This document shows, piece after piece, positions 1 through 64,000 of a stretch of DNA of 64,000 bases. Made by a program: the position numbers and the translations under genes. How positions within the stretch are numbered: position 1 is the stretch's first letter; every line of letters starts with the position of its first letter. Location: positions 73,342-137,341 of the forward strand of contig CAKPHG010000001.1 in assembly GCA_934157035.1 (NCBI GenBank). Reading direction: 5' to 3'. Under the pieces are notes generated by a model. It was given only the letters and a program-made list of their open reading frames with translations, was not told where the DNA came from and made no database searches. Source of the DNA: an uncultured Clostridia bacterium. GTDB lineage: Bacteria; Bacillota; Clostridia; TANB77; CAG-508.

Positions 1-624
1 CATATTACAGGAATAGACATTGATAACAATGCAATAAATGAAGCAAGAGAAATTTTTAAAGAAAATAAGAAATATGAATTTGAATTAAAAAGTATTGATG
101 AACTAGATGACGATCTAAAGTACGATATAATAAATTTATCCTATGTTTTGCAACATTTAGAAAATCCACAAGAAATTTTAATAAAATTGAAAAATGTGCT
201 TACTGATAGAGGAATAATAATCATAAAAGTACCAGATGATAGTTTTAAATTTTGTTATCCAGATAAAAAAGATTTATTACACAAAATATTTAATTTGTAT
301 GAAAAAGAAATTATGAAAAAACAAAATATAACAAAATATACTGATAGATATATAGGTAAAAAAGTATATAATTATCTTGTTGAAAGTAACTATAATAATA
401 TTAGATTATATTATTCCGTTAGTGATACTATTGGTAAAACACATGAACAAAGATTAAGTTTTTTTGATAGCTCCATTGGGTTCAGAAGTGCTATAAATAA
501 AACAAATGTATCAGCACAAGTAAAAAGTGAAATGGAAAAACTACTGAATGAATTAAAAAAAGAATTTGAAAAGGAAGATTTTTATTATACAATGACAGTT
601 CTTTACTATATTGGAAGTAAATAA
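1..624 (+). CDS. Class I SAM-dependent methyltransferase, 5'-partial (frame 1 is open from nt 1; ORF track shows only 148..624)
   Basis: Translation from nt 1 reads HITGIDIDNNAINEAREIFKENKKYEFELKSIDELDDDLKYDIINLSYVLQHLENPQEILIKLKNVLTDRGIIIIKVPDD. This matches methyltransferase post-I/II/III motifs (acidic loop, LxHLxxP, dimeric-style C-terminus). Inference from motif recall only. Confidence 0.5.
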   Translation, partial: HITGIDIDNNAINEAREIFKENKKYEFELKSIDELDDDLKYDIINLSYVLQHLENPQEILIKLKNVLTDRGIIIIKVPDDSFKFCYPDKKDLLHKIFNLYEKEIMKKQNITKYTDRYIGKKVYNYLVESNYNNIRLYYSVSDTIGKTHEQRLSFFDSSIGFRSAINKTNVSAQVKSEMEKLLNELKKEFEKEDFYYTMTVLYYIGSK

Positions 625-647
625 CATATATATTTTGGGAAATTTAA

Positions 648-1255
648 ATGAATACTAACAGAATAATATATAAACAAAAAGACTTTCAGCTAGATGAAAT
701 AGAAAAATTTTCAAACTTAGATTGGAGCTTAGAAAGATTTGGATGTGGACCTACCTCAATTGCAAATATATTAGTTAATTATGGTTATAATGTTACGCCT
801 GTAGCTATAGTAAAAAAATATTGTTTAATAATCAAGGAAAATTTGATGATACATTTTTAAGAAATAGAGGTATTAATGATAAGGGATTAATATATTGTTT
901 AGATAGGTTAATTCAAGAAGATAAAATGAATATTGACTATGAAATAGTAAAAATAAATTTTGCAAATCCAAATAATCAAAAAGATAAAATTATTAATCTG
1001 GTAAAAAAAGGAAACATGGCTATTATTCATGTAGGATCATCTGTAATAAGTCCTTTAACATTTTCTAAAAATGGGCATTATTTAGTAATCAGTGATATAG
1101 ATAAAAATGAAAATTTCTATGTGATTAATTCTAATAAAACTGGTGATGATCAAATAGGAGTTCCATTTGATTATGACACTATCATTAAGAATATGACAGG
1201 AAGAAAAGATTCATTTAATTTTTTGTTTATAAAAAAACTAAGTTATGATTCTTAA
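648..1255 (+). pseudogene. Papain-like / peptidase C39-like domain protein split across two frames (648..860 frame 3, continuing 821..1255 frame 2). Frameshift inside the A7 run at ~812-818.
   Basis: N-part contains GCGPTSIANIL (catalytic-Cys context of C39_2-type peptidases). C-part contains GHYLVI (catalytic His context). The two frames overlap between 791 and 860 and flank a 7-A homopolymer. No independent SD precedes the second part (TTG 'start'). Confidence 0.45.
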
Positions 1256-1390
1256 GGGTATGGGAATTTCCATATAAGAATTTATATGGTAGTATAAATT
1301 CAGTGCTGGCTAGACAAGAATATTACTCCCAAATTAAGGAAAATATAAAAAGAGGATTAAATTATTTTGATAATTTTTTCCTCTTTATTA

Positions 1391-1430
1391 TATAAAATAA
1401 AAACTTACGAGCTTAATTGTTCGTAAGTTG
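1391..1430 (-). terminator. Rho-independent terminator downstream of tRNA-Thr (stem ACTTACGA/TCGTAAGT, U-run on minus strand)
   Basis: Inverted repeat cttacgagcttaattgttcgtaag, followed on the minus strand by TTTTTATTTT. Confidence 0.5.
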
Positions 1431-1438
1431 ATTTCAAA

Positions 1439-1514
1439 TGGAGCTACTAACCAGGATCGAACTGGTGACCTCTACCTTACCAAGGTAGCACTCTACCTAC
1501 TGAGCTATAGTAGC
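1439..1514 (-). tRNA. tRNA-Thr (anticodon GGU), 76 nt with encoded CCA
   Basis: Reverse complement GCTACTATAGCTCAGTAGGTAGAGTGCTACCTTGGTAAGGTAGAGGTCACCAGTTCGATCCTGGTTAGTAGCTCCA. 7-bp acceptor stem GCTACTA/TAGTAGC. Anticodon stem CTACC/GGTAG with loop TTGGTAA gives anticodon GGT. T-arm ACCAG-TTCGATC-CTGGT. Confidence 0.85.
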
Positions 1515-1595
1515 GTATATTATTTTTGAAAACAAAGTCGAGGCATGAAAAGTTTCCTAAAATGTCTAAAAATACTAATCATGCCTCTTTTGTTC

Positions 1596-2240
1596 TTATG
1601 CTTCATCTCCTATACTTTTTATTGCTTTCTTTCTTATTCTTTGAATAGCATTATCTATTGATTTTACAGGAGCATCTAATTTTTCTGCAATTTGAACATA
1701 GCTTTCTCCTTGCATATATCTATTTAATACCTTTTTTTCGAAATCACTTAAAGATTTATCTATAGCAACTTCGACTGTTTTATAGTATTCTTTTTTAGTT
1801 ATTGTATCTAATGGATCTTCCATTTGATGAGCATTCAATACATCTAATACAGATGTATCGTCATCGTCCTCATATGCATTTGTATTTAAAGATAAATATG
1901 AATTAAGTGGCATATGTTTTTGTCTATTAGATGATTTTATTGCTGTAATTAGTTGTCTTTCTATACATAAGTTAGCAAATGTTTTAAAAGAATTTTGCAT
2001 ATCTGGATTATAATTTTTTATTGCTTTAAACAATCCTATTAAACCTTCTTGTACTATATCTTCTTTTTCTGCACCAATCATAAAGAATTTGCTTACTTTC
2101 ATATTAACTAATTCTTTATATTTTTCAATAAGAAACTCAAGAGCAAGTTTATCACCAGACTTAATTACAGTAATTAAGTCTTCATCACTCATGTTTTTAT
2201 AATTGTCTGTAACTGAAAAATATAGGTTACTCTTTTTCAT
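1596..2240 (-). CDS. sigH: RNA polymerase sigma-H (sporulation/transition-state sigma factor)
   Basis: 214 aa sigma-70 family protein. Region 2 (DEDLITVIKSGDKLALEFLIEKYKELV...QEGLIGLFKAIKNY) and region 4 HTH (GESYVQIAEKLDAPVKSIDNAIQRIRKK) are typical of SigH/Spo0H of Firmicutes. Confidence 0.8.
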   Translation of the reverse strand: MKKSNLYFSVTDNYKNMSDEDLITVIKSGDKLALEFLIEKYKELVNMKVSKFFMIGAEKEDIVQEGLIGLFKAIKNYNPDMQNSFKTFANLCIERQLITAIKSSNRQKHMPLNSYLSLNTNAYEDDDDTSVLDVLNAHQMEDPLDTITKKEYYKTVEVAIDKSLSDFEKKVLNRYMQGESYVQIAEKLDAPVKSIDNAIQRIRKKAIKSIGDEA

Positions 2241-2397
2241 ATTGTTTTTTTATTCCCCTTTTGTTGAATTTCATTATTTAGCTGTATTATATGGCAGTTT
2301 TCCTTAGAATGTCAAGAGTTTTTTGACTTTTTATTGCTATTTTTTTATTATTATATTATAATTATAGAAAATTTTTAATTAAAAAGGAGTTTTACAT

Positions 2398-4101
2398 ATG
2401 GCTTTTGACGGAATAGTTTTAAAATCTGTAGTATCAGAATTAAATACTTGTTTAATAAACGGAAAAATAAATAAAGTATACATGCCTAATTCAAATGAAA
2501 TTTTATTAGGTATTTATTCTGGTGGAAAAAATTATTGTTTACTTTGTAACATCTCATCAAATAGTTATCGCATACATTTAACTACAACTAGCAAGCCAAA
2601 TCCATTAAATGCTCCTAATTTTTGTATGCTACTTAGGAAACATTTAGTAGGTTTTAGAATTGTAAATATTTCTACATTAAATTTAGAAAGAATTGTTACA
2701 ATTGAGTTAGAAGGCTATAACGAACTAAATGATAAGTTAAGAAAAAAATTAATAATTGAACTTATGGGAAAACATAGTAATATAATTTTGTTAAATGAAA
2801 GTAACAAGATTATAGATAGTATCAGGCATTTAGATATTTCTTCTGGTTCTCTTCGTGATATTTTACCTGCACGAGAATATATATTGCCAAATAATGATAC
2901 TAAGTTAGATTTTTACAATGCTTCTAAAGAAGATTTTATTAATATTATTAATAGCGATATTAATAAATCAGTTACCAATAATTACATTGGTTTTAGTAAT
3001 AGTTTTGTATCTTCTATTTTAGAAAGTCTAAATATTTCTAATGATGATTTTTCAAAAAACGACCTTTCTACTTTATATTATACTATTAAAACTATTTTAC
3101 TTAACATTGAAACTAACAATGTTAAATTAATAAATTATAATACTAATGATTATGTAATAACTAATTCAAATACTAAATCTTTACAAGTTAATTTTTTCTT
3201 AGACGATTTTTATAGTCAAAAAGAAGAAAAAGATAGTATTAATACTTATAGAAACAATCTTTTAAAATTAGTTCTAACTGCATTAAAAAAGATATCTAAA
3301 AAACTTGACAATATAAACATAAAATTAAAAGAATGTGATAACATGGATAAATATAGAATTTATGGTGAACTTATAACTTCTAATTTGTATAAATTAGACT
3401 TTAATCAAAATGCCGAAAGTGTTGTTTTAGAAAATTATTATGACAATAATAACAATATCACCATTCCTTTAGATAAAACAATTTCTATTTCTTACAATGC
3501 TAAAAAATTCTTTAAAAAATATCATAAATTAAAAAATACTTTAGAAATTGTAAGTGTTCAAAAACAAGACACTGAAAAAGAAATAGATTATTTAGAAAGT
3601 ATAGTTTATGAATTAGAAAATGCTAACTCAATTTCTGATTTAGATGAAATTTATTTAGAAATTTCTGAAAATGGTATTTTCAAAGGAAAAGAAAAATCTA
3701 ATATTAAAAAAAATAAAGTTAATAAGAAAAAAGTTCACGATGAATATGAACCAATTATCTATACTGTAGATGGTTTTACTTTATATGTTGGAAAAAATAA
3801 TAAGCAAAATGATTATATAACTACTAAACTTGGAAAGAACGAAGATTATTGGTTTCATACTAAAGATATTCGTGGAAGTCACTGTTTACTTAAATGTAAT
3901 GGTAAAAATGTAAAAGAACATACCCTTGTAGCTTGTTGCCAAATAGCTGCATTTCATAGCAAAGCAAAACTTTCTTCAAATGTACCCGTTGACTATTGCT
4001 TTGCAAAATTTGTAAAAAAACCTAGTGGAAGTAAACCCGGTATGGTCATTTATACTAACAATAAAACAATGAATGTCAATCCTACTTCAAAAGCTCTTTA
4101 A
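2398..4101 (+). CDS. rqcH: Ribosome quality control protein RqcH (NFACT / fibronectin-binding FbpA family)
   Basis: N-terminus MAFDGIVLKSVVSELN...NAPNFCMLLRKHLVGFRIV...LMGKHSNIILL closely follows B. subtilis YloA/RqcH. C-terminal NFACT-R/DUF814 block (YTVDGFTLYVGKNNKQNDYIT...WFHTKDIRGSHCLL). SD AAAGGAG lies 8 nt upstream. Confidence 0.8.
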   Translation: MAFDGIVLKSVVSELNTCLINGKINKVYMPNSNEILLGIYSGGKNYCLLCNISSNSYRIHLTTTSKPNPLNAPNFCMLLRKHLVGFRIVNISTLNLERIVTIELEGYNELNDKLRKKLIIELMGKHSNIILLNESNKIIDSIRHLDISSGSLRDILPAREYILPNNDTKLDFYNASKEDFINIINSDINKSVTNNYIGFSNSFVSSILESLNISNDDFSKNDLSTLYYTIKTILLNIETNNVKLINYNTNDYVITNSNTKSLQVNFFLDDFYSQKEEKDSINTYRNNLLKLVLTALKKISKKLDNINIKLKECDNMDKYRIYGELITSNLYKLDFNQNAESVVLENYYDNNNNITIPLDKTISISYNAKKFFKKYHKLKNTLEIVSVQKQDTEKEIDYLESIVYELENANSISDLDEIYLEISENGIFKGKEKSNIKKNKVNKKKVHDEYEPIIYTVDGFTLYVGKNNKQNDYITTKLGKNEDYWFHTKDIRGSHCLLKCNGKNVKEHTLVACCQIAAFHSKAKLSSNVPVDYCFAKFVKKPSGSKPGMVIYTNNKTMNVNPTSKAL

Positions 4102-4119
4102 ATTTCAGAAATAGAACGA

Positions 4120-4192
4120 TTAAACTATTAGGGACGGGGCAATTTAGTTTAGCTTTTTGTTAAACTAAATTGCCCCGTCCCTAATAGTTTAA
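4120..4192. repeat. Perfect 32-bp inverted repeat (arms 4120..4151 and 4161..4192, 9-nt loop). A bidirectional terminator-like hairpin between the convergent rqcH and 4189..4434 genes. Each arm is a copy of a GC-rich element that also occurs at 41197..41230.
   Basis: ttaaactattagggacggggcaatttagttta / gctttttgt / taaactaaattgccccgtccctaatagtttaa. Arms are exact reverse complements. The right arm overlaps the stop codon of the minus-strand ORF. Confidence 0.7.
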
Positions 4193-4434
4193 TCTCTTAC
4201 TTTATATTCTATCTTTTCCATAAATGGAAACATTTCATATACTCTTTTTTTAGTAAGCATTTCCATTACTGGATGAGGATTTTTTTCATGAATTGATAAA
4301 AGTTTTTGTGTATAACAATTATCTGATGTTTTAAATAACATATATCTATTTCTTACATAGGTATAATATAATTCATATCCTTCATCTAATTCTTTTTCAA
4401 ATCTTTCAAATGTATATTTTTCTTTTCCGTCCAT
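4189..4434 (-). CDS. Hypothetical small protein (81 aa) co-oriented downstream of ligA
   Basis: ORF with an 8-nt gap to the ligA stop. No recognisable motif. Confidence 0.45.
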   Translation of the reverse strand: MDGKEKYTFERFEKELDEGYELYYTYVRNRYMLFKTSDNCYTQKLLSIHEKNPHPVMEMLTKKRVYEMFPFMEKIEYKVRD

Positions 4435-4448
4435 TTTTTCTCCCTTTT

Positions 4449-6446
4449 CTATTTTAGCATATCTTCAAATTCTTTTTCCGTTATAATAGTTACTCCTAAT
4501 TCTTGTGCTTTTGTAAGTTTTGAACCTGCATCTTCACCTGCTAGTACATATGATGTTTTTTTAGATACAGAAGATGATGTTTTTCCACCATATTTTTCTA
4601 TTAAATCTTCTGCTTCTTTCCTAGAATATTTTTCTAACGCTCCTGTTAATACAAAGATTTTACCTTCAAAACGATTATCTATATTATCTTCTTGCAAACT
4701 TTCCATATTTACACCTAAATTTTTAAGTCTTTTAATAATATCTTTAGTTTGCTCTTGTGCAAAAAATTCTATAATGTTATTTGCTGTAATTTCTCCTACA
4801 TCATCTGTTAAAGCTAAACTTTCAAAACTTGCATTTGAAAGTTCTTCCATTGTTTTATATTTTTTAGCTAAAACTTTTGCAGCTTTAATTCCTACTTGTT
4901 TTATTCCTAATGCATTTATTACATTGAATAAGTCTTGTTTTTTACTTTTCTCTATTGAGTCTATTAAATTCTGAGCAAACTTCTTTCCATTTTTCTTTAA
5001 TGATGCAACATCTTCTAAACTTAAAGTATAAATATCTGCTATATTTTTTATTAACCCTTTTTCTATTAATTGTTCTACTATTTTATATCCCAAGCCATCT
5101 ATATCCATTGCTTCTTTAGAAACAAAATGAACTATACTTCTTAAAAGTTGTGCAGGGCATTCTATTCCTATACACCTTGTTGCAGCTTCTCCCTGTTCTC
5201 TTACAGCTTGTGCTCCACATACTGGACAAACTTTAGGCATTTCAAAGTCTTTTTCGTTTCCTGTTCTTTTCTCTTTTATAACTTTTATTACTTCTGGTAT
5301 AACATCACCTTGTTTTTGAATAACAACTGTGTCTCCAATTTTTAAATTTTTTTCTTTTATAAAGTCTTCGTTATGAAGTGTTGTTTTAGATATTGTTGAG
5401 CCGGCAACTTTTACTGGTTCTAATATTGCCATTGGTGTTATTACTCCTGTTCTACCTACTTGGCAAACTATATCTTTTAATATAGTTTCTTTTGCTTCCG
5501 GTGGATATTTGTAAGCTATTGCCCACTTTGGTGTTTTATATGTTGTTCCTAATTTTTCTCTAAATGAAAGTGAATCTACTTTTACAACTGCACCATCTAT
5601 GCCAAATGATAGATTTTCTCTGTCTTCTCCTATTTTATTAATTGCTTCTTCTACTTCTTGTTGATTTTTGCATAATATTCTTACAGGATTTACATTAAAT
5701 CCTAATTTTTCTAAGTAATTTAGTTCATCATAATGCGAATTAAATTTGCCATCATCCCATTTTTGTACATTAAATATAAATATATTTAATGGTCTTTCTT
5801 CTGTTACTTTTGAATTTAGTTGTCTTAAAGAACCTGCAGCTGCATTTCTTGCATTTGCAAATAATTTTTTTCCTAATACTTCTTGCTCTTCGTTTAATTT
5901 TTCGAATTCTTTTGTCCCAATAAAGACTTCTCCACGTACAGTTATTGTTACTTTTTCGTTTAATACTTTTGGAATACTTTTTATTGTTCTTAAGTTATCT
6001 GTAACATCTTCTCCTATTAAGCCATTTCCTCTTGTTGCACCTCTTACAAACACACCATCAACATATTCTAAAGCTGTTGATAAACCATCAATTTTAGTTT
6101 CTACAACATAACGTAACTCTTCATTTTCTTCTATTGCTTGTTTTTTTATTCTATCATCAAACTCTCTTAGTTCTTCAAAAGAAAATACATCTTGAAGACT
6201 TTGAAGTGGTACTTCATGAACTACTTCTTTAAAACCTTCTTTAACATGTCCACCTACTTTTTGAGTTAATGAATCTTTAGTTATAAGATCTGGAAACTCC
6301 TTTTCTAAAGCTTTTAGTCTATTCATCATCATATCATACTCGTAGTCTGTTATTTCTGGCTTGTCCTCATCATAATATTTATTGGCATAATACTCTAATT
6401 TTTCTCTTAATTCTTTTATCTGTTTTTTAGCTTCTTCTAAATTCAT
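4449..6446 (-). CDS. ligA: NAD-dependent DNA ligase LigA
   Basis: 665 aa. Adenylation motif ETKIDGLS (KxDG). Zn-finger CPVCG...C. HhH and BRCT C-terminus. SD AGGAGGAAAAAATG. Confidence 0.95.
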   Translation of the reverse strand: MNLEEAKKQIKELREKLEYYANKYYDEDKPEITDYEYDMMMNRLKALEKEFPDLITKDSLTQKVGGHVKEGFKEVVHEVPLQSLQDVFSFEELREFDDRIKKQAIEENEELRYVVETKIDGLSTALEYVDGVFVRGATRGNGLIGEDVTDNLRTIKSIPKVLNEKVTITVRGEVFIGTKEFEKLNEEQEVLGKKLFANARNAAAGSLRQLNSKVTEERPLNIFIFNVQKWDDGKFNSHYDELNYLEKLGFNVNPVRILCKNQQEVEEAINKIGEDRENLSFGIDGAVVKVDSLSFREKLGTTYKTPKWAIAYKYPPEAKETILKDIVCQVGRTGVITPMAILEPVKVAGSTISKTTLHNEDFIKEKNLKIGDTVVIQKQGDVIPEVIKVIKEKRTGNEKDFEMPKVCPVCGAQAVREQGEAATRCIGIECPAQLLRSIVHFVSKEAMDIDGLGYKIVEQLIEKGLIKNIADIYTLSLEDVASLKKNGKKFAQNLIDSIEKSKKQDLFNVINALGIKQVGIKAAKVLAKKYKTMEELSNASFESLALTDDVGEITANNIIEFFAQEQTKDIIKRLKNLGVNMESLQEDNIDNRFEGKIFVLTGALEKYSRKEAEDLIEKYGGKTSSSVSKKTSYVLAGEDAGSKLTKAQELGVTIITEKEFEDMLK

Positions 6447-6597
6447 TTTTTCCTCCTAGGAAACTTTAAAATAAAATGTTTCCAAAATTTCTTTTTTTAT
6501 TATATACAAAAGATAAAAAAAAATAAATAGTATTTTCTAATATCCTATAAAATTTTAATTTTTATTTATTCTTTTCTTATAACTATAGGACTTTATT

Positions 6598-7134
6598 CTA
6601 TGCATAAAACCCATATAAAATTTCTTCTTCATTTACATTATTTTCTCTCATATAATCATCACATCTTTTTTCTAATAATTTGAAATTGCAACATCTATCT
6701 TGCAAGTCTTTGTTGGCATGTCCATTTGAAATTATATAATACAAATTTCTTGCTCTATTTTGGATTCTTAAAGTATTTAAATTAATCCACTTAATTTGAT
6801 TTGTAATCATATTTTTATATTTTTTGTCCTCTATTTTATCTATTTCTATTTTTTCTAAATAACTACTTGGTATAGGTATCATATTATTTAAATTTATTCC
6901 ACCTAATCTTCCACTATCTATTTTCAAAAAATCTTGCATATTTTTCATACTTAAATGTTTCTTTTTTGGTGATGTTAAAGGTGCAAAAAAATTCTTACCA
7001 TTTACATTTAATATAACTCCTATAAATGGTCTATTCTCCTTTTCATTTTCTATGCATGGTATTTTAGGCTCATAATAATGTAAATAATTACAATATTCTA
7101 TATCTGCTTTGTATAAATCCATATTACTATGCAT
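6598..7134 (-). CDS. ToxN/AbiQ-family endoribonuclease homologue (type III TA toxin family). Likely true start at the Met at 7122 (MDLYKADIEY...).
   Basis: MDLYKADIEYCNYL...RPFIGVILNVNGKNFFAPLTSPKKKH...GGINLNNMIPIP aligns motif-for-motif with ToxN (MKFYTISSKYIEYL...AFIGIVLEIQGHKYLAPLTSPKKWH...LGLINLKFMIPI). No ToxI-like tandem repeats are visible upstream. Confidence 0.7.
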   Translation of the reverse strand: MHSNMDLYKADIEYCNYLHYYEPKIPCIENEKENRPFIGVILNVNGKNFFAPLTSPKKKHLSMKNMQDFLKIDSGRLGGINLNNMIPIPSSYLEKIEIDKIEDKKYKNMITNQIKWINLNTLRIQNRARNLYYIISNGHANKDLQDRCCNFKLLEKRCDDYMRENNVNEEEILYGFYA

Positions 7135-7214
7135 AATTAAAACATTTAAAATATTTTAATTATGTGCTCCTCTCTTTTTAGTTTTTTAGGCATTATTAAT
7201 AAAAGTCAAACTCT

Positions 7215-7424
7215 TTATAAATTTGCACTTTTGTGTATTATTCTTTTTATTATAACTAATTTTTCTTTTTCTTGGATTTCATAAAAGATTAAAAAATTTT
7301 TATAGATTTTAAATCTGTTTTTAGTTTTTTTATATTTAGCCCCTATATATGGAAAATAAGATAAATTATAAATCGATTTTTCTATATTTATTTTGAAATT
7401 TTCTGCTGCTATTTGATTTTTCAA
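7215..7424 (-). CDS. RelE/ParE-superfamily type II toxin (69 aa)
   Basis: YKNFLIFYEIQEKEKLVIIKRIIHKSANL matches the RelE/ParE C-terminal signature (YRI.Y.V......V.ILRI.HR). Sits 52 nt downstream of a small antitoxin-like ORF. Confidence 0.65.
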   Translation of the reverse strand: MKNQIAAENFKINIEKSIYNLSYFPYIGAKYKKTKNRFKIYKNFLIFYEIQEKEKLVIIKRIIHKSANL

Positions 7425-7476
7425 TTTAATTTTAATATAGTTTGAAATTCGATTTATATTCTTTATCGATAATTTG

Positions 7477-7653
7477 CTATATCCTACGATGTAGTTTATA
7501 ATATTTTTCTCCTAAAAGTTTCCCCCAAACTTCATCATGTGAATATAGTTTATTTCCATTTCTTTTTTGTTCTTCATCTACTTCTGCTAGTAGTCTGTCT
7601 ATTCTATCTTCTTCTTCTTTTGTAAAAAATGCTTCATTTCCTACAATTTGCAT
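7477..7653 (-). CDS. Putative type II antitoxin (58 aa, below the ORF-track length cut-off)
   Basis: Manual translation gives MQIVGNEAFFTKEEEDRIDRLLAEVDEEQKRNGNKLYSHDEVWGKLLGEKYYKLHRRI. Strong SD GGAAGGAGAAAATATTT-ATG. Lies immediately upstream of the RelE/ParE-like gene. An acidic small protein is typical of Phd/RelB/ParD-type antitoxins. Confidence 0.45.
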   Translation of the reverse strand: MQIVGNEAFFTKEEEDRIDRLLAEVDEEQKRNGNKLYSHDEVWGKLLGEKYYKLHRRI

Positions 7654-7683
7654 AAATATTTTCTCCTTCCATTTTTTTGTTTA

Positions 7684-7712
7684 ATTCTATATTATTTTTA
7701 CCTATAAGTCAA
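7684..7712 (-). promoter_or_regulatory. Sigma-A-like promoter for the antitoxin-relE-toxN unit (TTGACT-17-TAGAAT)
   Basis: Minus strand reads TTGACTtataggtaaaaataataTAGAAT, about 30 nt upstream of the antitoxin SD. Confidence 0.4.
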
Positions 7713-7794
7713 TTATTTTTATGTAAATTATCAAAGAAGTTTTCGACAAATTTCACCATAAAACATTATCTTATAGCAGTGTCATCTATTAAGA

Positions 7795-7830
7795 AAAAGT
7801 AGCAATTAGGGACTTTCCAAAATTGCTACT
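7795..7830 (-). terminator. Intrinsic terminator of mutS (stem GTAGCAATT/AATTGCTAC followed by U-run)
   Basis: agtagcaattagggactttccaaaattgctact lies directly after the mutS stop at 7841, with a T-run on the minus strand. Confidence 0.7.
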
Positions 7831-7840
7831 TTCTTATTTT

Positions 7841-10456
7841 TTATGACATTTTCTCTTTAATTTTAACCAATGTGTTTAATGCATCTATTGGTGTTAATAC
7901 GTTTAAGTCTATTTTGTCTATCTCTTGTGCTAGTTCTGCTAATTTATAGTTGCCCATATCTAATTGTCCTTCAACTTGCTTTTTGCTTTCTATTTGTTTT
8001 CCGTTTAAGATATTTTTTCTTTCTAATGAGCGTAATATTTCATTTGCTCTTTTAGTTACGTCTTTTGGAACACCTGCTAAGCGCGCAACATGAACACCAT
8101 AACTTTCATCTGTTCCACCATTTACTATTTTTCTTAAGAAAATGATGTCTTCTCCTTTTTCTTTAACAGCTATAGAATAATTTTTTATTCCTTCTAACTT
8201 GTTTTCCAAGTCTGTTAATTCATGGTAATGTGTTGCAAATAGTGTTTTTGCTCCACATCTTTCTTTATCTGCTATATATTCTGCAACAGCCCATGCAATA
8301 GAAAGTCCATCGTATGTAGAAGTTCCTCTTCCTATTTCGTCAAGTATTACTAAACTATTTGAAGTTGCATTTTTTAGTATTGTTGCTACTTCCATCATTT
8401 CTACCATAAAAGTACTTTGTCCCATGCTTAAATCATCTGAAGCACCAACTCTTGTAAATATTTTGTCTACAACTCCTATTTTGGCGTAACTTGCAGGAAC
8501 AAATGAACCTATTTGAGCCATTAGTGTAATTAATGCTACTTGTCTCATATATGTAGATTTACCAGCCATGTTAGGTCCTGTAATTATTGCAAGTCTTGAA
8601 TCGCCTTTATCTAAATATGTATCATTTTGAACAAAGCTTCCTGATGGTAGCATTTTTTCAATAACAGGATGACGTCCATCTTTTATATCTATTACTCCAC
8701 TATTATCAACTATTGGTTCTACATAGTTCATGTCTTCTGCAACTTGTGCTAACGAGCATAGAACATCTAATATAGAAATTACTTCTGCTGATTTTTGTAT
8801 TCTTCTTATTTTTCCTTCTATATCATCTCTTATTTCAACAAACGCATTATATTCTAAGTTTATAACTCTTTCTTCTGCACCTAAAATTTGATTTTCTAAA
8901 TTTTTAAGTTCTTCTGTTATGTATCTTTCACCATTTGTTAATGTTTGTTTACGAATATATCTGTCTGGCACTAAATCCATATTTGATTTTGTTACTTCTA
9001 AATAATATCCAAATACTCTGTTAAATCCTATTTTTAATCCTTTTATTCCTGTTTGTTCTCTTTCTTTTGCTTCTAGTTCAATAAGCCATGTTTTTCCTTG
9101 TGTTGATGCTTTTTTTAACTGATCTATTTCTTCATTATAGCCTATTTTTATTAAGTTTCCTTCTTTTATTGACATTGGTGGTTCATCTACAATCGCTTCT
9201 TCTATTAAGTCATGAATATCTGTTAATTCGTCTAAATTCTCATATAGATGTCTTAATAATTTTGCATTTGTATTTTCCAATACTTTTTTAACTAAAGGAA
9301 GTTGCTTTGTTGAATTTTTAAGAGAAATCATATCTCTACCAGTTGCATTTCCATACGCTATTCTTCCTGCTAGTCTTTCCATATCATAAACTTTCTTAAG
9401 AGCCTCTATAGCATCCCCTCTTAAAATTATATTATCTTTTAGCTCTTTTACAGCTTCTAATCTGTTATTTATCTCCCATACATCAACTAATGGGTCGTTA
9501 AGCCATCTTCTAAGCATTCTTCCTCCCATTGATGTAGAAGTTTTATCCAAAACCCATAAAAGTGTACCTTTTTTTGATTTATCTCTCATTTTTTCTGTTA
9601 TTTCTAGGTTTCTTCTTGCGCTAATATCTAATGACATATATTTTGTAGTAGTATAAACTATTATTTTATTTATATGGTCTAAATTAGTTTTTTGTGTTTC
9701 TATTAAATAATCTAATAATCCATTTATTGAAGATACTATTAATTCTTTATCTTCTAAGGTTTCTATTTTTTCTTCATGGTCATTTACAAATAAATAGTTT
9801 TGTAATAATTTTTCTGTATTTTTTGAAAAAGCTTCTTCTTTTACTCTTGAAATATATACTTCAAAACGTTCTTTTATTTTAGATATTTCTTCTAAAGAAT
9901 CATACATGAAAGGATTTACTATTATTTCTGCAGGATTAAATTTAGAAATTTCATCTAATAGCTTTGGAAAATTATTGTTTTCAGCAATTTGTGTTGTTCT
10001 AAAATCACCTGTTGAAACATCGCAAACACTTACACCATAATATAACCCTGTTTTATATACACTCATTATATAATTGTTTTTCTTTTCATCTAATAAATTG
10101 CTTTCTATAACAGTTCCTGGCGTTACTACACGAATAACTCCTCTTTTAACAATTCCTTTTGCTTGTTTTGGATCTTCTAATTGTTCACAAATAGCAACTT
10201 TATAACCTTTTTCAATTAGCTTTGCAATATATGTATCTGCAGCATGAAATGGAATTCCACACATTGGCGCACGTTCTTCTTGTCCACATAGCTTACCTGT
10301 AAGTGTTAACTCCAATTCTTTTGACGCTTTAATTGCATCATCAAAAAACATTTCATAAAAGTCACCTAAACGATAGAATAATATACAATCTTGATATTCT
10401 TCCTTTGTTTTTAAATATTCTTGCATCATAGGTGAAAATTCTGATTTTTCTGACAT
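7841..10456 (-). CDS. mutS: DNA mismatch repair protein MutS
   Basis: 871 aa. Walker A GPNMAGKSTYMRQ. Mismatch-binding N-terminus (GDFYE..F.DDA). DEIGRGTST. HTH C-terminus. Confidence 0.95.
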   Translation of the reverse strand: MSEKSEFSPMMQEYLKTKEEYQDCILFYRLGDFYEMFFDDAIKASKELELTLTGKLCGQEERAPMCGIPFHAADTYIAKLIEKGYKVAICEQLEDPKQAKGIVKRGVIRVVTPGTVIESNLLDEKKNNYIMSVYKTGLYYGVSVCDVSTGDFRTTQIAENNNFPKLLDEISKFNPAEIIVNPFMYDSLEEISKIKERFEVYISRVKEEAFSKNTEKLLQNYLFVNDHEEKIETLEDKELIVSSINGLLDYLIETQKTNLDHINKIIVYTTTKYMSLDISARRNLEITEKMRDKSKKGTLLWVLDKTSTSMGGRMLRRWLNDPLVDVWEINNRLEAVKELKDNIILRGDAIEALKKVYDMERLAGRIAYGNATGRDMISLKNSTKQLPLVKKVLENTNAKLLRHLYENLDELTDIHDLIEEAIVDEPPMSIKEGNLIKIGYNEEIDQLKKASTQGKTWLIELEAKEREQTGIKGLKIGFNRVFGYYLEVTKSNMDLVPDRYIRKQTLTNGERYITEELKNLENQILGAEERVINLEYNAFVEIRDDIEGKIRRIQKSAEVISILDVLCSLAQVAEDMNYVEPIVDNSGVIDIKDGRHPVIEKMLPSGSFVQNDTYLDKGDSRLAIITGPNMAGKSTYMRQVALITLMAQIGSFVPASYAKIGVVDKIFTRVGASDDLSMGQSTFMVEMMEVATILKNATSNSLVILDEIGRGTSTYDGLSIAWAVAEYIADKERCGAKTLFATHYHELTDLENKLEGIKNYSIAVKEKGEDIIFLRKIVNGGTDESYGVHVARLAGVPKDVTKRANEILRSLERKNILNGKQIESKKQVEGQLDMGNYKLAELAQEIDKIDLNVLTPIDALNTLVKIKEKMS

Positions 10457-10598
10457 CTTTTATTACTCCTTTATTTGTATTTTCTATATTATTTTTTGTA
10501 CCTCTTCTGCTTTTTTAACTTTTTAAATTAAGTCGATAAAAACATAATCAAGTAGGAATGTCACCTTTGTTCCGAATTCGGAACGAAAAGGACCGTCC

Positions 10599-12008
10599 CT
10601 AGTGTTCTCCTTTTAAATACCACATATGTTCAGAAACTATTTTTACATCAATCATTTTTCCTATTAAACTTTTATCGCCTTCAAAAACAACAACTTTATT
10701 TGAGTCTGTTCTACCTGTTAACATTTCTTCATTATTTTTGCTTGTTCCTTCAACAAATATTTTTTGCACTGTTCCTATATATTTTTTATTATTTTCAGCT
10801 ATTTGACTTTCTACTAGAGCTTTTAGCTTGTTGAAATTTTTATGTTTTATTTCTTCTGGTATTTGATCTTCCATCTTATCTGCTGGTGTTCCAACTCTTC
10901 TTGAATATATAAACATAAATACTTGTTCAAATTTTACTTTCCTTACAACATCTAGTGTATCTTCAAATTCTTCTGTTGTTTCTCCTGGAAATCCAACTAT
11001 TATATCTGTTGTAAATCTCACATTTGGTATTTTATCTCTCATTTTTTCTACTAAACTTAAGTATTGTTCTTTAGTATATTTTCTGTTCATTCTTCTTAAT
11101 ACTTCAGTACTTCCAGATTGAAGAGGTAAATGTACTAATTTGCAAACTTTATCGCAATCTCTTATTGCTTCTATTACATCATCTGTAAAATCCTTTGGAT
11201 GTGGTGAAATAAAGCGTATTCTATCTATTCCATCTATTTTATTTACTGCTCTTAAAAGTGTTGCAAATGAATTAACTCCCTCGTATTCTTCAAACTCAAT
11301 TTCTTTTTCGCGTTCTACTCTTAAGTATGAATTAACATTTTGTCCTAAAAGTGTTACTTCTTTATATCCTTGTTTTGCTAAATCTCTAATTTCTTCTATT
11401 ATATCTTTTGGATTTCTACTTCTTTCTCTTCCTCTTACATACGGAACTATACAATAAGTACAAAAATTATTGCACCCATTCATAATTGTAACCGATGCTG
11501 AAACCTTGTCATTTCTAGAAATAGGAAGTCCTTCTATAACTTCACCATCTATATCTAATATATCTCTTATTTTTCTATTTTCTTCTAGTACTTTATATAA
11601 ATCTTCTGGAAATTTATGAAGTGTATGAGTTCCAAATATTATATCTACATAAGGATAACTTTCCTTTAGTTTTTTTATAATATGTTCTTCTTGCATCATG
11701 CATCCACCAATTGCAATTATTGTGCCTTTTTCTTCTTTTTGCTTTTTTACTTCTCCAACTTTTCCAAAAAGTTTTTCTTCTGCATTTTCGCGAACACAGC
11801 AAGTATTGAATAAAACTAAGTCTGCTTCTTTCATATTTTCTGTTTTTGTATAATTCATTTTTTCAAGCATACCACATAATTTTTCAGAATCATTCTCGTT
11901 TAACTGACATCCCATTGTCATTATATAATATTTTAAATTTTTATCTTCATTTATTTTTTGTATTTTATCTATATATTCTAGCTCTTTTTCTATATTTACT
12001 GTTTTCAT
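10599..12008 (-). CDS. miaB: tRNA-2-methylthio-N6-dimethylallyladenosine synthase MiaB (radical SAM methylthiotransferase). Start placed at the internal Met with SD AAGGAG (track ORF extends to 12080).
   Basis: MTMGCQLNENDSE (UPF0004 N-domain). Radical-SAM CNNFCTYC. TRAM C-terminus. aaggagaaatacattaATG at 12008. Gene order miaB-mutS is conserved in Firmicutes. Confidence 0.9.
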   Translation of the reverse strand: MKTVNIEKELEYIDKIQKINEDKNLKYYIMTMGCQLNENDSEKLCGMLEKMNYTKTENMKEADLVLFNTCCVRENAEEKLFGKVGEVKKQKEEKGTIIAIGGCMMQEEHIIKKLKESYPYVDIIFGTHTLHKFPEDLYKVLEENRKIRDILDIDGEVIEGLPISRNDKVSASVTIMNGCNNFCTYCIVPYVRGRERSRNPKDIIEEIRDLAKQGYKEVTLLGQNVNSYLRVEREKEIEFEEYEGVNSFATLLRAVNKIDGIDRIRFISPHPKDFTDDVIEAIRDCDKVCKLVHLPLQSGSTEVLRRMNRKYTKEQYLSLVEKMRDKIPNVRFTTDIIVGFPGETTEEFEDTLDVVRKVKFEQVFMFIYSRRVGTPADKMEDQIPEEIKHKNFNKLKALVESQIAENNKKYIGTVQKIFVEGTSKNNEEMLTGRTDSNKVVVFEGDKSLIGKMIDVKIVSEHMWYLKGEH

Positions 12009-12143
12009 TAATGTATTTCTCCTTATATATTTTTCTTGCATATTATATATTATTTTCTCTATTTTTTCAACATTTTTCACTTTTATTCTCTTTTAGAATT
12101 ATTAAAATAAATTTTTTAATAATTCTATTTACTAACCACCATA

Positions 12144-12170
12144 AAAAGCCGACAAAATGTCGGCTTTTTA
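12144..12170. terminator. Intrinsic terminator (GCCGACA-aaa-TGTCGGC with flanking A/T runs, bidirectional)
   Basis: aaaaagccgacaaaatgtcggcttttta sits between the 12177..12533 gene and miaB. Confidence 0.75.
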
Positions 12171-12176
12171 TAGTAA

Positions 12177-12533
12177 TCATTTTTTTAAGTTATTAAACTT
12201 ATTTTCCATACTTTCAACTCTTGACTTTAAAGAGGTCAGCTTAAATACTTTATCTCTTGCTCTTTTAATTTCAAAGTTGACTTTTTTAAGTTTAATACTT
12301 TTTACAGATTCATTAAAAACATTTCTTGATGTATCGAAGAATACTTTTTTTCTGCGTTCACAACAATTATCTATAATTCTAAACATATAATATATTTCTA
12401 TGTTTATGTCTCTTTTCAGACTTTCTATGTCTTCTAAATAAATGTCGCAATTTTGCTTAGCTTCTTCTACATCTTTTTTTAAGAGTAATTCATACCGCTT
12501 AACTTTTCTTCGAATCTCTGTTATTTCTTTCAT
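12177..12533 (-). CDS. Hypothetical coiled-coil protein, 118 aa (start at the Met with SD AAGGGGG; track ORF extends to 12581)
   Basis: MKEITEIRRKVKRYELLLKKD...IIDNCCERRKK. Helical/charged composition. The position upstream of miaB is reminiscent of B. subtilis ymcA(ricA)-ymcB, but no sequence match is claimed. Confidence 0.4.
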   Translation of the reverse strand: MKEITEIRRKVKRYELLLKKDVEEAKQNCDIYLEDIESLKRDINIEIYYMFRIIDNCCERRKKVFFDTSRNVFNESVKSIKLKKVNFEIKRARDKVFKLTSLKSRVESMENKFNNLKK

Positions 12534-12633
12534 ATTGTTCCCCCTTTTGATGTTTATTAGATTCTTACTACAATTTAACAATAATATATTATATGCTGGT
12601 ATTTAATTTTTTGTCAATAATTTATTATTAAAT

Positions 12634-12665
12634 ACAAAAAAAAGAATGGTTAACTCCCATTCTAA
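12634..12665 (-). terminator. Intrinsic terminator of rpmE (AGAATGG/CCATTCT plus U-run)
   Basis: Minus strand reads agaatgggagttaaccattcttttttttg immediately after the rpmE stop. Confidence 0.7.
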
Positions 12666-12675
12666 TTTATTCCTA

Positions 12676-12876
12676 TTATTGAATACCATATTTTTTCTTA
12701 AATTTGTCTGCTCTACCACCTGTAGTTTCTCTTTTTAAGTTACCTGTCCAATATGGATGACATTTTGAACAAACATCAACTTTTATATCAGATTTTGTTG
12801 AATTTGTTTTCATTACATTTCCACATGCACATGTTATTGTTGCTTCTTTGTATTCTGGATGTATTCCTTCTCTCAT
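12676..12876 (-). CDS. rpmE: 50S ribosomal protein L31
   Basis: MREGIHPEY...CACGN...CSKCHPYWTG. Canonical L31 with a Zn ribbon. Confidence 0.9.
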   Translation of the reverse strand: MREGIHPEYKEATITCACGNVMKTNSTKSDIKVDVCSKCHPYWTGNLKRETTGGRADKFKKKYGIQ

Positions 12877-13005
12877 TATGTATTCACCTCTTCCTTTATT
12901 TCTTATCTATTTTTATTTATTTACGATAATATTAATTTAATTTTTTTCAAAATTAAAAGTATCGTTTTTTATATTAACATATTTTTATTTTTTTTTCAAT
13001 ACTTT

Positions 13006-13170
13006 TTACTTACTTATTTCATTTTTTTCTTGTTCATCTAAAATATATTGTGCTGAAGACCTTAACTCTTCGTTTAGAGAATTCTTTTTCACTATTTTTG
13101 TAACAATATTGAATAAACAAGCTACAATTAAAATAAAAAGTAAAAGTTTCTTCCAAATTTTAGCAACCAT
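13006..13170 (-). CDS. Possible small membrane protein (54 aa, below track cut-off)
   Basis: Manual translation gives MVAKIWKKLLLFILIVACLFNIVTKIVKKNSLNEELRSSAQYILDEQEKNEISK. SD AGGAGAattagaATG. One TM helix. Confidence 0.3.
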   Translation of the reverse strand: MVAKIWKKLLLFILIVACLFNIVTKIVKKNSLNEELRSSAQYILDEQEKNEISK

Positions 13171-13292
13171 TCTAATTCTCCTACTTTTTTCTACTATATA
13201 ATTATACTATATTTTTTTATTTTGTCAACTAGTTATATTTTCTATTTTTTAGTAAATACTATATAAAAATAATTTTTTATAGGAGTTTATTT

Positions 13293-13964
13293 ATGAAAAA
13301 AAATATTATTTGGATTATTTTAATAATTATTGTATTACTTATTATAGGATTTTTCCTTTTTAAAAATTCTAACAATAAAATTTATAATAATAATAATTTA
13401 AATTTATCTAATTTTAATGACTTAGAAACAACAGATACTAATATATTAAAAGCTGAAAATAGAGTTTCTAATATTATAAAAAATAAAAATGAAATTTTAA
13501 ATAATATTTCAAACGAAAAAGAACTTTCTTCTTATTTTACTATTATAAAAGATAATTCGGAAGGAAGATTAACTAATATAAATATTACTTGTAATATTTT
13601 AAATAATACTATTATTAAATCAAATGAAACATTTTCCTTCAATAATATAGTTGGAAAACCAACGGAAGAAAGAGGCTATAAAGAAGCTAATGTAATTATT
13701 AATAACAAAACAGAAAAAGGTATTGGCGGTGGAAATTGTCAAGTAAGTAGTACTATTTATAATGCTGTTCTAGCCGTTCCAAATTTAACTGTTATAGAAA
13801 GACATGAACATGGCATGGATGTGAGTTATGTTCCAGACGGAAAAGATGCTGCTGTTTCTTATGGTTCTTTAGATTTAAAATTCAAAAACGATACTGGAAG
13901 AGATTTACTTCTTAATGTAACTACAGATAATTCTTCAATATTGGCAAAAATAACAGAGTTATAA
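13293..13964 (+). CDS. VanW-family protein (membrane-anchored)
   Basis: N-terminal TM. VanW-domain motifs GIGGGNCQVSSTIYNA and ERHEHGMDVSYVPDGKDAAVSYG. Confidence 0.7.
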   Translation: MKKNIIWIILIIIVLLIIGFFLFKNSNNKIYNNNNLNLSNFNDLETTDTNILKAENRVSNIIKNKNEILNNISNEKELSSYFTIIKDNSEGRLTNINITCNILNNTIIKSNETFSFNNIVGKPTEERGYKEANVIINNKTEKGIGGGNCQVSSTIYNAVLAVPNLTVIERHEHGMDVSYVPDGKDAAVSYGSLDLKFKNDTGRDLLLNVTTDNSSILAKITEL

Positions 13965-14066
13965 TAAAAAAGAAAAATAGAGTATAATATTAAATATACT
14001 TTATTTCTTCATATTTTTTTGATTAACCTCATATAAATTTATTAAACTTTTATAGGAGGTTTTTTA

Positions 14067-15278
14067 ATGCGTAGATTTATATCTTGTTTTGTTTTATTTA
14101 TATTATTAAGTTTTGCAATTTCTCCTTTTTCGCTTTCATATACTGATTCCTCTTTTGTTTGGTCAGAAGATCTTTCTTCTATTGAGACTTCTTCAAATGT
14201 TTCTTCTCTAGAATTAGCTTCAGAAAGTGCAATTTTAATTGAGCAATTTTCAGGAAAAGTTTTATATGAGAAAAATTCCCATGACCAATTAAGACCTGCA
14301 TCTGTTACAAAAATTATGAGTATTCTGCTTATTATGGAATCTTTAGACAGTGGCAAAATTTCTTTAACAGATAAAGTTCCTTGTTCTGAAAAGGCTTCTA
14401 AAATGGGTGGTTCTCAAATTTGGTTAGACCCTCGAGAAACTCTTACTGTTGATGAAATGTTAAGAGCTATATGTATAGCTTCTGCAAATGACTGTACTGT
14501 TGCAATGGCAGAGTATTTGACTGGTTCAGAAGAAGCTTTTGTTCAAAAAATGAATGAAAAAGCTAAAGAACTAGGAATGAATGATACTACTTTTAAGAAT
14601 TGTCATGGTCTAGATGTAGATGGACATTTAACTTCTAGTAATGATATTGCTCTTATGTCTAAAGAGCTTTTAATAAAACACCCAAGTGTTACAAAATATA
14701 CAACTACTTGGATGGATACATTAAGAGATGGTAAATCGCAATTAGTAAATACAAATAAATTAATTAGAAATTATAAAGGAATTACTGGGCTTAAAACAGG
14801 TTCTACAAGTCTTGCTTTATATAATTTATCTGCTAGTGCTACAAGAGACGATTTATCTTTAATTGCTGTTATTATGCGAGCTCCAACTCCAAAAGACAGG
14901 TTTGCTGATGCTCAGAAATTACTAGATTATGGTTTTAATAATTACTCATATACTAAGTTTGCAAATAAAGGTGATATATTAAAATCTGTTGATGTTACAA
15001 AAGGAGTTAAAACGTCTTTAAATATTGTTTATGAAACTGATAGTGGTTGTTTATTGGAAAAAGGCTCAAATAAAAATATAGAGCAAATTATAAATATTCC
15101 AGATAATGTTTTTGCTCCTATTCAGAAAGGACAAAAAATAGGTGACATTTTTTATACTTTAAATAATGAAATTCTATGCTCTGTCTCTCTTATTGCTGAT
15201 GAAGATATAAAGAAAATTAATTTAAGTTCTATGTTTGAGAAAATATTTTTTAATTGGTTTAGACTTTTAAGATCATAA
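14067..15278 (+). CDS. D-alanyl-D-alanine carboxypeptidase (peptidase S11, PBP5/DacF-type) with signal peptide
   Basis: Signal peptide. SxxK (SVTK). SxN (SANDCT). KTG (KTGST). PBP5 C-terminal domain. Confidence 0.85.
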   Translation: MRRFISCFVLFILLSFAISPFSLSYTDSSFVWSEDLSSIETSSNVSSLELASESAILIEQFSGKVLYEKNSHDQLRPASVTKIMSILLIMESLDSGKISLTDKVPCSEKASKMGGSQIWLDPRETLTVDEMLRAICIASANDCTVAMAEYLTGSEEAFVQKMNEKAKELGMNDTTFKNCHGLDVDGHLTSSNDIALMSKELLIKHPSVTKYTTTWMDTLRDGKSQLVNTNKLIRNYKGITGLKTGSTSLALYNLSASATRDDLSLIAVIMRAPTPKDRFADAQKLLDYGFNNYSYTKFANKGDILKSVDVTKGVKTSLNIVYETDSGCLLEKGSNKNIEQIINIPDNVFAPIQKGQKIGDIFYTLNNEILCSVSLIADEDIKKINLSSMFEKIFFNWFRLLRS

Positions 15279-15279
15279 A

Positions 15280-15328
15280 AAACGCTTTCAAATGTTAAGT
15301 TTATTTCTAACATTTGAAAGCATTTTTT
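15280..15328. terminator. Bidirectional intrinsic terminator (14-bp stem GCTTTCAAATGTTA/TAACATTTGAAAGC)
   Basis: aaaaacgctttcaaatgttaagtttatttctaacatttgaaagcatttttt lies between the convergent dac gene and the 15349..15792 gene. Confidence 0.75.
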
Positions 15329-15348
15329 ATTTTTATACTAAAGAGTTT

Positions 15349-15792
15349 CTATTCTTCACCATATTTTTCGTCATATTCTTGTTGAGCTTGAACAGCCTCT
15401 AAAAATGCTACTTTTGCTTCTTGTGCTGCTAATAATGCTAATTTTACAGATTCCTCTGCATATTCTAATTCGTTGTCTATATATTTTGATAATTTTTCTT
15501 TATCATGAGCTTCTTTTCTCTCTTGAATATTTTCTTTCGCTACTTTAAAGTTCATTTGAGCTTTTAAAAGTTCACTTGAAATTTTTCCTTTTCCTCTTTC
15601 AGATGCTATTCTACATTGTTCTTTTGCTGCTTCTAATTCACTTTTTGCATCTTCCATTTTTTTAGATAAAGTATCTTTTGCTTCCATTCCAACAATAATT
15701 GCTGTATCTGTTCCATCTTTTATTTTTGAATTTAATTCTTTTAATTTTGAATTAAATTCATCCATTTTTTCTTTTCTTTCTTCTTTTGTCAT
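15349..15792 (-). CDS. Hypothetical alpha-helical/coiled-coil protein (147 aa)
   Basis: ORF with SD AGGAGGTAATTTATTATG. K/E-rich helical sequence. No confident family. Confidence 0.45.
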   Translation of the reverse strand: MTKEERKEKMDEFNSKLKELNSKIKDGTDTAIIVGMEAKDTLSKKMEDAKSELEAAKEQCRIASERGKGKISSELLKAQMNFKVAKENIQERKEAHDKEKLSKYIDNELEYAEESVKLALLAAQEAKVAFLEAVQAQQEYDEKYGEE

Positions 15793-15919
15793 AATAAATT
15801 ACCTCCTAATATTTATTTTTCTATTTTATATCATATAATTATGAACACTTTATGAATTTATTATTATTATTTACTTTTTTTATAATTTTTTATATTTAAT
15901 TTTATTAATTTGATAAAAA

Positions 15920-15962
15920 AGAAGTTATAAATGTATTTTTTCATTTATAACTTCTTTTTGGG
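15920..15962 (-). terminator. Intrinsic terminator after the 15967..16581 gene (AAGAAGTTATAAATG/CATTTATAACTTCTT)
   Basis: aaaaagaagttataaatgtattttttcatttataacttctttttg. Confidence 0.6.
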
Positions 15963-15966
15963 TTTT

Positions 15967-16581
15967 CTAGTTCCAAATTACTGGTCTTGGGTTACCACTT
16001 TTAAAACTTATTAAAACTGAATTTGTATTTAAATATTGAAATTTACATGGTACAAGGTAAGTCGAACTTACATTAGCATTATTACCAACTATACTTTTAG
16101 TTTCATCAAACCCTAATCCTTTTTTTTGTTCACTACCTGCTTTTAACTTTTCTACATATTTAGTATTCATATTTTTATACAAATTGCTTATTTCTGTAGA
16201 AGTAGAATTTGAAACTTCTTCATATATACTAGATGTCCAATAGTATGTTTGTCCACGACCTGGCCATGTTCTTACTCCACTATTATTACCAGTAGTATAT
16301 GTAGAACTATTATTTGTTGCTCCTCCATATCCACTTAAACCTAAATAAGCAGCTGCCGCCCAGTCAGCATTTAATGTTAAATGTGGATCTAAACTGTTTT
16401 TACTTAAAGTAGAAGTTGGATTTCTTAGGTCATAACATACTTGATATGCATCACTTACACTCGTTTGATATGCGCTTGCTCCATCTTTAATTTCCATAGC
16501 CGCATTTACTTTTCCATTTAAACATACTATAAAAATTAACGCTAATAAAAATATTATTAATAATTTAACTTTTTTCTTCAT
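15967..16581 (-). CDS. Secreted protein of unknown function (204 aa, signal peptide, Ser/Thr/Asn-rich), apparently co-transcribed downstream of the 640-aa pilin-like repeat protein
   Basis: MKKKVKLLIIFLLALIFIVCLNGKVNA signal peptide. No terminator in the 83-nt gap to the upstream gene. SD GGAGAAtaaaATG. Confidence 0.55.
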   Translation of the reverse strand: MKKKVKLLIIFLLALIFIVCLNGKVNAAMEIKDGASAYQTSVSDAYQVCYDLRNPTSTLSKNSLDPHLTLNADWAAAAYLGLSGYGGATNNSSTYTTGNNSGVRTWPGRGQTYYWTSSIYEEVSNSTSTEISNLYKNMNTKYVEKLKAGSEQKKGLGFDETKSIVGNNANVSSTYLVPCKFQYLNTNSVLISFKSGNPRPVIWN

Positions 16582-16664
16582 TTTATTCTCCTTTATTATA
16601 CACTTTCATCATCTATCATAACTTTTGTTAAATCTGCTTTATAGCATAACTCATCTCTTGATTT

Positions 16665-18587
16665 TTACTCTGTTACTAATTTGTTACTAGACTCATATTT
16701 GCTCATCCATATTCCTTTTAAATTCTTACTTCCGTCTTCTCCACTTGGTGTAAATGCTGGATGCACTATAAAGTTCTCTGGTAAAGTATCTCCATACAAA
16801 TCTTTTTCCATTGGCTTATTGTCTAAATCTATAAATATAATTTCTATTTCTTTAGTTGCTTCATTTATACTATAAGCATATCTAGGAATCCATACCCACC
16901 ATGCTTCTAATCCATTTCCTGTTGTTTTTATATTTGCCCATACTTTATTTGGATAAGAATACCATGTATTATCATTATTTATTGTATCTAAATTTGCATC
17001 TTTTAGTAATACTTCACTTGTAAATGTATTTGTTGATTTATCATAAAGTTCTATATATGTATAGTTTTGGTCAAATCCTGTCATATCTGGTGCATAACAT
17101 TTGTAAGCCATTTGTGACTGGTCTGTAACTGTTACGTTACTAGTTTCATATTTACTCATCCATATTCCCTTTAAATTCTTACTTCCGTCTTCTCCGCTTG
17201 GTGTAAATGCTGGATGTACTATAAAATTAGAAGGGAGTGTATCTCCATATTTTTCTTTTTCAAATGGTTTATTGTTCAAATCTATAAATATAACTTCTAC
17301 TTCTTTAGAAGCTTCATTTACACAATAAGCATATCTAGGAACCCATACCCACCATGCCTCTAATCCAGAACCTGTAGTTTTTACATTTGCCCATACTTTA
17401 TCTTTGTATGAATACCATTCATTATTATTGTTTATTGTATCTAAGTTCGCATCTCTTAATAATACTTGACTTGTAAAAGTTTCTGATGTTTTATCATATA
17501 ATTCTATATATGTATTATTTTTATTAAATCCTGTTAAATCAGGTGCATAGCAAATATTTCCTCTTCCTTCTTGTTTTGTTACATCCACATTACTAGACTC
17601 ATATTTACTTACCCATATTCCTTGTAAGTTTTTACTTCCATCTTCTCCACTTGGTACAAACGCTGGATGAAGTTCATACCCTTCTGGAAGTTCTGTATAC
17701 TTTGTTCCTATTGGCTTATTATTTAGATCTACAAATATAACATCCATATTTTTATCTTCTAATTTGTAAGCATATCTAGGAACCCATACCCACCATGCTT
17801 CTAATCCATTTCCTGTTGTTTTTATATTTGCCCATATTTTATTTTTATAACTATCTAATACATATATTTTATCTTCTTCTAATATTTTACTTTGTTTTCC
17901 ATTTTGAATATACTCTGTTACTGGAATTTCTTTTAAGTCTGTTAAATCATCTTCATTGTAATATTCCATATATGTAGAATATTTATTAAATCCATTCATA
18001 TTTGGACTATACCAACCAATATCTTCATATATTGTTATCTTTGGTTCATCTTCTATTTCTGGACTCTCTTTTTGTGTTTCTTGTTGACCTTCTCCATTTA
18101 ATGTATGATGCCTTTTTCCAAAATATTTTTCTCCTTTTACATCATAAAGTTGTATTGTATCTGTATTTATTATATATTCTCTTTTTGTTTTAATTTTATT
18201 TCTGTCTATATAATACAAGTTTAAAGTTGTTATATCATCTGTACCACTTATTGACTGGATTTCTGCCTTTAAAGTTTCTTGTAAGCCATCTATTTCTGAT
18301 GATTGGAGTTTATTTGCAACTGGTAAATTATCTACATTTGAAGCAAGTATTTCTGCCAATATACTATCTGCTTCTTTATTAAGTTTGTATGTTTGAACAG
18401 CTTCTTCTACTTGTCTAAATCTACTTTTAAAACTTGCTTCTTTTGCTTTTTCTACTATTCCTTCTTGTCCAAATAATATATTTATACTTACCCCTGCTAA
18501 AATTATTAATATAATTATTGTTATTACTAGAGCTATAAGGGTTATACCTTTTTTATCTTTTAAAATTCTATCACCTATTTTTTTCAT
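16665..18587 (-). CDS. Large prepilin-signal-like (class III signal, lacking Glu5) protein with 3.5 tandem ~150-aa repeats. Minor-pilin/pseudopilin-like or membrane-anchored surface protein.
   Basis: N-terminus MKKIGDRILKDKKG|ITLIALVITIIILIILAGVSI resembles the KG/FTLIE prepilin motif but has Ala at +5. C-terminal repeats carry KxWANxKTTGxGLEAWWVWVPRYAY...HPAFxPSGEDGSKNLxGIWxSKYExSN...CYAPDxTGF...YIELYDK...WYSY. SD GAGGAATCAAAATG. Confidence 0.6.
   Translation of the reverse strand: MKKIGDRILKDKKGITLIALVITIIILIILAGVSINILFGQEGIVEKAKEASFKSRFRQVEEAVQTYKLNKEADSILAEILASNVDNLPVANKLQSSEIDGLQETLKAEIQSISGTDDITTLNLYYIDRNKIKTKREYIINTDTIQLYDVKGEKYFGKRHHTLNGEGQQETQKESPEIEDEPKITIYEDIGWYSPNMNGFNKYSTYMEYYNEDDLTDLKEIPVTEYIQNGKQSKILEEDKIYVLDSYKNKIWANIKTTGNGLEAWWVWVPRYAYKLEDKNMDVIFVDLNNKPIGTKYTELPEGYELHPAFVPSGEDGSKNLQGIWVSKYESSNVDVTKQEGRGNICYAPDLTGFNKNNTYIELYDKTSETFTSQVLLRDANLDTINNNNEWYSYKDKVWANVKTTGSGLEAWWVWVPRYAYCVNEASKEVEVIFIDLNNKPFEKEKYGDTLPSNFIVHPAFTPSGEDGSKNLKGIWMSKYETSNVTVTDQSQMAYKCYAPDMTGFDQNYTYIELYDKSTNTFTSEVLLKDANLDTINNDNTWYSYPNKVWANIKTTGNGLEAWWVWIPRYAYSINEATKEIEIIFIDLDNKPMEKDLYGDTLPENFIVHPAFTPSGEDGSKNLKGIWMSKYESSNKLVTE
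16668..17990. repeat. Intragenic tandem DNA repeats (~450 bp x ~3) encoding the protein repeats of the 16665..18587 gene
   Basis: Near-identical stretches begin at ~16690, ~17150 and ~17600 (e.g. catatt(t/c)gctcatccatattcc(t/c)tttaaattcttacttccgtcttctcc(a/g)cttggtgtaaatgctggatg). Confidence 0.7.
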
Positions 18588-18762
18588 TTTGATTCCTCTT
18601 ATGTTTTTCTCTTTTATTCAGTAAAATTTTATCATTACGTTATTTATTTGTCAACGAATATATATCTTTTTATAAGATAAAAAAAAATATACCAAATTTG
18701 CATTAGTTTACATATTATGTTATAATATAGTTAGTAACTAATACTTTTTATGGAGGTACTTT

Positions 18763-18927
18763 ATGGACATAGAAACTTATATTTATACATTGGGCAGTAG
18801 ACGGAATGAAAAAAAATCCTCTAGAAGAAGAGGAAATTTTCCAACTTCATCCCCTTATGTAGCTCCAGCCAAACTTGAATTGATGAATTTTAATAAAAAA
18901 TCATTTCAAGTTTCAAAAACTGAATAG
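18763..18927 (+). CDS. Small basic protein (54 aa) with its own promoter-like region, strong SD and terminator. Unknown function.
   Basis: GGAGGtactttATG. MDIETYIYTLGSRRNEKKSSRRRGNFPTSSPYVAPAKLELMNFNKKSFQVSKTE. Followed by terminator aaaacagagaaatatttctctgtttttt (18930..18960). Confidence 0.4.
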   Translation: MDIETYIYTLGSRRNEKKSSRRRGNFPTSSPYVAPAKLELMNFNKKSFQVSKTE

Positions 18928-18929
18928 TG

Positions 18930-18960
18930 AAAAAACAGAGAAATATTTCTCTGTTTTTTA
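18930..18960. terminator. Bidirectional intrinsic terminator (AACAGAGAAA/TTTCTCTGTT) between the small + ORF and ytfJ
   Basis: gtgaaaaaacagagaaatatttctctgttttttatttt. Confidence 0.7.
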
Positions 18961-18963
18961 TTT

Positions 18964-19536
18964 TTAATCTATATTTTTTGTTTCATTATTATCCATCATA
19001 TCTTCGTTATAATCTGAATTAAATTTTACAGTTCTATTCTTTTTAGGGTGTATCTTGTTTATATTTGGAATTGTAATTGTACCATTACTTTTGCCCTCTT
19101 CGTTTTTTTCTACTTCATATTCTTTATTACATAATTGTTTGCTTATTATTTCATTTGTTTTTTCTATTAAGTCTGGAACATAGTCTAATAGTCTATCTAC
19201 TGCTGAACTGTGTTCTATTGGTAAAATTTTTACATTGTTTTCTTGTACTACTAAAAAAGCCACTGGTGAAATACTTACTCCTGCTCCACTTCCTCCACCA
19301 AAAGGTAATTTGTATTGAATTTGTTCATCCTTATCCTTTCTTGTATATTCGTCTATTGTCTCACCTTTAAACTCACTTCCTCCTGAGGCAAATCCAAAAC
19401 CTACCTTTGAAATTGGAATTATAACTATATTGTTTGATGTCTCTATTGGTTCACCTATAATAGTATTTACATCTACCATATCTCTTATGCTATTCATTGC
19501 TGTAAGCATAAGTCCTTCTATTGGATGATCTGTCAT
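18964..19536 (-). CDS. ytfJ: Sporulation protein YtfJ/GerW family
   Basis: MTDHPIEGLMLTAMNSIRDMVDVNTIIGEPIETSNNIVIIPISKVGFGFASGGSEF...FGGGSGAGVSISPVAFLVV matches the YtfJ family consensus (MSEHPIQGLM...VSKVGFGFAAGGSEF). Confidence 0.8.
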   Translation of the reverse strand: MTDHPIEGLMLTAMNSIRDMVDVNTIIGEPIETSNNIVIIPISKVGFGFASGGSEFKGETIDEYTRKDKDEQIQYKLPFGGGSGAGVSISPVAFLVVQENNVKILPIEHSSAVDRLLDYVPDLIEKTNEIISKQLCNKEYEVEKNEEGKSNGTITIPNINKIHPKKNRTVKFNSDYNEDMMDNNETKNID

Positions 19537-20125
19537 CTTTCTTACTTCCTTTCTTTAATATATATAACATACTACAAATAATATGTACTATTTTTATTTT
19601 GATTATACTATATAGCTCTATATTGTACTCATTTTTTTGATTATATATTGGATTCACTTTATAATATATCTTTTTTATTTCTTTTTTGTTTGTTACAAAT
19701 GGTAGCAATATAGAAATAATACTTGCAACACTTCCAACAATATAGCTTGTACTTACAACATCTATTGTTCCTATATCTATTCTTAAATTTAGACTTTTTA
19801 GCTTAACTTTAAGCATTTTTATAGCTCTAAATATATATTTTTTATTTGGTATTTTATTTTTTATTTTCTTATAATCTATTTTTTCTAGTTTTTTACTAGA
19901 ATAAAGCTTTCTCATTTTTTTACTATTTAAATTTGTCCAAAATATAGGAATTCTCCCCAGAAACAATAACTTAATTTTTACTTTATAACTTCCATTTCTT
20001 TCTTTATTTTTTAAGTTTGTTATTTTCATATTTTGTATTTGTATATTTATCGTTGAAAGTACAATAATTGTTGTTAAAAATGCTATTACAACTAATATAG
20101 ATAAAAAAATAAAAACTAATATCAT
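19490..20125 (-). CDS. YtfI-like (DUF2953) sporulation membrane protein, overlapping ytfJ start by ~47 nt
   Basis: N-terminal TM. Lys-rich. The ytfI-ytfJ pairing is conserved in spore formers. Family call is by context and composition. Confidence 0.5.
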   Translation of the reverse strand: MILVFIFLSILVVIAFLTTIIVLSTINIQIQNMKITNLKNKERNGSYKVKIKLLFLGRIPIFWTNLNSKKMRKLYSSKKLEKIDYKKIKNKIPNKKYIFRAIKMLKVKLKSLNLRIDIGTIDVVSTSYIVGSVASIISILLPFVTNKKEIKKIYYKVNPIYNQKNEYNIELYSIIKIKIVHIICSMLYILKKGSKKDDRSSNRRTYAYSNE

Positions 20126-20172
20126 CTTTTCCTCCTGATATTAGTTTTTCCACTTTTATTCTATTTAAACTT

Positions 20173-20940
20173 TTATACAACCTTTTTTCTTTTTTCTACA
20201 ACTATATCTCCAAACAATTCTTCTTGTGTTGTTACTACTTTACTTCTTCTAGATAATTCTAAAAGTCCTGTAAATGCTGTTACCACTTCTTGTTTGTTAT
20301 TTTCTGAAACCTTATATAATTTATTAAAAATAAACTTTGGTTTTCTTAATAGTTCTCTAAACATTTCTTTTACTTTGCTTCCAACTGTATATGTATCTGT
20401 TATTGCTATCTTTTCTATATTTTTTGCATTTTGATTTAATCTATTTTTATTATTATTTATTATTTGTTCATAAAGTTCTACTATAGTTTCTTTTTTATAT
20501 TCAATTTCTATTTTCTGCTTTGGAAGTTCTATTTGTTCTTGTAATTTATAAAATCTTTTTGAGTTTTCCTCAAAATATTCTCTTAATTTCTTAGATATTT
20601 CTTTATATTTTTTATATTCAATTATTCTTTGTAATAGTTCTTCTTCTGTTAGTTCTTTTTCATCTTCTACTTCACTTGGTAATAAATTTCTAGACTTAAT
20701 ATACAATAGTGTAGATGCCATTATTATGAATTCACTAGTTATTTCTAAATTCATTTTTTCCATTTTGTTTATATATTCTATATATTGGTCTGTTATTTCA
20801 CTTATTTTTATATCATATATATCCATTTTATTTCTATCAATTAAATGGCACAATAAATCAAGTGGTCCTTCAAAATTTTCTAATTTTATTGCATATTTAT
20901 TTGTTTCTAGCGTTAATACATTTTGCATTATATTTTCCAT
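20173..20940 (-). CDS. scpA: Segregation and condensation protein A
   Basis: FEGPLDLLCHLIDRNKMDIYDIKISEITDQY, the hallmark ScpA N-terminus. Confidence 0.9.
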   Translation of the reverse strand: MENIMQNVLTLETNKYAIKLENFEGPLDLLCHLIDRNKMDIYDIKISEITDQYIEYINKMEKMNLEITSEFIIMASTLLYIKSRNLLPSEVEDEKELTEEELLQRIIEYKKYKEISKKLREYFEENSKRFYKLQEQIELPKQKIEIEYKKETIVELYEQIINNNKNRLNQNAKNIEKIAITDTYTVGSKVKEMFRELLRKPKFIFNKLYKVSENNKQEVVTAFTGLLELSRRSKVVTTQEELFGDIVVEKRKKVV

Positions 20941-20945
20941 CCTTT

Positions 20946-21398
20946 TTACTCTTCTATTTTTTCAATAGCTTGTCTAATATTTTCTTCTTTATAACCTTTT
21001 TTTAGCAAATATGTTTTTATTTCTGTTTCGTCCATATTTACTGATTTTTTTATTGCTATATTCTCTGCTGATTTTCTTTCATATTCTTCTAATTCTTCTG
21101 CATTTTTTGAAATATAGTCTTCTAACATAGATGATGAAATACCTTTTGATATTAGTTTATATTTAATTTCCTTAACAGAAAGATTTTTTAGAGCCATATA
21201 TTCATTAACTGCTCTATTTATGTATGTTTCATCACTTATATAACCATTTTGTTTTAGCTCTTCTATGATATCTTCTAACATATTTTCTTCTATTAAAGAT
21301 TTAAATTTAGTTTTTATCTCTTTTATAGTCCTTTTTTTATATATTACATATTTTAATACTTTGGTTTTTTCTTTATCATATTCTTCTATGGTATACAT
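20946..21398 (-). CDS. recX: RecA regulator RecX
   Basis: 150 aa. Three helical repeats with RecX pattern (LKYVIYKKRTIKEIKTKF..., ELKQNGYISDETYINRAV, KLISKGISSSMLEDYI, YLLKKGYKEENIRQAIEKI). Lies immediately downstream of recA. Confidence 0.65.
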   Translation of the reverse strand: MYTIEEYDKEKTKVLKYVIYKKRTIKEIKTKFKSLIEENMLEDIIEELKQNGYISDETYINRAVNEYMALKNLSVKEIKYKLISKGISSSMLEDYISKNAEELEEYERKSAENIAIKKSVNMDETEIKTYLLKKGYKEENIRQAIEKIEE

Positions 21399-21517
21399 AT
21401 ATTTCTTCCTTACTACTTTTTTTCACATTTTACTACAAAAAAACAAAAATAGCAAGACAATTCTTCTTGCTATCTTTTGTTTTATATACTATTTTTAAGT
21501 CTATTTATAAACTTTTA

Positions 21518-22570
21518 TTATTCTTCTGAATCTTCTTCATCTTCTTCAACTTCATCACCTAAACTCTTTTCAAATGCTTCATTGAAGTTTGCTCTAATTT
21601 TTTCTTCTATTTCTTTTGCTATTTCTGGATTGTCTTGTAAATATTTCTTTACATTTTCTCTACCTTGTCCAATTCTTTCTCCATTATATGCAAACCAAGA
21701 TCCACTTTTTTCTATTATATCTAAATTAACAGCTATATCTAATATATTTCCTTCTTTTGAAATTCCTTTTCCATATACAATGTCAAATTCAGCTTCTCTA
21801 AATGGTGGTGCAACTTTATTTTTTACAACTTTAACTCTTGCACGGTTTCCAACTACTTCACCATCTTGTTTAATATTTTCTACTTTTCTAATATCTAAAC
21901 GAACTGATGCATAGTATTTTAATGCTCTACCACCTGCTGTTGTTTCAGGGTTACCAAACATAACTCCTACTTTTTCTCTTAATTGGTTTATAAAAATAAT
22001 AACTGATTTTGATTTATTTATAGCTCCTGCTAATTTTCTTAATGCTTGTGACATAAGTCTTGCTTGAAGACCAATGTGTGAATCCCCCATATCTCCATCT
22101 ATTTCAGCTTTTGGAACTAGTGCTGCAACAGAGTCTATAACTATAACATCTAAAGCTCCACTTCTAACTAATGCTTCAGCTATTTCTAGTGCTTGCTCTC
22201 CTGTATCTGGTTGAGATACTATTAAATTGTCTATATCTACACCTAAGTGTTTAGCATATACTGGATCTAGTGCATGTTCTGCATCTATAAAAGCTGCTTC
22301 TCCACCTAATTTTTGTGCTTCTGCTATCATGTGTAATGCTAATGTTGTTTTTCCAGAAGATTCTGGACCATATACTTCTACTATTCTTCCTCTAGGAATT
22401 CCTCCTATTCCTAATGCTATATCTAAGCTTAATGCTCCTGTTGGTATTGCTTCTACATTCATTGCTTGAAAATCTCCAAGTTTCATTACTGAACCTTTAC
22501 CAAATTGTTTTTCTATTTGACCTAATGCAGCTTCTAATGCTTTCATTTTTTCTGAATTTTGTTTTTCCAT
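21518..22570 (-). CDS. recA: Recombinase RecA (start at the Met with SD AGGAGG; track ORF begins at a TTG at 22600)
   Basis: GPESSGKTT Walker A. Loops L1/L2. Acidic C-terminus. aggaggaagtaaaATG. Confidence 0.95.
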
Positions 22571-22616
22571 TTTACTTCCTCCTACTTTTCGTTTGTTCAA
22601 ACGCTTGTTTGTAATT

Positions 22617-22644
22617 ATTATATACTAAGTTTTTATTTTGTCAA
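22617..22644 (-). promoter_or_regulatory. Sigma-A promoter of recA (TTGACA-16-TATAAT)
   Basis: Minus strand reads TTGACAaaataaaaacttagtaTATAAT about 45 nt upstream of the recA SD. A 14-nt palindrome CGTTTGAACAAACG (22590..22603) lies in the leader. Confidence 0.5.
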
Positions 22645-22660
22645 GTACTTTTTTCATTTT

Positions 22661-24241
22661 TTATTTTCTATACCATTCTTCTATTCCATAATAACTAAAA
22701 TAATTATTACCTGTAATTTTTCCAGTCAAATTTTGGCTTTTTACTATAGTTATCTTATTTCTATATAAGCTTATAAAAGGTTGTTCCTCATTGTATATAT
22801 TTATAATTTTTTTATATTTTTCTGCTACAATTTTTTCTTCATTTGTATTTTTTACTTCTGTTAATAATTTGCTTAATTCTTCACTATTATAATTTTGTAA
22901 ATTATTATCTCCAAAAAAAGTTTCTAAATTAGGTGAGTATGAATTATAAACTCCTGTTATTATGATTTCATAATTTTTATTTTCTAATATTTGTTTATAG
23001 GTTGCCTCAGAAACTTTTTGAATTGTAATTCTTATTCCTACCTCTTCTAGTTGTTTCTTTATATTTTCTGCAACATACAATCTCTTTTCATCATTTTTGT
23101 TTACTGTAACTGTAAATTTTAATCTTTTAGTTTTATAGTTTTCTGTCTTTTGCCAATACTTATTCTTATATTCCCATCCGTTTTCTTGCAATATATTTTT
23201 AAACTGTTCTTGATTATATTCTATTTTTTCACTTTCATATAAGTAACTTCCATAATCTAAAGGAAAATTTGAAGTATAACATTGATTATTATAAATACTT
23301 GAAACTATATTGTTTTTATCTATTGCATAATTTATTGCTTTTCTTACATTTTTATCTTGCAAAATATTATTTTGACAATTAAAAGCTAAATAGTCAAATT
23401 GCCTTCCTTTTATTTCTGTTTTTGAATATCCAATTGTTCCAATATACTCTTCCAAATTAGTATTTGCAGTTGTTATTATATCCACTTTCCCTAACTTAAA
23501 ACTATTATATACCTCACCAACTTCAGAGTATATTTTTATTTGTATAGTTTCGACTTTTGCATTTTTATTTTTTATATTCCACCATTTTTCATTTTTTACT
23601 AGTTTAATTTCAGAACTATTTATAGATTCTATTTTATACATACCCGTTCCAATAGGAGTTTTGGTAGATGTATATATATCTTCTCCTACATAATACATAC
23701 TAGGTAAAATAGGAAATATTAAATTATACTCAAAGAATGGTTCTTCTTCAGTTAAATTAATTCTTACAGTATTTGTGTCTAATACTTCTACATTTTCAAC
23801 TTTTTCCACATTGCTAGAATATATTGAATTTCCTTCTTTTAATTTTTCTATTGTGTATTGTATATCTTTAGCAAGAAGAGGATTTCCGTTATGCCATTTT
23901 ACGTCATTATCAATTTTTATTATATATGAAGTATTTGATATTTTTGAGCACTCTGTTGCCAAACAATTTTTTATTCTGTAATTCTCATCAATTTCCATTA
24001 ACGGTTCAAAAATTAACTTGCTCACATTTAATACTTCTTTGTTTTTTGTTGCTATTGGATTTATTGTATCAAAATTTGAAATTCCAAGTCTAATATCTTT
24101 TATTTGCGTAACTTCTTCTACTATATTTTCTTCTACATTATTTTGTTTCTTTTGGTTATTAAAATAAATCATATAGATAGCAAAAATAACAATAATTACA
24201 ACAAATATAATAAAGACATATTTAAAGAAATTTGATTTCAT
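22661..24241 (-). CDS. Membrane-anchored solute-binding protein, family 5 (peptide/nickel ABC-type SBP-like)
   Basis: N-terminal TM. Length (526 aa) and SBP_bac_5-like N-terminal (FDTINPIAT...LIFEPLMEID) and C-terminal (ITGVYNSYSPNLETFF) regions. No cognate permease is adjacent. Confidence 0.5.
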   Translation of the reverse strand: MKSNFFKYVFIIFVVIIVIFAIYMIYFNNQKKQNNVEENIVEEVTQIKDIRLGISNFDTINPIATKNKEVLNVSKLIFEPLMEIDENYRIKNCLATECSKISNTSYIIKIDNDVKWHNGNPLLAKDIQYTIEKLKEGNSIYSSNVEKVENVEVLDTNTVRINLTEEEPFFEYNLIFPILPSMYYVGEDIYTSTKTPIGTGMYKIESINSSEIKLVKNEKWWNIKNKNAKVETIQIKIYSEVGEVYNSFKLGKVDIITTANTNLEEYIGTIGYSKTEIKGRQFDYLAFNCQNNILQDKNVRKAINYAIDKNNIVSSIYNNQCYTSNFPLDYGSYLYESEKIEYNQEQFKNILQENGWEYKNKYWQKTENYKTKRLKFTVTVNKNDEKRLYVAENIKKQLEEVGIRITIQKVSEATYKQILENKNYEIIITGVYNSYSPNLETFFGDNNLQNYNSEELSKLLTEVKNTNEEKIVAEKYKKIINIYNEEQPFISLYRNKITIVKSQNLTGKITGNNYFSYYGIEEWYRK

Positions 24242-24411
24242 AGTTCACCTCTTACTTTTTCTCTATCATATAAGATATTATCTCTTTTTGCAAGATTTAT
24301 TCAATTTTTATTTTGGAAATAATTAAGATTAAAAAATTATATATGATTTAAAAATCTAGATTTACATTTAGAGCTTAAAAAACTCTAAATGCAAATTTAA
24401 ATACTTTTTTA

Positions 24412-24675
24412 TTATTTTCTTGATTCTACAATAATTTTTATACCAGTTCTATCTTCTCCTTCGACTTCAACCTCTGCGAATGCTGGTATACATACTAAAT
24501 CCACTCCTGCTGGTGCTACAAAACCTCTAGCTATAGCTACCGCCTTTACTGCTTGATTTAATGCTCCTGCTCCAATTGCTTGCATTTCTGCTTTGTTTTC
24601 TTCTTTTACCAAACCTGCTATAGCTCCAGCTACTGAGTTTGGGTTTGATTTTGATGAAATTTTTAAAACTTCCAT
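24412..24675 (-). CDS. spoVS: Stage V sporulation protein S
   Basis: MEVLKISSKSNPNSVAGAIAGLVKE...AIGAGALNQAVKAVAIARGFVAPAGVDLVCIPAF is near-identical in pattern to B. subtilis SpoVS. Confidence 0.9.
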   Translation of the reverse strand: MEVLKISSKSNPNSVAGAIAGLVKEENKAEMQAIGAGALNQAVKAVAIARGFVAPAGVDLVCIPAFAEVEVEGEDRTGIKIIVESRK

Positions 24676-24805
24676 TTTTTGCCTCCTATAATTTTATTTT
24701 TATTTGAATTACAGGTATAGTTATATTATAAAAATTTCAAAATGTCTAGTAATTTTTGGTAAAAAATGGAAAAACTTTTCTTTTATTTTTGCTATTTTTC
24801 GCCAT

Positions 24806-25579
24806 TTATTTTATATTTACTCTTTCTACTGATACAGTTCGACAATTTTCGTCATTTATTTCTATTATACAGCCATTAAGAATACAACTTCCTTCTGCTA
24901 ATTTATATCTTTCCGGAAGTGATGTTACAAATCTTTTTACAGATGCCTCTACATCCATTCCTATTACAGAATTTTTAGGTCCAGTCATTCCTATATCTGT
25001 AATATAAGCTGTTCCTTTTGTTGTTACTTCTTCATCTGCTGTTTGTACATGTGTATGTGTTCCAAATATTGCAGTAACCTTTCCATCTAGAAAATGTTTC
25101 ATTGCTATTTTTTCTGCTGTTGCTTCTGCGTGGAAATCTACAATTATTATATCTGCTTTTCCTTTTACTTCATTTAATATATCTTCCATTTTAGAAAATG
25201 GGTTATCTGATTGAACTCCCATATCTGTTCTTCCTATTAAATTAACTACACATATATTTTTTCCGTTTTGGTTATATATGTGGTAACCTTTTCCCACAAC
25301 TCCTCTTGAGTAGTTTGCTGGTCTATTTATCAAATCGTCATCTATAAATGTAAATATATCTTTTTTACCCCATGTATGATTTCCCATAGTAATTGCATTT
25401 ACATTTAATCTTTTTAAATCATTGAAAATAGCTGTTGTTATTCCCATTCCTCCTGCTGAGTTTTCTGCATTTACAATTACAAAATCTATTTTAGCTTCTT
25501 GCCTTAATTTAGGTAAAACTTCTTTTAGTTTTCTTACTCCACTTTCTCCTACTAAATCTCCTACTGCTAATACTCTCAT
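24806..25579 (-). CDS. ymdB: YmdB-family metallophosphoesterase (2',3'-cNMP phosphodiesterase, TIGR00282)
   Basis: MRVLAVGDLVGESG...VIVNAENSAGGMGIT...ITMGNHTWGKKDIFTFIDDD...DFHAEATAEK...GTHTHVQTADE follows B. subtilis YmdB throughout. Confidence 0.85.
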   Translation of the reverse strand: MRVLAVGDLVGESGVRKLKEVLPKLRQEAKIDFVIVNAENSAGGMGITTAIFNDLKRLNVNAITMGNHTWGKKDIFTFIDDDLINRPANYSRGVVGKGYHIYNQNGKNICVVNLIGRTDMGVQSDNPFSKMEDILNEVKGKADIIIVDFHAEATAEKIAMKHFLDGKVTAIFGTHTHVQTADEEVTTKGTAYITDIGMTGPKNSVIGMDVEASVKRFVTSLPERYKLAEGSCILNGCIIEINDENCRTVSVERVNIK

Positions 25580-25760
25580 TTTATCGCCTTCCTTCTTTTT
25601 ACTACAAATAGCATACTATATTTTTTGTAATTTGTAAACATATTTGAATATTTTAAATATAGCTTGTATATACTTTTAAAAAGATAAAATACACATAATT
25701 AATTTAAATTTTTTTCATTATTATGTATGTAAATTAGTCTATTTAGAAAGGAATGATTTT

Positions 25761-25934
25761 ATGAATAGTAAAAGAGCTTTTGAAATTATAAATAATAAGG
25801 AAATTTGTGATGTTTTTTACAATAATGAACCTGTTTGGATTCAAGAAATAAATAATAATAAAGCAACTATTGGCTTTATGAACTTTAATGAAATAGAAAA
25901 TGTTAATATTGAAGATTTAAAAGAGTGTAAGTAG
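25761..25934 (+). CDS. sspH: Small acid-soluble spore protein, H-type (57 aa, below track cut-off)
   Basis: Manual translation gives MNSKRAFEIINNKEICDVFYNNEPVWIQEINNNKATIGFMNFNEIENVNIEDLKECK. This fits the SspH family pattern (M..RA.EI......I.V.Y.G.PV.I...). SD AAAGGAAtgattttATG. Confidence 0.55.
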   Translation: MNSKRAFEIINNKEICDVFYNNEPVWIQEINNNKATIGFMNFNEIENVNIEDLKECK

Positions 25935-26076
25935 AGTTATTAGCTATTTTTCTATTTGTCACAAAAATTGTCATAAAAAACACTTTTTTCAACATTTTTT
26001 TGACATTTTATGTTTGTTGGTATATAATATTTTTTAGACTAGCTCAAGAGCTATAATAAAAAGGAAGACAATATTT

Positions 26077-26367
26077 ATGTCAATACGATGCAATTCCAAT
26101 TTGCCACGGTCAATTTCTGTTGCTGACTTTATTTTAGAGGATAATGGTCATTCTATAGCAGAAGCAATTAAAGAATTTAAATTATCAAGATCTACAATAG
26201 AACGAGATATTAATTATTTAGGTTCTTGTGCTTTTTATGGAAATTTTCCTAATGAAAGAGAACTACAGCAAAAGTATATTGCTGTTAAAAAAACTTTAAC
26301 TAGACTTGATAAAGAAAATAAAAAATATTGCAAATACAATAATTCTCGAAGAGCAACTTCTAAATAG
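26077..26367 (+). CDS. SpoIIID-like helix-turn-helix DNA-binding protein (putative transcriptional regulator)
   Basis: ISVADFILEDNGHSIAEAIKEFKLSRSTIERDINYLG resembles the SpoIIID HTH (A.YI.E...VR.AAK.FGVSKSTVHKD). SD AGGAAGacaatatttATG. Followed by terminator agagcaacttctaaatagaagttgctcct. Confidence 0.4.
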   Translation: MSIRCNSNLPRSISVADFILEDNGHSIAEAIKEFKLSRSTIERDINYLGSCAFYGNFPNERELQQKYIAVKKTLTRLDKENKKYCKYNNSRRATSK

Positions 26368-26385
26368 AAGTTGCTCCTCTTTTTA
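26348..26385. terminator. Bidirectional intrinsic terminator between the SpoIIID-like gene and rpiA
   Basis: gaagagcaacttctaaatagaagttgctcctcttttt. Confidence 0.7.
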
Positions 26386-27057
26386 TTTCACTACAATTAT
26401 ATCATACCCTATAAACAATCCACTTTCTACTACGCCATCTATTTGTAATAATTTTTCTTCTAAATCTGCTTCTATTTTATTAAACCAAGCATGAATTATA
26501 AAATTTCCGTTATCTGTTACAAGTGGTTTATCTTCATTGTTTGACATTCTTAATTCTACTTTCGCTATGTCAAACTTTAATAAATTCTCTTTTACTTTCT
26601 TTACTTTATCCTGCTTTACTTCTATTGGAACAGGATGTTTTTCTCCAAGTCTTTCCACAAATTTTGAATTATCTACTAATATATAATTCTCATTTGAACT
26701 TTTTATATTCAACTTTTCTTTATATAATGCTGCTCCCATTCCTTTTATAAGCCAGTTGTGAGAATCTATTTCATCTGCTCCATCAAAGCACCAATCAGGC
26801 TTATTTTCTTCTAATGTAGTAGTTTCAATATTTAATTCATTGCATAAATCCTCAATAATTTTTGAAGTAGGAATAGCTTTTATTTGTAAATTTTTTTCTT
26901 TTACTTTTTTAGCTATCTCTAGTACTGTTTGGTATGAAGTGCTTCCAGAACCAAAACCTATTACTTCTCCATTTTTTACTCTTGTAGCCATTCTTTTTGC
27001 TAGTTTTACCTTTTCTTCTTTATTACTTACATTATTTTTCCAATCAAACTCTTGCAT
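26383..27057 (-). CDS. rpiA: Ribose-5-phosphate isomerase A
   Basis: GFGSGSTS. DGADE. KGMGAALYKEK. VxTDNGNFI. RpiA catalytic motifs. Confidence 0.85.
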   Translation of the reverse strand: MQEFDWKNNVSNKEEKVKLAKRMATRVKNGEVIGFGSGSTSYQTVLEIAKKVKEKNLQIKAIPTSKIIEDLCNELNIETTTLEENKPDWCFDGADEIDSHNWLIKGMGAALYKEKLNIKSSNENYILVDNSKFVERLGEKHPVPIEVKQDKVKKVKENLLKFDIAKVELRMSNNEDKPLVTDNGNFIIHAWFNKIEADLEEKLLQIDGVVESGLFIGYDIIVVK

Positions 27058-27219
27058 TTTTTCCTCCTATGCTCCTTTTTGGACATTTTATTTTGGTGTC
27101 ATAAACTCCCTTTTGGATACTTATTTAATATTACATATAAAAATAATATATATACTCTTATATATGGTGAATGTACCAAAAGGGACAGATTAACCTTTAG
27201 GAAACGTCCCTAAAAACAG

Positions 27220-30200
27220 TTACTCTATACTTTTTAAACTTTCTATCATGTCTATTTTCTTTAATGAGAAATATGTTACCACATTTACTATTAATGTGAA
27301 TACTACTGTAATTATAATAGCATATAAATAACTAATTGGCATTATTTCTTTTCCAAATCTTATTACATTTATTTCACATGTCTTTATTATAAACATATTT
27401 AATAAGTATCCTCCAAATAAGCCAAGTATTATTCCTATTATTGTTAATAACACTGTTTCTCTTGTTACATAATCATACACTTCTTTATCGTAAAATCCAA
27501 GTACTTTTATTGTAGCAAGTTCTCTTATTCTTTCGCTAATGTTTACATTTGATAGATTATATAATACTACAAATGCAAGTAATCCTGCTGATATTATTAA
27601 AATTACTACTACATAATTTAATGAGTTCATCATGTCTTTCATTAGACTTTCCATGTTTGAGTTTAATGCTACTGCATTTACATTTTCGTCTTTTAATAAT
27701 TCTTTTGCCATTTCTTTTTCTTGCTCTTCATCTTTTACTCTATTTTGAACATATAGCACATTTGTCTTATATTCTCCATATTTCTCCTCATATAATCCTT
27801 TTGGCATATATACATAATGATAAATGTAGTTTTCTACAATATTAGAAATTTCGAATTCTTTTTGGTTATTATCGTTATCTTTTAATGTAATTTTGTCTCC
27901 TTGTTTTACATTTAGAAGTTGTGCAACTTTATCTGTAATAGCTATTTTGCCTTCTTCTAATTGTATTTTTTCTTTTTTCTTTGTATCTATTAATTGAATT
28001 ACATTTTCCATTTTATTATCTTTTGGAACTATAATTTGTATGTCTTCCTCTTTTTCTCCATTTACTAAAGTTCCTGAAGTCATATATGTTTCTACTACTT
28101 TACTTACTTCTTCTTTTTTCTCTAGTTCTTGTATAAACTCTTGCACGCTTTCGTTCTCTGCACTATTTTTCAAGCTAATTTGCATATCATAATGATATAT
28201 TTTTTGATATTGGCTTGGTATTATTGCAGATATTGCGTCTTTTATTCCAAAGCCTGTTAAAATAAGCGCTGTACATCCTGCAATTCCTATAATTGTCATT
28301 AAAAATCTTTTCTTGTAACGGAATATGTTTCGAACTGTTACTTTTTGGTTAAATTTTAAATGTTTCCATATAAATGGTATTTTTTCTAAAAGAACTCTTT
28401 TCCCTGGCTTTGGTGCTTTTGGTCTCATAAGTTCTGAAGGAGTTTCACCTAAAGATCTTAAAACTGTATATAATGTAGCTCCTATTATACATATACTTGC
28501 AAGTCCAAGTCCTAATATAGCATAATACCAATTAAATTTAATTACTAAATCTGGCAATGAGTACATCATATTATACATCATTAATATTATTCTTGGAAGT
28601 AGCTGAAATCCTACTAACATTCCTAAAATTCCACCCACAATACATGCTATTCCTGCATATAATAAGTATTTCATTGCTATTTGCATTTTGTTATATCCTA
28701 GCGCTTTTAATGTACCTATTTGAACCCTTTGCTCTTCTACCATTCTTGTCATAGATGTTAAAGAAATTAGAGTTGCTATAACAAAGAATACTATTGGAAA
28801 TACTTTTCCTAAATTTTCTATACTTTTGCTATCTTGTACATAATTGCTATAACCTGTATTTGACTGTCTGTCTAAAATATACCATGTTGGATGATCTATT
28901 TTGTCTATTTCTTCTCTTGAATCTGAAAGTTTTTTCTCTGCTTCTTTTATTTTGTCGTTATATTCATTTCTATTTTTATTTAATTCTTCTTTTCCTTCTT
29001 CTAGTTCTTTTTTTGAAGTATTTATTTTTTGTTGTGCAGTTTTAAATTCAGCATTTGCCTGCTCCCTTGAAGCACTTAATGTTTCTTCTTGTTTAGCTAT
29101 CTCCTCTTTGGCTTGTTTTAGTTTTTCTTTTCCTTCTTGTAGTTTTGTATTTATTGTACTTATTCCATTTTCTATTTGATTTATTCCCGCTTCTACTTGT
29201 GTTTTATTTGCATTTAAATTCTCTATTGCTGCCTCTAAACTAGCTTTCTTAATTTGTAAATTTGTTATTTGCTCTTGTGTTAAATTCGTATTTTTTAAAC
29301 TTTCTAATACATTTTGATATTGTTTTTCTAGTGTGCTAATATTTGTATTTAATGCATTTAAATTATTTTGCATATCTTCTTTTTGAGCATTCAAGTTTTC
29401 AATTTGCTTGTTTGCTTCTTCTATCTGTTTTGGCATATTTTGTTCTTGAATGGCAATTTCGTTTTTTGCCTCTTCTAATTGTTTTTCTGCACTTTGAAAT
29501 TTACTTTCAGCTTCAGCCTTTTTATTATTTAAAGTGTTTTGTGCAGATATTAACTTACTTTCTCCACTTGTTATCTTATTTTCTGCATCTGCTAATTTTT
29601 CTTCTGCAGTTTGTTTCTCTTCTTCTAGCTTTTCTTCAGCTTCTTGTATTTTTTCCTCTGCCTCTTTCCTTACTTCTTCATATCTTGCATTTTGTCTTTG
29701 CTCTTTTATTTTTTCTACTTCATCTTTTGCTTGTTGAATATAATTTTTATATTCTTGTGAAGATGTTTCCATTTTACTTGCATTTTTTAATGTGATATAA
29801 ATTTGTGTATATACCTTGCTTTCAAAACTTTCTTTTGGCAAATATAAATTATAACTTACCTTACCAGAACCTAATTTAGAAGTATCCCTTTCCCTTGAAA
29901 TATATAAAGGACTTTCCATAGTTCCAACAATTATAACTTCTTTTTCTTTTATTATGCTATCTTCTTCAGTCTCTATTGTTAAACTATCTCCTATATTTTT
30001 ATTTTTAAATTTACAAAATGCTTCTTCTACTAAACATTCATTAGCATTTTGTGGCATTCTTCCTTCAAGTAAAGTTACTGTATTTACACTATCTAATGAC
30101 AATACTTTTGTTACAATTTCAGTATCTTCATAGTTTAGTAAAACATCTTCGCTATATTCGCCATAAACATTTTCTATTTTATCTATTTCCTTTAAAGCTT

Positions 30201-30432
30201 TTATATCTTCATCAGTTAAACCTAGTGTTGAAATTACCTCTATATCATATACATTGTTTTCGTCAAATCTTTTATCTAATGTATAAATCATATCTGGGCT
30301 TGCTGCTCTAATTCCTGCAAAAAAGCCTACACCTAAAAAAGCCATTAATAAAATGGATATAAAACGTTTATATGTGTTTTTTATTTCTTTTAAGCTATCT
30401 TTTATTAGTGCCTTTTTCATATTTAATCTCAC
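27220..30432 (-). CDS. ABC transporter permease, FtsX/MacB-like, with two FtsX domains and a long extracytoplasmic coiled-coil insert (1070 aa)
   Basis: N-terminal TM. ~300-aa heptad-rich region (EKIQEAEEKLEEEKQTAEEKL...). Two blocks of 3-4 TM helices. Translationally adjacent to the ABC ATPase upstream. Confidence 0.8.
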   Translation of the reverse strand: MRLNMKKALIKDSLKEIKNTYKRFISILLMAFLGVGFFAGIRAASPDMIYTLDKRFDENNVYDIEVISTLGLTDEDIKALKEIDKIENVYGEYSEDVLLNYEDTEIVTKVLSLDSVNTVTLLEGRMPQNANECLVEEAFCKFKNKNIGDSLTIETEEDSIIKEKEVIIVGTMESPLYISRERDTSKLGSGKVSYNLYLPKESFESKVYTQIYITLKNASKMETSSQEYKNYIQQAKDEVEKIKEQRQNARYEEVRKEAEEKIQEAEEKLEEEKQTAEEKLADAENKITSGESKLISAQNTLNNKKAEAESKFQSAEKQLEEAKNEIAIQEQNMPKQIEEANKQIENLNAQKEDMQNNLNALNTNISTLEKQYQNVLESLKNTNLTQEQITNLQIKKASLEAAIENLNANKTQVEAGINQIENGISTINTKLQEGKEKLKQAKEEIAKQEETLSASREQANAEFKTAQQKINTSKKELEEGKEELNKNRNEYNDKIKEAEKKLSDSREEIDKIDHPTWYILDRQSNTGYSNYVQDSKSIENLGKVFPIVFFVIATLISLTSMTRMVEEQRVQIGTLKALGYNKMQIAMKYLLYAGIACIVGGILGMLVGFQLLPRIILMMYNMMYSLPDLVIKFNWYYAILGLGLASICIIGATLYTVLRSLGETPSELMRPKAPKPGKRVLLEKIPFIWKHLKFNQKVTVRNIFRYKKRFLMTIIGIAGCTALILTGFGIKDAISAIIPSQYQKIYHYDMQISLKNSAENESVQEFIQELEKKEEVSKVVETYMTSGTLVNGEKEEDIQIIVPKDNKMENVIQLIDTKKKEKIQLEEGKIAITDKVAQLLNVKQGDKITLKDNDNNQKEFEISNIVENYIYHYVYMPKGLYEEKYGEYKTNVLYVQNRVKDEEQEKEMAKELLKDENVNAVALNSNMESLMKDMMNSLNYVVVILIISAGLLAFVVLYNLSNVNISERIRELATIKVLGFYDKEVYDYVTRETVLLTIIGIILGLFGGYLLNMFIIKTCEINVIRFGKEIMPISYLYAIIITVVFTLIVNVVTYFSLKKIDMIESLKSIE

Positions 30433-30455
30433 TCCTCGTTTTGGTCACAAATGAA

Positions 30456-31157
30456 TTACCATTCAATTTCTTCTATAGGTGTTGGATTCTCATTTATTAT
30501 AATATTTTCAGCCTTTCCATTTTTAAAATGAATTACTTTGTCTGCCATTGGAGCTATAGCTGAATTGTGTGTAATAATTATAACTGTCATATTTTCTTTT
30601 CTACAAGTATTTTGCAATAACTCTAGTATTTGTTTTCCTGTTTTATAATCTAGTGCACCTGTTGGTTCATCACATAAAAGTAGTTTAGGATTTTTAGCTA
30701 TTGCTCTTGCTATTGCAACTCTTTGTTGCTCTCCACCAGATAATTGTGAAGGGAAGTTTCTCACTCTATCTTTTAATCCTACCTTTTTTATTATTGTTTC
30801 TGGATTTAAAGAATCTTTACAAATTTGTGTTGCAAGTTCTACATTTTCTATTGCCGTTAAGTTTTGTACTAAATTATAAAATTGAAATACAAAACCTATA
30901 TCTTCTCTTCTATACTTTACAAGTTCTTTTTTCTTTAATGTTGATACATTTTTTCCATCTACAATTACATCTCCTGAAGTTGGTGTATCCATTCCTCCTA
31001 GAATATTTAAACAAGTAGTTTTACCTGCTCCAGATGGTCCTACTATAACTACTAATTCACCTTTTTCTATTGTAAAATTTGTGTTGTCTAATGCTTTAAT
31101 AGTAACTTCACCCATTTTATATTCTTTCTTTACATTTCTAAACTCTATATATGACAT
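30456..31157 (-). CDS. ABC transporter ATP-binding protein (MacB/LolD-type)
   Basis: GPSGAGKTT Walker [15 protein letters not shown] signature. [12 protein letters not shown] Walker B. H-loop. Confidence 0.9.
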
Positions 31158-31362
31158 TTTTATTTTCCTCTCTCAGAACATTTTTGGACGGGGCAATTTT
31201 GTCCTTTACATAATTTTTTTATTTAACTTATTTTTTATTTTTATATCATATTTTTTATTTTTTTACTATATTTTTCACAGATATTTCATATTTTATAATA
31301 AAACACAATAATATAAAAAGAACACTCTTTATAAATAGCGTGTTCTTTTTCTCATTTTGTCA

Positions 31363-31665
31363 TTAACTTTCAAAAAAATTAAAAATTTCTTTTAATTCTT
31401 CATACCTATTTTCGTTTGTAAGTACATTACAAAACTTGGATATACTTGATTCATAATGTCCGTGTTCTAAATTCACCCGAACTTCTCCATCCTTATATAC
31501 CTGTATTCCAATAGTTTTGTCTATATCTTCCAACAAAAATTCATATATTTTATAGCTTATATTACTTTTTGTAATCGCTTTTGATCTTAGCAATTTGTAA
31601 ATGAAATCTTCTTTTTTTACCCGTTGCATTTTTCCATTGTAATATAATACTATTCCATTGTGCAT
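31363..31665 (-). CDS. Hypothetical protein (100 aa)
   Basis: ORF with SD AGGAGGATAAAAATG. No recognisable motif. Confidence 0.4.
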   Translation of the reverse strand: MHNGIVLYYNGKMQRVKKEDFIYKLLRSKAITKSNISYKIYEFLLEDIDKTIGIQVYKDGEVRVNLEHGHYESSISKFCNVLTNENRYEELKEIFNFFES

Positions 31666-31766
31666 TTTTATCCTCCTACTAATTAGCTTAAAGAATTGTT
31701 ACATTGCTACATTGCTTATTGTAACACATTTCAGACTTTCTTACAATAGCCCATTCAAATTCCACT

Positions 31767-32993
31767 TTAAATTCTCTTTCCAATATAATTATTTTTCTTT
31801 CCTCTTTTTACAACTATATATGTATCTTCTATAAACTTAGAGTTATCAACAATTGTATTTACATCTGTTACTTTATCACCATTTATTGATATAGCACCGT
31901 TTGAAATAAATTCTCTTGCTTCTCTTTTACTTGACGCTGCACCTAATGCTACTACTAAATCTAAAATATTTTGATTTGCTTCTACTTCTTTTATATCTTC
32001 ATTTCCAAATAATTCTTCAATATCATTTTTACTTAAATCAGCAAATTTATTATTGAATAAGTGGTCTGCTAAATTTACTGCTTTTTCATATTCTTCTTTT
32101 CCGTGTAAGAAAGTAATAATTTCTCTTGCTAATGCTTTGTGCGCTTCTCTTAGTTCTGGGTGTTCATTATTTTTCTTTTCTAATTCTTCAATTTCTTCTT
32201 TAGAAAGGAATGTATAAATTTTTAGGTAATCTATTACCATACTATCTTCTACATTTGTAAAGAATTGATATAATTTGTAACTTGAAGTTTTTTCTTTATC
32301 AAGCCATAATGCATTTCCTTCTGATTTTCCAAATTTCTTTCCTTGAGAATCTGTAACTAGTGGCATTGTAAATCCATATACTTCATCTCCTGTAGATTTT
32401 CTAATTAAATCTATACCTGCTGTAATGTTTCCCCATTGATCTGAACCTGCACATTGTAAGTCTACACCTTTATTTTCATGTAGCCATTTAAAGTCTAATG
32501 CTTGTAAAATCATGTATGAAAATTCTGTGTATGTAATTCCACTATCTAATCTTCTTCTAATTATATCTTTATCTAACATGTAATTTATATTGAAAAATTT
32601 TCCGTAATCTCTTAAGAAATCTATTACATTTATGTCCTTGTACCAGTCATTATTATTTACAACTTCAAATCCAAATATCTTTTCAACTTGAGCTTTTAAA
32701 CCTTCAAAATTGTGTCTTACTTCTTCTTTAGAAATCATTGCTCTTTCTGTAGTAGGACGTGGATCGCCTATCATTCCTGTTCCACCACCTACTAGTAATA
32801 TTGGGTTATGTCCTGCTTCTTTTAATCTTTTTGAAATTAAGAAACTTGATAAGTGCCCTACATGAAGACTATCTGCTGTTGGGTCTGTTCCAATATAAAA
32901 TGTAAGACCACCTTTATTTAATTTTTCTTCTAATTCTGGACTTGATATATCTTTTATAAGTCCTCTCCATTTTAATTCTTCAACTAATGTCAT
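31767..32993 (-). CDS. tyrS: Tyrosyl-tRNA synthetase
   Basis: HIGH motif (HVGHL). KMSKS variant (KFGKS). C-terminal S4 domain. SD AAAGGAGGAAACAAAATG. Confidence 0.95.
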   Translation of the reverse strand: MTLVEELKWRGLIKDISSPELEEKLNKGGLTFYIGTDPTADSLHVGHLSSFLISKRLKEAGHNPILLVGGGTGMIGDPRPTTERAMISKEEVRHNFEGLKAQVEKIFGFEVVNNNDWYKDINVIDFLRDYGKFFNINYMLDKDIIRRRLDSGITYTEFSYMILQALDFKWLHENKGVDLQCAGSDQWGNITAGIDLIRKSTGDEVYGFTMPLVTDSQGKKFGKSEGNALWLDKEKTSSYKLYQFFTNVEDSMVIDYLKIYTFLSKEEIEELEKKNNEHPELREAHKALAREIITFLHGKEEYEKAVNLADHLFNNKFADLSKNDIEELFGNEDIKEVEANQNILDLVVALGAASSKREAREFISNGAISINGDKVTDVNTIVDNSKFIEDTYIVVKRGKKNNYIGKRI

Positions 32994-33004
32994 TTTGTTT
33001 CCTC

Positions 33005-33290
33005 CTTTTTATTAAAATAAAAGAGCCAAATGCATCCCGCTAAAGGACGATTTGACTCGTGGTACCACCTTTATTTACTTATTCTTAATAAGCCTTATTT
33101 TAGCTGTTCGTAGCTTAATCGTTAATTACTATAAGAATTGTAATTCATAATTTTATATACTAATAGTTTTCACCTACCACTATCTCTCTAAAGTTACTAT
33201 AAAATTACTACTAGGTTTCTTTTTAAAGCGTAATTAAATTAATGATATTTGTATTATACTATATATTTTTTCTCATTGCAAGTAAATTAT
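33005..33290 (-). promoter_or_regulatory. T-box riboswitch leader of tyrS (terminator/antiterminator)
   Basis: Minus strand has T-box sequence AAAGGTGGTACCACGAG (plus 33055..33072). This is followed by a terminator hairpin (GAGUCAAAUCG.../...CAUUUGGCUC) and U-run just upstream of the tyrS SD. Confidence 0.65.
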
Positions 33291-33335
33291 TATTTTTTAT
33301 GTAAAGATCAAAAGTGACCCATCCCAAAATGTCCT

Positions 33336-35324
33336 TTATTTTTCTTTCACTATATTACAAATCATCTCTGCACTTTTTTCTACTCCCAGTAAATCACTAT
33401 TTATGCAAATATCATAATTACTAAATTCTTTCCAATCTTTGTCTGTATAATGTTTGTAATGATTTGCTCTTAATTTGTCTATTTTTTCTATCTCTTTTTC
33501 AGCTTTATCTTCTTCATATCCATATATTTGTGTAGCTCTTTTTATTTTATCTTCCATATTGCTATATACAAATACTTTTACTACATTTTTTTCGTCTTTT
33601 AGTATAAAATCTGCACATCTTCCTATTACTACACATGAATCTTTAGATGCTAATTCTTTTATTAGTTCAGATTCTTTTACAAATAATTCATCTGAATTAT
33701 CTAGTCCTATATAATATCCGTTGTTTAATATTGCTGATGCATCTCTTTTTTGTTCATTGTTTTCTATGTATTCTTCTGATAAACCTGTTGTTTCTGCTAG
33801 CTTTGTGATAATTTCTTTATCATAAAACTTGATTCCTAGCTTATCTGCAATTAGTCTTCCTACATATCTTCCACCTGAACCATATTCTCTAGAAATTGTT
33901 ATTATTACATGGTCTTTTACTTTTTTGTCTGTACTTGTATCATCTATTAAAGCTTCACTCTTGACTTTTTCTTTTCCTAAATGTTTCATTTCTACTATAA
34001 TTAATATTCCTGATATTACAAATGCTAATCCATCTGCAAATGGTCCTGCATATAATACACCAATTAGTCCAAATATGCTTCCAAATATAACCATTGCTGG
34101 TATTAAAAATGCTATTTGTCTAGACAATGAAAGTATTGCACTTTTTGCACTCTTTCCAATTGCTTGGAAGAATATTCCTGATGGTATTTGTATTCCGTTA
34201 CAAATTACTAACATTAAATATGTTCTAAATGCTACGCATGCAAATTCCATATATAACTCGTTTCCACTACCAAATATTGAAATAAGTTTATCTGGTATTG
34301 TTTGGAATAATATAAATGCTATTATGCTAATTATTAAACTTAAACCTAATACATATTTTAAAGTTTTCTTTACTCTATTATATTTTCCGGCACCATAGTT
34401 ATAACCTAATATTGGCTGTGAACCTGCTGCAATTCCTATTATTATACTATTTAATATTTGGCTAATTTTCATAACTATACCAAGCACTGTAATTGGTATA
34501 TCTGCACCATATTTTGATTCTGCACCATATTTTCCAAGTAAATTGTTTTCAAACGCTATAACTAAAACTATACTCATTTGAGTTATAAAACTACTTATTC
34601 CTAATGCTGATACTTTTCTTACAACTAGAAATTGTGGTTTTAGTTCTTCTTTTCCTATTTTTACTGATTTAAATTTTTTAATATAAAATATATTCATTAA
34701 AAATGTCACTATTTGGCTTATAACTGTTGCAATTGCCGCACCTTCTACTCCCATATTTAATGGAAATATGAATATTGGATCTAATATAACATTTAATATT
34801 GCCCCTATTACCATAGATGTCATTGCATATTTTGGATTTCCATCTGCTCTTATTATAGAATTTAAAGTTGTTCCTATCATCATAAATGGAAGGCCTATTA
34901 CTATAATCCATCCATATTCTAAAGCAAATGGTCTTATATTTTCTGTACATCCAAATAAATTTAATAATTGTGGTAAGAAAATTAAGTATGTTGCACAAAG
35001 TAATATTGAAACAATTATTGAAATTGTAATTGCATTTCCTATTCCTTTTGCTGCTTCTTTTTGTTTTTTCTCTCCTAATTTTAAGCTAAGATATGCTGCT
35101 CCACCATCTCCAAACATTAAAGCAAAAGCAAGACATATCATTGTAAGTGGAAACACTACATTTGTTGCTCCATTTCCTAATATTCCTACTCCCCATCCTA
35201 TAAAAACTTGGTCAACTATATTATACAAAGAATTTACCAACAATGATATAATACATGGTACTGCAAATTTTCTAATTAGTTTTCCTATTTTTTCATATCC
35301 TAAAATGTTCTCTTCTTTTTCCAT
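33336..35324 (-). CDS. MATE-family efflux transporter (aa 1..~450) fused to a C-terminal cytidylate-kinase-like (AAA_18/Cytidylate_kin2) domain
   Basis: 12-TM MATE N-part (GYEKIGKLIRKFAVPCIISLLVNSLYNIVDQVFIG...). C-part IITISREYGSGGRYVGRLIADKLGIKFYDKEII has a P-loop-like REYGSGG typical of the cytidylate-kinase-like family. Single uninterrupted ORF. Confidence 0.7.
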   Translation of the reverse strand: MEKEENILGYEKIGKLIRKFAVPCIISLLVNSLYNIVDQVFIGWGVGILGNGATNVVFPLTMICLAFALMFGDGGAAYLSLKLGEKKQKEAAKGIGNAITISIIVSILLCATYLIFLPQLLNLFGCTENIRPFALEYGWIIVIGLPFMMIGTTLNSIIRADGNPKYAMTSMVIGAILNVILDPIFIFPLNMGVEGAAIATVISQIVTFLMNIFYIKKFKSVKIGKEELKPQFLVVRKVSALGISSFITQMSIVLVIAFENNLLGKYGAESKYGADIPITVLGIVMKISQILNSIIIGIAAGSQPILGYNYGAGKYNRVKKTLKYVLGLSLIISIIAFILFQTIPDKLISIFGSGNELYMEFACVAFRTYLMLVICNGIQIPSGIFFQAIGKSAKSAILSLSRQIAFLIPAMVIFGSIFGLIGVLYAGPFADGLAFVISGILIIVEMKHLGKEKVKSEALIDDTSTDKKVKDHVIITISREYGSGGRYVGRLIADKLGIKFYDKEIITKLAETTGLSEEYIENNEQKRDASAILNNGYYIGLDNSDELFVKESELIKELASKDSCVVIGRCADFILKDEKNVVKVFVYSNMEDKIKRATQIYGYEEDKAEKEIEKIDKLRANHYKHYTDKDWKEFSNYDICINSDLLGVEKSAEMICNIVKEK

Positions 35325-35375
35325 TTTTTTACTTCATCCTTTTCTATATATTTTCGTACTTAAATTTTACTAAAC

Positions 35376-35406
35376 GCAAAAAACAACACTCTTTTCAAGT
35401 GTTGTT
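35376..35406 (-). terminator. Intrinsic terminator of the sigma-factor operon (AACAACACT/AGTGTTGTT plus U-run)
   Basis: Minus strand reads aacaacacttgaaaagagtgttgttttttgcg. Confidence 0.7.
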
Positions 35407-35518
35407 CGTTAGTCATTGTTTAATTAACAATGTGCGTTTCCATTCTTGTATTATTAATAATAACATAGTTTTAAAAAAATGTCAAAATATAATAAAAAAA
35501 TAGTGTAATGCTTATCCT

Positions 35519-36427
35519 TTATGAAATTGCCATTGATAATACTTTTAAGTTCCAATAGTCATTATCTACTAAAGTTAACTCATATTCAGGAAATACTGCT
35601 GCTAGACCTCCTCTGTATTTTTCAAGGCTTAATACCGCTTTATCAAATTCTATTTTTTCTATATCTGTTGCTGTAATTAGTATTCCTTGTAAATATATAT
35701 TTTCTTTGTCAAAATATCCTTTTTCTTTTAGTTCTTCCATTGTTGCCTCTATTACATTTTCATTGTACTTTTTACAATACTCTAATAATGCTTTCTTTTC
35801 ATTTGGAGATAAACTTCTTAATTGTGAACTTCCATCATATCTATCTTTATGATATGCTAAAAATTTTGTAAAATCTATTGCTATAAATTTTGCATCTTCA
35901 TTTATTGCTGGATCTTGATTTATTAAATCATCTAAAATTTTCTTATACATTTCTATTGTATAGTTTTTTACTTCTTCTATCTTTGTGCAATTTACTCGGG
36001 TAGGATATGTTTCTAATATTTCTCCTGTGCATGTTACTTTTACTATTGTTCCTACTTCGTAATTATTTCCATCATATTCTTTTAAATATATTTCTACTTT
36101 ATCTAAATTCTTTCTAATTTCTTCATCTTCTAATGGCTCTATATCAATTCGAATAATTCCTGGCGTTCCTTCTACCCAATTCACTTCTTCATAAATTCCA
36201 AGATTGTCTATAACTTTTCCTAAAAATGTATATTCATTTGTATCTTTCTTTGCTAATTCTTCTTTTACATCTTTTATAGTAGGATTATATTTAAACCCCC
36301 ATGTACTAAAAAATACTGGTTCATTATTTTTCATTCTATTCAAGTCTATAATATATAAAGTTCCTATTGTTAATACTACAAGTAGAATTGCAATGCCTAT
36401 TATAATTCCTATTTTCTTTTTATTCAT
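35519..36427 (-). CDS. Membrane-anchored hypothetical protein (302 aa) co-transcribed downstream of the sigma-factor fusion gene
   Basis: N-terminal TM. 21-nt gap to the upstream gene. Extracytoplasmic domain of unknown function. Confidence 0.5.
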   Translation of the reverse strand: MNKKKIGIIIGIAILLVVLTIGTLYIIDLNRMKNNEPVFFSTWGFKYNPTIKDVKEELAKKDTNEYTFLGKVIDNLGIYEEVNWVEGTPGIIRIDIEPLEDEEIRKNLDKVEIYLKEYDGNNYEVGTIVKVTCTGEILETYPTRVNCTKIEEVKNYTIEMYKKILDDLINQDPAINEDAKFIAIDFTKFLAYHKDRYDGSSQLRSLSPNEKKALLEYCKKYNENVIEATMEELKEKGYFDKENIYLQGILITATDIEKIEFDKAVLSLEKYRGGLAAVFPEYELTLVDNDYWNLKVLSMAIS

Positions 36428-36448
36428 TAGTAATCACCTTTACCTTTC

Positions 36449-37369
36449 TTACCTTTTAGACGTTTTTTTCTTTCTGTTTTGTTGGTTTTTTATACTAATA
36501 ATTGTGAAAAATATTGTAAAAAATAAAAATATGCTTGTTAGTCCATATAAAATTATTTCTCTTGGCACTATTCTATTTTCTACTAATTCAGTACTTATTA
36601 TGGTTTGCTCTCCCTGTTTCACTTCTTGTTCATCTTTTTCTATTTTTGTTTCTTCTTGCTTTAAATTATTTTTTATACTAACTTGTTCAGTTTCATCATT
36701 ATTTTTACTTTCTTCTTTAATATTATTATTTTGAGTAACATTCTCTTTTTCCACTTGTTCTGCTTTTTCAGTATTATTTATAGTTGCCTTTTTAATTTGT
36801 TTTTTATTTAATATACATGTAATTGTTCCTATAATAAACATTGATAAATTACCAATTAACAATTTTAGCGAATGTAAAGATTTATAATACTTCCATTGTA
36901 CTGTCCCCATAGGCATTTTTAATAATTTTGCAATTTCTTTAAATGAATATCCCTCTTCTATTTTTAGAAATATAATTTGTTTTTCAACTTGCTCTAAGCT
37001 TTCTAATAAATTCTGGTATGAACTATTTTGAATTACAGCTTCTATTTCATTTTTTTCGTTTTCTAGTCTATTTTCTATTGAACTAATTTCTTTGTTTTTT
37101 CTAATAAATGATATACATTCATTTTTTGTAACTGTATATATCCAACTTGCTTCATAATTTTTAGGTAATTTTTCTTGTTCTAAATTACCAATTTTAACAA
37201 ATACATTTTGTGCTATATCCTCTGCATTTTCGTAATTTTTCAAAATAGAAAATGCAATATTATATACCAAATTATAATATTTTTTATACAATTCTTCGTA
37301 CGCTTTTGAATCTGTTTGTCTCATCTTTCCAAATAATTCATGTAATTCTTTTTCATCTATTTTTTTCAT
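36449..37369 (-). CDS. Sigma-70 (ECF-type) family sigma factor fused to two transmembrane segments and a low-complexity Lys/Glu-rich linker (membrane-tethered sigma factor)
   Basis: Region 2 (YEELYKKYYNLVYNIAFSILKNYENAEDIAQNVFVKI). Region 4 HTH (LKIEEGYSFKEIAKLLKMPMGTVQWKYYKSLHSL). Then TM LLIGNLSMFIIGTITCIL, a ~110-aa E/K/N-rich spacer, and TM IILYGLTSIFLFFTIFFTIISI. Confidence 0.6.
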   Translation of the reverse strand: MKKIDEKELHELFGKMRQTDSKAYEELYKKYYNLVYNIAFSILKNYENAEDIAQNVFVKIGNLEQEKLPKNYEASWIYTVTKNECISFIRKNKEISSIENRLENEKNEIEAVIQNSSYQNLLESLEQVEKQIIFLKIEEGYSFKEIAKLLKMPMGTVQWKYYKSLHSLKLLIGNLSMFIIGTITCILNKKQIKKATINNTEKAEQVEKENVTQNNNIKEESKNNDETEQVSIKNNLKQEETKIEKDEQEVKQGEQTIISTELVENRIVPREIILYGLTSIFLFFTIFFTIISIKNQQNRKKKTSKR

Positions 37370-37397
37370 TTATTAACTCCACTTAACTTACGTTTTA

Positions 37398-38132
37398 TTA
37401 TATGGTAATTAGTTTGCCATTTTTCTTTAAATACTTATCTATTTGTTTGTAATTTGGAATATATTTTTCTACTAATTCATAAAAATTTTTGCTATGATTT
37501 GGATGAACAATATGGCATAGTTCATGCACAATTACTGCATCTATAGCCTCATTTGGAAGCATTGCTAATCTACTACTAAAATGAAGTGCCTTTTTAGATG
37601 GTACACAACTTCCATATCTTGTTTTTGCATCTTTTACATTAACACTTGTATAGTTAATTTTTGTTATATTACTCCAATATGGTAGTCTTTTTTGTATAAT
37701 TGCTTCTGTATTGTTTTTAAATAATTTTCTTATTACATTTAAAATATACTTTTCCTCTTCTTTTGTTTCTTTTATTGAAAGAGGAAGTTGTATTTCAAAT
37801 ATTTTTGATTCTTCATTTATATTTATTCTTACACTATTTTTTTCATCATAATTCTTATTTATGCTATATTCTTCGCCCTTATATAAAATAGTAGCACCAT
37901 TTTTCCACCTTACATTATTTAGACGTTTTTTCTCTTCAATTTTTTTGTATTCTTCATAAATTTTTTCTTCATTATTTTTAATTAATTTATCTACTTCTCT
38001 TTTAGGTACATAAGGTGATTTTGTTACTTTTAATATTCCTCCTTTAAAATATAGTTTTATACTTTTAGATTTTTTATAATTTTGTACATTAAGTGGAATC
38101 TCTGCATCTTTTATTTTTAATATATAATTCAT
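37398..38132 (-). CDS. M48/YgjP-family (DUF45) metal-dependent hydrolase (start at internal Met; track ORF extends to 38180)
   Basis: HExxH motif VIVHELCHIVHPNHSKNFYELV. Typical YgjP length. Confidence 0.7.
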   Translation of the reverse strand: MNYILKIKDAEIPLNVQNYKKSKSIKLYFKGGILKVTKSPYVPKREVDKLIKNNEEKIYEEYKKIEEKKRLNNVRWKNGATILYKGEEYSINKNYDEKNSVRININEESKIFEIQLPLSIKETKEEEKYILNVIRKLFKNNTEAIIQKRLPYWSNITKINYTSVNVKDAKTRYGSCVPSKKALHFSSRLAMLPNEAIDAVIVHELCHIVHPNHSKNFYELVEKYIPNYKQIDKYLKKNGKLITI

Positions 38133-38229
38133 TTTCTTCTCTTCCTTATTTAAAATATAAATGTAGATTTTTGCATACATTATTTCAAAAATAAAACTTT
38201 ATATGCTAAAAATCTACATCTGATATATT

Positions 38230-39123
38230 TTATTTGCTTAAATTAATTAATATTTCATCTACTATTTTGTCTTCTAAAACAAAATCAGTATTTACAAAAC
38301 CAATTTCTGGTCTAAGTCCATCTTTGTTATGAAAATCAGACCCTATTGTTACAAACAAATTATTTTCCTTTGCAAATTTATTCCATTTTTCTACTTCATT
38401 AATTTTATTGTCATATCTGTCTACATATAAATAATTTGCTTCTAATCCGTCTGGTTTCATATCTTTTATTATTTCTAAAATATCTTTATCTGTTAAATTA
38501 TCTTCATAAATATATGCTACAGGATGTGCTAATACAACTTTTCCATTAGCTTCTCTTATAATTTGTGCAGCTTCTTTTGGTGTTACTGATTCTTTTTTTA
38601 CGTATGCAGGACAATTTTCATTCATAATTGTTTCTATAAATTCGCCTTTGCTTGGAATATGATTAAATGTTTTTAATAATAATTCTTTATTTTTTTCATT
38701 ATTTATAACATCTAGTGCAATATGAGCCTTTGTTACAGCATCTATTTTGTCTAATTCTTCTACATTTAGAATATAACCTAACTCATTTAATTTTTTCCCA
38801 ACGTTATACAAATAATCATGTCTTGCATTTCTTATTTTATATAATCTTTCTTGGAATTTCTTATCATCTAAATCAAAATTATATCCCAACACATGAATTC
38901 CTGCTTTTTTACTTTTAGTTGATATTTCTACTGCATTAATTAATTTTACATTTTTACTTGTTGCATAATTAAATAGTTCTTCATTATATGCTTCTATTGT
39001 ATCATGGTCTGCAATAGCGATTGCATAAACTCCATTTTTATTTGCCTCGTCTATTACTTCTTTTGGTGTTAAAAATCCATCTGACATTGTTGTATGAATA
39101 TGTAAATCTATTTTTTTTGACAT
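38230..39123 (-). CDS. PHP-domain metal-dependent phosphoesterase (start at the Met with SD AAGAGGA; track ORF extends to 39210)
   Basis: IDLHIHTTMSDG. AIADHD. PHP histidine/aspartate ligands throughout. Confidence 0.75.
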   Translation of the reverse strand: MSKKIDLHIHTTMSDGFLTPKEVIDEANKNGVYAIAIADHDTIEAYNEELFNYATSKNVKLINAVEISTKSKKAGIHVLGYNFDLDDKKFQERLYKIRNARHDYLYNVGKKLNELGYILNVEELDKIDAVTKAHIALDVINNEKNKELLLKTFNHIPSKGEFIETIMNENCPAYVKKESVTPKEAAQIIREANGKVVLAHPVAYIYEDNLTDKDILEIIKDMKPDGLEANYLYVDRYDNKINEVEKWNKFAKENNLFVTIGSDFHNKDGLRPEIGFVNTDFVLEDKIVDEILINLSK

Positions 39124-39235
39124 ATATTTTCCTCTTTTCATAACAAAATTATTATACAATAAAACTTGATAACTTGTCAAAAGATTAACAACTAAATAAC
39201 TTTTTAACACATAAAAAAGGAGTGTTTAACTCCTT

Positions 39236-40549
39236 TTATGCTGTTTCTATTTTTTTGTTTGTATTTTTTCTTTGTGGCTTTTCTGCACTTTTGTTAACTT
39301 CTTTTTTCTCATTTATAATAAGTTTTGGTGCTTTCTTTTCTAATACTGTTTCTTTTGTTATTATGCATTTTTCTATTTTAGGGTTTGATGGTATATCAAA
39401 CATAATATCTCTCATAATTTCTTCTATTATAGAACGAAGTCCCCTTGCACCTGTTTTTCTTTCTATTGCTTTATCTACAATAACTTCTAAAGCTTCTTTT
39501 TCAAATTCTAGCTCTACATTATCTAATTCTAATAATTTTTGATATTGTTTTACTAGTGCATTTTTGGGTTTTGTAACTATATCTATTAAAGCTTCTCTGT
39601 CTAACTCTCTTAGAGTTGCAACTATTGGAAGTCTTCCTACAAATTCTGGTATTAGACCAAACTTTAATAAATCTTGTGGTAATAGTTGTTCATATATTTT
39701 ATATTTATCTATTTCTTTTTGACTTTGAACATTTGCTCCAAATCCTATTGCTTTTTTGCCTGTACGTTCATTTATAATTTTATCTAATCCTTCAAATGCT
39801 CCTCCACAAATAAATAGTATATTTTCTGTATTTATTTGTAAAAGCTCTTGATGTGGATGTTTTCTTCCTCCTTGTGGTGGAACAGATGCTATTGTTCCTT
39901 CTACTATTTTAAGTAATGCTTGTTGTACACCTTCACCACTTACATCTCTAGTTATAGATGGATTTTCTGACTTTCTTGTTATTTTGTCTATTTCATCTAT
40001 ATATACTATTCCTTTTTCTGCTTTTTCTATATCATAGTCTGCATTTTGAATTAGTTTTAATAAAATGTTTTCTACATCTTCACCAACATAACCTGCTTCT
40101 GTTAATGTTGTAGCATCTGCTATTGCAAATGGCACCTTTAATATTCTTGCAAGTGTTTGTGCAAGAAGTGTTTTACCACAACCTGTTGGTCCTAACAATA
40201 AAACATTACTTTTTTGAATTTCTACATCATCATCATTTTTTTGTGCATTGTATATACGTTTATAATGATTGTATACTGCAACAGCTAATGTTTTTTTAGC
40301 ATCTTCTTGACCTATTACGTAGCTATCTAAAACTTTCTTTATTTCTACTGGAGTTGGTAATTTGTCTTTTCCATTATTTAATGTATAATTAAATTCATTT
40401 TCCTCAAAAGAATCATCTTCTAAAATATTAGAACATACTTTTATACACTCATCACAAATAAATACGCCAGGTCCTGCAATTATTCTTTCTACTGCATCTT
40501 GTGATTTTCCACAAAATGAACACTTTATGTTTTTTTCACTTTTAGCCAT
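39236..40549 (-). CDS. clpX: ATP-dependent Clp protease ATP-binding subunit ClpX
   Basis: N-terminal Zn finger CSFCGK...CDEC. Walker [17 protein letters not shown]. Sensor motifs. Confidence 0.95.
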
Positions 40550-40566
40550 TTTATTCTCCCTTTATA

Positions 40567-41172
40567 TTAACTTCTTTTTTCCATAATTCCATCTATTAAG
40601 CCATATTTTAATGCTTCTTCTGCAGTCATGTAATTGTCTCTTTCTGTATCTTTTTCGATTGTTTCTAAAGATTGACCTGTTCTTGCACTTAAAAATTTAT
40701 TTAATTTTTCTCTTGTTTTTATCATGTGGTCTGCATGAATTTTTATTTCAGTTGTTTGTCCTGAAATTCCATTTCCACCTATTAATGGTTGGTGAATTAA
40801 TATTTCTGCATTTGGTGTAGCAAATCTTCTACCTTTTTCTCCTGCTGCTAATAGTACTGCTCCCATACTTGCAGCCATACCAATACATATTGTAGATACT
40901 GGACATTTAATATAATTCATTGTATCTACAATTCCCATTCCGTCTGAAATTGAACCTCCTGGGCTATTTATATATAAAGATATTTCTTTATCTGGATCTT
41001 CTGATTCTAAGAATAATAATTGAGCAATTACTAAACTTGCTGATGTTGGATTAACATCCTCTCCTAAAAATATAATTCTATCTTTTAATAATCTTGAATA
41101 GATGTCGTATGATCTTTCTCCTTTTGCTGTTTGTTCAATAACATATGGTACCAAACTATTTCTTTCGTTCAT
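40567..41172 (-). CDS. clpP: ATP-dependent Clp protease proteolytic subunit ClpP
   Basis: Catalytic triad context [19 protein letters not shown] AAAGGAGGAAtttttaaATG. Confidence 0.95.
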
Positions 41173-41196
41173 TTAAAAATTCCTCCTTTAATTTTT

Positions 41197-41230
41197 GTAA
41201 ACTAAATAGCCCCGTCCCTAATAGTTTACA
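41197..41230. repeat. Second copy of the GC-rich hairpin element seen at 4120..4192 (30/31 nt identical to its right arm), located between tig and the clpP SD
   Basis: tgtaaactaaatagccccgtccctaatagtttaca versus 4161..4192 taaactaaattgccccgtccctaatagtttaa. Confidence 0.65.
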
Positions 41231-41311
41231 AGAAAATAGTAGAAAAAGCTAGTGGCAAACTTTACTTATTTTAAAAATAATTTTACCCCTAACTTTCCTC
41301 CATTTATTTTT

Positions 41312-42595
41312 TTATTTTATTTTTGCGTTATCTACTATGAAACTAATTGCTTTTTCTGTTTTTACAGATTCTGCAATGTATGCTTTTAAGCTTTCATTTG
41401 CTTCTAAGTCTTTTGCATCTTTTCCATACATAGTAGCCATTTCTTCTAATTTTGCTTTTACTTCTTCATCTGTTGCTTCTATTTTCTCTGCTTCAACTAT
41501 TGCTCCTAATACAAGTTTTGTTTTTACTTGTCTTTCAGCTTGTTCTTTCATTTCTTTTCTCATATCTTCTTCTGTTTTACCCATCATTTGAAGATATTGT
41601 GCAAAATTTAATCCTTGATACATTAATCTTTGTTCAATGTCTTTTATCATATTGTCTGTTTCTGTTTCAACCATTCCTGATGGAATATCAATTTCAGTAT
41701 TATCGCATACAGTTTTTATAGCTTCTTCTTCTGTCTCATATTTTGCTTTGTTTTTATTTTCTTCTTCTAATTTTTCTTTTATAGAAGCTTTTAATTCTTT
41801 GATTGTATCGAATTCGCTAACATCTTTTGCAAATTCATCATCAACCACTGGTAATTCTTTTTTCTTTATTTCATGTAATTTTACTTTAAATACTGCAGCT
41901 TTTCCAGCTAAGTCTTTAGAAAAATATTCTTCTGGGAATGTTACATTTATATCTTTTTCTTCTCCTATTTTCATTCCAATAATTTGATCTTCAAATCCTG
42001 GAATAAATGTATTGCTTCCTATTACTAATTCATGGTTTTCTGCTTTTCCACCTTCAAATGCAACACCATCTACAAAACCTTCGAAATCGATAACTGTTGT
42101 ATCATTTTTTTCAACTGGTCTATCTTCAACATTTACAAGTCTTGCATTTCTTTCTTGCATATGTCCTATTTCGTGGTCTATGTCTTTTTCTTCTACATTA
42201 TACTCTACTTTTTTAAGTTCTATACCTTTATATTTTCCTAATGTTACTTCTGGTTTAGTTTGTACTACTGCTGTGAAAATTAAATCTTTTCCTTTTTCCA
42301 TTTGGATAATATCTATTTCAGGTCTGCTTACTGCTTCTATTTTAGCATCTGTTAATTCTTTTTCATAAACTTCTCCTGCTACTTCATTAAAAGCATCTTC
42401 ATAGAAAATTTGTGCTCCATATTGTTTTTCAACTATTTTATATGGTGCTTTTCCTTTTCTAAATCCTGGAATATTAAAATATTTTGCACTTTTTACATAT
42501 ACTTTTTGTATTGCTTCTTCAAATTTAGAAGCTTCGATTGTAAAACTTAATTTTACTTCATTTTTTTTGTCTGTTTTTTCTACTTTCATACTCAT
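41312..42595 (-). CDS. tig: Trigger factor
   Basis: MSMKVEKTDKK...FNIPGFRKGKAP (ribosome-binding signature GFRxGxxP). PPIase and C-terminal domains. Track ORF starts 12 nt further upstream. Confidence 0.9.
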   Translation of the reverse strand: MSMKVEKTDKKNEVKLSFTIEASKFEEAIQKVYVKSAKYFNIPGFRKGKAPYKIVEKQYGAQIFYEDAFNEVAGEVYEKELTDAKIEAVSRPEIDIIQMEKGKDLIFTAVVQTKPEVTLGKYKGIELKKVEYNVEEKDIDHEIGHMQERNARLVNVEDRPVEKNDTTVIDFEGFVDGVAFEGGKAENHELVIGSNTFIPGFEDQIIGMKIGEEKDINVTFPEEYFSKDLAGKAAVFKVKLHEIKKKELPVVDDEFAKDVSEFDTIKELKASIKEKLEEENKNKAKYETEEEAIKTVCDNTEIDIPSGMVETETDNMIKDIEQRLMYQGLNFAQYLQMMGKTEEDMRKEMKEQAERQVKTKLVLGAIVEAEKIEATDEEVKAKLEEMATMYGKDAKDLEANESLKAYIAESVKTEKAISFIVDNAKIK

Positions 42596-42705
42596 TATTT
42601 TATTCATCCTTTCACGCTACTTTGATAATTAGCTAATTTATTATACCACATTTTTTTCATATTGCAAGTCCAATAATATAATTTTTCTTGCTTTAATATC
42701 TAATT

Positions 42706-44868
42706 TTATCTTTCCTCTCCTTCTCCTTCGTATCCTTGTCCCTCTTTATTTGCTTCGTTTAGCCATGTAAAATCTTTTCTACCTTTAGCTCTTTCTAATA
42801 TGTTTTCTAATTTTATATCTTTATTTCCCTCTTGTTGCAATTTATATTTTTGATATGTATCTAACATTCCAACTTCATATACATTTGTATTGGATAAATA
42901 TTTGCTTAAACTTGGTATTTTATCTTCTATATATTGTCTTAATTCTAATAAACTTAGTCTGTCACATACTTTATTATCTCTTGGTTTAATTTCAATTGTT
43001 CCTATTTTTCCTGATGTATTATATGTTTTATTTAAATATTTTGCTGTATTAAAAGATATATCTACCAATATTCCGTTTATTCTTATAGTATATAAATATC
43101 TTAAATTATTTACCTCTAACATAGGTCTAAGACTACTATTATAAATTCCCATATTTTTCAAAAAGTCTGTATATGTATATAAGTAACTATCTTCACCTAT
43201 TTGTTCTTCTTTTTTCCTTGTTGTATATCCACCTTCAGCCTCTTTTTTATACGTTTTATAGGTCACTCTTTTTGATTTAAAACTATATGTTTCTTCTTTT
43301 TGATGGAATGTAGTTCCTTTTCTTATCCTTAATGTTCTTTTACTATCTAATAATTCATAATTTATTGGATTATCATAATACATATCATTAGATAAATACT
43401 TAGCATTATCTACAATTTCATATTTTTTTTCTATTTCTTTTCTTAATTCTTTTAAATCTATATCTCTTCTAGTTAAAACATAACGAAGTTCAAATTCGTC
43501 TTTTGGTTTTGTAAGCGTACTAATTACTTCATCTACAACATCTTCATATTTTTCACTAAATTCTTTTTTAGATACTCCAAGTTCTAATCTAAGCATTTCT
43601 TTACTTATAGCTACTGTTCGTTTTGGAAACATGTCTAACTTAATTAAATTTTGCTCTAAGTCTTTGTAATCTTCAATTCCATTACATGTAATAACATTGA
43701 TATTTTCATGTTTATTTGATTTATATGGAGTTACATATCTTGTTTCTTCAATAATTCCTTTAGTTTGTTCAGATATTTCAGGAATAGCCTTATGTAACAA
43801 ATAACGAATATATTGTTCATTTTTATCTGTATTTAATTTTTGATATGTTTTAGTAAATTCGGCTATATCACATAATTCTCTTAACTTTTCATTTGTAGTA
43901 TTGTCTCTTATGCTTTCCAATGCTTTTTTCATTGGAGTTTCAACTATTTGCATATATTCCTCAGTTGTAAAATTCGCTTTACTATTAGTTAAGAACTTAT
44001 ATAATATAGGATTTATTGTATTTGGTAAATCATTTTTATTATTTCTTATTTCTTCTAATAAGAAATCTAAGATATGATCTCCTATTACAGATGGTTCGCA
44101 AAAGTATATTTCTTTATAATTTCTTGCTCTTTCTAATATAGCCATATCTAAAAAGTTTCTTTTTTCTTCTGGTATAGCAACTATTATTTTATCTACATCT
44201 AGAACAAATTCAAAACTTTCTATTAATTTATCTACTTCCGTTAGTATTTTATATCCTGCTTTCTTAGAATCTCTTACTAAATAATCCAATCTATCAGCAT
44301 CAATATTATTAGAAACGAATGAAGCTAGTAAATCTTTTAAACTTACCCTATTATTTTTTATTTTAATACTATGACTTTTATTTTCTTGTTTTTTATATTC
44401 ATATACATTTTCTAAGAAATCGCCTACTTTTTTAGCAAATTCTTCTCCATAATATTTTTTTAAGATTTGATGTATTTGGGTATTTTCATCTTCTACTATA
44501 TCTATACTTCTTTTTTCGTGAGAATATCCTGTAATTTTTTCCAAAGTATGAGAATATGCACCATGTCCAACATCATGAAGTAACATTGCAATTTTTGCAA
44601 TTTCCTTTTCATCTTCTCTTATCTTTATACCTTGCGAGTCCAATTTTCTTTCTATGTCGTCTATGATTTTGCAAATTAAATAATAAGCCCCTATACTATG
44701 GTCAAATCTAGTTTCATATTTCATATCTGGATATTTTAAATAAGATGTACCAGTTTGAATTATATCTTTTAATCTTTGAAAATCCTTTGATTCTACTAAT
44801 TCTTTGTACACTCCATCTAACTCAATATCTCCGTGTATTTCATCATTTATTACTAATTTTTCATTCAT
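42706..44868 (-). CDS. HD-domain dNTP triphosphohydrolase-like protein (SAMHD1/dGTPase family, aa 1..~420) fused to a C-terminal CYTH (CyaB/thiamine-triphosphatase-like) domain
   Basis: N-part motifs DEIHGDIEL..., FQRLKDIIQTG, RFDHSIGAYYL, LLHDVGHGAYSH, DADRLDYLVRDS. C-part: EFELRYVL (ExExK-like), YYDNP...RTLRIRKG, YSFKSKRVTYKTYKKE, IGTIEIKP (typical CYTH acidic/basic strands). Confidence 0.6.
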   Translation of the reverse strand: MNEKLVINDEIHGDIELDGVYKELVESKDFQRLKDIIQTGTSYLKYPDMKYETRFDHSIGAYYLICKIIDDIERKLDSQGIKIREDEKEIAKIAMLLHDVGHGAYSHTLEKITGYSHEKRSIDIVEDENTQIHQILKKYYGEEFAKKVGDFLENVYEYKKQENKSHSIKIKNNRVSLKDLLASFVSNNIDADRLDYLVRDSKKAGYKILTEVDKLIESFEFVLDVDKIIVAIPEEKRNFLDMAILERARNYKEIYFCEPSVIGDHILDFLLEEIRNNKNDLPNTINPILYKFLTNSKANFTTEEYMQIVETPMKKALESIRDNTTNEKLRELCDIAEFTKTYQKLNTDKNEQYIRYLLHKAIPEISEQTKGIIEETRYVTPYKSNKHENINVITCNGIEDYKDLEQNLIKLDMFPKRTVAISKEMLRLELGVSKKEFSEKYEDVVDEVISTLTKPKDEFELRYVLTRRDIDLKELRKEIEKKYEIVDNAKYLSNDMYYDNPINYELLDSKRTLRIRKGTTFHQKEETYSFKSKRVTYKTYKKEAEGGYTTRKKEEQIGEDSYLYTYTDFLKNMGIYNSSLRPMLEVNNLRYLYTIRINGILVDISFNTAKYLNKTYNTSGKIGTIEIKPRDNKVCDRLSLLELRQYIEDKIPSLSKYLSNTNVYEVGMLDTYQKYKLQQEGNKDIKLENILERAKGRKDFTWLNEANKEGQGYEGEGEER

Positions 44869-44891
44869 GTTTCAACATCCTTTTTTATTTT

Positions 44892-45323
44892 TTAAAATTT
44901 CTTTCTTAAAGAATAGTCTATTGTTCCTGGTGGGCAATCTTCAAATTCAGCATACACAAGAAATCCCATCTTTTCATAAAATCCTTTAGCTTGAAAACTC
45001 CAAGTTTCTACCCTTATTCCTAATGCATTATTTTCTTTTGCTATCTTTTCAATTTCATTTATAATTTTAGTTCCTATTCCATTTCGTCTATATTTCTCTT
45101 CTATCCATAATTCTTCTAAAAAATACCACTCATATCTAATAAATCCTATAGCGCCTCCTATTAATCTTTCTTTATCGTAAATTGCTATATTATATTTTTT
45201 TGTATTAGTGTGTCTTTCTGTAGAGTTCTTTTGAATATATTCACAATTCTTTTTATTGAATTGATGCAACTGTTTACCAATCTCTTCTTCAAAATTTTTA
45301 TCGTTATTTATTTTTAACTCCAT
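44892..45323 (-). CDS. GNAT-family N-acetyltransferase
   Basis: Motif A RRNGIGTKII...IAKENNALGIR. Typical ~140 aa. Confidence 0.75.
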   Translation of the reverse strand: MELKINNDKNFEEEIGKQLHQFNKKNCEYIQKNSTERHTNTKKYNIAIYDKERLIGGAIGFIRYEWYFLEELWIEEKYRRNGIGTKIINEIEKIAKENNALGIRVETWSFQAKGFYEKMGFLVYAEFEDCPPGTIDYSLRKKF

Positions 45324-45324
45324 T

Positions 45325-48300
45325 TCATATCTCCTGAATTTTACAATTTTCTTTTCCTACTATTTCTTCTATTTCATTTAGAGTGTTTCCATTTAAGAAA
45401 ATTCCTCCTGCTGGTAATTTGCTTTCTCCATTTAATATAAATAATGCTGTATTATTTCTATCTCCTGCAAAGAATTTAAGTGCTCCTCTTAATTTATCTT
45501 TCACTTCTTCGCTTAAATTGGTAATATTTATTTCTAGATTATTTATCTTTTTTATTCCTTCAGTTCTTGCACTAACAGATGAATTATTAGTAGTTTCTAA
45601 CTTTGCATCAACATTTTGTATTTTACTAGCTACTATGCTTACACTTTCTTCATCTTCTCTAATACTTAGTCGTCCTTCTACTAATACTATATTGTCTTCT
45701 ATTAAACTATTTGCTGATTGTGTATATACATTTTCAAATACTACTGTTTCCATACTTCCATATAAATCTTCTAGTGTCACAAATGCCATTATTTTATTAT
45801 TTTTTGTGTACTTTTTCTTTATTGAATTTATTATTCCTATAAATTTGACTGTTTGTCCATCTTTATATGGAAATTTTCCTGTTTGAGCTAGCTCTTCTAA
45901 TCCTTCTTTTATTTTTAACGTACTTATATTTGTATTTTTTTCAATAATTTCTTTTATCTGTGCTAAAGGATGTCCTGATATATATATTCCTAGCATTTCT
46001 TTTTCCATTGATAAAAGTTCTTTATCAGAATATTCTTTTAGAGTTTTATATGAGTATTTTAATTTTTCAAGTTGTTTTTCATCTTCTTCAGAAGATTTTT
46101 CGTTTTCTCCCATTCCTCCTAAATCAAACATTGATACTTGACCTTTTATATTTTTTCTTGAACTATCTGAAATTGCATCTATTATATCTTCAAATGATGC
46201 CATTAATGTACTTCTTGTTTGTTCAAACTCGTCAAATGCTCCAGATTTTATTAAACTCTCTATACATTTTTTATTTACCGCTTCTGCCTGAATTCTTTCA
46301 CAAAAGTCTGCAAATGATTTGTACTGGCCATTTTTTTGTCTTTCTTCTACAACTGCATCTACTGCTGCAACACCTACATTTTTTATACTTCCTAGCCCAA
46401 AACGTATTTTTCCATTATCTACTGTAAATTTTGTTTCACTTTTATTTATATCTGGTTTTAATATATCTATTTTTAGCCTTTTACATTCTTCTATATAATA
46501 TGGGACTTTATCTAGATTTCCTAAAAAGCTGTTTAAAGTTGCTGCCATAAATTCTTCTGGATAATATGCTTTTAAATATGCTGTTTGATATGACACTACT
46601 GCGTATGCTGCGGCATGTGATTTATTAAACGCGTATTTTGCAAATTCAGCCATTTCATCAAATATTTTATTTGCGCTTTTTTCGTCTATTCCATTTCTTA
46701 CACATCCAGGAACTACAATATTACCATTTTCATCTACTTGGCCATTTATAAATATTTCTCTTTCTTTTGCCATTACATCTAGCTTTTTCTTACCCATAGC
46801 ACGACGAACTAAATCTGCTCTACCCAATGAGTATCCTGCTAGGTCTCTTACTATTTGCATAACTTGCTCTTGGTATACCATACAACCATAAGTAACTTCT
46901 AGTATTGGTTTTAATGCAGGATGTGTATATACTGCATGTTCAGGATCTTTTTTATTTGCTATATATCTTGGAATTTGATCCATTGGCCCTGGTCTGTAAA
47001 GTGATACCCCAGCTATTATATCTTCTAAGCTGTCTGGCTTTAATTCTCTCATAAAGTTTGTCATTCCTTGTGATTCAAACTGGAATATACCAACAGAATT
47101 TCCCTCTTGCCACAATTTATAAACTTTAGGATCATTCATATCTTTATCAAATTTTACATCTATGCCTTTGTCTTTTTTTACTAAATCTATGGTATCTTTT
47201 ATAACTGTTAATGTTCTTAAACCTAAAAAGTCCATTTTTAAAAGTCCAAGTTCTTCTAGTGTAGTCATTATATATTGTGTAGAAATATTTCCTTCTCTTA
47301 CATATAAAGGAACATAAGTATCTACTGGATCTTTTGTTATAACTATTCCACATGCGTGTGTTGAAGCCTGACGTGGCATTCCTTCTAATGCCATTGCTAT
47401 ATCTAATAGTTTCTTTATTTCTGCATCTGTTTCATAAAGTGTATTTAACTCTTTATTTTGCTCTAATGCTTTTTTAATTGTAATATGTATTTCATTTGGT
47501 ATCATTTTAGCAAGTTTATCTGCTTCTGCATATGGTACATCTAGAACTCTTGCGACATCACGAATTACCATTCTTGCTGACATTGTACCAAATGTTATAA
47601 TTTGTGATACATGGTCATAACCGTATTTTTTACAAACATATTCTATTACTTTATCTCTTTTTTCATAACAAAAGTCAACGTCAAAATCGGGCATACTAAT
47701 TCTTTCAGGATTTAAAAATCTTTCAAAAAGTAGATTATATTTTATAGGATCTATATCTGTTATTCCTATTGCATATGCAACAATAGAACCTGCACCAGAA
47801 CCACGACCTGGGCCTACTGGAATGTCATGTGTTTTAGCATAATTTATATAATCCCATACTATTAAGAAATAGTCTACATATCCCATTTTCTTAATAACGC
47901 CTAATTCATATTCTGCTCTTTTTCTAATCTCTTCTGGCAACTCTTCATAGCTACTACTTTCATTTTTTTCTTTTGTTCCATATCTTTTTATTAAACCTTT
48001 TTTGGTTAAATCTTCTATATAATCATAATGTGTTTCATATCCTTCTGGTACGTCATAATTTGGCAAAATTGTATGTCCAAATTCAAATTCAACATTACAT
48101 TTTTCTGCTATTTTTACTGTATTTTCTATTGCTTCTGGTACGTTTGAAAAATAATCGCTCATTTCCTCTGGTGATTTTATATAAAGTTCATCTGTCTCAA
48201 ATCTCATTCTGTCTTCGTCTGACATTTTCTTTCCTGTTTGAATACATAAAAGTACTTCATGATTGTACGCATCTTCTCTTCTTGAATAGTGTGCATCATT

Positions 48301-48909
48301 TGTTGCAACTAATGGTATATCTAATTCTTTTGAAAGTTCTATTAGTTTTTGGTTAACTAATACTTGCTCTTTTACACCATTGTTTTGTATTTCTAAATAA
48401 TAATCTTCTCCAAATAAGTTTTTAAACCACAATGCTGCTTTTTTTGCTTCTTCCATATTGTCTTGTAATATTGCTTGGCTTATTTCTCCTGCCAAACAAG
48501 CACTAGAACATACTAGTCCTTCATGATATTTTTCTAATATTTCTTTATCTATTCTTGGTTTATAATAAAAACCTTCCGTATAACTTAATGAAACTAATTT
48601 CGATAAGTTTTTATAACCTGTCATATCTTTTGCAAGTAATATTAAATGATTATATTTACTATCTAGTTTAGGATCTTTGTCATGTCTTGTTCGTGGTGCT
48701 ACATACACTTCACAACCTATTATTGGCTTTACTCCATTTGCTTTACATGCTTTATAAAAATCTATAACTCCAAACATTGCTCCATGGTCAGTAATAGCAA
48801 TCGCATCCATTCCAAGTTCTTTTGCAATTACTGGTATATCCTTTATTCTATTTGCTCCATCTAATAAACTAAATTCACTATGTATATGTAAGTGAACAAA
48901 TTTTGACAT
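45325..48909 (-). CDS. dnaE: DNA polymerase III alpha subunit DnaE (start MSKFVHLHIHSEFS with SD AAGAGGAAG; track ORF begins 18 nt upstream)
   Basis: PHP domain HLHIHSEFSLLDG. Palm/fingers PDFDVDF. OB fold. ~1190 aa. Confidence 0.95.
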   Translation of the reverse strand: MSKFVHLHIHSEFSLLDGANRIKDIPVIAKELGMDAIAITDHGAMFGVIDFYKACKANGVKPIIGCEVYVAPRTRHDKDPKLDSKYNHLILLAKDMTGYKNLSKLVSLSYTEGFYYKPRIDKEILEKYHEGLVCSSACLAGEISQAILQDNMEEAKKAALWFKNLFGEDYYLEIQNNGVKEQVLVNQKLIELSKELDIPLVATNDAHYSRREDAYNHEVLLCIQTGKKMSDEDRMRFETDELYIKSPEEMSDYFSNVPEAIENTVKIAEKCNVEFEFGHTILPNYDVPEGYETHYDYIEDLTKKGLIKRYGTKEKNESSSYEELPEEIRKRAEYELGVIKKMGYVDYFLIVWDYINYAKTHDIPVGPGRGSGAGSIVAYAIGITDIDPIKYNLLFERFLNPERISMPDFDVDFCYEKRDKVIEYVCKKYGYDHVSQIITFGTMSARMVIRDVARVLDVPYAEADKLAKMIPNEIHITIKKALEQNKELNTLYETDAEIKKLLDIAMALEGMPRQASTHACGIVITKDPVDTYVPLYVREGNISTQYIMTTLEELGLLKMDFLGLRTLTVIKDTIDLVKKDKGIDVKFDKDMNDPKVYKLWQEGNSVGIFQFESQGMTNFMRELKPDSLEDIIAGVSLYRPGPMDQIPRYIANKKDPEHAVYTHPALKPILEVTYGCMVYQEQVMQIVRDLAGYSLGRADLVRRAMGKKKLDVMAKEREIFINGQVDENGNIVVPGCVRNGIDEKSANKIFDEMAEFAKYAFNKSHAAAYAVVSYQTAYLKAYYPEEFMAATLNSFLGNLDKVPYYIEECKRLKIDILKPDINKSETKFTVDNGKIRFGLGSIKNVGVAAVDAVVEERQKNGQYKSFADFCERIQAEAVNKKCIESLIKSGAFDEFEQTRSTLMASFEDIIDAISDSSRKNIKGQVSMFDLGGMGENEKSSEEDEKQLEKLKYSYKTLKEYSDKELLSMEKEMLGIYISGHPLAQIKEIIEKNTNISTLKIKEGLEELAQTGKFPYKDGQTVKFIGIINSIKKKYTKNNKIMAFVTLEDLYGSMETVVFENVYTQSANSLIEDNIVLVEGRLSIREDEESVSIVASKIQNVDAKLETTNNSSVSARTEGIKKINNLEINITNLSEEVKDKLRGALKFFAGDRNNTALFILNGESKLPAGGIFLNGNTLNEIEEIVGKENCKIQEI

Positions 48910-48943
48910 TTTTCTTCCTCTTTTCATCTATTTCGTATTATAT

Positions 48944-50386
48944 TTATTTTTTATCATTTAAAATTCTTGCCATTTGTACTCCTGAAGCTGATGCCATCAT
49001 AAGTCCTCTTGTCATTCCTCCACCATCACCTATTGAATATAAACCTTTTATACTTGTCTCAAAGTTGTTGTCTATTGTAACTTTGTTACTATAAAATTTT
49101 ATTTCTGGTGCATAAAGTAAATTATCTGGGTTGGCAAAACCTTCTACTACTTTATCTAATTCTCTTATAAATTGTAAAATATCTGTCATTGTTCTGTATC
49201 CTAATGCAAAAGTTATATCTCCAGCTACTGCTGATTTTAATGTCGGAACAACTGTATTTTTATCTAATTCTTCTTGCCATGTTCTTTTTCCTCTATAAAT
49301 ATCTCCCAAACGTTGTACTACAATATTTCCATTTCCTAATTCATTTAAGTTTTTAGCAATGTTTCTACCATAATCTATTGGTTTGTTAAATGGATATTTA
49401 AAATGATGTGATACTAATATTGCTAAATTTGTATTTGTACTTTTCTTATCCTTATATGAATGTCCATTTACTAAACTTAAATTATTATCATAAACTTCTG
49501 CAGATACAAATCCACTTGGATTTTGACAAAAAGTTCTTACTTTATCATTAAAAGGTCCTGGTCTTCCTATAAATTTACCTTCATACATATACTTGTTTAT
49601 GTCTTGCATTACTGAATCTGGAAGTTCATATCTAACTCCTATATCTACTACTCCTGCTTCTGTTTTTATGTTATGTTTTTCGCACATATCTACAAGCCAA
49701 TTTGCACCTTTTCTTCCTACAGCTATTACTACATTTTTTCCATAAAATTCTTTCTCCTGTGCATCTTTTTTTGATACATCTTTTGTTATAACACCCTTTA
49801 CTATTCCATTTTCTATTATTAAATCTTCTACTCTTGTCTCAAATAGCATTTCTATTCCATTTTGTTCTAGATATTCTTCTAATTTTTTGTATAATTCATG
49901 CGCTTTTTCTGTACCTAAATGTCTTATTGGAATATCTATTAATGTTATATTTTCTTTTTTTGCCTTATTCTTTATTTTAGCTACTTCCTCTTTATATTCT
50001 GTTCCTTCCAATCTTGGATCTGCTCCAAAATCTAAATATATTTGATCTGTATAATCTATTAATTTTTTTGTTTCTTCTACTCCTAAATATTTATGTAATT
50101 CTCCTCCTACATAAAAATCTTTATCTTCTTCATTATATAAAGATAATTTTCCATCGGAAAATGCACCAGCTCCAGAGAAACCACTTGTTATATTACAAAA
50201 AGGCTTACATTTAACACATTTTCCTATTTTTTCTATTGGACATGATCTATTTTCAACTCTTTTTCCTTGTTCTATTAACAAGACTTTTTTGTTTTTGTTT
50301 AATTTTGTCATTTCATAAGCAGTAAAAATAGAACCTGGTCCCATTCCTATAACAATAACATCATATTTCTTTTCCATATTAACCAT
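48944..50386 (-). CDS. FAD-dependent oxidoreductase (COG2509-type uncharacterised dehydrogenase)
   Basis: Rossmann GxGxxG (VIVIGMGPGS). Cys cluster CPIEKIGKCVKCKPFC. COG2509-like C-terminal region. Confidence 0.65.
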   Translation of the reverse strand: MVNMEKKYDVIVIGMGPGSIFTAYEMTKLNKNKKVLLIEQGKRVENRSCPIEKIGKCVKCKPFCNITSGFSGAGAFSDGKLSLYNEEDKDFYVGGELHKYLGVEETKKLIDYTDQIYLDFGADPRLEGTEYKEEVAKIKNKAKKENITLIDIPIRHLGTEKAHELYKKLEEYLEQNGIEMLFETRVEDLIIENGIVKGVITKDVSKKDAQEKEFYGKNVVIAVGRKGANWLVDMCEKHNIKTEAGVVDIGVRYELPDSVMQDINKYMYEGKFIGRPGPFNDKVRTFCQNPSGFVSAEVYDNNLSLVNGHSYKDKKSTNTNLAILVSHHFKYPFNKPIDYGRNIAKNLNELGNGNIVVQRLGDIYRGKRTWQEELDKNTVVPTLKSAVAGDITFALGYRTMTDILQFIRELDKVVEGFANPDNLLYAPEIKFYSNKVTIDNNFETSIKGLYSIGDGGGMTRGLMMASASGVQMARILNDKK

Positions 50387-50412
50387 CTCCTTTTTATATT
50401 TATATATTCAAA

Positions 50413-50649
50413 TTATAAAACTTTTATTATCTCTCCAACTTCTTTTCCTGCAACTGTTGGTATTTGTAATATTTCAAATTTAGACACTTTGTCTCCAAAT
50501 TTTATTTCAACTATATCTCCAACTTTAACTTCATAACTTGGTTTTACAACTTTTCCATTTACTATTACTCTTCCACCGTCAGCTGCCTCATTTGCAACAG
50601 TTCTTCTTTTTATTACTCTTGACACTTTTAAAAACTTGTCTAATCTCAT
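50413..50649 (-). CDS. rqcP: Ribosome quality control S4-domain protein RqcP (YabO/Hsp15-like)
   Basis: [52 protein letters not shown] parallels B. subtilis YabO/RqcP ([33 protein letters not shown]...). Confidence 0.7.
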
Positions 50650-50727
50650 TTTTTTCTCCTTTGCTATTTTTGTGTAATTAGTATATCACATAAGTCTCGT
50701 TTTAACAACTATTTTCTTATGTTCACT

Positions 50728-50760
50728 TGAAAAAAAAGAGGTTATTTAACCTCTTTTTTT
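50728..50760. terminator. Bidirectional intrinsic terminator (AAAGAGGTTA/TAACCTCTTT flanked by A- and T-runs)
   Basis: tgaaaaaaaagaggttatttaacctcttttttttcg. Confidence 0.7.
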
Positions 50761-50776
50761 TCGTCTTTAACATTAA

Positions 50777-51064
50777 CTAAATATCAAGCGATATTAAAGG
50801 AACATTTTCGCGACCACAGTATCCAAGTCTTAGCTTCTTAGGTAACTCCCTCTTATTTTTGTAAGATCTAAAGTTTATTACAAAGTAGCATTTTCCTACT
50901 TCATCAATTCTTTTTAAGAACTCAGAATTAATCTCTTTTTTGAATTGTTCTTCAAGACTTGAGTCCTCTTCAACAAACTTTAATAAGTAACCTTTTTCTG
51001 CTACACTTGGATCATACGGTTCTGCATTCCTTGCTAATGTTTTAAGAGTTATGTCACGTGTCAT
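50777..51064 (-). CDS. Hypothetical protein (95 aa) downstream of thrS
   Basis: ORF with SD GGAGGAGTTTACAAGATG. No recognisable motif. Confidence 0.4.
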   Translation of the reverse strand: MTRDITLKTLARNAEPYDPSVAEKGYLLKFVEEDSSLEEQFKKEINSEFLKRIDEVGKCYFVINFRSYKNKRELPKKLRLGYCGRENVPLISLDI

Positions 51065-51161
51065 CTTGTAAACTCCTCCTTTTCATAAAACATTTTCTAT
51101 ATATGCTAAACAGCTAATTGTTCTATTATATTCAAACTTTTCTAAAATGTTCCTATATTTT

Positions 51162-52934
51162 TTATAAACTATAACTTTTTATTTCTTCTTCAATTTTAGA
51201 AATAAAGTCTTCTACTTTCATTTGTCCTATATCTCCGTCTTTTCTTGTTCTTACTCCTACTGCATTTGCCTCTATTTCTTTATCCCCTACAATTAGCATG
51301 TATGGAATTTTTTCCATTTGAGCTTCACGGATTTTATATCCTACTTTTTCTTGTCTATCATCTAGTTCAACTCTTATATCTTTATCTAATAGTTCTTGTT
51401 CTACTTTTTTACAATAATCTAATTGCTTATCTGTAATTGGAAGAATTTTTACTTGAACTGGTGCAAGCCAAGTTGGAAGAGCACCTTTTGTTTCTTCTAA
51501 ATAATAAGCCATAAATCTATCTATACTTCCTAATATTGCTCTATGAAGAACTACTGGAGTTTTCTTTGCTCCATCTTTGTCTATATATGCTAAATTAAAT
51601 TTAGCTGGTAAACAGAAGTCTAATTGGCATGTAGATAATGTATATTCATTTCCTACAGCTGGTTTTACTTGAACATCTAGCTTTGGTCCATAGAATGCTG
51701 CTTCACCTATTTTTTCTTCGTATTCAATTCCTATATCGTTTAATACTTGTCTTAATTTATTTTCAGCATTATCCCACATTTCGTCATCTGGGTGATATTT
51801 AACTTTATCTTCTGGATCTCTTAATGACAATTCAAAATGATAGTCTGTTATATTTAATTCTTTGTAAACTTCTAGAATTAAATCTACAACTGCTTTAAAT
51901 TCAGATTCTATTTGCTCTGGTGTTACAAATAAGTGGGCATCATTTTGGCAGAATGTTCTAACTCTTTCTATTCCTTTTAATGTTCCACTTGCTTCATATC
52001 TACAGTCTCTTGCAATTTCACCAATTCTTATTGGTAAATCTTTGTATGAATGTATACTGTTTGCATATATCATCATATGATGTGGACAGTTCATTGGACG
52101 AAGTACAAATTCTTCTCCTTCAACTTCCATTTTAGGAAACATACTATCTTTATAATGCTCCCAATGTCCTGATGTTTTGTATAAATCTACACTTGCTAGT
52201 GGTGGAGTTAAAACGTGTTTATATCCTAATTTTCTTTCTTTTCCTTTAATATAATTTTCTAATAAATCCCATACCATGCAGCCGTTTGGCAAATACATTG
52301 GAAGTCCCTTTCCAACTAAATCATTTGTCATAAATATTCCAAGTTCTTTACCTAATTTTCTATGGTCTCTTTGTTTTGCTTCTTCTAGTTTTATTAAGTA
52401 TTCTTCAAGTTCAGATGCTTTTGGGAAAGAAATACCATAAACTCTTTGTAATGTTTGGTTATTAGCATCTCCTCTCCAATAGCTTGAAGACATTGAAGTT
52501 AATTTTATTGCTTTTACTTTTCCTGTTGAAGGTAAATGTGGACCACGGCAAAGGTCGACAAATTCTCCTTGTTTGTAGAAGGAAATTACTTCTCCTTCTG
52601 GTAAATCTTTAATTAATTCTACTTTGTATGGTTCTTCTCTTTCTTCCATTAATTTAATAGCTTCATCTCTTGGAAGTTCAAATCTTTCAATACTTAAATC
52701 TTCTTTAATTATTTTCTTCATTTCCTCTTCTAATGCAGATATATCATCTTCTGTAAATGGTTTTTCTACATCAAAATCATAATAAAATCCTTTTTCTATT
52801 GCTGGACCTATTGTTAATTTGTAACTTGGAAATAATCTTTTAACAGCTTGTGCTAGAATATGAGCTGTTGTATGCCAATACATACTTTCTTCTACCTCCA
52901 TTGTTTTTCCACCATCTAATTTAATTTTAAACAT
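51162..52934 (-). CDS. thrS: Threonyl-tRNA synthetase with a shortened N-terminal TGS region
   Basis: Editing/N2 domain HTTAHILAQAVKRLF. Class II motifs. Anticodon-binding C-terminus. SD AAAGGAGGAAtataaaATG. Only ~17 aa precede the N2 domain versus ~60-aa TGS in B. subtilis ThrS. Confidence 0.9.
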   Translation of the reverse strand: MFKIKLDGGKTMEVEESMYWHTTAHILAQAVKRLFPSYKLTIGPAIEKGFYYDFDVEKPFTEDDISALEEEMKKIIKEDLSIERFELPRDEAIKLMEEREEPYKVELIKDLPEGEVISFYKQGEFVDLCRGPHLPSTGKVKAIKLTSMSSSYWRGDANNQTLQRVYGISFPKASELEEYLIKLEEAKQRDHRKLGKELGIFMTNDLVGKGLPMYLPNGCMVWDLLENYIKGKERKLGYKHVLTPPLASVDLYKTSGHWEHYKDSMFPKMEVEGEEFVLRPMNCPHHMMIYANSIHSYKDLPIRIGEIARDCRYEASGTLKGIERVRTFCQNDAHLFVTPEQIESEFKAVVDLILEVYKELNITDYHFELSLRDPEDKVKYHPDDEMWDNAENKLRQVLNDIGIEYEEKIGEAAFYGPKLDVQVKPAVGNEYTLSTCQLDFCLPAKFNLAYIDKDGAKKTPVVLHRAILGSIDRFMAYYLEETKGALPTWLAPVQVKILPITDKQLDYCKKVEQELLDKDIRVELDDRQEKVGYKIREAQMEKIPYMLIVGDKEIEANAVGVRTRKDGDIGQMKVEDFISKIEEEIKSYSL

Positions 52935-53069
52935 TTTATATTCCTCCTTTTGGTTGTTAACCTTAATTTTTTATATACAATTTTTTAATGCACAAAAAAT
53001 GCAATTAATAATCAGAATAAATATTTATCTTCTGCATAAAATTATCATAGTAAGATAACTTTATGTAGA

Positions 53070-53335
53070 AGATAAATAAAAGCACTCTCTAGATACACTT
53101 TTACATATATCTAGGAGTGCTTTTTACACGGTTCCATCCTATTTTTTACTTAATTTACTCCTTTAACGCAGGTAAATACGTCTAGCTTTTTACTAGCAAC
53201 TAATGAGGTAGTTTTTCAAATTTGTTTACTTTTACTTGCTTTCAGCCTATGACAAGTATTCTCTTTTTAGCAACCTTAATTTTACTTTGTCTCATTTTTG
53301 TTTTTTATTTTTAATTAATATATTTCTATTATACT
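53070..53335 (-). promoter_or_regulatory. T-box riboswitch leader of thrS
   Basis: Minus strand has T-box sequence AAUAGGAUGGAACCGUG (plus 53128..53145). Immediately followed by terminator AAGCACUCCUAGAUA...UAUCUAGAGAGUGCUU and U-run (plus 53075..53127). Confidence 0.6.
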
Positions 53336-53366
53336 ACTTTTTTTGATTTAGTCAATATTTTTTATA

Positions 53367-54806
53367 TTATTCGTTTACTATTGTAGGATTTATATTTGAA
53401 TCTATTATTTGTATCTTTTCATTAAATACTACAATAACTCTTTCAGTTATACTTTTAATTAAGAATTCAATTTGTTGTTTTGTATAATCATTAAGTACTG
53501 CACAATTATTTCTTGTTATTTCAGGTATTTGCGTTCCTACATCTTGTTTAAAATTCATTTTTTGACTGTATTTTCCTTCATAAGTTCTATCATTTTGCGT
53601 AACAGTTACATCTAAGTTACTATTTAAATAATTTTCTGAAGCAGATCCTGTATTTTGTAAATAAATATCAACTTCTGTTTTGTCATCTACATTAACTTGT
53701 GCATTAAGAGATGTTTCCATTGTTCCTACTACTCTTTGAATTTGTAATTCTATTTTATTAAATTGTTCTTGCATATTTAACTTTTCAATTAGTATATAAT
53801 AATTTGAAATATTATTATTTTTATCTATACTAATTGTTAGTTTAGTATCATTTTTTATTATTATCTCATTTGTTATAACTTTTCCATTTTCTACATATAT
53901 AACTACACTTAATCCAGTTTCTTCTAATGAACTCCCACTTTGTATTGTGTCTATTTTTTCTTGTATTTGTTGTGTTAAGTTATTTACTTGAGTATAATTT
54001 TCACTTAATCCTAAAGTCTTTGCTTTAGTTGTTATTAAATTTAAAGTTATGCTATCTTGTTTTAAGTTTTCTAATAGTTTTACTTCTAAGTTTTTAAGTT
54101 CACTTGCTGTTAAGTTCAATCTATATCCTGTTGTTTTATGGTTTACTCCATCTTTGATTATTGTTACATCATTTTCTTTAGAATATGATTTTTTTTCAAT
54201 ATTTTGTCTTATAATATTCATATATGTCTCTGTTATATATGTTTTTTCATCTTCAGTAAAATCTAATAATTCCGCAAAACCTAAAAATTGAATTTCATTA
54301 GGAATATCTTTTGCATTTTCTATTCCCAATTTTTGAGCCAATGCTTTTAAGTTATTGTTTTCTACTCCAACAAATGCTGTTACTATCTCATTTGATTTTA
54401 ATGCATATATATTATTAGCATTAGCATATTCTAATTTGAAAATAGAATTTTCTCTATTATATAGTTCTGTTGTAGCATAAGCTTTGTCTGAGATTTTATC
54501 TACTTTTGCATCTACTATTAATTTTACATTATTTAAAGGATTTGATTCTTTTGAATCTTCAAAAGTAAGTTCACCATTTATTTGATATGGTACTTGTTCC
54601 TTTAACTTTTCTATTGTAGCTAATTGTGTATTTTCTGAAACTTCTAAATCTTTTAATGTTTGTCCTAAATACTTGTAAAACAATGTATCTTTTGATTTTA
54701 ACAAATCTGTTTTTGAATAAACTATTAGTCCTCCTAACGCTAATAAAATTACTAAAATAATAATCACAACTGTAATTATTATCCCCTTTTTCTTTCCATA
54801 GTACAT
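53367..54806 (-). CDS. Membrane-anchored hypothetical protein (479 aa)
   Basis: N-terminal TM IIITVVIIILVILLALGGLIV. Large extracytoplasmic N/T/S-rich domain. SD AAAGGAGGAAACAAAAATG. Confidence 0.5.
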   Translation of the reverse strand: MYYGKKKGIIITVVIIILVILLALGGLIVYSKTDLLKSKDTLFYKYLGQTLKDLEVSENTQLATIEKLKEQVPYQINGELTFEDSKESNPLNNVKLIVDAKVDKISDKAYATTELYNRENSIFKLEYANANNIYALKSNEIVTAFVGVENNNLKALAQKLGIENAKDIPNEIQFLGFAELLDFTEDEKTYITETYMNIIRQNIEKKSYSKENDVTIIKDGVNHKTTGYRLNLTASELKNLEVKLLENLKQDSITLNLITTKAKTLGLSENYTQVNNLTQQIQEKIDTIQSGSSLEETGLSVVIYVENGKVITNEIIIKNDTKLTISIDKNNNISNYYILIEKLNMQEQFNKIELQIQRVVGTMETSLNAQVNVDDKTEVDIYLQNTGSASENYLNSNLDVTVTQNDRTYEGKYSQKMNFKQDVGTQIPEITRNNCAVLNDYTKQQIEFLIKSITERVIVVFNEKIQIIDSNINPTIVNE

Positions 54807-54850
54807 TTTTGTTTCCTCCTTTGATTTTTATAATTTAAAATTAATTTGTT

Positions 54851-55693
54851 TTAATTTCTTTGCTTTACTGCTTCATATATAACTATTCCTGCTGACACTG
54901 AAGCATTTAAAGATGTTATTTTTCCTTTCATAGGAATTTTTACTATAAAATCGCAGTTTTCTTTTACAAGTCTGCTCATTCCAAAGCCTTCACTCCCAAT
55001 TACTATTGCAAGAGGCCCTTTTAAATCCTGATTATAGTAATAAGTTTCTGTATCCATGTCTGTACCACAAATCCAAAGACCCGCTTCTTTTAATTCATTT
55101 ATTGTTTCATTTAAATTATTAACTCTTGCAATTTTCATATATTCCACAGCTCCTGCAGATACTTTATTTACTGTAGCATTTACAGATGCTGCTCTTCTTT
55201 TAGGAATTATTATTCCATGTACTCCAGCAGTTTCTGCTGTTCTTATTATTGCACCTAAATTATGAACATCTTCTATTCCATCTAATATTACAACAAAAGG
55301 ATCTTCATTTTTATTTTTTGCATCTTGTAATATATCTTCAACCTCTACATATTCGTAAGGTGGAACAACAGCTATTACACCTTGATAATTTTCCGTTTGT
55401 GCCATTTGCTTCATTTTATTTTTATCTATGTAACTTATTAATACTTTATTTTCCTTTGCTAATGCTATTATTTTATTTATTGAACCAAATTTCTCACCAG
55501 ACTCTATATATAACTTATTTATATCTTTTCCTGCCTCCAACAATTCTAATACTGCGTTTCTTCCCTCTACTTGGTCCGTTGGGGACGTTTCTTTTCGGCT
55601 CATCTGTCCCTTTCGGTTCATTTTTTGCACATCATAATTATTATTTTCTTTCATTTTTCTGCAAAATCCTTTCTTTTTTATTGCTTTTAACAT
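54851..55693 (-). CDS. rlmB: 23S rRNA (guanosine-2'-O)-methyltransferase RlmB (SpoU/TrmH family). True start probably an internal Met (~55603).
   Basis: SpoU_sub_bind (EGRNAVLELLEAG). SPOUT motifs (DGIEDVHNLGAIIRTAETAGV, IVIGSEGFGMS, SLNASVSAGIVIYE). Confidence 0.8.
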   Translation of the reverse strand: MLKAIKKKGFCRKMKENNNYDVQKMNRKGQMSRKETSPTDQVEGRNAVLELLEAGKDINKLYIESGEKFGSINKIIALAKENKVLISYIDKNKMKQMAQTENYQGVIAVVPPYEYVEVEDILQDAKNKNEDPFVVILDGIEDVHNLGAIIRTAETAGVHGIIIPKRRAASVNATVNKVSAGAVEYMKIARVNNLNETINELKEAGLWICGTDMDTETYYYNQDLKGPLAIVIGSEGFGMSRLVKENCDFIVKIPMKGKITSLNASVSAGIVIYEAVKQRN

Positions 55694-55864
55694 AATTTTA
55701 TGTTATTATATACATGTATATCATTTTTGATATGTCAAAATTTATCAGCACTAAAAACTGAATATTGATGGAGAAGGAGTACTTATTAGTACTCTTTTCT
55801 CTTTTTTATTATAAAAATTAAATTTGTTAATGTTCTTACCCTATATAATTTTTTTAGCCATACT

Positions 55865-57676
55865 CTATTCTTCGTCTAATTTTAATACAGATAAAAATGC
55901 TTCTTGTGGTATTTCTACATTTCCTATTTGACGCATCTTCTTTTTACCTTTTTTCTGCTTTTCTAGTAATTTTTTCTTTCTTGTTATATCTCCACCATAA
56001 CATTTAGCAAGTACATCTTTTCTCATTGCTGAAATTGTTTCTCTTGCTATTATTTTTCCTCCAATTACTGCTTGAATTGGTATTGCAAATAATTGTCTTG
56101 GTATTGCTGTTTTTAGTTTTTCTATCATCTTTTTACCACGTTCATAACTTGAGTCTTTATGCACTATAAATGATAATGCATCTACTCCTTCACCATTAAC
56201 CCAAATATCTAATTTTACTAATTCTGAACGTCTATAATCTTTTATTTCATAGTCAAATGAAGCATATCCTTTTGTTCTTGATTTTAATTGATCAAAGAAA
56301 TCATATATAATTTCATTTAACGGCATTTCATATATTAAGTTTACCCTATTTTCATCTAAATATTTCATATCTATATAATTACCACGCCTGTTTTGGCAAA
56401 TTTCCATTATATTTCCAACATATTCTTTTGGTGTTAATATTTCTGCCGTAACAAATGGTTCTTCCATATATGATATTTCGTTTGGAACTGGTAAATCAGA
56501 TGGATTATATAGCTCCAGCATAGTTCCATCTGTTTTATATACTTTGTATATAACTGATGGTGAAGTAGTAATTAAACTTAAATCAAATTCTCTTTCTAGT
56601 CTTTCTTCTATTATTTCTAAATGAAGTAATCCTAGAAAACCACATCTAAATCCAAAACCTAATGCATTTGAAGTCTCTGCTTCATATTCTAATGCTGCAT
56701 CATTTAATTTTAATTTTTCTAATGCTACTTTTAAATTTTCGTAATCACTGCCATCCATTGGGTATAATCCACAATATACCATAGGATTTACCTTTTTATA
56801 TCCTGGAAGTGGTTCTAATGCGGGGCTACTTTTCAAAGTAATTGTATCACCAACTCTAATGTCCGATAAATTTTTAATACTTGCTGCAATATATCCAACT
56901 TCACCTGCTTCTAAATATTCACATGGTTCATACGTACCTGGTTCAAAATGACCTACCTCTGTTACAGTAAAAGTCTTTTTGGCCGCCATAAGCATTATTT
57001 CGTCTCCTACTTTTACTATTCCATCTTTTACTCTAACATACGCTATTGCTCCTTTATAGTCATTGTATAAAGAATCAAATATTAAGCATTTTAAATCTTT
57101 TTCCTTATCTCCTGTAGGAGATGGTAAATCTGTTACTATTCTTTCTAAAACTTCTTCTACATTTAATCCAGATTTTGCTGAAATACAAGGTGCATTTTGT
57201 GCTTCTATTCCTATTATATCTTCTATTTCTTTTTTTACTTCTTCTGGTCTTGCATTTGGTAAATCTATTTTGTTTATTACAGGTAAAATTTCAAGATTGT
57301 TGTCTATTGCTAAATACACATTTGCAAGTGTTTGAGCTTCTACTCCCTGACTTGCATCTACTACCAAGATAGCTCCATCACATGCTGCTAAACTTCTAGA
57401 TACTTCATAGTTAAAGTCTACATGGCCTGGTGTATCTATTAAGTTTAATTCATATTCTTTTCCATCTTTAGCTTTGTATCTCATACGAACTGCTTGAGAT
57501 TTAATAGTTATTCCTCTTTCTTTTTCTATATCCATATTGTCTAACACTTGTTCTTCCATTTCACGTTTTGAAAGAACTCCTGTCATTTCTATTAATCTAT
57601 CTGCTAAAGTTGATTTTCCATGATCTATATGTGCAATTATGCTAAAATTTCTAATGTATTTTTTTCTATCTTCCAA
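55865..57676 (-). CDS. lepA: Elongation factor 4 (LepA)
   Basis: [22 protein letters not shown]1. [13 protein letters not shown]. LepA-specific C-terminal domain. Confidence 0.95.
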
Positions 57677-57801
57677 TTCTTTTCTCCTAAACTTTTATTA
57701 CTGTTAAGTATTTTATCATATTACTTACTTAAAATCAACAAAAAACGAGCCTAAGATTTTATATCAAATTTAATTTTAAAAAAATCTAAGACTCGTCATA
57801 T

Positions 57802-58224
57802 TTATTTTTGATAATTACTTAATAAAACTACTATTTCATAAAGAGCTAAGGCTATTAGAGCTATAAAATGTATAGTTAGGTCTATTTTTATATATTTTTC
57901 TGTTTTTTCCTTTTTTCCTGTTATTAAATTATATATTCTATATATAATTTCTAAAAATATACATATAATTATTATTCCAAAAGGATGAAATAGGTATGTT
58001 ATATTTTCAAATGCTTTAGGCAAATTTTGAATGTACCTCGTTCCTCCACATAAAGGACATTGTCTACCTGTTACTCTTAAATATGTACACTGCCCAAATA
58101 AAGGAAACACTTTTTTTATAGGTGTAGATATAATAGGAAAAAGAATTATATATATGGAAAATATTAAAAATGTAATATTCACATAAATATAATTCTTTTT
58201 TACAAAATTAATTATTCTCTTCAT
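57802..58224 (-). CDS. DUF2752-family membrane protein
   Basis: Conserved CPLCGGTR motif between TM helices. Confidence 0.65.
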   Translation of the reverse strand: MKRIINFVKKNYIYVNITFLIFSIYIILFPIISTPIKKVFPLFGQCTYLRVTGRQCPLCGGTRYIQNLPKAFENITYLFHPFGIIIICIFLEIIYRIYNLITGKKEKTEKYIKIDLTIHFIALIALALYEIVVLLSNYQK

Positions 58225-58226
58225 TA

Positions 58227-58541
58227 TTAATAATTACTTGTATAATAATATCCTGTTTCATTCATTGAAGTTAAAATATTTTCTACTTCATTTAAATCTG
58301 TTTTACTTGCAGCTACGCCAAAAACAAATACCCAGAATATAATTACTAATGTTGCTATAGCTGATAATATTAATCCAGCTATTGCTGTACCTTTCTTTTC
58401 TCCTTTTTTACTTTTTGAAACTATATCTACAATTCCTAATATTACACCTATTATAGCTGGTACTAATGCTATTGATCCACATAATGGTATAAAACCTATG
58501 ATTAATGATATAATTCCTAATACTAATGATGCTACACCCAT
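58227..58541 (-). CDS. DUF4190-like small membrane protein (partner of DUF2752)
   Basis: Two TM hairpins (LVLGIISLIIGFIPLCGSIALVPAIIGVILGIV). 2-nt gap to the downstream DUF2752 gene. Confidence 0.55.
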   Translation of the reverse strand: MGVASLVLGIISLIIGFIPLCGSIALVPAIIGVILGIVDIVSKSKKGEKKGTAIAGLILSAIATLVIIFWVFVFGVAASKTDLNEVENILTSMNETGYYYTSNY

Positions 58542-58628
58542 TTTATTTCCTCCTTTTATTTTTATATTTTCATTATATTTTATATGTCGGTTCTTGTCAA
58601 TTTTTTGGTATAAAAAAATGTATATTTA

Positions 58629-59447
58629 TTAGTTTTTTTCCACCTCTAATATAATTCTGTCTTTTTTAGTAGTCCCCACCTTCTTATTTATCTTAAATCT
58701 TCCTTTTCCTCTTATAGTTATTTTATCGTCTTCTTTTATTTGTTTTGTAGCTTTTATAATTACTTCGTAGTTTACAAAAACTCTCTCTTGTTCTAACAAT
58801 TCATTTGCTTTGTTTCTAGAACATTTTGCAAGTTCTGCTACTATGTTATCTACTCTCATAGACGAAACTGTTATCATAATCTTTTCCTTTTTTATTATAG
58901 CTTTTCTTAATTCTTCTAATCTAATTTCTTCTATTTTTGATTTTTGAAATCTTGTTAGTTCTGGAAGATTTATAACAAGGAATTTTAATATATCTTCTTT
59001 TATTATAACATCAGCTCCATTTTCATCTACTAATATGTCACCTATTTTTTCTCTATTTAGACCTAACTTCATTAACGCTCCTAAATAATTTTGGTGAATA
59101 TATTTTCCTTTATTTTCATTTGGAAGTGTAATACGAATTGCTTTTATATATTCATTAAAGTCTATATTTTGTATTAATTCTCCTAATTTTTCTGGATAAA
59201 ATACTGCTATAACTCTTTCTGCCTCTTCAAATCCACCATAAAACATATAATTTTTAAATTTTTGACTATTTAAGAAATTATAAACTAATTGTTTTTGACC
59301 CAAATCAAAAAAATCTGTTACCTGTATTTTATTTCTAGTCTCACAAAAATTAATCTTATCCATTATTTTAGATAAGACTAATTTTTCATCTTCTTTTTTA
59401 TATTTACTTAAAACACCTCTATCCATATTTTTTCCTTTTTCGACCAA
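58629..59447 (-). CDS. ylmH: YlmH-family RNA-binding protein (S4 domain)
   Basis: C-terminal S4 domain (MRVDNIVAELAKCSRNKANELLEQERVFVN). N-terminal YlmH-type domain. ~270 aa. Confidence 0.65.
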   Translation of the reverse strand: MVEKGKNMDRGVLSKYKKEDEKLVLSKIMDKINFCETRNKIQVTDFFDLGQKQLVYNFLNSQKFKNYMFYGGFEEAERVIAVFYPEKLGELIQNIDFNEYIKAIRITLPNENKGKYIHQNYLGALMKLGLNREKIGDILVDENGADVIIKEDILKFLVINLPELTRFQKSKIEEIRLEELRKAIIKKEKIMITVSSMRVDNIVAELAKCSRNKANELLEQERVFVNYEVIIKATKQIKEDDKITIRGKGRFKINKKVGTTKKDRIILEVEKN

Positions 59448-59467
59448 TTTGTTATTTTTAACAATAA

Positions 59468-61351
59468 TTAAACTTTTAAGTCATTCATAAGTTTTAAAGC
59501 TTCTTCCTCTATTGTTTTTGCATCTAATCCATATTTTTCTTCTAATTCTTCTACTTTACCATGCTCTATAAATGTGTCTGGTAAACCAAATGCTTTAAAT
59601 TGTACATCACTTTCTTCATTATTACTTATTAATTCTTGTACTTTTGAAGCTAACCCTCCTATTACAGTGTTGTCTTCTATAGTTATTACTTTCTTTGTTT
59701 TTTTGATAGAATTAATTATTGTTTTTTCATCAAATGGCTTTAAGAATCTAACATTTATAACTTCCGCTTCTATTTTTTCTTTTTCTAACTTTTCTTTTAC
59801 TTCTACTGCTTTTGCTACCATTTTTCCAATTGATACTATTGTTATATCTTTTCCGTGTGCCAATATTTCTGCTTTTCCTAATTCTATTTTTTCCTCTTTT
59901 TCAAATTTTATTTTTTTGCTTTCAGTACCACGAGGATAACGTATAACAACTGGTGCTTTTAAATTTACTGCAAATTCAATCATTTCTTCTAATTCTTTAA
60001 AATCTTTTGGCGCCATTATTGTAATATTGGGTATTAAATTAAAAAATGATAAATCAAATATTCCTTGATGTGTCTCTCCGTCTTGACCTACCAACCCCGC
60101 TCTATCTACACACATTACTACTGGTAAATTTTGCATACATACATCATGTATTACTTGGTCAAACGCCCTTTGATAAAAAGACGAATATATTGGCACAACT
60201 GGTATAAAACCTTCTTTTGCCATACCTGCAGCCATACATAATGCATGTTGTTCAGCTATACCAACATCAAAAAATCTTTTAGGATATTTTTTCTTAAATT
60301 CTTTAAGTCCTGTTCCATCTGCCATAGCAGCTGTAACTGCTACTATCTTTTCATTTTTTTCCGCTAATTCTACTAATTTTTCTCCAAATACTTGAGAATA
60401 ATCTTTATCTTTTATTTTTATACTCTTTCCTGTCTTTATATCAAAACTTGATGTTGCATGGAAACTATCTGGGTTCTCTTCTGCAAATTTGTATCCTTTT
60501 CCTTTTTTAGTTATTATATGTACAACTACTGGTTCCTTTTCTTTTTTAGCCAAGTTCAATATCCATTCTACTCTTTCTATATCATGCCCATCTACAGGTC
60601 CTAAATATTTAAACCCTAAATCTTCAAAAAACATATTTGGTATTACTAATTGTTTTATACTGTATTTAATTTTTCTTGCAAGTTTAATAACAAATGTCCC
60701 AAATCCCGGTATTCTTTCTAATACCTTTCTAACAAAATTATTTGATTTTTTATAAAACTTTTTGGTTCTTATTTTAGTTAAAAATCTAGAAATTCCCCCT
60801 ACATTTTTTGATATACTCATTTCATTGTCATTTAAAACTACTATTAATCTAGTTTTGCTATTTCCAGCATCATCTAATGCTTCTAAAGCCATTCCCCCAG
60901 TTAATGCTCCATCACCTATTACTGCTATTACATTATTATCTTCATTTTTTAAATCTCTTGCTCTTGCCATTCCAAGTGCTGCAGAAATAGATGTACTACT
61001 ATGTCCTGTATTAAAACAATCATATTCAGACTCTTTTATTTTAGGAAAGCCTGATAAACCATTTAATTGCCTTATTGTATCAAATTCATCTTTTCTTCCA
61101 GTTAATATTTTATGTACGTAAGTCTGGTGTCCAACATCCCATACAATTTTGTCTTTTGGCGTATTAAAAGCGCTATGAAGAGCGATTGTAAGTTCTACTA
61201 CCCCTAAATTTGAGGCTAAATGTCCACCTGTTTTAGAAATAGTATTTATTATTTTGGTTCTTATTTCATTTGATAACATATCTTTTTCTTTATAACTTAA
61301 TTTCTTTAAATCGCTAGGACTATTTATTCCGTCTAATAGCTTTTCTGACAT
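59468..61351 (-). CDS. dxs: 1-deoxy-D-xylulose-5-phosphate synthase
   Basis: TPP-binding GDGALTGGMALEALDDAG. Transketolase pyrimidine and C-terminal domains. 627 aa. Confidence 0.95.
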   Translation of the reverse strand: MSEKLLDGINSPSDLKKLSYKEKDMLSNEIRTKIINTISKTGGHLASNLGVVELTIALHSAFNTPKDKIVWDVGHQTYVHKILTGRKDEFDTIRQLNGLSGFPKIKESEYDCFNTGHSSTSISAALGMARARDLKNEDNNVIAVIGDGALTGGMALEALDDAGNSKTRLIVVLNDNEMSISKNVGGISRFLTKIRTKKFYKKSNNFVRKVLERIPGFGTFVIKLARKIKYSIKQLVIPNMFFEDLGFKYLGPVDGHDIERVEWILNLAKKEKEPVVVHIITKKGKGYKFAEENPDSFHATSSFDIKTGKSIKIKDKDYSQVFGEKLVELAEKNEKIVAVTAAMADGTGLKEFKKKYPKRFFDVGIAEQHALCMAAGMAKEGFIPVVPIYSSFYQRAFDQVIHDVCMQNLPVVMCVDRAGLVGQDGETHQGIFDLSFFNLIPNITIMAPKDFKELEEMIEFAVNLKAPVVIRYPRGTESKKIKFEKEEKIELGKAEILAHGKDITIVSIGKMVAKAVEVKEKLEKEKIEAEVINVRFLKPFDEKTIINSIKKTKKVITIEDNTVIGGLASKVQELISNNEESDVQFKAFGLPDTFIEHGKVEELEEKYGLDAKTIEEEALKLMNDLKV

Positions 61352-61515
61352 TTTTTTCTCCTTAATTTACACTATTTATTGTTTTTATATTTTAACATAC
61401 ATAATAAAAAAAGTCCAGTTACTAAAGCTTTGTTTCTTTTTTTCACAAAAAAAGAATTCTATATTTCAGTTTTTACTAATAAGTAATCGCTTTTTTCTAG
61501 AATTCTTTTCTATAT

Positions 61516-62109
61516 TTACATATTTAAACTATTATAATATTTTTTTACATTTATTAAGAATATGATATTTTCTATAATGTCTAATACTGAATATACTAAA
61601 ATTACAACTCCTATTGTTACAATTATAGTATTTGAATTGAATATAGTATACATTCCACATACAAGCATTGCTATAGCTATTATGAAGCTGTAAAGCCATA
61701 CATTAGAATTTATTACTTTAAATTTGAAAGATAAATTCATTCTTATTATTGAAATATATATAATCCATAATCCTATTAATATTCTAAATAATGTTCCTAT
61801 TTGGCTACTGTATGCTATTGTCACAATTCCTAATATTATAGCAATTATTCCATAGGCAATATCATAATTATATAAACTATATTTTCCTTTATTTGCTAAA
61901 TAACTAATAACTTTATATATTCCTATTATTATAAACATTGCTCCTAAAATATAAGAAACTACCTTTACTGTCCCTTCTGGCTCTTTTATTAAAACCATAC
62001 CAAGTATTGCAAATATAACTGACATTATTAGTGAGTTCCACCCAGTCTTTTTAAATATTTTTTCAAGATATTCCATATATATTATTCCTCCCTTATCTAT
62101 TTTTTTCAA
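61516..62109 (-). CDS. HdeD/DUF308-family membrane protein
   Basis: Six short TM repeats characteristic of DUF308. Confidence 0.55.
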   Translation of the reverse strand: MKKIDKGGIIYMEYLEKIFKKTGWNSLIMSVIFAILGMVLIKEPEGTVKVVSYILGAMFIIIGIYKVISYLANKGKYSLYNYDIAYGIIAIILGIVTIAYSSQIGTLFRILIGLWIIYISIIRMNLSFKFKVINSNVWLYSFIIAIAMLVCGMYTIFNSNTIIVTIGVVILVYSVLDIIENIIFLINVKKYYNSLNM

Positions 62110-62272
62110 TATATCATATTTTTATGAACAAAGTGTGAATTTTGTTTAATTATTTTTATTTTTATCAAATATTACATTTTTATGTCTTTTTTATAAATTT
62201 ATTGAATTTTTAATATTGGTTATACTATAATAATGATATATCAAATTATAATGTATGAAAGGAAGATTTTTA

Positions 62273-63640
62273 ATGAAAAAATTAAACAAAATATTAGCTT
62301 TATTTTTTATTTTAATTTTAATTTTAACTTTATCAACTATTTCTCTTGGTGCTACTAGTAACTCTAAAGATCTAAAACTAGAAATTGTTGAAAATAATAT
62401 TTGTAAAATTAATATTAAAGAATCTGCTATTTTTGAAAAGAAGATTTCTAAATATGATTTAGAAAAGAAAGAATTAACAATGCAATTACAAATTTCAAAT
62501 ATTGCTAAAGCTCCTCTAGCAGATCCTACTGAAATTTTCTTAGTTATAGATACTTCAGATAGTATGAAAAGGGAAGTTTCTACTGGAGTTACTAGAATGC
62601 AAGCTATAACAGATGCTGCTTCTAAACTTTCTACTGAGCTTTTAAAAAACGAAAATGTTAAAATAGGTATTGTTACTTTTTCTACAAGTGACAATTTTGG
62701 TACAATAGCTGATGCAAAGTTAAAAACAACTTTAACATCTTCAAGTTCTGACATTTCTTCTATTATAAGTGCTATCACTTACGATGGAAATGGTCAAACA
62801 AATATTGATGCAGGTATTACACTTGCAAGTCAAAACTTTTCAAGTACTTGTGAAAACAAATATATTTTATTATTAACAGATGGCGTTCCAAATTATTCTA
62901 TAGGTAAATCTACTTTTGAATACTCTGGAACTACAGCTACAAATACAAAAGCTAAATTAGAAAAAATTACTAAAACAGATAAAATAAATCTTATATCTGT
63001 AATGACAGGTGTAGAATCTAATGTTGAAAATCCTGAAACAGGCAAAACATATAAAGAACTTGCAGAAGAAATATTTGGAACTTTTGAAAAACCAAACTAC
63101 GGTAAATTTTACTATATTCCTGATTCAGAAATAGAAAAAACTATATCTGAAGATATCCTTAAAGATATTACTACTAAAAATAATGGTATTTTAACAGATA
63201 TTAAAATTTATGACTACTTTCCACAAGAAATAGTAGATAACTTTGATTTTGAATATGTAAGTTCTCCAAATTTAGGAACTGTATCAGCTTCTATAGATTT
63301 ACAAAATAATTGTATTGTATGGAGTATAGATGAACTTTCTTATGGTCAAGTTGCTACACTTTCTTATAAATTGACTGTAAAAGAAAATGTAAATTCTGAT
63401 ATAATTAATGTTATTTTAAAAACAAATGAAAAAGTAGATATAATAACTAAAGAGATTCCTGAACCTGTAACTTCAGATGTCTCACCAAAAATAAAGTTAA
63501 CTGGAGACACTACTAAAGCACCTGACAAAATTCCTCAAACTGGTTTATCTAATACAATTTATGTTGTTTTAGGTATTTCTATAATTGCTTTAGTTTATAC
63601 AGTAATTAAACTTTATACTTTGAAAAGAAATGTAAAATAA
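62273..63640 (+). CDS. Cell-wall-anchored von Willebrand factor A (VWA/MIDAS) domain protein with sortase sorting signal IPQTG (start at Met with SD AAAGGAAG; track ORF begins at 62255)
   Basis: Signal peptide. MIDAS DTSDSM...T...D motif. C-terminal IPQTG, then hydrophobic segment LSNTIYVVLGISIIALVYTVI, then KLYTLKRNVK (LPXTG-type tripartite signal). Confidence 0.7.
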   Translation: MKKLNKILALFFILILILTLSTISLGATSNSKDLKLEIVENNICKINIKESAIFEKKISKYDLEKKELTMQLQISNIAKAPLADPTEIFLVIDTSDSMKREVSTGVTRMQAITDAASKLSTELLKNENVKIGIVTFSTSDNFGTIADAKLKTTLTSSSSDISSIISAITYDGNGQTNIDAGITLASQNFSSTCENKYILLLTDGVPNYSIGKSTFEYSGTTATNTKAKLEKITKTDKINLISVMTGVESNVENPETGKTYKELAEEIFGTFEKPNYGKFYYIPDSEIEKTISEDILKDITTKNNGILTDIKIYDYFPQEIVDNFDFEYVSSPNLGTVSASIDLQNNCIVWSIDELSYGQVATLSYKLTVKENVNSDIINVILKTNEKVDIITKEIPEPVTSDVSPKIKLTGDTTKAPDKIPQTGLSNTIYVVLGISIIALVYTVIKLYTLKRNVK

Positions 63641-63653
63641 TTAGATTTATTTA

Positions 63654-63689
63654 AAGAAGACATATAATAAAATTATATGTCTTCTTTTT

Positions 63690-63692
<3 letters not shown>
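63654..63692. terminator. Bidirectional intrinsic terminator between the VWA gene and eno
   Basis: agaagacatataataaaattatatgtcttctttttttat. Confidence 0.7.

Positions 63693-64000
<308 letters not shown>

Follow-up and report, generated by a model that had tools for sequence, protein, structure and literature searches.

[quoted passage not shown] In a 64-kb stretch of DNA from an uncultured Clostridia bacterium—the whole of which we refer to as the window—an islet between mutS and ligA holds three co-oriented minus-strand frames, just where a preliminary description made from the sequence alone had placed them: a short antitoxin-like open reading frame (ORF), a ParE-like frame and a toxN gene devoid of the repeat RNA, ToxI. 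The locus raises a testable question: how does a cell tolerate a ToxN that has no ToxI, and to what use does it put the enzyme? An answer would bear on toxin domestication, on the evolution of type III systems and the exchange of antitoxin types, and on how to annotate the large number of PF13958 genes from gut metagenomes, which by default are labeled ‘type III TA toxin’.

The last gene of the islet encodes an intact ToxN

The intact toxN gene (6598..7122, minus strand) encodes a predicted ToxN/AbiQ-family endoribonuclease of 174 amino acids and comes without a ToxI array. The preliminary description had assigned the family correctly, and the ToxN/AbiQ motifs it quoted are present in the translation. 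Its gene boundaries (6598..7134) probably do not hold, as the start is most likely ATG 7122, which is shared by the homologues, the gene callers and the Pfam alignment. PF13958 (ToxN_toxin) matches the protein end to end (E 7.6e-49; 166.4 bits, with a curated cutoff of 25 bits; profile positions 1–159 of 159), and the PADLOC AbiQ model matches it as well (E 1.8e-38). Profile matches in the PDB comprise 4ATO (1e-36) and 2XD0 (2e-34), along with 7D8O and 4GLK. An AF2 model of the protein (pLDDT 91.9, pTM 0.88) returned the same four structures—2XD0, 7D8O, 4ATO and 4GLK—as top Foldseek matches, with TM scores of 0.73–0.76. With Pfam, PADLOC, PDB, AF2 and Foldseek in agreement, the window protein is a member of the ToxN/AbiQ family.

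The functional residues of ToxN, in E. coli/P. atrosepticum numbering, are K33/R, T52, S53, K55, Y110 and Q117 (PMC8860590). Their equivalents in the window protein by alignment are R31, T50, S51, K53, Y102 and Q109, each of which is invariant or at least 90% conserved among 81 sequences; 30 columns of this alignment are invariant, the catalytic ones among them. ToxN/AbiQ toxins are sequence-specific endoribonucleases that inhibit growth, and the window ToxN is predicted to be catalytically active. With a G+C content of ~27%, the genome should suffer badly from a ToxN that cut A-rich motifs at full activity; some restraint must exist.

ToxI is absent from a whole clade of ToxN proteins

In type III systems, the RNA antitoxin is encoded by tandem direct repeats of ~31–46 nt directly ahead of the toxin gene, and its processed pseudoknot inhibits the toxin in a cyclic complex. 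The absence of ToxI repeats, noted in the preliminary description, was borne out by every search applied. Within 6300–8000, TRF and a direct repeat search revealed no tandem repeats with periods exceeding 10 nt, and Rfam gave no match. A covariance model, R1, made from 35 ToxI units of homologous loci, returned nothing above 13.5 bits in the whole 64-kb window, with positive controls scoring 39–52 bits (52 bits for locus L033), and an nhmmer ToxI profile had no match in the window. The repeat searches covered ±4 kb around each homologue plus 64 kb of the window genome. Combining TRF, repeat search, Rfam, covariance model and nhmmer, we detected neither a ToxI array nor so much as one isolated ToxI-like unit, be it in the window or in 28 loci of the clade to which its ToxN belongs. 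ToxI is absent across this entire clade, which is monophyletic in an NJ tree.

Outside the clade, arrays are the rule: 50 of 52 more distant homologue loci carry one upstream (33–41 nt in 2–3.3 copies), and relatives with 40–51% identity to the window protein have classic arrays of this size 50–250 nt upstream of the toxin gene. Two basal relatives, P0089/L103 and P0094/L104, possess 33–34-nt arrays of 3.2 copies and, in addition, a conserved C-terminal tail. In the window, the tail region lies at 6601..6651 (minus strand; residues 158–174, M..NNVNEEEILY...) and marks the tail-bearing ToxN clade. It is acidic, predicted to be ordered (AF2 pLDDT 95 for residues 161–170), and shared by the window protein with all 28 ToxI-less loci but with none of the 50 array-bearing distant loci; among the matches listed, 84 of 120 homologue clusters carry the tail motif. 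We considered the tail as a substitute for ToxI. In its strict form, this idea fails on the two basal tail-bearing members; since they possess both, the tail does not replace ToxI. Tail-less close relatives behind a phage integrase likewise lack arrays. Ten substitutions are specific to the clade, and among them three or four remove a basic residue (R15H, K16Y, K/S126N and R/K129Y).

Some clade members are solitary: they adjoin valS or start 29 nt after a phage integrase, with neither a partner gene nor an array. The same genomes contain additional paralogues (L016, L019 and L025), which are preceded by a conserved 152-aa ORF that ends 28 nt before toxN, and no homologue of this ORF was found in the 64-kb window. 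Viral contigs in IMG/VR contained only distant ToxN relatives, with up to 46% identity.

A conserved promoter precedes the islet

The promoter TTGACT-17-TAGAAT that the preliminary description proposed for the three frames was found at 7684..7712 on the minus strand (−35 at 7707–7712, 17-nt spacer, −10 at 7684–7689), with a consensus score of 10/12. Promoter-like sites in this region occur at chance level (14 found versus 12.9 expected). The islet promoter is probably real because 22 related mutS-ligA loci share it ahead of toxN, as a block of the form CATAAA..TTGAC[AT]-17-TA[AG]AAT. Its distance to toxN ranges from 73 to 609 nt and is set by the amount of parDE that remains. Further upstream, a motif, AAATTTGTCGAAAAC (7739..7753, minus strand), may be an operator or an UP-like element; it matches at four places in the window with up to two mismatches (0.49 expected) and, in the upstream alignment, is kept in the window, L009, L010, L027 and L123, and degenerate in L097.

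Toward mutS, the islet is bounded by the intrinsic terminator of that gene (7794..7834, minus strand), a 14-bp stem that encloses a small internal stem-loop and runs into a U tract (dG −24.8 kcal/mol, z −6.5, 0 of 200 shuffles as good), which separates mutS from the islet; a consensus terminator scan missed it as its loop exceeds 8 nt. At the other end, no terminator-like structure follows toxN (folding z +0.94). There is no conserved hairpin between toxN and ligA either, where the only conserved element is the ligA promoter block, represented in the window by the promoter-like TTGTATATAAT (6499..6509, minus strand; preceded by CTATTTATTTTTTT) shortly downstream of the toxN stop, and retained in most lineages examined. 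A candidate antisense promoter within toxN (plus strand, 6713–6740, 11/12) was rejected: it falls in a variable part of the protein, is unconserved elsewhere, and promoter-like counts are at chance.

In several lineages, toxN combines a near-consensus promoter with a well-placed Shine-Dalgarno sequence (SD). Low expression is therefore not a general explanation of how the protein is tolerated, and, given also the intact active site and the selection on the gene described below, some restraint of ToxN is needed. It could come from an antitoxin that is encoded elsewhere in the genome and neutralizes a genuine toxin: ToxI repeats at a different locus, a structured RNA without repeats, or a protein resembling TifA. 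The latter, a phage T4 protein described as binding and inhibiting ToxN (PMC10853763), sets a precedent, and the 152-aa ORF of the three paralogues could encode a trans-acting protein partner. However, there is nothing ToxI-like within the 64-kb window, and the homologue of the 152-aa ORF is absent from it, too. Characterized type III antitoxins are, to our knowledge, cis-encoded. Taken together, we regard an unlinked antitoxin as conceivable and rather unlikely.

The toxN leader differs between lineages

The stretch from promoter to toxN is unrelated between lineages in the upstream alignment. In the window, it contains three elements. The first is a weak hairpin followed by UUUUAUU (7201..7232, minus strand; dG −7.8, z −2.4), which spans the ParE stop codon and carries TTGACTTTTATT, a motif conserved in L001–L008, L013 and L037. 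Where the preliminary description had seen no terminators between the three frames, this structure may be a leaky terminator or attenuator before toxN. In type III systems, the ratio of RNA to toxin is set by a terminator that sits between antitoxin repeats and toxin gene; no repeats precede the hairpin here. The second element is an SD-like GAGAGGAG at 7167..7174 (minus strand), 44 nt upstream of the toxN ATG; in other lineages, an equivalent GAAAGGA lies ~4–8 nt from the start codon. The gene is hence not without a recognizable SD, as had been thought; rather, its SD is separated from ATG 7122 by the third element, a perfect AU hairpin of 33 nt (7132..7164, minus strand; 15 bp, 3-nt loop). 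This hairpin is far more stable than expected (dG −11.3, z −3.85, 0 of 200 shuffles as good), buries ATG 7134, and belongs to a ~40-nt extra stretch that is limited to the window's species group and absent from other lineages. It occurs as a single copy in the window, and we discarded the idea of a repeated mobile element.

Might the leader itself supply a cis-acting, non-repeat RNA antitoxin or regulator, residing in the 3’ remnant of parE (AATTTTTTAATCTTTTATGAAATCCAAGAAAAAGAAAAA) or in the 33-nt hairpin? The toxN-proximal 3’ end of parE survives the decay of parDE and is near-identical even where toxN dS is saturated, and the hairpin stands out from shuffled sequence. Yet, no ParE remnant or shared motif is detectable in L011, L018, L020-22, L026, L087, L097 and L123, so a remnant element is not universal, and the hairpin is restricted to one species group. 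Moreover, conservation of the remnant is explicable by strong codon bias and recent independent decay, and there is no pseudoknot-like covariation to test. A leader-encoded RNA is thus improbable in our estimation. As to the non-repeat RNA that the preliminary description had listed among its options, its linked, conserved form is unlikely with leaders unrelated between lineages, and an unlinked one could still exist.

The ParDE-like pair decays while toxN persists

The 58-aa acidic antitoxin-like ORF (7477..7653, minus strand) has a good SD, overlaps the start of the ParE frame and is called by gene callers. The reading frame is as previously described; its assignment as an antitoxin, however, rests on sub-threshold matches, each covering the C-terminal part only: DUF6290 (E 0.004; 17.9 bits, cutoff 27) and RelB_antitoxin (E 0.02; 15.1 bits, cutoff 50). 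Profile searches of the ORF detected no DNA-binding domain and placed it in no recognized antitoxin family. The homologue in L091 matches only DUF6899 (18 bits, cutoff 27).

The ParE/RelE-family frame extends over 7215..7511 (minus strand) and lacks a canonical start: between the in-frame stop at 7512–7514 and TTG 7424 there is no ATG, GTG or TTG. PF05016 (ParE_toxin) matches the frame at 7215–7466 (E 5e-10; 40.2 bits, cutoff 23), confirming the family given in the preliminary description. The 69-aa ORF listed there (7215..7424) is, in turn, a truncation of a frame open from 7511, no canonical start preceding TTG 7424. L004 and L005 start ParE with GTG (90-aa product, E 2e-11) at a position where the window has GTA, and the ParE frame of L002 is shifted. 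Gene callers skip the window frame, which is probably a pseudogene or translated from ATT 7502; this codon lies 6 nt after AGGAG, making non-canonical initiation possible.

Pooled pN/pS amounts to 0.38 for the ParE frame, versus 0.14 for toxN and 0.07 for ligA. An intact version of the pair is retained in L091 (71 aa and 104 aa), and within the window's species group both frames are unusually well conserved (pi 0.004–0.028), the 58-aa ORF having the lowest nucleotide diversity of the locus among sister species; the two may still matter there. Elsewhere, many lineages with a toxN gene have either a broken 58-aa ORF or none at all. The toxN gene is intact, with dN/dS values of 0.01–0.06, in loci without the antitoxin ORF (L008 and L037), in loci with a ParE fragment only (L009, L010, L012, L014, L015, L017 and L027), and in loci where nothing of parDE is left (L011, L018, L020-22, L026, L087 and L123). 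Overall, at least 15 lineages have an intact toxN without an intact antitoxin-like ORF. The ParDE-like pair is ancestral and decaying in most lineages.

These data bear on the proposal, made in the preliminary description, of a hybrid type II/III module, in which the 58-aa or the ParE-like protein would neutralize ToxN in the window's species. The ancestral operon linkage under one conserved promoter is in its favor, as is the finding that, among sister species, no segment of the locus has diverged less than the 58-aa ORF, despite the missing start codon of ParE. In the close relative L097, moreover, a clean deletion of parDE has joined the promoter to toxN, which is itself frameshifted; toxN could have been harmful there once the intervening genes were gone. 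Against this, many lineages keep toxN intact and under purifying selection with an antitoxin-like ORF and ParE that are disrupted, lost or cut down to a 3’ fragment; the relatives next to valS or behind an integrase have no such neighbor, and the 58-aa ORF matches antitoxin models below threshold only. Since parDE decays and both toxN and its promoter stay, the comparative data speak against the hybrid reading, and we consider it very unlikely.

toxN is fixed at the mutS-ligA junction and under purifying selection

In at least 23 species-representative genomes, toxN adjoins mutS, ligA or both (both flanks were seen in 15 of the 23), lying after mutS and mostly directly before ligA; four further metagenome lineages have toxN next to mutS, ligA or both. 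The divergence of toxN is correlated with LigA divergence (Mantel r 0.80; none of 5000 permutations reached this value), and the toxN cassette is missing where ligA has different upstream neighbors. Relatives lacking toxN were sampled via a short ORF that is conserved on the downstream side of ligA; a LigA protein search was uninformative for them, its best 120 clusters all being ≥97% identical. Synteny is fixed, and toxN co-diverges with ligA. The preliminary description had suggested a small defense or addiction insertion in a conserved backbone, which is tenable only as an ancient event, now fixed in at least 23 species-level genomes. It had also held that ubiquity of the three genes among relatives would refute its proposal, for want of variable content. 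Comparing the ligA-mutS interval, we found toxN to be ubiquitous in this sense, given its fixation and co-divergence with ligA, and the ParDE-like pair not to be.

The gene is under purifying selection, with dN/dS values of 0.01–0.16 in 17 pairwise comparisons. The frame is unbroken in 28 of 28 ToxI-less loci, in the other ToxI-less metagenome loci fetched—L097 being the sole exception—and, within the 139-member cluster of the window protein, in those full-length members that were listed. An apparent truncation in strain L082 is due to a scaffold gap of Ns and not to mutation. That toxN is a functionless, decaying leftover of a former toxIN locus, as the frameshift in L097 and the displaced SD of the window group might suggest, is effectively refuted by this selection analysis, in conjunction with the invariant columns, catalytic ones included, the conserved promoter and the unbroken frames. 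Of the ‘toxin-only remnant’ in the preliminary description, ‘toxin-only’ stands and ‘remnant’ falls.

Discussion

The reading that we favor, with somewhat more confidence than doubt, is that of an intact, expressed toxN as a stand-alone RNase gene, which lost ToxI ancestrally and was inherited vertically; as part of it, the window toxN would be a member of a monophyletic ToxN branch that lost the ToxI repeat RNA. The gene probably entered the mutS-ligA junction in an ancestor of these AT-rich gut Clostridia, and would have arrived at the end of a three-gene cassette, in the order promoter, short antitoxin-like gene, parE and toxN. From then on, toxN would have been passed on vertically, and the ParDE-like pair lost in most lineages through point mutations and deletions sparing the promoter and toxN. 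Since parDE decays while toxN stays under purifying selection, ToxN seems to work alone, as neither the toxin of a type III pair nor a toxin held by a neighboring protein antitoxin. On this best reading, ToxN is restrained neither by a linked repeat RNA nor by a neighboring protein. Self-toxicity may instead be avoided through intrinsic attenuation or re-specialization of ToxN, to which the ten clade-specific substitutions could contribute; in the window's species group, the 33-nt hairpin between SD and AUG may further damp toxN translation or render it structure-dependent. The protein might then serve as a constitutive, narrow-specificity RNase in RNA processing or anti-phage defense. More specifically, and only tentatively, the clade may have turned toxN into a domesticated, constitutive and vertically inherited gene free of an RNA antitoxin, with restraint by the ordered acidic tail together with a remodeled, less basic surface or by an unlinked partner of a new kind. 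In either case, if true, no earlier type III toxin would have been shown to last and work in the absence of ToxI. The deletion series of the ParDE-like pair, in turn, offers a clean natural example of differential decay within one operon.

Comparison with known systems

The window protein resembles the ToxN proteins of the ToxIN systems of P. atrosepticum, B. thuringiensis and E. coli (2XD0/2XDB, 4ATO, 7D8O) in its PF13958 fold (TM 0.73–0.76), its matches to ToxN profiles (E 1e-33 to 1e-36) and its catalytic constellation of T-S-x-K plus R/K, Y and Q. Unlike in ToxIN, toxN lacks a ToxI array and either closes a protein-coding operon or lies directly behind a promoter. While ToxIN resides on plasmids or mobile elements, toxN of the window clade is chromosomally fixed and vertically inherited, and its product is set apart by the conserved acidic C-terminal tail and the ten clade-specific substitutions.

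AbiQ of Lactococcus lactis (4GLK) is similar, too, by the PADLOC AbiQ model and in structure (TM 0.75), with the window protein closer in sequence to ToxN than to AbiQ (AbiQ profile E 3e-19). According to the literature, AbiQ depends on its upstream antiQ repeats, whereas the window ToxN is without repeats. As in ParDE and RelBE type II pairs, a small acidic ORF of the islet overlaps the start of a frame with a ParE_toxin domain under one promoter; unlike in these pairs, ParE has no canonical start in the window, the antitoxin-like protein has no recognizable DNA-binding domain and matches antitoxin families below threshold only, and the pair is decaying in most lineages. TifA demonstrates that neutralization of ToxN by a protein is possible, as the hybrid reading presupposes, but it is a phage counter-defense protein, unlike a host-encoded antitoxin.

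A literature search for repeat-less or orphan ToxN returned no specific description. The 2012 survey of type III systems covers loci carrying antitoxin repeats and, owing to this limit, repeat-less ToxN members seem undescribed. The general concept of orphan or domesticated toxins that are kept without a cognate antitoxin (TASmania, PMC6504116) fits the window toxN insofar as it is a chromosomal toxin-family gene without a detectable linked antitoxin. It differs from orphan toxins in general, however, in that the orphan state spans an entire monophyletic clade of a type III toxin. The present analysis marks out this monophyletic, repeat-less branch of ToxN, conserved in place at a fixed locus, under purifying selection and equipped with a conserved promoter.

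A ToxN-family gene between mutS and ligA

Three minus-strand frames form an islet between mutS (7841-10456) and ligA (4449-6446). For the toxN ORF (6598-7134, minus strand), homologous proteins, gene-caller predictions and the Pfam match all point to ATG 7122 as the likely start, giving a 174-aa protein. Its preliminary assignment to the ToxN/AbiQ family is borne out by concurring profile and structure comparisons: the product of 6598-7134 covers the Pfam ToxN_toxin model end to end (E 7.6e-49) and matches the PADLOC AbiQ model (E 1.8e-38), and a profile of the window ToxN and its homologues recovered the solved ToxN chains 4ATO, 2XD0 and 7D8O (E 1e-33 to 1e-36) as well as the AbiQ chain 4GLK (3e-19). 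An AlphaFold2 model (pLDDT 91.9) superposed on all four chains with TM scores of 0.73-0.76. The catalytic and RNA-holding residues of E. coli ToxN—K33 (R in some clusters), T52, S53, K55, Y110 and Q117 (PMC8860590)—align with R31, T50, S51, K53, Y102 and Q109, positions that are invariant or nearly so across 81 sequences. With every testable feature of family membership present, the gene is a ToxN-family member with an intact active site.

ToxI was lost within the ToxN family

No ToxI repeat array had been seen beside toxN in the preliminary description, and all searches agreed. Neither TRF nor a repeat finder detected an array within 6300-8000, none with a 30-45-nt period occurred anywhere in the 64-kb window, and Rfam returned no match. 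The control set comprised 80 ToxN loci from species-representative genomes, collected in a genome scan with a ToxN alignment. At 40-49% identity to the window ToxN, 50 of 52 loci carried arrays detected by TRF, with 2.2-3.3 copies of a 34-41-nt unit starting the approach to toxN from 50-250 nt upstream, and both pseudoknot stems of the array units, judged by eye, appear to covary across aligned units. A covariance model of 35 array units scored 39-52 bits on held-out arrays, peaked at 13.5 bits in the window, where no hit adjoined toxN, and found nothing across the 28 close-clade loci; an nhmmer profile with units of the nearest array-bearing relatives added gave the same null outcome. Assembly collapse does not account for the missing arrays, since metagenome assemblies of the same type yielded the control arrays.

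Among other loci, L054 (4001-4720) encodes a 240-aa ToxN homologue with a long C-terminal extension and no detectable ToxI array, and L063 has a single ToxI-like unit only (39 bits). Within a minus-strand window ORF (16665-18587, 640 aa), a 453-nt tandem repeat (16683-17669; 2.2 copies, 81% identical) presumably represents a repeated protein domain.

The 28 close loci (L001-L027 and L037; 53-95% identity to the window ToxN, 46-47% for L026) all lack arrays and form, in a neighbour-joining tree, one clade apart from the array-bearers. Just outside this branch, the protein clusters P0089 and P0094 (49-51% identity) have 33-34-nt x 3.2 arrays, so ToxI was lost inside the family and is not merely undetectable there. 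Ten positions, including R15H, K16Y, K/S126N and R/K129Y, separate the clade from both array-bearing groups, and these substitutions would fit relaxed or altered RNA binding.

Every ToxI-less locus also encodes a conserved C-terminal tail (...M..N.[ILV].EE[ED][ILV]LY...), which a motif search found in 84 of the 120 homologue clusters listed. None of the distant array-bearing loci encodes it, and its residues 161-170 are predicted to be ordered (AlphaFold2 pLDDT 95). The tail was rejected as a ToxI substitute: basal members carry both tail and array, and one subgroup lacking both sits 29 nt behind a phage-type integrase. In that subgroup (L099, L100 and L101; ToxN 56-61% identical to that of the window), the integrase spans 2099-2971, toxN begins at 3001 and a Gp3-like phage gene adjoins, which hints that the ToxI-less clade also exists in a mobile form. 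Additional toxN paralogues without ToxI are present in L016 (about 1660-2240), L019 (3515-3973) and L025 (3404-3967), in genomes that have a mutS-ligA copy. Each paralogue is preceded at 28-34 nt by a conserved same-strand ORF of about 152 aa, which matches no family other than SpoVT_C (GAF-like), below threshold, and whose product is a candidate partner for ToxN.

The promoter and toxN persist as the ParDE-like neighbours decay

The earlier reading of the two upstream frames as an antitoxin-like ORF (58 aa, 7477-7653) and a RelE/ParE toxin (7215-7424) held in part. The middle frame matches ParE_toxin (E 5e-10), but it is open from 7511 without ATG, GTG or TTG until TTG 7424, and gene callers skip it; the sister species L004 and L005 encode a 90-aa ParE from a GTG where the window has GTA. 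Non-canonical initiation is possible at an ATT (7502) 6 nt after AGGAG. The 58-aa ORF, antitoxin-like by position, resembles RelB/DUF6290 models only weakly and below threshold, in their C-terminal part. Two features of a ParDE pair, a toxin start codon and a recognisable antitoxin family, are thus missing in the window.

Related loci display the pair in graded states: an intact cassette in L091 (71-aa ORF, 104-aa ParE and ToxN); a GTG-started ParE in L004 and L005; the ParE start lost in the window, L001 and L003; ParE frameshifted in L002; the antitoxin-like ORF kept with ParE broken in L006 and L007; a ParE 3′ fragment only in L008, L037, L009, L010, L012, L014, L015, L017 and L027; and no detectable parDE in L011, L013, L018, L020-L022, L026, L087, L097 and L123. 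When the sister species of the window are compared, nucleotide diversity across the locus is lowest in the parDE segment, and pN/pS there is 0.22-0.38, so in this group the pair may still work or may have been inactivated only recently.

The promoter proposed at 7684-7712 (minus strand) proved to be part of a block, CATAAA..TTGAC[AT]-17-TA[AG]AAT, conserved in 22 loci, whose distance to toxN drops from 609 to 73 nt with the loss of the genes in between. Its retention while parDE disappears argues that toxN expression from this promoter is what selection keeps. A strong terminator ends mutS, and the ParE stop coincides with a weak hairpin and U tract; toxN is not followed by a terminator, and a conserved promoter-like block serves ligA separately.

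In the alignment, the leader of the window's species group is longer by about 40 nt, and the added segment puts a perfect AU hairpin of 15 bp (7132-7164) between the SD-like GAGAGGAG and AUG 7122. Folding of this hairpin would place the SD about 11 nt from the AUG and bury ATG 7134. A comparable SD-hairpin-AUG layout is known from gene 38 of phage T4.

The motif AAATTTGTCGAAAAC (7739-7753), which precedes the promoter block by about 25 nt and may be a regulator-binding site, has equivalents in L009, L010, L027 and L123 and looser window copies at 19929, 30256 and 59436 (four matches versus 0.49 expected). Directly after toxN and downstream of the ligA promoter-like block, the ligA leaders of L022 (2488-2549) and L020 (4565-4629) contain a 31-nt x 2 repeat, each unit a hairpin (GTCYCA..TGRGAC) with GAAAU in the loop; it occurs in this lineage only, and the L021 version has diverged.

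Selection maintains toxN at a fixed locus

The neighbours of toxN include mutS, ligA or both in 23 of the 28 loci (both 15, ligA alone 5, mutS alone 3), with a toxN-ligA gap of about 70-320 nt in the 13 loci showing a full-length LigA match. In L014, L015 and L017 the LigA match is confined to the distal part of the protein and lies 1.2-1.8 kb downstream of toxN, and another gene follows toxN in L027. Relatives were also sampled without bias towards toxN, with the short conserved ORF that follows ligA as handle. The islet had been viewed as a small insertion in a conserved ligA...mutS backbone, which holds only for an ancient event: toxN is present in all sampled mutS-ligA lineages (P0262, P0318 and P0271) and missing from three lineages with other genes upstream of ligA. 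The P0024 lineage, found via its ToxN sequence, also has the mutS-ligA synteny.

ToxN distances follow LigA distances (Mantel r 0.80, reached by none of 5000 permutations; slope 1.6), pairwise toxN dN/dS is 0.01-0.16, and the locus is identical among independent assemblies of the window's species. Selection thus retains the window toxN, which has no linked ToxI, at a fixed position in the chromosome and behind a conserved promoter, and the gene is independent of its decaying neighbours. In the close relative L097 (2884-3412; also L098), the parDE-like genes are cleanly deleted and the islet promoter abuts toxN, which in L097 carries a 1-nt insertion (GGAAAACTTCGGTGG); the 76-aa truncated product, NLC87365.1, is present on 12 contigs.

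Downstream of ligA, an 81-aa minus-strand ORF without a Pfam family (4189-4434; 65-100% identity, 266 clusters) is syntenic with ligA throughout the bacterial group, including toxN-free lineages. In L123 (625-3349), of the P0024 lineage, mutS is called as two ORFs (430 and 474 aa) and may be split or frameshifted; the other 23 contigs examined were reported to have the same neighbourhood. An opposite-strand gene of 223-247 aa without a family match lies between mutS and the ParDE-like remnant in L006, L008 and L037 (about 0.4-1.3 kb upstream of toxN) and in L091 (823-1527), implying that the junction accepted other insertions.

Possible restraints on ToxN

We lean, with some reserve, towards a stand-alone, neighbour-independent ToxN. 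It would act as a stand-alone endoribonuclease whose potential toxicity is kept in check by features of the protein itself, perhaps with a contribution from the leader in the window's species group; such intrinsic attenuation is the weakest step of the stand-alone reading. The restraint might instead come from an unlinked factor, and neutralisation by an unlinked antitoxin seems rather unlikely to us. That a linked non-repeat RNA serves this role is improbable.

Slightly less probable again is the hybrid type II/III module raised in the preliminary description, with ToxN held by the neighbouring protein antitoxin. A parDE pair that is perhaps still functional in the window's group would suit it, but the promoter and toxN outlast the decaying antitoxin-like ORF and ParE, which argues that ToxN is independent of both proteins; control by the pair does not agree with toxN being kept where the pair is broken or gone. 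An inactive relic, for which the L097 insertion might speak, is very improbable given the low dN/dS and the conserved catalytic equivalents.

Relation to known systems

The literature searched yielded no description of a repeat-less ToxN clade; a 2012 survey covers loci carrying antitoxin repeats. Compared with type III ToxIN/AbiQ systems, the window ToxN belongs to the same family but has no linked ToxI array; compared with a type II ParDE pair, the window ParE lacks a canonical start codon and the antitoxin-like ORF a recognisable family.

Follow-up and report, generated by a model that had tools for sequence, protein, structure and literature searches.

A two-gene operon on the minus strand

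The window analysed here, a 64-kb stretch of DNA from an uncultured Clostridia bacterium, carries on its minus strand a gene for a 640-amino-acid modular pilin-like protein (16665..18587, stop codon included), followed by a gene for a secreted protein of 204 amino acids (15967..16581), referred to below as the partner. The ends of both open reading frames fall exactly where a sequence-only reading of this DNA had placed them. A strong sigma-70-type promoter precedes the first gene (18626..18654, minus strand; TTGACA and a TG-extended TAAAAT separated by a 17-nt spacer, with 11 of 12 positions matching), and the second gene has an AGGAG ribosome-binding site (16588..16592, minus strand). We looked for a terminator in the 83-nt gap between the two genes and found none. 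The pair is bounded by a hairpin terminator at 15916-15959 on one side and by two, at 18817-18834 and 18930-18959, on the other; the first of them, an 18-bp palindromic hairpin with A and T runs on either side, is a bidirectional terminator at the operon end. With a common promoter and terminator, and a strong ribosome-binding site for the second gene, the two genes form one operon, as had been proposed from the lack of an internal terminator and the presence of terminators on both sides.

The neighbourhood of the operon in the window consists of chromosomal housekeeping genes (mutS, miaB, vanW, dacB, ytfJ, scpA and recA), and the GC content of the gene pair equals that of the window. A search of Rfam with the region 15200-19100 returned only chance matches to miRNA-like hairpins. 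Searches of Pfam, NCBIfam and PHROGs with the two proteins gave sub-threshold matches only (DUF7683, gp37_C, N_methyl and GspG).

The N-terminus of the 640-residue protein and the pilus operons of relatives

The 640-residue protein begins with MKKIGDRILKDKKG/ITLIALVITIIILIILAGVSINILFG followed by QEGIVEKAKEA, where the slash marks the putative cleavage site (immediate context KKG/ITLIALVITII). The first 14 residues (18546..18587, minus strand) are a short, mostly basic or polar leader of the class III (prepilin) type that ends in Gly at position -1. The alpha1-N segment that follows (ITLIALVITIIILIILAGVSINILF, residues 15-39; 18471..18545, minus strand) comprises a hydrophobic stretch of about 21 residues downstream of the cleavage site, with Ala at +5, and a helix was modelled over residues 5-39. 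Residues 40-188 (18024..18470, minus strand) are predicted to form a small pilin-like alpha/beta module plus linker, with a helix at 44-77 and then short beta-strands (AF2 pLDDT about 90 over residues 50-160); Foldseek returned no fold match. In an alignment, the N-terminus was in register with those of MshA, PilE1 and geopilin. A profile of the pilin module matched pilin N-termini in the PDB weakly, again in register (E 0.06-0.9).

An indication of what this N-terminus is came from related MAGs, eight loci of which have conserved pilMNO-pilin-pilD-pilB-pilT-pilC operons. Between pilO and pilD these operons carry one to five tandem pilins of about 130-170 residues, headed by the same leader-Gly-ITL[IV]AL segment as the 640-residue protein. 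Pfam confirmed A24_N_bact, T2SSE (twice) and T2SSF in the relatives' operons, and the Walker-A motif of their PilB genes reads APTGEGKT (locus L055); an A24 peptidase is also present at locus L018. At locus L073, a pilus operon of this kind is preceded, at a distance of 3.6 kb, by a gene in which the pilin part is fused to a C-type-lectin-fold (CLec) part, described below. The match to the tandem major pilins of pilus operons argues that the N-terminus of the 640-residue protein is a pilin-type class III signal, as the sequence-only reading had suggested.

Glu5 is the residue that normally drives pilin docking. Position +5 was never Glu among 117 related ORFs (112 have Ala and 5 have Ser there, with the qualification that the loci were retrieved with a pattern by which one or more ORFs of each locus had to carry Ala). 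The Ala at +5 of the 640-residue protein had been noticed before and taken for a mark of GspK/PilK-type minor pilins. The residue is indeed there, but we rejected its interpretation as a GspK-like oddity, because Ala or Ser is general in this MAG group, the relatives' major-pilin candidates included.

It could be argued that the N-terminus is merely a pilin-derived signal-anchor, and that the protein is a wall or surface protein with a type II membrane anchor, neither processed by PilD nor built into a filament, the repeats being stalk or binding modules at the cell surface. The absence of Glu5 would fit such an anchor, as would the scores of the pilin models, all of them below cut-off for the 640-residue protein (13.7 bits versus 21.2 for N_methyl, Pfam PF07963; 22.2 versus 88.9 for GspG and 16.6 versus 75 for ComGC in NCBIfam). 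Pilus assembly genes and a prepilin peptidase are absent from the 64-kb window, which bears out an earlier observation, and in relatives the module is found in varied housekeeping neighbourhoods, outside pilus operons. The same N-terminus also heads dozens of proteins whose C-terminal parts differ widely, a pattern that a generic anchoring device would be expected to produce. However, the motif is in register with, and nearly identical to, the pilins of operons that carry pilD, and the short basic leader is kept throughout. Position -1 was Gly in 109 and Ala in 8 of the 117 related ORFs, although the loci were retrieved with a pattern that itself required [GA] there. Known modular pilins, too, are often encoded far from their machinery (PMC8179133). 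We therefore regard a plain signal-anchor as possible but unlikely.

The repeats, the partner and the composite domain

The rest of the 640-residue protein is made of three repeats, R1 (residues 190-340; 17568..18020), R2 (residues 344-491; 17115..17558) and R3 (residues 495-640; 16668..17105), all encoded on the minus strand; the motifs WVW[VI]PRYAY, GEDGSKNL and GIW.SKYE each occur three times in the protein. The repeat unit, of about 150 residues, is a beta-domain that corresponds to the part ahead of the CLec core in the composite domain described below. R2 and R3 are close (77% amino acid and 81.5% nucleotide identity) and evolve in concert; R1 is only 50-51% identical to either at the amino acid level, so that only R2 and R3 come near the earlier description of the repeats as nearly identical. 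The 453-bp period reported by TRF across 16683-17669 (81% matches) bears out the DNA repeat of about 450 bp proposed earlier. Other parts of that description had to be amended: the repeats span about 450 rather than 400 residues, and they number three rather than 3.5. We searched the ORF for a half repeat and found none; what exists is an untranslated vestige of the start of a fourth repeat, KSRDELCYKADLTKVMIDDESV (16599..16664, minus strand), which follows the TAA stop directly and in the same frame. In a metagenomic allele of 99% identity (P0001) this vestige (KSRDELCYKADLTKV...) is still part of the translated protein. Modelled alone, R3 is predicted with confidence to fold in isolation (AF2 pLDDT 89.9, pTM 0.82).

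The protein belongs to a family of more than 3377 homologues, none of them annotated and every one from an uncultured gut member of the Clostridia. Among 96 full-length homologues, 81 have three repeats, 9 have two, 5 have four and 1 has one, and none contains the partner domain; the sole one-repeat homologue is probably truncated. The family includes alleles whose difference amounts to precisely one repeat, which together with the concerted evolution of R2 and R3 agrees with the repeat-number variation foreseen by the sequence-only reading, although collapse of repeats in short-read assemblies could mimic such variation.

The partner has a Sec-type signal peptide (residues 1-27, ending KVNA/AME), which confirms that it is a small secreted protein. 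Its relation to the repeats emerged from single-chain relatives, in which a repeat-like and a partner-like segment follow one another in one contiguous domain. In hhalign, the profile of this single-chain domain matched the repeat over columns 9-128 (probability 99.85%, E 1e-30) and the partner over columns 149-353 (probability 98%, E 1.6e-13). Since repeat and partner cover non-overlapping, consecutive columns, they are consecutive halves of one composite domain, the repeat the N-terminal half and the mature partner the C-terminal half. In four giant surface proteins (P0207, P0257, P0281 and P0284) the composite domain is likewise contiguous, each partner segment directly following a repeat segment. 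The two genes are thus a fission pair, more than mere neighbours, and the repeat, which the sequence-only reading had not recognised as a named domain, is no orphan novelty but the front half of a domain whose back half is the small secreted protein.

We considered whether the partner might be independent of the repeats, as a free secreted lectin-like protein that is adjacent through common descent and co-regulation, with the repeats serving as a spacer or binding another ligand. The partner has its own signal peptide, as such a protein would, a repeat is predicted to fold alone, and the operon encodes three repeats per partner gene, versus a ratio of 1:1 in all covalent versions. Against this, the fused and the split forms complement each other: at the loci examined, 11 of 11 three-repeat proteins are encoded beside a separate gene for the partner, and the partner half was fused in 16 of 25 one-repeat proteins. 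The adjacency is strictly kept although the partners are only 32-49% identical and the chromosomal contexts differ. Moreover, the motif residues (W, P, R, Y, H, F, G, W, K) are the same, without exception, in the three repeats and in the fused domains. An independent partner is therefore, in our judgement, quite unlikely, even though, as set out next, it may hold a whole CLec core, as that core is delimited in TaqVP.

The profile of the composite domain of the relatives matched TaqVP (5VF4) with E 1.1e-5, from HPAF..GxW through HLMxNxEW. TaqVP has the FGE-type CLec fold, whose core begins at the HLM motif (PMC6328139). Folds of the CLec kind serve for ligand binding in general. The Pfam FGE-sulfatase model (PF03781, cut-off 23.3 bits) was exceeded by P0257 alone (43.9 bits), other fused relatives scoring 20.5-21 bits, and matched neither protein of the window. 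The composite domain is thus best described, from these profile comparisons, as related to the FGE-type C-type-lectin fold. Profiles of the repeat alone and of the partner alone found nothing among PDB sequences, and Foldseek found nothing under an E of 0.001, either for the full model against the PDB and BFVD or for the single-repeat model against the PDB. As neither the partner nor the repeat has a direct match in Pfam or the PDB, the assignment of the window's partner to the CLec fold is transitive, through the fused relatives. We had also considered a split inside the CLec core, with strand complementation between the two chains, and dropped it, because the core of TaqVP starts at HLM (PMC6328139), which lies inside the partner. 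The partner would accordingly contain a complete CLec core and would not need docking to fold. Judged from the sequence, an enzymatic FGE role is unlikely, as C49 is the single conserved Cys of the partner, whose C-terminal region has no Cys, and the FGE catalytic Cys pair is thus lacking.

Variability among partners peaks at residues 111-140 and 161-190, ahead of an invariant RPVIWN, which is where the variable regions of DGRs are located in CLec proteins (PMC6328139). A VR/TR pair occurs in one fused relative (L044), with 17 of 17 mismatches at TR adenines, and by this pattern that relative is a genuine DGR target; another (L062) has VR/TR-like repeats that agree with a DGR in part. No RT ORF was seen at L044 or L062. 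It is highly improbable that the operon, rather than encoding a cellular adhesin, represents a receptor-binding (tail fibre) module of phage origin or the remnant of a DGR cassette: CLec proteins of the TaqVP kind are typically targeted by prophage DGRs, two relatives have VR/TR-like repeats and gp37_C matches weakly (E 0.007), but the neighbours are chromosomal housekeeping genes, the GC content is that of the window, there are no PHROG matches and no BFVD structural matches, a second (TR) copy of the partner 3' end was sought in the window and not found, and the N-terminus carries a pilin signal, no feature of a virion protein.

A probable split, pilin-borne adhesin and its known counterparts

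Taken together, the observations are best explained if the operon encodes a split, pilin-borne, lectin-like adhesin, which we consider probable. A modular pilin has an N-terminal pilin module and at least one extra module that is not specific to pilus biology (PMC8179133), and this is the layout of the 640-residue protein. The earlier idea of an orphan minor pilin or adhesin module fits as regards the modular pilin and the adhesin; the mark of a minor pilin and the novelty of an orphan repeat do not fit. In the proposed scenario, an ancestral single-chain pilin-CLec protein was split in the linker between the domain halves; the front half would have been triplicated and kept on the pilin, and the CLec core would have gained its own signal peptide. 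A prepilin peptidase would cut off the 14-residue leader, and the protein would either stay in the membrane or be handed to the type IV pilus machinery for display, the pilus tip being the likeliest place. The secreted CLec partner may dock non-covalently on at least one of the three repeats, which would create a binding head, its surface of greatest variability lying just ahead of the invariant C-terminal RPVIWN strand. Fission would in this way uncouple from the pilin the variable, presumably ligand-binding part, which seems to be DGR-mutagenised in some relatives. More tentatively, the partner might dock in trans on each repeat, which would give a trivalent, exchangeable head on a constant pilin stalk, in a pilus whose pilins all lack Glu5; we hold this fuller version to be somewhat doubtful.

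Type IV pili acquire functions through modules grafted onto pilins. To our knowledge, a two-component modular pilin has not been described for type IV filaments, and our literature searches on the N-terminal peptide and on the combinations of pilin with CLec/FGE and of pilin with DGR found no description of this family, which is large and undescribed. Surveys based on the N_methyl signature overlook the whole of it, thousands of proteins of uncultured gut Clostridia. If the proposed reading is true, the family is a major class of adhesins of poorly known gut anaerobes, a pilus system exists in which all pilins lack the residue thought to drive subunit docking, and a binding domain is delivered as a separate secreted subunit. 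The targeting of this domain by DGRs in relatives would, moreover, connect programmed hypervariation with adhesion through type IV pili in the Firmicutes.

The closest counterparts are the modular type IV pilins of Streptococcus sanguinis, PilB with a vWA module and PilC with a lectin module (PMC8179133, PMC9934059). Both systems combine a class III signal, a small pilin or predicted pilin-like module and grafted, putatively ligand-binding modules in a monoderm host; adhesion at the pilus tip is expected of both, and extra modules in several copies are known. Unlike PilB and PilC, the protein described here is sub-threshold for IPR012902/N_methyl, has Ala in place of Glu5 and is encoded outside a pil locus, and its grafted module is a front half-domain in three copies, the binding core being a separate secreted protein. 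GspK and the PilK/PilX-type capping minor pilins (PMC10191384) are also large and without Glu5, and a location at the tip is plausible here as well. Unlike in those caps, however, the absence of Glu5 is general in this MAG group and hence no mark of a cap, and the GspK-like alpha-domain insertion and GspI/J-like neighbours are missing.

On the side of the binding domain, the counterparts are TaqVP and TvpA, DGR variable proteins with the FGE-type C-type-lectin fold (PMC6328139), the first of which is the match of the relatives' single-chain domain. As in those proteins, variability is concentrated ahead of an invariant C-terminal strand, and one fused relative appears to be a DGR target. TaqVP itself, however, is single-chain, monomeric, prophage-encoded and without a pilin part; the partner in the window differs from it in having no VR/TR pair, no recognisable GxYDxxGNxWEW and no direct match in the PDB or Pfam. 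The type V pili of Bacteroides with DGR-diversified tips (bioRxiv 10.1101/2024.11.15.621889) resemble the present system in that both belong to gut bacteria and place CLec-type domains, some of them hypervariable, on pilus subunits, which are putative here. Unlike those, the system described here is type IV-like, belongs to another phylum and has no DGR at the window locus, and its pilin and binding domain are split into separate chains.

Architecture of the gene pair and its repeats

The large pilin-like ORF (640 aa; 16665-18587, minus strand) and its secreted partner (204 aa; 15967-16581, minus strand) had been proposed to be co-transcribed between flanking terminators, and this was borne out. 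The top promoter match of the region (TTGACA-17-TAAAAT with a TG extension, 18654..18626) lies directly upstream of the large ORF, the 83-nt intergenic gap contains an AGGAG ribosome-binding site and no terminator, an 18-bp palindromic hairpin (15916-15959) ends the pair, and hairpins at 18817-18834 and 18930-18959 lie between it and the upstream ytfJ. Directly downstream of the operon terminator is the gene for a 147-aa, highly charged, coiled-coil-like protein (15349-15792, minus strand) with a weak, sub-threshold Pfam T7SS_signal match (E 2e-4). The hairpin between this gene and dacB (15275-15330), which gave only chance miRNA-like Rfam matches, is probably a bidirectional terminator.

Pairwise alignment placed three repeats in the large protein, R1 (aa 190-340), R2 (aa 344-491) and R3 (aa 495-640), and the repeat motifs WVWVPRYAY, GEDGSKNL and GIW each occur exactly three times. 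The sequence-only reading had counted 3.5 nearly identical repeats; the alignment revealed no half repeat upstream, and 'nearly identical' fits R2 and R3 (77% protein and 81.5% DNA identity), an array also detected by TRF, but not R1 (50-51% identity with either). Repeats within the gene have exact DNA runs of 26-53 nt in common. In AF2 models each of the repeats forms a compact beta-domain (pLDDT 89.9 and pTM 0.82 for R3 modelled alone), for which Foldseek found no structural neighbour, solved or viral. The metagenomic allele P0001 is 99% identical to the window protein and 23 residues longer, the TAA stop of the window gene being CAA in P0001. The 22 in-frame codons past the TAA (16599-16667, stop included) read KSRDELCYKADLTKV... 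and contain LCYKADLT; this continuation is the stub of a fourth repeat's start, now untranslated in the window.

Databases contain more than 3377 relatives of the large protein, all annotated 'hypothetical' and all originating in uncultured Clostridia of the gut (human, rabbit, chicken; CAG:440, CAG:567). Repeat number in 96 full-length relatives is three in 81, two in nine, four in five and one in a single, probably truncated, protein. R2 and R3 undergo concerted evolution: their mean identity within one protein is 72%, in contrast to ~50% for both R2-R2 and R2-R3 between proteins, and R2 is closest to its own protein's R3 in 28 of 50 proteins. Two allele pairs differ by exactly one repeat unit: P0111 and P0043 are 99.8% identical except for a clean 148-aa deletion, and P0112 and P0070 are 98% identical except for a 152-aa deletion. 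Both losses are in register, with the junction in the conserved WAN..NG/EAWWVW motif, and may represent real unequal recombinants or collapsed short-read assemblies. Two complete modules of large gene plus partner (666+226 aa and 662+223 aa) stand in tandem upstream of rpoB/rpoC in a related locus (L002:7158-12704), which shows whole-module duplication.

Repeat and partner as parts of one domain

The HMM of the small protein also matches the C-terminal parts of single-chain proteins that have the same pilin-like N-terminus and one repeat-like unit. In profile-profile comparison with this single-chain domain, the repeat covers columns 9-128 (probability 99.85%, E 1e-30) and the partner columns 149-353 (probability 98%, E 1.6e-13). 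The fused and split states are complementary in distribution: for each three-repeat protein (11/11) the partner is encoded by a gene of its own and no partner domain is fused to the repeats, and in 16 of 25 one-repeat proteins the partner half is fused. In four giant surface proteins, P0207, P0257, P0281 and P0284, a partner segment always comes immediately after a repeat segment, an arrangement that occurs up to five times. These proteins (4516 aa for P0207, 2338 aa for P0257) comprise 2-5 tandem complete units of repeat half and partner half, together with BNR, Big_12, CHB_HEX_C and Ig-like domains, and start with ordinary signal peptides, not pilin N-termini. Those repeat motif residues that also occur in the fused domains do not vary among R1, R2 and R3. 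By these sequence relationships, repeat and small protein make up two halves of one domain. The mature partner N-terminus (AMEIKDG...) aligns with the strand after the variable linker of the fused forms, which places the fission in a linker. The partner gene adjoins every three-repeat gene examined, and most of the 719 representatives of the partner family found by exhaustive profile search are stand-alone proteins of 200-250 aa. One of the main rival readings is that the partner is a functionally independent secreted lectin.

The fold of the composite domain points to the FGE-type C-type lectins (CLec). Pfam FGE-sulfatase stays below its cut-off in the fused proteins and exceeds it in P0257 (43.9 vs 23.3 bits). 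A profile of 14 composite units matched PDB 5VF4 (E 1.1e-5), the variable protein TaqVP of a diversity-generating retroelement (DGR), followed by weaker matches to PvdO and SUMF2. The alignment extends from HPAF..GxW, where the repeat half ends, to HLMxNxEWxAVA in the partner half. The CLec core of TaqVP starts at residue 112, and the region before it wraps around the core (PMC6328139). Since residue 112 corresponds to the HLM motif, within the partner half, this mapping would give the partner the CLec core in full and make the repeat a pre-CLec module.

The N-terminus and the pilus operons of relatives

Curated pilin models all scored below their cut-offs against the large protein, and PDB matches of its N-terminus were weak, in exact register (KKG/ITLIALV vs KKG/FTLIELL). 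Eight related metagenomic loci (L055, 7115-18920; L067, L042, L031, L030, L029, L073 and L028) keep a pilus operon in the order pilM-like, pilN/O-like, 1-5 tandem pilins (130-170 aa), pilD, minor pilins, pilB, pilT and pilC, supported by Pfam A24_N_bact (108 bits), T2SSE (344 and 157 bits) and T2SSF. In these operons the Walker A motif of PilB is APTGEGKT. An A24 peptidase is also encoded in another relative, within a housekeeping locus. The operon pilins start KG/ITL[IV]ALV[IV]TI[IV]VLLILAGV, the motif of the window protein. Because the same motif heads these pilins, the proposed N-terminal class III signal is well founded, and is of the type that these bacteria use for pilins.

Glu5 is near-universal in pilins. 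Among loci retrieved with a bias towards the motif, residue +5 was Ala or Ser in 117/117 motif-bearing ORFs and Glu in none, and no classical Glu5 pilin was found across their 1.33 Mb; pilins of the eight operons likewise have Ala or Ser, except one minor pilin with Asp. Ala5 thus appears to be a general feature of this bacterial group, and not the mark of a GspK/PilK-type minor pilin suggested earlier. Glu5 is regarded as important in subunit docking, the usual exception being tip subunits (PMC10191384). On another main rival reading, the N-terminus derives from a pilin yet serves as a signal-anchor and is never built into a pilus; as had been stated, no pilus genes lie within the 64-kb window.

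Variability, DGR signatures and known systems

The partner is most variable at aa 111-140 and 161-190, just before a nearly invariant C-terminal RPVIWN; in CLec DGR proteins the variable region has the corresponding place, ahead of strand beta5. In a fused pilin-CLec gene of a related locus, L044, the last 152 nt are repeated 160 nt downstream (11811-11962 and 12122-12273). As 17/17 mismatches are at adenines of the downstream copy, this pair is a clear DGR signature of variable and template repeats (VR/TR), here in a gene whose product is type IV pilin-like. No reverse transcriptase (RT) ORF was found in the 13.3-kb locus, whose contig ends 1 kb past the TR; its neighbours dacB, vanW, miaB and mutS resemble the window's. 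A more decayed VR/TR-like pair (L062, 13249-13377 and 13504-13638), with 18 of 25 differences at TR adenines and a 6-nt indel, is in a stand-alone partner gene beside a three-repeat gene, directly followed by rpsF-ssb-rpsR, with no RT within the locus. The window has no DGR-type second copy of the partner gene's 3' end. Phage or DGR-cassette origin of the gene pair is unlikely given the ordinary chromosomal context (mutS, miaB, vanW, dacB, ytfJ, scpA, recA), with the pair's GC close to the window's (28.6% vs 26.7%), and no phage matches.

The evidence best supports a modular pilin onto which the first half of a CLec-type binding domain is grafted in three copies. The binding core would be exported apart from the pilin and probably docks on the repeats; we infer this docking, as well as its stoichiometry, cleavage by PilD and pilus display. 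We found no literature description of this family or its N-terminal motif. The modular pilin concept was established earlier (PMC8179133), and the CLec fold is likewise of a known kind. Published reports place TaqVP-like DGR targets in Bacteroides prophages and describe pilus DGR targets for type V pili, and DGR surveys name pilin-type targets solely as rare oddities. What appears new is the absence of Glu5 from all pilins in this group, as sampled in motif-biased loci, the triplicated pre-CLec module, and the split of one domain between two genes.
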